A DNA stretch of 54,952 nt, filler included, from Sluysia triapertura (lineage: Eukaryota), in NCBI GenBank assembly GCA_046118255.1. It is 3 parts of 3 records of this genome, joined end to end, with 100 filler letters (N's around TTAATTAATTAA, not from the genome) between each part and the next. Parts side by side here need not be neighbours in the genome. Positions count along the whole stretch, not along the records: positions 43,880 to 54,952 come from JBJNIA010189320.1; 2 more parts are not named here. One strand, written 5' to 3'. The position numbers and the translations under genes are program-made. The notes beneath the pieces were generated by a model. It was not told the origin of the DNA and did not search any database. It saw only the letters and a list, made by a program, of their open reading frames with translations. Every line of letters begins with the position of its first letter. The first letter of the stretch is position 1. This document shows, one piece after another, positions 1-54,952 of this stretch.

Positions 1-16019: not shown

Positions 16020-16430
16020 ATAATCGCTCATTTCAATTATTGTGTGGCAGTTGACCTTTCTTCAGTTAAAATTTCACTTTGTCACACCAACAACAAAAAT
16101 GCCACATTTACAACGTAGAAGATTAAACTAAATACGTAAACATATAAAGCCTAAAATGGAAATTGGAAAACAATATAATTACAATGTAATTACTACAAAA
16201 TTCAGTCTACCTTTCTTTATACCTCTTTTCTGCTATCTGAAAAGGCTAAACAAAACAATACTCACAATGCGGATGTTTAATTTTCTGAAGTTTCTAAAGA
16301 ATCTCAAATTAATTAAAATTTCCAAATTACAAATATATTAGATATTCCAAATGAAATTGAAAGTTCGAGAATTGAAAAACTTTCATAATATTATCAACTT
16401 CATAAGAGTGGGTGTATTCCAATTAAGTCT
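16020..16430 (+). mobile_element. Possible decayed LTR-retrotransposon integrase fragment
   Basis: CNYYKIQST..KRLNKTILTMRMF resembles the integrase ERxNxTIxxM helix. It is degraded and no LTRs were seen. Confidence 0.3.
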
Positions 16431-19400
16431 AAACATTTAACAAATGAAAAATAAAATTATTTCAAGTGCTTTGAAATTGCTGAAATTATGAACAATGAAA
16501 AAGATAATGAAATAAAAAATTAAAGTATCGAAGAAAATATAGAAAATGTTAAACCTAATACGGAGCACAATAATAATTTTATATCATATGAATTAAGCCA
16601 ACATGGCTGATAATTACATTATGAATTAATCTAATCTAGTAACTAAATCAAATGTTAATTGTCTATCCTAAATCCAATTCACATTCACATATATGCATGC
16701 ATTTTAGCATTTTTATGTATGTATATATTACGCATTAGTTAAAAAGTACAAAATTAGAAAAGAGTTAAAAAGATTAGTGGCAAGAAAAGTATTAGTGTGT
16801 GCAGGCATTATTAATTAAAGCCAATAAAAATTATACTACACACAAATAAATATGAAAAAAATATAGCGGTTACAAAAATATAAAGTAAAACCAGGGAAAA
16901 AATACAAAACGAGAAAATTAAACAAACAAAATCAACAATGACGGCCAGAAGTTACTCATTCTTGCCACGCAAACGCAACTCATTCAACCCAAATTCAACT
17001 ATGTCTAAATAACGATGATTTCCACAACTCAAATAATACTCATGACGATTCTAAGTTCAATGATGTCTCTGAAAATGAAGACAATGATGATTTCTACAAA
17101 CTAGATAGAATCAAGTAAAAAACGACTGTCCAAAAAATCCCAGTTGATTTATAGTAACACGCACCATTACTATATTCTTTTATATTATGCTCTCGTTTAT
17201 TTTCTTACTCGTTATGTAGATAAAATGTTCATCCTCCTAAACTTCTGGTAACCAAAAAGATTTTCATAAATATTTTTTTCGTGTTTAAATTTAACATTTT
17301 GCGCGATTAGGTAATAAATAATAATAACGAATTATTGATTTTCGAAATAAATATAAGCCAATCTAAATATGTTTACATTCAGCAACTTAATAAACGTCCC
17401 ATCCAATATTTACTTAATAAACCAACAAAGATTTCAACTGCCTCTACAAAACATTGTAAATAAATAGTGTCACGACTAGGATCTCTCCCTCAATATTGTT
17501 ACACACAAAAATACAAAACAAGAACCAAGGAAATTTATTTATATACGTTTCCATCAAATTATCTGTGAAATTGAAATGTCGACCAATCAAAAGATTCTTC
17601 AACATTCGAATAAGATTCAAAGATTTGAAGAAAAATGCTCATTTATTCAGTCAGTATTCAGTGTTACCGGTCTTCGTCAATTAATCAGGAAGAGCTTTTT
17701 AAAACCATAATAAAAATCTCCAATTTACATTGTCAAACTAAACTAAATTCATAAATTTGTAAAGCTCAAACTTGGAAATTTAAAATTTATTAAAATATTC
17801 TTAAACATTACTATTGTTGTTTTACTATTACTCAATGTTCTTTTTAATTTAATATTAATACTAATGTTATCAATATTATCAAAGAATTTATTTAATTTTA
17901 TTATTACTATTGCTTTTTTAAAAGTGTTTGTGTATAATTAGAACCATTTAGCACGAATTTTAAAAATTTATAATGAACGTTGAATTTTTATATTATCTTT
18001 TATGCTATAATTAGCGTTTATTATTCTAATATTATTATTTTCTTTATTAATTTTGATAATATTTTATACCATTTCCAAACTAAGAATCGGAAATCATTTT
18101 GAAGATCACTTCTTAATCGGCAATGTTAATAAAATATATGAAAAATAAAAAATTTAAGAAAGAAAATAATAATACAGATGATAAAAATAATATTAGAGTA
18201 AACAATTTTATTATTTTCATAGTAATAAACATAATAATAATAATAATTAAAAATATTTATTTAATTATATAATTATTTTATGCTACAGATAATAATTTTT
18301 AATAAATTTTGAAATTATTCAGACATAATAAAATTTATTATTTAATATTATTGTAAAGTAGTACAATCTACTTGATACAAAATTAATTAATACGTTTAAT
18401 TAATAGACTAAATAATCAAGATTCATACTTTATTTTCATAATTTCATTTTGCATTAATAAATATAAGTAAATTTTAGTGGAAATTAGTACCAATTAGTGA
18501 TATTTATAAATATTATTTCATTTTTGATTGTTTCTCGTTGTGGTTCTACTTAATATTGTTCGTAATACAATTAAATGTATTGTGATGTATCCATAATTAA
18601 TGTTTGTTAATTAAACCAATCAAAAGAAGCAACCGTTTCAAAAATATTTCACTACATTATTAATAATTTAATCCGCAATTATTATTTAATTTAAGAAAAT
18701 TTAATTTCTATTGAAAGGTAATCATCTACAAATTTATTTAATAATTAATAAATAAATAATTAATTAATAATAAATTAATTAATATATTTAATTTAAATAT
18801 ATTAATAAAAGTTATTTAACTTTTTTCTCTAATTTAATAAATAAATTAAATTTATTAAAATACCAATATTAATTATACAAATTATGAATAATAGATGAGC
18901 ATTATTCCAAATAATATTTTAAAGGTCTTCTTTTTCTTTGTTTATTCAAATAGCTCCAATTTAGAATAAAACGGAATCATCGAATTAAAATGAAAATGTT
19001 TTAGATTGGCAAAACGTTTTGCTGATTCATTATATTGATTCACAAGTTCTTGTAATAGTTTCTCGCCTCCTTTATCGTATAGAAAAAATAAAATAATTTT
19101 ATTTATTAGAAATTGTAATAAATATTTAACAATATTTTCTTTGTTTATATATGTCACATTTTGACTTTGTTCAAATTGTAATTTGATTCTTCTAACTTTT
19201 TCATCTTTTCTCAACGTTTTATTATTTGCATCTGTATTTGTTTTGTTTTTTTGTCAGATATTAAATTTTGTATGTATGCTAGTATGTATGTGTGTCTGTA
19301 ATTCTATGATTGTATCGTACTTAGGAATTAGTTTTAAAACGATGTTATAATTATATTTCAATTACAAATTATGTGCGATAAATGAAAAAGAAATTATCTA

Positions 19401-19539
19401 ATTTAAAACGAAAGCAGAATTAATTATTAAAACTAAAAATAATTAATAAATAAAACAAAAAAAATAATTTATCATAAAGATAATTGTAAAACGAAAATCG
19501 ATAAATATAAAATCAAAATAGTGCTTTATATATACTAAT

Positions 19540-20046
19540 TGCCAAATTATTAAAATAAAGACCATTTTTGTGATAAAATTCAACATTTTTCAGTGATACT
19601 ATGAAACTATTAATCAAAAGTGTATAAAAACATTGTCACGGAAAATGTAAAATGTTGGAAAATAGCTACTTTCTCCAAAAAATTCTGGTGAAAGTAAAAT
19701 AAAAGATAAAAATACTGAGATCCAAAACATATAGAAATTTTATTCATGTGGAATGTGATAACACAATTTACTACAAATCAAATATGTACAAACTGTTATA
19801 AGAGTACTTTGTTTGTCCCCCTTTGTTATCCAATAATTTCTTGATCCTTAGAGGCATTCCACGAATGAGCTTGCAGTACAAGTCTGTGATCTCGTCCTCG
19901 TACTTTTATCAAGGTTTCAATAAATTCCGTTCGACATTCTGCCGCAAATTTTCTATGGGATTCATGTCTGGAGAGTTTTCAGGTCAGGGTAGCAAATATT
20001 AAGAAAACTATAGAAAAACATCTTTTTCTTGTTTTAGTCTAATAAA
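19540..20046 (-). mobile_element. Non-autonomous Tc1-like element, copy 3
   Basis: Long near-identical blocks are shared with 2386-2833 (e.g. GATACTATGAAACTATTAATCAAAAGTGTATAAAAACATTGTC). It has the same TIR-to-transposase junction as 7582-8085. Confidence 0.8.
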
Positions 20047-20510
20047 ACCTTGAAAAAGTAGATCGAATTGAAAAAAAATTAGATAATTGTATTTTTAAAA
20101 TATTAACATTTATAGAACTATTTATATACTATTTATAATCAAGATCGATTTGAGATGCAAAATCATCTTATGATAAAATTAACAAAATTTCCAGTCTAAA
20201 ATCACACAGCCTTCCTTACATTTTATATTTTAAAACCTTCACATTTAATCAAACATTTTAAACCTTAAATCACTCAACAATAACATTATATTAAACAAAT
20301 TCATACAAAGACAAAAGCACAATGTAGTTCATTGAATCCACTTCAGATACCAAATAACAACTCAAAGAAGAAAATTCACACTTTATAATAGCCAATTCAT
20401 TGAACACAGTCATCTCAAATAAATTTCATTGACACAATATTAGATTGCTACTACAACAACATGTTTAGAAATCACCAAATAATTACTTATACACCTTGCA
20501 CCATATACGA

Positions 20511-21021
20511 CTCCCTCTGTCCGAAAATAAGAGTCCCATTTCTAAATATTAGGTTTTTTTATTGATTTAAATGGTATGAAGGGATCAAGTTTTCATTGAT
20601 AAACACAATTTTTCCGGTTTAAACATAACTAATTATTAATGCAAGTGAATCTAAGAAGATGTTGTTGGAAAAATTAATTCCTGCCATAAAAGAAAAATGG
20701 CCCAAAGAATATCAGCATGAATCCTTAATCGTTCAACAAGATAATGCAAAACCACACGTAAATAATAGCGATGTAGATGTAGTTAGAGCGGGAAATTCTG
20801 ATGGTTGGTCTATAAACTTAAAATCACAGCCTCCCAATAGTCCGGATTTAAATGTCTTAGATTTAGGATTTTTTGCATCAATTCAATCTTTACAACATCA
20901 AGAAGCACCGAATACTATTGATGAATTAATTACAGTTGTTGAAAGAGCTTATGAGAATTACGATATCACGAAATTAGACAATATTTTTTTAACTTTACAA
21001 AGTTGTATGGATAGCATTATA
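20511..21021 (+). mobile_element. DD39D (plant-mariner/Stowaway-type) Tc1/mariner element, internally deleted and cut by the scaffold end
   Basis: The terminus is CTCCCTCTGTCCGAAAATAAG. ORF 20659-21021 reads IPAIKEKWP..QQDNAKPH..QPPNSPDLNVLDLGFFASIQSLQ, with exactly 39 residues between the second and third catalytic Asp. Confidence 0.9.
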
Positions 21022-21121
21022 NNNNNNNNNNNNNNNNNNNNNNNNNNNNNNNNNNNNNNNNNNNNTTAATTAATTAANNNNNNNNNNNNNNNNNNNNNNN
21101 NNNNNNNNNNNNNNNNNNNNN
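21022..21121. other. Artificial scaffold-join spacer
   Basis: 44 N + TTAATTAATTAA (stop codons in all six frames) + 44 N = 100 bp. It is identical to 43780-43879. Confidence 0.95.
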
Positions 21122-21183
21122 GTGGTAGAGCAGTCGAACTGCGCAGCGATGGTCCCGGGTTCGATCCCCGGTCAGTCCATTTT
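21122..21183 (+). pseudogene. tRNA-like sequence (probably Ala-TGC-derived pseudogene or SINE head), 5' end lost at the scaffold edge
   Basis: It has the A-box end GTGGTAGAGC, a perfect T arm CCGGG-TTCGATC-CCCGG, the acceptor 3' strand TCAGTCC-A and then TTTT. Canonical numbering puts TGC at 34-36, but the anticodon stem does not pair and U33 is absent. Confidence 0.7.
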
Positions 21184-22749
21184 ACGAAGTCTAACAAACT
21201 TAATTTTGAGTTAATTTTGAAAGAAGTTTATAAGTATCCAAAATATAACTACTATTTTGTAGACTTTGTATTTGTTACTTACATTTGATAAATAAACTTT
21301 TATTGAGTTTAGTTTATATTATTTGATTTTAAGAAGAGCTTGAATTCTAACGTTACAAATGTTAGAAAATAATTTAGGTAAAAAAGAGCTAAGTCAAAGC
21401 CAAGTTATAGACTTAATAAACATATAATTAATTTAACATAGCATAGTACCCGTGCGAGATACATAAAATCCACTTAACGTTTTTTAATTATTTATTTACA
21501 TCCATTTTAAATATGTCGATTAAAATATCATTAAAATAAATCATTTCAATTAAAGTTTCCACATTATTTCTATTATTCTTCCTAGTTTAAATAATAGATT
21601 TTGAATAATTTAACTTCGTAATTTATAAATTATATAGCTATAACCTAATTAAATCGATACTAGATTGTATTTTTAACAAGGTTATTTTAAACAAGCCTTT
21701 AATATATTTTGTTGCAGCCTTACCTTAAATAAGGACTTAAAATATATTTAAGAATTAAATAACAAAATTGTAGTTAGTAGTAGATTAAGTAAAGTAAAAA
21801 TAATCAAACCACCTTAAAGCCCTTAATTGAATAAGTCCTATTTCATATTTTAGAATAAAATGTATGTTAGGTAGGTTCTAGTATGAACCACTGCCAATTT
21901 ACTGAGTCATGTCTCAGTAACTAAGTCGATTTAATACATTATCTAAATTTTCCTCAACGTTTAAATAAAAGTAATAATTTGATTTTGATCAAACAAAATA
22001 TTTCCCCAAACTCGAAATTCATAAACCAAAATTATTACTAATTGTACGAAAATGTATGAAAAATATTAAAACTTTCCCTTATTTATTTTTTGATTCAAGC
22101 CAAGATTGTGTTTTCAGGACCTGTTTCGTGTATATCGAATAATTATTATTTTGATTAATATACATTTCATATTGAATAAGAAAATAAAAACAAAAACTAG
22201 ATGGAATTTTATTGTTTTACAAACTATTATTAATAAAATACACAATTACAGTAATTAATAAAGCTTTATAATTTCAAAAATAATTATAAATTCTAAATGT
22301 AAAATACATATTTTAATTTTTAATTAACTAATCGAAACTGATAATTTGAAATAGTCGAATTCAAAATAAGAATGAGTAATCGATAATAATAATAATAGAT
22401 CACTCTTGCATCTTGTTTTGAGCTTATATATAAATAAGGATAGTTATAAAAATTAGTCATATCTACCTTTAGTGTATTTCAATGATCAAAATAATTATTT
22501 AATTTTTGTTGAAATTTATTTTAATTTAGAATTTTATGTTTTTATTAAATTATGCATTTTTAAATTAGTTATAGAAATTAATTTAGGCATTTCTTTAACC
22601 ACTAAATATACAATGTTAATTATTTTTATAATTTTAAATCGAACCATTATTGTTAGAACTATTTTCCTAAGTCAATTAATTAAGTTAATTAATTTTGACA
22701 ATAATAATAATAATAATAGCAATAAATTTATAACAATTTTACGTTTCCT

Positions 22750-23620
22750 AAATGCAAAATGATTTGTCTTCTAATATTTGCACAATTATGGATACATGGG
22801 TCGATTTAAAATGTGAGTATTTAAATTTGAGGCACAATATATGAATGAATGCTTAGAGAAATATCTTATAAAGCTCTACTGTTCCCATGTGGAACAAACC
22901 CTGGACATCAAATCATTACCTCATTAAATTTTTAAAACGACTTATAACTCACTATTATAAATAAAATAATATCTTAAATATATTTATGGTGTTATATTTC
23001 CAGAAATATATAAAATGACTTCATAAATTTTATGGTTCTAATTATTGCCATATCACAAAATAATGTTTTTACACAGTAGATCTTATTTATTGAAAAAAAG
23101 GATGACAAACTTCTGATGATAAATACAATTTAATCTACAAATAATGACCAACAATAATCAAAAAATATATTGTGGAAAATGAATATTTATAAAATATATT
23201 TTCAATATCAAAGACACTATTAAAGCTAATAATATAGAAAAATCAAAATCGTGTTTTTATAATATTATTTATTAATCAACGCGCTTCAACAAAACATAAT
23301 AAAAGCAGAAAATTTAATTTAATAGCACAACTCAAACTTGTAATATCATAGGTGCAAATGATGAGTTTCATATTTTGATCATGTGCCATGTTTATTATAA
23401 AATCGAAAATTAATATTGATTTGAAAATATAATTTAATTACAAATTATAATAATTTTTACAATTTTTCACTTATACTAATTAAGCGATATTGAAGTTTTT
23501 AATGTATATATATATAGACGTAATAATGTAAATGGCTAAGTTCAAAAAGAACGCCTGGGTTTTGTGTACTAGGTACATCCAAATAATGTATAATGTATAA
23601 TAATAATAATAATAATAAAT
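22750..23620 (+). mobile_element. Decayed CR1-group LINE 3' part with (TAA)n tail
   Basis: Fragments QNDLSSNICTIMDTW, YKALLFP and CNIIGANDEFHILIMC (C-terminal zinc knuckle) occur in colinear order and end in TAA repeats. Confidence 0.4.
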
Positions 23621-24232
23621 TTTACGGTTTCAGTGAAATTAATTTTCACCCCCTTTTCCTAGAAATGTACAACACATTTAATGAAGGATAGAAAAAATAA
23701 AAATATTAATAAATTACAACTATTAATTGTTATTATTATTATTTGATAATTTAAATTATTATTATTTAATGTTTCACTTATAAACCAAGAAACACAATTT
23801 CCTTAAATTATTCGAATAAAATGTGTTCGAAATTAACAATTTTGTTGTCTACTAGATAGATGAACATTATCTTTTTCGCATGGACATTTGACTTCTAAAC
23901 ATTAACATGCCTGACAAATTTCACATCATAAATTATATAACGGTAAAAAAATAATAAAGCAAGGATAAAAAATTCTAATTTTTGGAACTTAAATTGTAAA
24001 AACCTAAAAAATCAGAACTATCTTTTGATGGCAAATTAAAGGGATTGTTAGTTCATACAATAACTAAGATTAATAAAGTTTACAATACAGTATGATGGTA
24101 ACACAAAAATAAGAACATTAAATGGTTTAGATAAAAAGATCCTTGACATTAATGTAAATAATATTAATCAAAATCCCTGGTTACACTTTTAATTTTAAAT
24201 TAAAGCTAATTTATAAGTAAATGCAACATTAA

Positions 24233-24414
24233 CCCATTATCCACCCCAATTAAAAGCTAGACAAAATTTAAATAAACTCTACAATGATATATTCAGACTA
24301 ACCAATTGGAACTATTTTTGCAACAATTGTTATTGTTATTTTTACTGGTTGCAGTTACTAAAAGAAAAATATTTAAAAATGTGTCTCAATAATGGAACAT
24401 TGGTGGATAATGGG
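24233..24414 (-). mobile_element. piggyBac-type MITE (182 bp)
   Basis: TTAA flanks both sides (24229-24232, 24415-24418). The 13-bp TIR CCCATTATCCACC / GGTGGATAATGGG is perfect. Confidence 0.9.
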
Positions 24415-24706
24415 TTAATATTATAAAAGCGTAAAGCTACCTCATAGAAATAAAATTAAGATAATATTTTGAAAATAGCTCCCCAAATATGTTGGACGCA
24501 GTATTGTTTAACAATAATTGTCCTCTCAAATACCTAAAATGTATCAGAAAACAAATTTATTGATGAATTACGATATTGTTAAAATCTGCGTCTTCTACTG
24601 GGAGATAATAAATAATAAATATTTTGAGCCAATCAAACTTAAATCTGTAAAAAAACACTGTTACAATTAAATTAATTTTAATAAAGCCAAAAACCAAAGT
24701 CAAATT

Positions 24707-25020
24707 TTACATATGTTCAGGGTGATTTTTCAGACAATCAATGAATAATTTGGGTGATATGGTCCCAGCACAAATTTCATGTATAGCCGTAAAAAGTGGA
24801 TAAGCATTTTGACGATTATGAGCTACCAACATCTGATTGACTTCTTTAGCTGTAAGTGGACCCTGCGCAGATTGACCATTAAGTAATTCCTTTTCTAATT
24901 CTGGTACCGAACGTCCTGTTTCTACCAATGCACGCCCGATTTTTTTATTGCGACCACCATAACAAGTTGTGATCAAATCTGCTACGCCACAACTTTCTAG
25001 AAATGTACTCTGATCTAAAC
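24707..25020 (-). CDS. gpdh: Cytosolic NAD-dependent glycerol-3-phosphate dehydrogenase, last coding exon
   Basis: Translation STFLESCGVADLITTCYGGRNKKIG..EKELLNGQSAQGPLTA..PLFTAIHEIC..DCLKNHPEHM* is the diagnostic animal GPD1/GPDH C-terminus. The phase-1 acceptor is tattgtttAG at 25030-25021, and AATAAA lies on the minus strand at about 24556-24561. Confidence 0.96.
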
Positions 25021-25963
25021 CTAAACAATATGTATAATCAACATTATTCAATTAAATAATTGTCATAAAATTGTAATCGAATATATAATTTCAGTTATTC
25101 TTGCATTCGAAATTATAAAATTCCGAAACAAATTTTTAAATTCAGTACATATGGCGTGTGTGACGATGAATATTCCAGCCAATAAAATTATGAGAAATTG
25201 ATTACCCATTTAATTTCTGTTATCAATATAATTTTTTCATTGTATCCTTACATTTTCCTTGGGAGAATTCTCAGATGCACACTTAATAGTGCATATTAGT
25301 ATAGCGCTGATGATTAAATAGTTTGAATTATAAAAAAACGTCGTTAAAACAACATTTTATTTAAGAGTCAATGAAATTAGGTGATACAATTTTAAAGACA
25401 TTAAAAACATATACATTACAATACTAATAGTTTTAAAAAACAAAATAATAATAATAAACTATCAATTATAATTTTGCAATCATTAAATAAACATGAACTT
25501 AATCATAAAATAGTACAAATAAATGAAATAATACCAACGAAATGTACTTAAATTTAAGTTTATTATTTTCAAAGTACTTGAGGAATTTGAAAATACTTGA
25601 TTATCAATATCAATTAAACTTTGTAAAATTCTCAACAATTTATATAATTGACACACAATATTAGTAAACATCCAGGTACAAATAGTGAATAAAAAATATC
25701 ATAATTTTAAAAAATAAATAGTACTATCACTTTTTTGAAAAATCTGATTTTGAGATACCCTGTAATACCCTTCTATCATGTTGACGCGAACATCTGCTTG
25801 CTAGGTCACATCACTTTGTCCGTAAATGCTGTTAAATTCAATGACATGAATTAGAAATATATGATCCAAAGAATACGAATCTTAAGATTTAGATTGAAGC
25901 AAAGTATTGCAACCTGCAACATTATTTAAGGACATTACGAATGGTGTGTTTACCTCTAATCCT

Positions 25964-25964
<1 letters not shown>

Positions 25965-26009
<45 letters not shown>

Positions 26010-26430
26010 TATTAATTTATATCTACTCATATAAGTTATATCTACTACAAAGGAAGTACTCAAAAATGCTTAAAATAAATCATTCACCATAATATTTCTG
26101 AAACAGAAACGCTATACAACCTTTCATGTAGCTTATTATCTGTATAGATTATTATGTCTCAATGAAATATTCATCTTGGTTTCCAATTTTTTATTATTTC
26201 TAAGAGATATTCAGGACTTCCATAATGTAAGCATTTGTAAATTATTGTCATGATTTTGAATTCTCTTCTTGCTTTTATTGGCAACCAATATAATTCCTTA
26301 AGATAGTCTTGGAGGAATAGTCTTGCTGCTTGATTAATTATTAATTGTAATTTTTTCACTTTTCTATATGAAATTGAGTCCAATAAACCATTGTTAAAAT
26401 CCATGTTGCTAGTATAAATAAATGAACAAT
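25965..26430 (-). mobile_element. L2-clade LINE 3' end with (TTA)n tail
   Basis: ORF 26171-26404 reads MDFNNGLL..KKLQLIINQAARL..LKELYWLPIKARREFKIMTIIYKCLHYGSPEYL, the typical L2 post-RT region. It is followed by a 3' UTR shared with three other copies and a trinucleotide tail. Confidence 0.85.
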
Positions 26431-26559
26431 TAGTTTAGCTGTTTAGCTATAGAGAATAACTAACTAATTTATAGAAATCCATCTTAAAATCATTTATGTT
26501 ATTTCACTCGTAGCAAGAAATTGGCTATTTATAAAGTGAAGTCATTTATAAGGAGAACA

Positions 26560-27000
26560 TATCTTTATAAAAATTACTTAAGAATGGAATCGAAGAATTT
26601 ATTGACGACACTATGAAAATACATTTCATAATCAAGAACGAGATTGGTTAACTGTTTCGAAAGCACAATATTGATTGACATTGGTTGTAACTATGGATAT
26701 TAAAGAGTTAGTATCCGCAAATGGTTGCATGCACAACCAAGAGTTTATGCATTACGATACTAAGACAATATCATTTTATGACTTTGACAGTGCTTCCTAC
26801 TTTATTAAAGATAGATATTTTTCAACTTATGTTGGAACAATACATCATTTGGTTCCAGAAGTGATGTATCCTCTCGTGCACATGTAGAATCAACATATGA
26901 GATATACATTCTATTTTATCATGAATTTCTCCACTAAGTAGCAGACAGGAAATCTTGCGCATCTGATCATGGCGATTTCAAAACCTCGTGTTTGTGGTAA
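26560..27000 (+). pseudogene. Degenerate Ser/Thr protein kinase domain fragment
   Basis: CMHNQEFMHYD..FYDFDSASY..STYVGTIHHLVPEVM aligns with kinase subdomains VIb (HxD), VII (DFG read as DFD) and VIII (GTxxYxAPE). It is interrupted by stops and deletions. Confidence 0.6.
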
Positions 27001-40033: not shown

Positions 40034-40570
40034 NNNNNNNNNNNNNNNNNNNNNNNNNNNNNNNNNNNNNNNNNNNNNNNNNNNNNNNNNNNNNNNNNNN
40101 NNNNNNNNNNNNNNNNNNNNNNNNNNNNNNNNNNNNNNNNNNNNNNNNNNNNNNNNNNNNNNNNNNNNNNNNNNNNNNNNNNNNNNNNNNNNNNNNNNNN
40201 NNNNNNNNNNNNNNNNNNNNAGCATAATATAATAATAATAATGATAATGATAATAATAGTAGTAATTTAATAATATTTAGTCGAAATTTAGATAAATCAG
40301 ATACATAATGAATGTAATGAATAATTTGTCGCTACATAATCAATGAAATATATTTGTTTTGATAATAGACGATTTTCTAATACTTTACTTTTGTATATTT
40401 TCTTTACAAATTTAATTATATATATAATTTATAATTTATATAATACATAATTTATCTAATTTATATATTTAAATATAAAAAATAATCTAAAATATAAATA
40501 TATAAATATCAATAGAAAATAGAAAAATAATATAAAATAAAAATATCGTAAAATCTAAGAAAAATTAATA

Positions 40571-41002
40571 GTAGGTTGGTGCATAAATTCGTGCAGTTAG
40601 TTGGAATTATGAAAAATGCATACACTGATCAAGAATTAAAAAAAAAACAAATATCTCAGTCCCTCAATCGGCGAGTTATTCTTCGCCACAATCGATCACT
40701 TCCCACGTTTGAAGAAGCTTGGTGATTTTTGGTCTAAAAATTCAACAAACGCAAGGAATCATTCTAGAGGCTTCTGCAGCGTTTAAATATTGATTAAAAT
40801 AGAAAAGGAGCAGATGCCGAAAATGTTCATGTTTATCTACATGATACTCCATTTTAATGAGGGTAATGAAAGTGAAAGTTAGTCTAAAATGATTTAAATA
40901 GATAATTCAGCTGAATGAATGTAACTCAAATAAATTAAAACAAGAAGTTGGTGTGTTTTCTTTGCAACAAATAAAACCATACGAATTTATGCACCAACCC
41001 AC
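40571..41002 (-). mobile_element. Mariner-like element, second and more deleted copy
   Basis: TA target duplication at 40569-40570 and 41003-41004; near-perfect TIR GT(A/G)GGTTGGTGCATAAATTCGT; body is the reverse complement of parts of 36211-36870. Confidence 0.9.
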
Positions 41003-41499
41003 TAATTTATTGATTTAATTAATTGAATGACATTGATAATTATTTCGTGGCCAATACAACAAAAGAATTTATTAGTACATTTCGTGCTATATAGTGAGAA
41101 TTTTTAGAGTGGGAAATATCCTTAAATATTCATATAAAGTAATTGTCTAAGCAAGTAAACATACTTTATAATGATTATTTCAAATTTATTCAACTTGTGA
41201 AAATAAGAATATTGTTAACCCTTTAATCTACCCATTAAATATCGAAGATTATCACGATTAGTGCAGACAATTAAACTTGCTCAATTCTGTGTGTGGAGTT
41301 ATCATAAGATAAAACTTAAATAGTTTTGTTTTTATTTACCAAATTTATATTAAAGTACAAACTATTTCAGCTGTAATACTAGAGAGTTTATAAAGTAATG
41401 ATAATATTAAATAAAAATAGAAAAATAAAAACTTTAAATCACAATGAAATTAAAATGAAACAAACAAAATTCTTGAAATAATAGAAAAGTTATTTCTGC

Positions 41500-41586
41500 T
41501 GAATGATTTATTTTAAGCACTTTTGAGTACTTACTTTGTAGTAGATATGAGCGCAATATAGATTAATATATTATGATTATTATTAC
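41500..41586 (+). mobile_element. L2 LINE extreme 3' end, third copy
   Basis: TTTGAGTACTTACTTTGTAGTAGATATGAGCGCAATATA plus a TTA tail, matching the other three copies. Confidence 0.8.
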
Positions 41587-41827
41587 TAAAATATTACTTC
41601 TTTTGTAAAGAAATTATTTACAACTAATAATCTGGAAGTGTACAACACTTTCGAAGCAACCTAGGAAATGTAAAGCCGCTTTACATCATCAATTTAGGCA
41701 GAATGTAAAAATACTATGTGCAACAAAAATAATATTTTTATTGTTATTAAAATATACTGTGAACGAGATCCTTCAAATTCGAATTTAATATAGAAAATCT
41801 TGACGAGTCAAGCTTGTCATTTCCTCT

Positions 41828-42495
41828 CAAGGGCTTAAGAAATTTTTAACAAGTGGTTCGCTCTTTTTTTCTCGAGAATTGTATGAACTAGCGCTATAGC
41901 AATGTGTCACCGCGATTGACATAAAAACAAAATAATGTTAATTAAATAGTTTATTTTATACGCAAAACAACAACATTATATTAATAAGCAATAGAACAAT
42001 GCAATAGAAGAAAATAAAGAAAAAATGTGCTATTTGTATAAAACTAAAAGTACTACTACATGCCAGTAGCTGCCTCTCCTCTTGTGATCTTTTAGATTTA
42101 TCCAGAGCCAATAGATGATTTTCCGATTTAAGCATATCATCATAAAACCTGAAACATGTTTAACAGTGAAAGAAGATCTTTTCATTGGAACAATATTATT
42201 CATCGAACTAAAAGCTCGTTCAGAATCAGCGCTGCTAACTGCGATTATTTCCATAATGACCTTGGCTTTTTCCACAGTGTTGGGAATCTCGATTTGGAAT
42301 TTTCCAGTCAGTGGGTTTTCTACTAAAATCATTTTATTTTAATTTCATTTTTCAAAATAAAATTCAATGATCTTATTCTCTTTTCTCCTTCTGGTCATGG
42401 ACACGTAACTTCTTCCATACTCCACGTTTCAGAGTAACATACATTAAATATGTTTTTCAAGAACAAGGGGCTCGCAAGCCCCAGCGAGTCCCTAT
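41828..42495 (-). mobile_element. hAT transposon remnant (C-terminal dimerisation domain)
   Basis: ORF 42030-42332 IAVSSADSERAFSSMNNIVPMKRSSFTVKHVSGFMMICLN matches the hATC SSAxxERxFSxM..KR motif. A GC-rich hairpin-like terminus lies at 42465-42495. Boundaries are approximate. Confidence 0.8.
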
Positions 42496-43496
42496 ATCTC
42501 ATTACTGTATATGTATATCAGAAATCAATGCTTCAAAATTATAAATAGATAATATAGAGTCTAGAACAACAAAATTGTTGAGCAAAAGATGATAAAAAGC
42601 TCAAATTTTGTTATATTAATAAATAATACAAAACTTAATAAATTAAAAGTACATTAAATTTGTACTTTAAAGTGTGTTGGTATTTTTCTAATATAAATTG
42701 TGTTCTTTTGAGAAATAGGAAGTCTTCAAAACAAACGGAAGGGTGACAAAAATGTGAATAATATTCAAAAAAAGATTAATTTTGAAAAATATAAAATGAT
42801 AACATTGAAATAATTAACTAACTAAACTATGAGCAGGTATAGAAGGTCTTTCCATGGCCAGAGTAATGCAGTTTAATGCTATGAAAAATAGAATTACATT
42901 GTCGAACCATTTTCCATTCATCAGATCTTGACATTTCACTCGAATACTAAAAACAAAAGAAACATTTAGCACCGTTTTCAGTCTAAAAATAACAATGTGA
43001 AAAATAGAACCAAATCGAAAATGATTGGTTCAAAAACGTTTTCTACATTATAAAAAGAAGTAATATTAAATAATAACTCCGTGTTGTAATCTAGAATAGC
43101 ATGACGTTGTTCTTCGGTCAATTGTTCTTTTTAAGTTTATCAATTTTTCTTCGGAATTCTCTTTTTTCAAATCACAGCGGTACTTATTTTATTTATCTTA
43201 AAAAGCTTATCTTTGATAGTCAAGTTCTTTTACTTTACACAAGCACAACACCTGTCATTCAATGTATAATGAATATTGTCACGTTTTTTCGATACTCTCG
43301 ATAATCTACGATATTTTCTGAAATGTGTACCATATTTCCAGACAGGAGTAATTTTAATTTTAAATTTAAATATTAAATTATATTAAATATATAATTATAT
43401 TAAATATATAATTATAATTATATTAAATATATCATATATTGTTTTACTCTGAAAAGTGTGATTGTGTATGTACGATATAATAGTGATAATATATTC

Positions 43497-43635
43497 CGGG
43501 TTTCCACATTTATTTCAATTTTGCTTTATTTCAATGCAAAAAGAATAATTAAGTTTTACATTAACAATGAATGAAATAAGGATTAATAAAATTTAATAAT
43601 TAATATTAAAATTGAAATAAATGTGGAAAAACCTG
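43497..43635. mobile_element. Small Tc1/mariner-type MITE (~140 bp)
   Basis: Inverted repeat TTTCCACATTTATTTCAATTTT / AAAATTGAAATAAATGTGGAAA, with the right end terminating ...CCTG followed by TA. Confidence 0.7.
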
Positions 43636-43710
43636 TAATGCGTAAATGATTGCTTTAAATTCTTCATAGCACATTAACTTTTCATCGCTATAACAGGTTA
43701 GTATGTAGAT

Positions 43711-43779
43711 CAGTGGTGTCAAAGTGGCGGCCCGCGGAGGCAAATCATGCGGCCCGTGTATTTACAAACAATACCAGGA
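43711..43779. mobile_element. Terminus of a Charlie/Buster-type hAT element, cut by the scaffold end
   Basis: CAGTGGTGTCAAAGTGGCGGCCCGCGG with repeated GCGGCCCG subterminal motifs. It is preceded by the 8-mer ATGTAGAT with a central TA, as in Buster-type targets. Confidence 0.7.
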
Positions 43780-43879
43780 NNNNNNNNNNNNNNNNNNNNN
43801 NNNNNNNNNNNNNNNNNNNNNNNTTAATTAATTAANNNNNNNNNNNNNNNNNNNNNNNNNNNNNNNNNNNNNNNNNNNN
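43780..43879. other. Artificial scaffold-join spacer
   Basis: 44 N + TTAATTAATTAA + 44 N, identical to 21022-21121. Confidence 0.95.
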
Positions 43880-45339
43880 GTTATATAAAAATATATAGAG
43901 ATTCAGTTTTATTTGATTTTAGTTATTAAAAAGGGTTATTAAGAAACGAAAAACACCACAGAATCTTCGGAGGCATAACCGTGGTAACTATAGAACCATC
44001 ATACAATATTATATTTAACAATCTTGTGTGTGGTTAAGTTTAATGTGTATAGATTTAGTTTGTATGTATCTATTGTGTAATCCGTTAAATTTGTTTGTTT
44101 GAAATCACATATGTTTTATGTCGACTGAGTGGTTGTAATAAAAAGACCATACATATTACAGAGAGATAGACATGGTGTTGATGACCGAATGTTAAGAATA
44201 AAAATCACAAAATTGTGGTTTTAAGAACGCCATGAGGTTCTTGGAAAATTAACTCATTTGTATTTGCAACATTATATTGTTTATGAATGTTGAAATTAAG
44301 TAAACTAATAAATTTAATTATAGTTTGTTTACATTAATAGCTCCATTAAAAATCTATTATACAATATTTTAATTATGATGCTTTACAATGAAAAATTTCA
44401 GCTGAGATTTATTTCTGTGGATAGCATCATCTACATCTTCTACATCATACAAACATCAGATTTGATTCTAATAATTAAAGACTTTTGATTCACCCACATA
44501 TTTGTTTATATGATTTATTCATACTAAAAACTTGATGTTTTCTAGGAAATTTTAATTATGTAAAGGTTAATTAACTACAACCTATGTAAACAATAATAAT
44601 AATTTTAGATTTAAAAGTATCAAGTTAAAAAATTTTGGTATTAAAATTAATATCATTTTACACGAGCAATAATCGATATAAAAATTCGTCTTGATAACAC
44701 TATTCGTAAAGTTCGAAAATTTTAGATTTATCAATTTTTGTATTTACAAAAGTTCGACAAACATAAGAGGTTGTTTAATCCATTTTGGCCAGATAGCTTC
44801 CACAACTTTCTTATCTTTGCAGTCGTAAGTTTCTATATTATAACAGGATCCATTTCTGACTTAAAATACGCAAATTTTCCCGTTTAGAATTAATCCAGGC
44901 TTAAAATATTTATCAAAATATTCTAAACATTAAGGAAACCTTAATTTTAAAGTAATTTATTGTTATTACTATTATTATTATTATAAAGAATTTGTTGTAC
45001 ATTTTTACTGGTATTATGTAATAAACTGTTTTTATTACATAATTAATTCGTGAAGAATATATGCATAGTTTTTGTTATTCAAGGGAAAATAGCAGAGAAT
45101 TTCCATTCATTGACATTAGTGAGCTAAGACCACATCTTAAACGTAAATCCCCTAATAGTTCAGATCCTGTTGCTTTTACTTCCTTTCGATATAAATCACT
45201 GTCTAAGGGCGATATATATAGTTAATAATTAAAAAATTATTATGCCATAAGGAAATATACATTGAACTTTTCATGTGCAAGAATTAAAAATGAAACATGA
45301 ATGCATTGCAACAAATAATTGCAAAAATACATGCGCTAT

Positions 45340-47340
45340 CAGCATTGATCTAAAAGTTGCATTATTTAGAGTTGCAATAATGCAACATAATAAATAAATA
45401 AAATTCTCGTAAAATTGTACTTATGTGCACTACAATTGGACTTAAAATATATCCAGTCAGTTATAAAGTTTTTGGATTTTGATTACAAAAAAAATAATTT
45501 GAATTAATTACCTTTTTATTTTTTGATATATTGTTTTAACTACAATAAATTGACTCTGACATCATACAACTAGAAATTCGTGTAGTGAAATTCGACTTGA
45601 ATGGCTCAAGTGCCCATAATAGACACTTCACAGGAAGTAGTCTTACCACATAGGACTTCTTTAATTATTCGTACCATAATAATTATAAAAATGAAAATTG
45701 TATAAAATTACTATTTAATACAGATAATATTAATTCATATTTTTGTTACTTAGTTGATTTTTTTCTAATTATAATTATAATGAGAAAATATGAAACAATT
45801 AAAAACAATATCAAATTTATAATTATTATTTATAATTCAAAAACTTACTTTATTGAATTTTCAAATAGTACAAATCTTCAAAGGTACATAAAGTACAAAA
45901 GCATGTATCCAATCTTCTGTTTTGTTGAAATAATTTATTAATGGTAATTCCTAAATAATAGCAGTATAATTAAAAACTTAAGTAATAAAATACAATGAAA
46001 ACCACAATATTTATAAAAAATTGGTTTTTATATAGATATTTATATACTGATAAAAGTAAAATGAATCTTTTTGCATGATGTTTTCAATCCTCGTTTAATT
46101 GTTTGTAGGATTATCAATATTAAATGATTAAATTACATCTTTAGTGTTGGATCAATTTTTATAAATTGCATACATGAAATTTATTAGTTCTTTGAATATA
46201 TAACCCAAATATTTAAAATTGTGTGACGTTATATACTGAATATGAATGTAAATATGGAAATTGATGTATTGTTTGAAATTAATTAAAAATTTAATGATAC
46301 AATTACAGTTCTTACGAATGATTTATTTATTTATTTTGGATTCTACATTAATGTCTGTAACCTATTTTTTACAATAAAAATTTAACTAATAACACTTAGA
46401 ACATTAATGTGCTCCATTAAACTTTAATATATAATAATGATTATTTTTCATGTAAAGAGTTCAAAAGTATCAATAAAATCATTAAATTGATTACAAATTT
46501 AAGGTGTAATTTAATCATTTAATATAGATAATCCTACAAACAGGGATTGAAAAGATCATAAAAAAGGATTCATTTTACTTTTATCAGTATATAAATATCT
46601 ATATTAAAATCAATTTTTTATAAATATTGTAGTATTTTACTACCTAAGTTTTTTAATTATACTACTATCATTTAAGAATTATAATTAATAATTAGTTGAT
46701 TTCAACAAAATAGAAGTTATGAAGATTGAATAAATGCTTTTATACTTTATGTACCGTTGAAGATTTGTACTATTTGAAAATTCAATAAAGTAAGTTTTTG
46801 AATTATAAATAATAATTATAAATTTGATATTGTTTTTAATTATGCTTCATATTTTCTCATTATAGTTATAATTAGAGAAAAATGCAGCTAAGTAACAAAA
46901 ATATGAATTAATATTATCTGTATTAAATAGTAATTTTTTACAATTTTCATTTTTATAATTATTATGGTACGAATTTAGGAAAATAAATAAAATTTTCTGT
47001 TTGTAGTTGATACATGAGGATAAGTATGTCCAGTATACGAATGGTTAAAGAAGTCCTACATGGTAAGACTACTTCCTGTGAAAAGTGTCTATTATGGGGA
47101 CTTGAGCAATTCAAGTCGAATTTCTAGTTTATTAGATTAAAGCAAATGTCAAAATTCTATAAATTAATTGTTTCGTTATCGAAATTGAGGCTATTGAAAG
47201 ACAGCTGGTCTTATCGGCGGGACTAGATATTGCCCAAGTCTACTTGTGATGCAGTTAAGTTTAATTTTACGAGAATATTAATTATTTATTATGTTGGCAT
47301 TATCGAAATTCTAAAGAATGCAACTTTTAGATCATTGTTG
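45340..47340. repeat. Large imperfect inverted repeat (palindrome) with ~350-bp spacer
   Basis: About 45568-46143 is the reverse complement of about 46499-47129, including an ~85-bp identical block (45797-45881 vs 46757-46841). A more diverged outer pair lies at 45340-45458 and 47221-47340. Confidence 0.92.
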
Positions 47341-48430
47341 CAACTGCATTATGATAAATTAATTTGTTGACAAATTGTTTTAGTTTTAGGTTCAATTGTA
47401 GTGAAAGGTTTCAAACTTATATAAAGTTTTCTTATAAGATTTGATAAAAGCGTTACTGAAATTTTGACTTACTCGTGAGGATCTCTTCTGGTAGATATGT
47501 AATTAATGGTATATTCGTGTTACGTGACAATTACACCATTGATTAGTCATTGAGCTATATTATTTTAAAATTATTTGACGAACTTTTTAGACAAAATTAA
47601 AAACTTACTAACATAGTTAATATTCTTATAAAAAAACGTTTCACAAGTGTAATTGGTCCAATGAATGATAATAAAAGACAATAATAAAAATATGCACTTG
47701 ATAGAATAAAATATATAATTGAAAATATGAGTTTGATTATTTATGATTGTGCAGCTACCTTTAAAAACCTTTTAAAATGAAAAAAGTACAAAACCTATTA
47801 GAAACAAGCTTACTAATTGTATAGTTAATTTAAAATCAAGATCCTTTATAGCAATTGGCAACATAACGAGTGAAATCAATCAAAATTGGTTTTGTCATTA
47901 CGTTATTTCAGTCAAATTTTATAATTAATAAAGTTAGAATTTTCGTAGAACATTTTTTTGGTGGTTCTGACGTTTCGCTAAAGATCTTATAAAAACTGTT
48001 TGTAGAAAACAATTCTAACAATTTTTTTCCTGCTTTAATTAATAATAATTTTCATATTTTGAGCGTTCTTTTACATTGCTACTATTTTTCAACGGTAATA
48101 TGTGCCCTTAAACTTGACCGTTTTTACTAAGTTTTTTAATTGAAAGATAAATAATAATTTAACAAGTTGTTTTTAATTAATTCTAAGTTGAATTAATAAT
48201 TTTTTCAACAAATCATAATATAATGTACTTTATAATATACTTCAATAATATAATAAGCACACATAATGACGTGTAAAATGTACTACTTCACAAAATCATA
48301 GCGCATTTTCCGCAATTATTTGCACTTCAATTATGTTAATACTTAGAAACATAATTTCCTAGAAAAAATCCAGATAAGCGCGAAGTAGACTGATATTAAA
48401 AGATAAAAACATTTATAGATTATTTTAAAT

Positions 48431-49420
48431 TGGCTAGATGGATATGCTTTATAATTTTTAAACAATTTTTTGTTTATTATTTATTTTTAATAAGAACCGT
48501 TCACGAAGGCGTACAAAATTATTTATTGATAATTATATCTTTTAAATTTTGTACAGTGAACTACTTTATTATAGTGCTTAAGATATCTTAATTGAGGTTT
48601 ACGTTTAAAATTCGAACAATATAACTTAAACAATATAACTTGAAAGAGACACTTTAATAAAATACACATAAAATGGGTTTCATATTTATAATCGTAAAAT
48701 TTATAATAGAAAATCATGTAATTATGCAATGAAAGGAAACCACAGCAGCAAAAGCATCGCATCGCTAGACTTAATTTTATACCTCTGAACATCAGAAAAG
48801 TTTAAGATTTGACGCAGAATATAATTATCCATTATGGGCTCGAGGCAGAATATCACTATTTTATAGTCATACTTATTTCATTATTTTCTGCACTTTTTAC
48901 CTAGATAGGTATCATTTACTCGCTACCTGGAAAACCAATACATTTTCTGTCATACTATCTGATTTTGAGTTTCATTCCATTCTTGACTAGATGGATATAC
49001 TTTATATTTTTGTTATTATTAAATATCTTATTTTTATGATCATTTATGCAACTATGAATATCTTATATATTATATATTAATAAGCTTTATATTTGGTTAT
49101 TGAAATAATACATGAACTTATCCTTTTATGAATTTCCTTTTCTCTCTAGATGGATAAACTTTGTATTTTTAAATTTTAAAACTTTTTATTTTGAAAAACA
49201 ACTATATATCTGAAACATAATTATGGTTTCATTCATATCTTATCTCATTAATATCTATTTGGCTAGATGGATATCCTTTGTATATTTTAAATATCAAAAC
49301 ATATTTATTTTGAAAACAAAAACACTTTCAATGTTTCATGCAATATATTATTTCGTTGTCTTTTTGGCTAGATGGATAAGCTTTGTATATTTTAATTTTC
49401 AAAATATATTTATTTTCATT
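48431..49420 (+). repeat. Irregular direct-repeat array with core CTAGATGGATAwnCTTT
   Basis: Cores start at 48434, 48987, 49146, 49263 and 49368, with a degenerate one at 48901. Confidence 0.85.
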
Positions 49421-49929
49421 ATTATTTATATTTCCTTAATATATTTAAAATATATATCCTTATAAACTTTGATAATTCTAATTTCTATTATTCGTCTGCG
49501 TCCATTTATTTAAACTTATATTTTCCTAACGATAATTTCCTGAATTTGTTATACGCGGCTCATTTCTCAATGTTAGAGTAATCATACTATGTAGCTATAA
49601 TTACTGGATTATTCCGCGGTCGGTCCATTTTAAGACTTTTACTAATATTATAGTAATGATAATATTAATATAGAAAATTTATTAATTACTAATTAAAAAT
49701 CTTTATCCGTATGCATTACATAAATAATGATTTTCATATAAAAATTAGAGAATGATTACTCAAGATGTTACAATGTAAAAACATAAAAGTTAATAATTAA
49801 TAGTTTTTTCTCTGCAGGAGCAGCAGTAGTCCTCTGAACTCTAACTGGACACAGATTTGGGTTCAGTTCTGGAATTGTAACCCTTGTTGGAACTGGATCC
49901 ATGTTTACAGCACTGTGGCTAACTTTTGG

Positions 49930-51600
49930 TTAAAGAATATGAATGTGATTGAAGTAGATGAGATTTGGCATCTTCACCATATCCAAAGAGATGACTATCA
50001 AGACCTTTTAATAACACGTTTACTGAATTTGAATTTTTTAACGATAGTTAAATTTTCAGGGTTAATTTTCCAAATATTACGGTGAAAATTTTAATTTTAC
50101 AACGAACAACTTTACTTAAATGTTGAGAGAATGTTGAATATTTTAAAGAATTTTTTGCTGAATATGAGGGTAAGAAACAATTTTGTCAAATGGGGTTTTA
50201 ACATCAATTAATAGTAACGCTTGTCAAATTTAAAGAGTAAGTCGTTGTCGTTTAATTTTATCAGGAACATCAGAGTGATTGGAAAAAAGAGTGTGCTGAA
50301 CATCACAATCTACATCAATACCATTATCTTGGAGAAAGTTTGTAAGAAGTTTGAGTGCGAGATTGTTGCGCACAGTGATAAGACTAGAACTAAAAGTACA
50401 ATGATTAAGTACAGGTTGGCCATATTAACATTTGAATGTACATCTTCGACAATTTGTAGGAATGTTCAATTTCAAGTTCCGCCCAGTAAAGTTAAGTGCT
50501 TGAGTATTAGTTCGTGCTTTAAGTAGAAAAAAGAAAGTATTGTCAGGAGGTTCAGAATTCAATAACAATCCTTTTGTGATGCGAGATTGTGTAAGGGATG
50601 AGGAGAGCAGGGATTGACACTTCAAGGATTGCCAACGATATATATGAGATAACCCAGTTAGTTGATGGAAAACTTGAGTAAGGTTATACTTTTCATCCCT
50701 AACATTAGACAAAGCGTAGATTTAGATGGATACATTTCAGAAATTCAGTTGAGGGTTGTAATAAAGTCAGGATTCCGAAAGTATAGTTTTGCATCTAATT
50801 TAAGGTAATCAAGAGAAAAATAGCGTACCGTTTTATCAGTGGAGGCAAAAATTCGGAAGCAGTGAACTACTGTTTGAATTAAGTATTCACTGTTGAGAGA
50901 GTTAAAACCAAGCCCTCCCAAGTGGTATAGAAGAAATTAATAGAGGTAGAGCGCAAATGTATTACAAGGGCAAGTCGACGAAGGTTTCTGAAACTCTTAT
51001 TAAAGGAGGAAGCATCATTTTCAATATTTATATCATTAGAGTACATTTTTACCTTTCCAAGTTGGGCTCTAAAACGATAAGGAAATCGTGAAATTATAAA
51101 GATTTTTATTGCCCTAATTTTCTCTACTGGATGAAGGCGAGAGTTTAAAATCTTTGAACAATCAGAGAGAGCAATTTGAAGTAGAGATTCTATTTAGCAC
51201 TACCCATTTTTGAGCCGAGATAGGTGTAGTGATTTTTAGAATCAATAATAGGAACTTGAATGTTATAAATACTCAAAGGTGGTTCTACATTTTTATTCAT
51301 AGTGTTCAGATGACCACATTTATCAGGGCGAAATCTCAGATTGATATAAGAAGAAATAATAGAAAGTTCAAAGTATGTTGTAGTGATTGATGAGAATCAG
51401 ATACAATCATTATGTTATCAGCATAAGCAAGGCAGGTAAATGAATATCCTACATGACGAAACGGAGAGATTTCACGAATAAGAAATCGAGGTAAAGGTTC
51501 AATAGCAAGGGAGAAAAGAGTCATAGATAGGAGGAAGCCTTACTTAATAGGCAGGTGAGTTGTGCTGGCGTGTAAAAGGGTTTGTAGTGTATGAATGTGT
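49930..51600 (-). mobile_element. NeSL/R2-group non-LTR retrotransposon (RT + CCHC + restriction-like endonuclease), 5'-truncated and decayed
   Basis: LSMTLFSLAIEPL..CLAYADNIMI (RT domains 4-5), KARTN..CRRCTFKC*YGQPVLNHC..VRNN (CCHC knuckle and RHN), then KRQR..LLIDVKTPFD..KNSLKY..IFGKL (RLE). Multiple stops and frameshifts. Confidence 0.88.
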
Positions 51601-51675
51601 TCTAAGCAAGCATTAGGATGATTTAATGCTTTCTGTATTTGATTAATCAGAGATCCAGTAATTTACAGAGATACA

Positions 51676-51803
51676 AATTACTGTAAGATCATGAAATATT
51701 TAAGAAAAAGACCAAGTTCTTTCTGTAACAGAAATATTTTAAGGACTTTTGAGTACTTACTTTGTAGTAGATATGAGCGCAATATAAATTAATATATTAT
51801 TAT
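51676..51803 (+). mobile_element. L2 LINE 3' end, fourth copy
   Basis: Reverse-complement match to 30705-30850 (ATGAAATATTTAAGAAAA..GTTCTTTCTGTA..GAGTACTTACTTTGTAGTAGATATGAGCGCAATATAAATTAATATATTATTAT). Confidence 0.85.
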
Positions 51804-52326
51804 GCTGATAAGTATTATTCTAACTATTATCTGAAATTTTAATTTTATTATGTTCAAAAGATAAGAATTTGTTTGCCCAAAATAATAATGTAGCTCACCG
51901 ATTAAGCTGTGTCAAAAAAATAAGCCGTACAATAATGAGAGCTTATAACTAAGGAGGTAAAATCCTTGATTGCATCCTTAGTTTATTTTATGAAATAACA
52001 CTAATAGTAAATTGAGCATATGTATTGTGTAACTAATGTAATACTACACTATGGTTAAAGACATTTATGAATTATGCTTACGTATAGAAACATGTATAGA
52101 AACACGTCTAGCCTAATAGTTTTTAATAATATTTAAAATTCATGTAAATGAATAATCGATTTTATTACAATTAAAAAAATTTTAATTAAGTCAAATTTAT
52201 AAAATATTAAGTTTTAAATAATTATTTTAGTGCTTTCCGAAAAAAAACACCTTATATTTTGTTTCAATAATTTCTCAAATATATTATTTTACTGGGAAAA
52301 TTATTACGTTTCAAAAATCTTAAGAA

Positions 52327-53298
52327 ATGAATGATTCGAATGAATTAATGAAAAATTATGAAAAGGCAGTTACATTACATGATAATAGTCAATTCGAAGA
52401 TTTAATTAATTTTATAAAATTAAATGAATTTCCAATATCGCATCATAAACGTTTGATTAAGATGTATTATGATTGCCATTATAAATTGAATCCTGATTAC
52501 GTTGAAAACAAGAAGTTACATCCAGTTAAATGCTTCAGAATCAGGCAAAATATCCAATTACCACAAACCTTATTTAATGGTGAAAAGTTCCGGTATAATT
52601 TCTGTGAATCCGCTAGGAAAACTCTTGAATCTGCTTTTAAAACATACAAAGGTTATCCGCCTAGCCAAATAAAGAATGACATAATCAGATATTTTTCACT
52701 TCAACCCAGTCAAGTAACTAATTGGTTCAAAAATAAAAGACAACGTATTAAAAGGCAAACAATTAATAAACCAAATACAATTGAAACAGATAAATCATTT
52801 AGTCAGATTAGAAATGAAAACAGCAATAATTCCTGCTTATTTACTGTTGACAATATTAACTCACAAATTAATTCAAACGCGTATCATTCAATACCATTTA
52901 GTCACTTCAATAAGTCACTTAGTGAAAACAGTACTAATTCTGAATTATTGACTATCGAAAATAATAATTCACAAATTAGTTCCAACGCTTATCCTTCAAT
53001 ACCACAGTTACCCACCGAAAATGTAAGTCAAATTAATTACATAATGCCTAACATATGGAACAATAATGAATATTATCAAAGCATTTATACACCAAATTGC
53101 AATATTACTTATAATACTTCCAATAACCTAAATGCCCAAAATATTTATGATTATGTCATTCAACCTAACATAATGAATTATACTTCACCATTGAACTATC
53201 AAAATAACAATCAACAAAAATTTATAAATGATATAGATACTTATGAAAAACAAATGATGAATATGTACAATTTCTTAGATTTTCCAGACATTATTTGA
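52327..53298 (+). CDS. Divergent Six/sine oculis-class homeobox protein (partial SIX domain + K50 homeodomain + N/S/Q/Y-rich tail), single ORF
   Basis: Uninterrupted 323-aa ORF. HHKRLIKMYYDCHY..LHPVKCFRIRQNIQLPQTLFNGE aligns with the SIX-domain HxKLQxxWxxAHY..LGxVxKYRxRxKFPLPxTIWDGE, and the homeodomain ends QVTNWFKNKRQR. Confidence 0.9.
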   Translation: MNDSNELMKNYEKAVTLHDNSQFEDLINFIKLNEFPISHHKRLIKMYYDCHYKLNPDYVENKKLHPVKCFRIRQNIQLPQTLFNGEKFRYNFCESARKTLESAFKTYKGYPPSQIKNDIIRYFSLQPSQVTNWFKNKRQRIKRQTINKPNTIETDKSFSQIRNENSNNSCLFTVDNINSQINSNAYHSIPFSHFNKSLSENSTNSELLTIENNNSQISSNAYPSIPQLPTENVSQINYIMPNIWNNNEYYQSIYTPNCNITYNTSNNLNAQNIYDYVIQPNIMNYTSPLNYQNNNQQKFINDIDTYEKQMMNMYNFLDFPDII

Positions 53299-54102
53299 TA
53301 TATAATATACTTTTATAATTTCCATATTTTGTTTTTTAAACTTATAATGTTAAATAATTTGATTATCCCTTAATACCTAAAGCTGTTTAAGCTAAACCAT
53401 TTTTCAGTAAGTATAATTAGAGAAATTTCGCTTTATTACAGTAAACGTTACCAAATTAATTAATTAATTACAATTACAAACTTTTATAATTAATTTTTAT
53501 GGTAGCTTCGCGAACTTATCTATTGTTTCCCAATTTTACGTACGCATAAAAAACCCACAGATATAATATAATCAACGTTCTGTGATGATTTTAGTTTTCA
53601 GTTGTCACACAGTTTAATACAAAATATATTCATTATTGAAATGTACTGACTTAAAATTAAATCTAGCGCATCATTGTTTATCTTTTTGTTTTCTATTTCT
53701 TCATCTTGAATCCACAAAATTTAACATTATGCGTAAACAACTTACCACAATATTTAAATATCATTAGTTTGGTTACTTCAAATTTGTTTTAAATACTATT
53801 CAAATTAAGGAAATAAAGGAAATATTCAATTACCATATTAAAAATTACATTACTTTAATATAAATTACAGTAAAACTATATTAATTTCAAATTTAATAGA
53901 CTATCTTAAATTATTAGAAATGTTTAGATATTTTATTCAAAACAAATTCTCCAATTAAAATATAATGATTTTTCAAAAAGCTAAAATGATAGCTCTTTTA
54001 AATAATTTCATTGCATCTGTTTTGTTTGTATTTCGCATAAATTAAAAAAATGCCGAATGTATTCTTGTAACCAACAAATTGTACAATATACTTTATCAAT
54101 AT

Positions 54103-54249
54103 TTAATCGTATGTTTGCTCAATAGTTTCTACATAATCTTTTACCAAATCATCAATACTGAGGGTTTCGTCATATTTATTAGCAAAATTTTTCAACATAT
54201 CCATAGGTCTATATTGACCGCCATGCTGTAATATAGTTTCACGATATCT
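54103..54249 (-). CDS. MIPEP: M3-family peptidase, most like mitochondrial intermediate peptidase; last coding exon (not in the ORF track)
   Basis: tttttCAG|RYRETILQHGGQYRPMDMLKNFANKYDETLSIDDLVKDYVETIEQTYD* (phase 0) resembles the MIPEP C-terminus RYRxxxLxHGGxxxPxxM..SxDDxV. Another M3 peptidase (TOP/neurolysin) cannot be fully excluded. Confidence 0.75.
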   Translation of the reverse strand, partial: RYRETILQHGGQYRPMDMLKNFANKYDETLSIDDLVKDYVETIEQTYD

Positions 54250-54952
54250 CTGAAAAATTCATAATTAAATTTTATAAAATCCAGTCTTAATTAATATTAT
54301 ATCAACAATTTACAAATATTTGTAACATTTCCTTTTAATTACACAAAACAAATCCAGAAAAAAAACAAAATGCAAAATGTTTAATTTTACAGAAATACAT
54401 TTTTGATTTTATTCTTTATTCTAAAAATAGGCACACATTTCAAAAAAATCTTCGAAAGATCAAATGAAACATGTACGATAAATATTAAAAATTTTTTATT
54501 TAATAATATATAAACGTGATAAAAGAATATGAAATGGAACACGAACGGCATCCGACAATGAATTTTAAAGAATAAAATTGTAACTTGAGATAGAATTAAT
54601 ATTAAGATAAAATTAATTAATAAGTTATTAAATTTGAATTGTTGGGTTGGCATGGCAGCATCTGAAGCATCTGACTAAACATGACTTTATAATTACAATA
54701 TAATAATTGTGATTAATATAATAATAATAATAATATTAACAATTGAATTATATTTTATTCTATTGTACTTTTTTATTTTGTTTTATTACTCATGTTTGTA
54801 ATTTTTATAAATTTTAATTATGTAGAAAATTATATAAAAATAATTGTATAAATTTTGTATTTAATTTATTTATATTTATAATAAAATCAAGTTTAAAGTT
54901 ATTTTAAAAAATAAAAACAATATTTTAATTTGTTTCATTAAATCAATTTATT

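Follow-up and report, generated by a model that had tools for sequence, protein, structure and literature searches.

Six proteins normally act as Six-EYA pairs. Within the SIX domain, helix 1 is the site of EYA2 binding, and a DNA-binding role has been proposed for helix 6 together with helix 3 of the homeodomain (PMC4901127). The canonical Six1/2 (sine oculis), Six3/6 (optix), and Six4/5 families, like human SIX1, all have a SIX domain followed by a homeodomain with lysine at position 50 (K50), and canonical Six homeodomains have an N-terminal arm devoid of basic residues (PMC4901127). Divergent, lineage-restricted genes derived from Six have also been described, such as vertebrate ANHX (anomalous homeobox; PMC5094009) and the neodermatan "SIX clade I" (PMC5322547).

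The Six genes most similar to the one described here come from two myxobolids, Myxobolus squamalis (KAF1743341; P0137, locus L017) and Thelohanellus kitauei ("Homeobox protein SIX4"; P0170, locus L018). We found no literature on Six or EYA in Myxozoa. The public models of both myxobolid genes are incomplete or split, and we aligned their exons and searched with them piece by piece. In both species, exon 1 covers SIX helices 1 to 5 and is followed by a phase-0 intron directly before the motif (N/S)LW..CHY. Exon 1 of T. kitauei (L018 positions 4451 to 4747) encodes SIX profile positions 3 to 78, including the helix-1 motif GHLICICNHL, and ends in KKLQ at the border with gtaag; after an intron of ~1.5 kb, exon 2 follows tttcag at position 6264 and starts with SLWFKCHY. 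In M. squamalis, the intron measures 63 nt and separates KKLQ from NLWYACHY, and the assembly contains an in-frame stop within the N-terminal part of the SIX domain. Both open frames end 10 to 25 residues past the homeodomain.

An intact, single-exon Six-class homeobox gene in Sluysia triapertura

We analyzed a window of 54,952 nucleotides from S. triapertura (GCA_046118255.1), whose last 11-kb piece (positions 43880 to 54952) comes from JBJNIA010189320.1. The first-pass annotation had reported a stop-free, intronless Six open reading frame (ORF) of 323 amino acids on this piece, and the ORF list, the Pfam domains, and the open-frame probability all bear this out. The ORF occupies a single exon on the plus strand (52327 to 53298) and consists of an ATG start, 323 codons in total, and a TGA stop. 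The piece has a G+C content of ~25%, and its base composition gives a stop frequency of 0.089 per codon, or a mean of one stop per 11 codons. Given that 323 open codons have a probability of ~7e-14 under this composition and that the second-longest stop-free frame in the piece, in all six frames, spans 104 codons, the Six ORF did not arise by chance. Independently assembled unitigs from a public run match the window over 51848 to 52652 and 52639 to 54667 with zero differences, and the read depth over the gene (15 to 60) is that of single-copy sequence. The exact protein has no entry in public protein collections, and Rfam and tRNA scans of the 11-kb piece gave no matches. On these results, the Six-class (SINE-class) homeobox gene at 52327 to 53298 is genuine and intact and consists of a single exon.

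The codons ahead of the ORF, read directly from the sequence, are TAA (52321 to 52323), GAA, and then the ATG at 52327, just as had been noted before. The start codon thus lies right behind an in-frame stop, and it has a purine at position -3. The same six nucleotides (52321 to 52326, plus strand) contain an AG at 52323 to 52324 that could serve as a 3′ splice or trans-splice acceptor.

An open frame could also be the trace of a recent event, in which case the ORF would be a non-functional relic: a young, 5′-truncated processed pseudogene of an equally divergent, intact Six gene located elsewhere, from which no protein is made. We consider this improbable. No RNA run contains the locus, as a relic would predict, but 323 codons remain open where stops average one per 11, the depth is single copy, and an ATG with a purine at -3 opens the frame immediately behind the stop.

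The protein retains SIX helices 3 to 6 and a homeodomain with a basic arm

Pfam matched SIX1_SD to amino acids (aa) 13 to 80 with 37.9 bits (gathering cutoff, 27.4). Since this match covers profile positions 47 to 113 of 113, the protein begins about one-third of the way into the SIX domain, in agreement with the first-pass annotation. The domain is retained over its C-terminal 60% only (52333 to 52566, plus strand), and alignments to full-length Six proteins place the start of the protein in the loop between helices 2 and 3. Helices 1 and 2 are accordingly not encoded within the ORF, a point on which Pfam and the alignments concur and on which the original description of a missing N-terminal part was correct. 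The SIX1_SD match ends six residues ahead of the Pfam Homeodomain match (aa 87 to 143, 35.3 bits); in a 77-row family alignment, the homeodomain comprises 61 residues (aa 85 to 145; 52579 to 52761, plus strand). When a family hidden Markov model (HMM) that we built from 95 full-length SIX domains was run on all six-frame fragments, the ORF was matched over HMM positions 53 to 182 with an E value of 1.8e-32.

Structural comparisons gave the same picture. Among solved structures, both domains were matched only by human SIX1 in the SIX1-EYA2 complex (4egc; E value, 4.6e-15). The AlphaFold2 model derived from the 77-row alignment had a mean pLDDT of 90.7, with SIX helices 3 to 6 at aa 3 to 19, 23 to 32, 37 to 54/56 to 61, and 66 to 75 and homeodomain helices at aa 94 to 106, 113 to 123, and 127 to 146. 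Foldseek returned 4egc as the sole strong fold match to this model (5.4e-6).

Among the columns of the 77-row alignment, all 8 that are invariant are kept, as are 19 of 31 that are near-invariant; these include every DNA-contact residue of the homeodomain. The 12 altered near-invariant columns mostly contain conservative changes (W→Y/F, Y→F, I→L, D→N, and R→K). The earlier view of a fast-evolving Six-class gene that keeps its DNA-contact residues is therefore well founded, and the integrity of all invariant structural and DNA-contact residues is again contrary to what a processed relic would lead one to expect. The recognition helix reads WFKNKRQR, with W48, F49, K50 (K135 of the protein), N51, R53, and R55 retained. 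Alignments with representative Six proteins also reproduced the reported oddities: FNGE replaces WDGE, KFRY replaces the tetrapeptide ETSY, ETVY, or QKTH, and the loop between homeodomain helices 1 and 2 is one residue longer (KTYKGYPP versus TH-NPYPS).

Numbered from the conserved L16, F20, and W48, the homeodomain arm reads G-E-K-F-R-Y and contains K3 and R5. We surveyed arm position 5 in the best 150 matches plus two cluster members (152 sequences) and could locate the motif in 139 other Six proteins, none of which (0 of 139) has a basic residue at this position.

A C-terminal tail that changes freely while its frame stays open

The homeodomain is followed by a tail of 178 aa rich in N, S, Q, I, and Y (52762 to 53295, plus strand), to which Pfam assigned no family. 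The tail has a three-base periodicity whose chi-square (32.8) exceeds that of all 246 noncoding control windows, and the probability of ~175 open codons, taken as the tail, is ~8e-8. It contains an in-frame direct repeat on the plus strand (52815 to 53004) made up of two 82-nt copies, 52815 to 52896 and 52923 to 53004, that have a period of 108 nt and are 80% identical. Because the copies differ at ~5 synonymous versus 18 nonsynonymous sites over 30 codons, there is no purifying signal between them, and the tail sequence therefore appears to evolve freely with the frame staying open. The lack of purifying selection in the repeat and a composition near background are features that a relic would share; its strong codon periodicity is not. 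The tail may possibly represent an activation region or a region of low complexity.

The closest relatives are myxozoan Six genes

An exhaustive phmmer search with residues 1 to 150 against 1.84 billion representatives returned 621 Six-class matches (best E value, 1e-28), whereas a word-index protein search with the same residues gave no match. Identities to the ORF were typically 30 to 37%, and the sole closer match was a 111-aa fragment with 43% identity from M. squamalis. The top phmmer match, P0001, was rejected as a close relative because its gene model is faulty and the score stems from segments duplicated within it. When a two-sequence profile was made from the ORF and the M. squamalis fragment, the next match was the T. 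kitauei protein with 44% identity, ahead of medusozoan and anthozoan Six proteins. In a maximum-likelihood tree under a site-heterogeneous model, in which M. squamalis was the sole myxobolid included, the ORF and M. squamalis formed a clade with support of 95/83, both on long branches.

The ORF is 42 to 44% identical to the two myxobolid genes over the C-terminal end of the SIX domain and the homeodomain, and all three have at least 7 derived residues in common relative to a near-invariant family consensus. CHY replaces AHY, the W-D of WDGE is lost, and the arm reads GEK..YN for GEE..YC; within the homeodomain, all three have E-S in helix 1, F for Y at position 20, and NKRQR[IL]KR for NRRQRDR. 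The myxobolid contigs are likewise AT-rich, with 25 to 35% G+C, and the source of the window is therefore probably an endocnidozoan, such as a myxozoan, and not a flatworm. Given the profile search and the 95/83 clade, the flatworm and spiralian setting in which the first-pass annotation had placed the gene is not supported, since its nearest relatives are myxozoan cnidarians. The ORF is best read as a member of the lineage represented by the Six genes of M. squamalis and T. kitauei, a placement suggested by sequence comparison for which the long branches advise caution.

Several features set the window gene apart from these relatives. It has neither the exon structure in which exon 1 supplies SIX helices 1 to 5 nor the helix-1 motif that this exon encodes, and its sequence is continuous at the point where both myxobolid genes are interrupted by their intron (HKRLIKMYYDCHY). 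Its 178-aa tail contrasts with the short myxobolid C termini, and R5 in the arm and the one extra loop residue are found in the window gene only. The tetrapeptides of the myxobolid proteins are KTVY and KTLY, compared with KFRY in the window gene. Comparisons by blastn and tblastx of the 11-kb piece with the two myxobolid loci revealed nothing in common except the codons of the recognition helix.

Subfamily placement

The gene had been described as fitting no Six subfamily. In a free 40-row tree, Six4/5 and Six3/6 were recovered with full support, and the ORF fell outside both, on a saturated terminal branch near the Six1/2 grade. Subfamily HMMs gave it nearly equal scores (97.5/103.8/91.3 bits, versus >250 bits for clear members among co-scored unclassified sequences), and it contains none of the diagnostic tetrapeptides (ETSY, QKTH, or ETVY-ETIY), having KFRY after FNGE instead. 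Approximately unbiased (AU) tests rejected neither a forced placement within Six4/5 (P = 0.47) nor one within Six3/6 (P = 0.38). Although the lack of fit holds descriptively, the signature behind it is common to the myxobolid Six genes and so characterizes the lineage and is no novelty of this gene. The sequence comparisons thus suggest that the ORF cannot be assigned to any of Six1/2, Six3/6, and Six4/5 and that this is largely a matter of lineage-wide divergence and saturation.

Compared with the canonical families, the ORF shows ~30 to 35% identity, lacks the EYA-binding helix 1, and has Arg5. The nearest ESM-Atlas cluster by features was the ANHX cluster (score, 0.93). ANHX, the neodermatan SIX clade I, an Octopus sinensis SIX2-like protein (P0108), and an intronless gene (P0015) resemble the ORF in being fast-evolving and in lying outside the three families, yet they belong to other phyla and, at 29 to 37% identity, are no closer to the ORF than canonical Six proteins are. 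Judging from these alignments, the ORF is a Six-class gene that falls among the myxozoan Six genes, has an architecture of its own, and shows no specific kinship to ANHX, SIX clade I, or the other divergent genes.

SIX helices 1 and 2 are absent from detectable upstream sequence

Upstream of the gene lies a spacer of unique-copy sequence (51804 to 52326, plus strand), presumably the promoter and 5′ untranslated region, which is delimited by the depth profile and by a repeat border at 51801 to 51803. It is preceded by a high-copy repeat block outside the gene (49680 to 51803, minus strand), which contains a decayed non-LTR reverse transcriptase (RVT_1 match at 51339 to 51524, minus strand) and ends in a very abundant unit of ~130 bp (51674 to 51803). 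The depth over this block reaches 250 to 1800 and ~4e5, compared with 15 to 60 over the Six gene, and the depth profile extends the high-copy sequence from 49680 to ~51850. The degraded reverse-transcriptase fragment conforms to the decayed transposable-element surroundings noted previously, and the closeness of an intronless, 5′-truncated ORF to non-LTR retrotransposon debris would also be in keeping with a processed relic.

We searched the 8.4 kb upstream of the ORF (43880 to 52326) for sequence encoding helices 1 and 2. None was found by tblastn with coral Six1/2; the family HMM detected no helix 1-2 sequence in this interval and gave nothing apart from the ORF more than 4.4 bits. Matches to the exon-1 peptides of M. 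squamalis and T. kitauei stayed at the background level, as did the helix 1-2 score of a BLOSUM profile evaluated against an empirical null; a sharper log-odds position-specific scoring matrix (PSSM) for these helices was uninformative. One peptide in this interval, LICICNIIL (44253 to 44279), has 7 of 9 residues as in the myxobolid helix-1 motif, but it is flanked by stops and has no collinear continuation (E value, 0.05 to 0.25), and we treated it as a chance match. SIX helices 1 and 2 are therefore absent both from the ORF and from detectable upstream sequence.

The proposed uncoupling of this Six protein from EYA depends on there being no upstream exon, and a more ordinary gene has to be weighed here. 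If an exon with the start codon and SIX helices 1 and 2 were spliced to the AG at 52323 to 52324, ATG 52327 would encode an internal methionine, and the protein would have a complete, EYA-competent SIX domain. The AG directly before the ORF has a T-rich stretch ahead of it, the in-frame TAA would then be intronic, and the ORF begins precisely in the loop that joins helices 2 and 3, where an exon border would be natural. The two nearest relatives retain helices 1 and 2. Across the family, conservation is lowest in the N-terminal SIX region, and many true Six proteins align to a cnidarian Six1/2 only from about position 45, so that failure to detect these helices is weak evidence; as the ORF is only ~30% identical to canonical Six proteins, the searches could miss a divergent exon of 40 aa. 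Such an exon could also sit beyond the edge of the piece at 43880, and the transposable-element block at 49680 to 51803 could be intronic. Against this, four kinds of search (tblastn, HMM, myxobolid peptides, and profile) found nothing above background in 8.4 kb, and a spliced upstream exon would require both an intron loss and an intron gain at a site that is intron-free in the relatives and in coral Six1/2. We therefore regard a full-length gene as unlikely, if still a serious contender.

A second possibility is that a distant myxozoan lineage inherited the ORF vertically as its only Six orthologue, in which a nonsense mutation in the loop between helices 2 and 3 removed helices 1 and 2, the next ATG was taken into use, and the intron was lost separately; the 30 in-frame codons at 52231 to 52320 would then be the decayed remains of these helices. 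This stretch has the right length for helices 1 and 2, is stop-free where 2.7 stops are expected (P, ~0.06), and brings the distance to the N-E-L motif to within one or two residues of the canonical and myxobolid spacing. The in-frame stop in the M. squamalis assembly falls in the same part of the SIX domain. However, in the expected register, the peptide's profile score gets no further than the top 6% of background windows, the peptide drew no score from the family HMM, and it has no start codon and is directly preceded by a TAG. The stretch was accordingly rejected as a helix 1-2 remnant, and we think loss by point mutation highly improbable.

Possible origin as a truncated, cDNA-derived gene

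The reading that we prefer, and to which we give an even chance of being right, is that of a selection-maintained, probably cDNA-derived, 5′-truncated but functional Six gene whose product binds DNA without the EYA-docking helix. A single cDNA-mediated truncation is the simplest explanation because the loss of the intron and that of the 5′ coding part would follow from one event. The ORF lacks its relatives' intron and is 5′-truncated, as judged by comparison across species only. The first-pass annotation had raised the idea of a retrogene, and the absence of the intron and of the N-terminal part relative to both relatives speaks for it; the other expected marks of retroposition were not seen, in that the sequence up to ~1 kb past the stop has no A-rich tract that could be a poly(A) remnant (the closest one lies at 54358) and no target-site duplication was identified.

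The missing poly(A) tract and target-site duplication, together with a start codon placed neatly behind a stop and a purine at -3, argue against a recent retrocopy and, by the same token, against a young processed relic. Conversely, an open frame and intact key residues argue against a long-dead pseudogene. The divergence itself appears to be long, with the frame kept open throughout: none of the 621 phmmer matches exceeds ~37% identity except the 43% fragment.

We therefore propose that the gene may be an old cDNA-mediated copy, either retroposed or gene-converted, that lost its 5′ end and whose coding region now begins with ATG 52327. The protein would fold as SIX helices 3 to 6 plus the homeodomain and would contact DNA through homeodomain helix 3 (K50, N51, and R53), probably also through SIX helix 6, while the regained basic arm (K3 and R5) could add minor-groove contacts. 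Based on the helix roles reported previously (PMC4901127), the product would keep the proposed DNA-binding parts without the EYA contact. Docking of EYA through helix 1 would be impossible, and any activation would thus have to come from the protein's own tail or from other partners. We infer that the ORF is of retro-origin and expressed and that its protein binds DNA independently of EYA.

Implications for a simplified Six module

The most specific form of this proposal is a retrocopy kept by selection in a parasitic cnidarian, in which helices 3 to 6, a homeodomain with an Arg5 arm, and an Asn-rich effector tail together provide EYA-free binding of Six-type sites; we offer it tentatively and consider it rather doubtful as a whole. 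If it were true, a truncated Six protein could have replaced the Six-EYA module in a body plan without eyes, muscles, or nerves. Alternatively, it could act as a naturally occurring dominant negative in competition with a full-length Six paralogue. Maintenance by selection would show the way in which a parasite of extreme simplicity takes a developmental module apart, and a natural Six protein without helices 1 and 2 would test what the remaining SIX domain can do alone, namely, confer DNA specificity via helix 6. The DNA sites named for a comparison of binding are of the MEF3/TCAGGTTTC type and of the TAAT type.

Six loci of the myxobolid relatives

The Six gene of Thelohanellus kitauei (L018, JWZT01004076.1, 4451-6581) is represented in the public annotation by two models: one is a SIX-domain protein of 104 aa, the other a "SIX4" of 135 aa whose first exon is spurious. 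The true splice junction appears to join KKLQ/gtaag at 4747/4748 to tttcag/AGT at 6264. For Myxobolus squamalis, the Six gene occupies 1248-1960 of QWKW01002409.1 (L017); its partial public model, KAF1743341, covers exon 2 only. SIX helices 1-5 are encoded by exon 1, at 1248-1544, which in the assembly contains an in-frame TGA at 1437-1439. This stop codon could be a sequencing error or polymorphic, or the gene could be a pseudogene.

Eight kilobases upstream of the window Six gene, LICICNIIL (44253-44279, plus strand) is identical at 7 of 9 positions to the myxobolid SIX-domain helix-1 motif LICICNHLL (E 0.05-0.25). Stop codons flank it on either side, the similarity does not continue beyond it, and the match is probably due to chance.

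Divergent Six-like proteins in other contigs

An intronless 474-aa Six-like ORF (P0015/P0153) is found at 10001-11425 of L016, an ENA contig (ERZ25071824) of ~40% G+C that also carries a reverse-transcriptase gene near the ORF. The protein, which belongs to another animal than the window gene, has a long, Ser/Thr-rich N-terminus and lacks recognizable SIX helices 1-2, and it may be an independent instance of the window gene's architecture. The very divergent protein P0003/P0151, from ENA contigs of 2.3-2.7 kb, consists of two tandem modules, each comprising a partial SIX domain and a homeodomain; it lacks WDGE and has FFRLKRNR instead of WFKNRRQR.

Repeats upstream of the Six gene

Summed contig depth reaches 250-1800 in a high-copy repeat block on the minus strand (49680-51850), whereas it is 15-60 across the Six gene. 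An RVT_1 match at 51339-51524 within the block marks a non-LTR reverse transcriptase that has decayed and reads YADN instead of YADD. A ~130-bp unit at 51674-51803 is a very abundant short repeat: its summed depth is ~4e5, and hundreds of contigs show loose ends at its two borders. It matches neither tRNAs nor Rfam, and is either SINE/MITE-like or the end of the LINE.

Further upstream, the translations of 45654-45938 (plus strand) and 47044-46850 (minus strand) are almost alike over ~35 residues (...YHNNYKNENC.KLLFNTDNINSYFCYL...). The two stretches are copies of a single repeat in inverted orientation, separated by ~1 kb, and may represent the termini of a foldback or terminal-inverted-repeat element.
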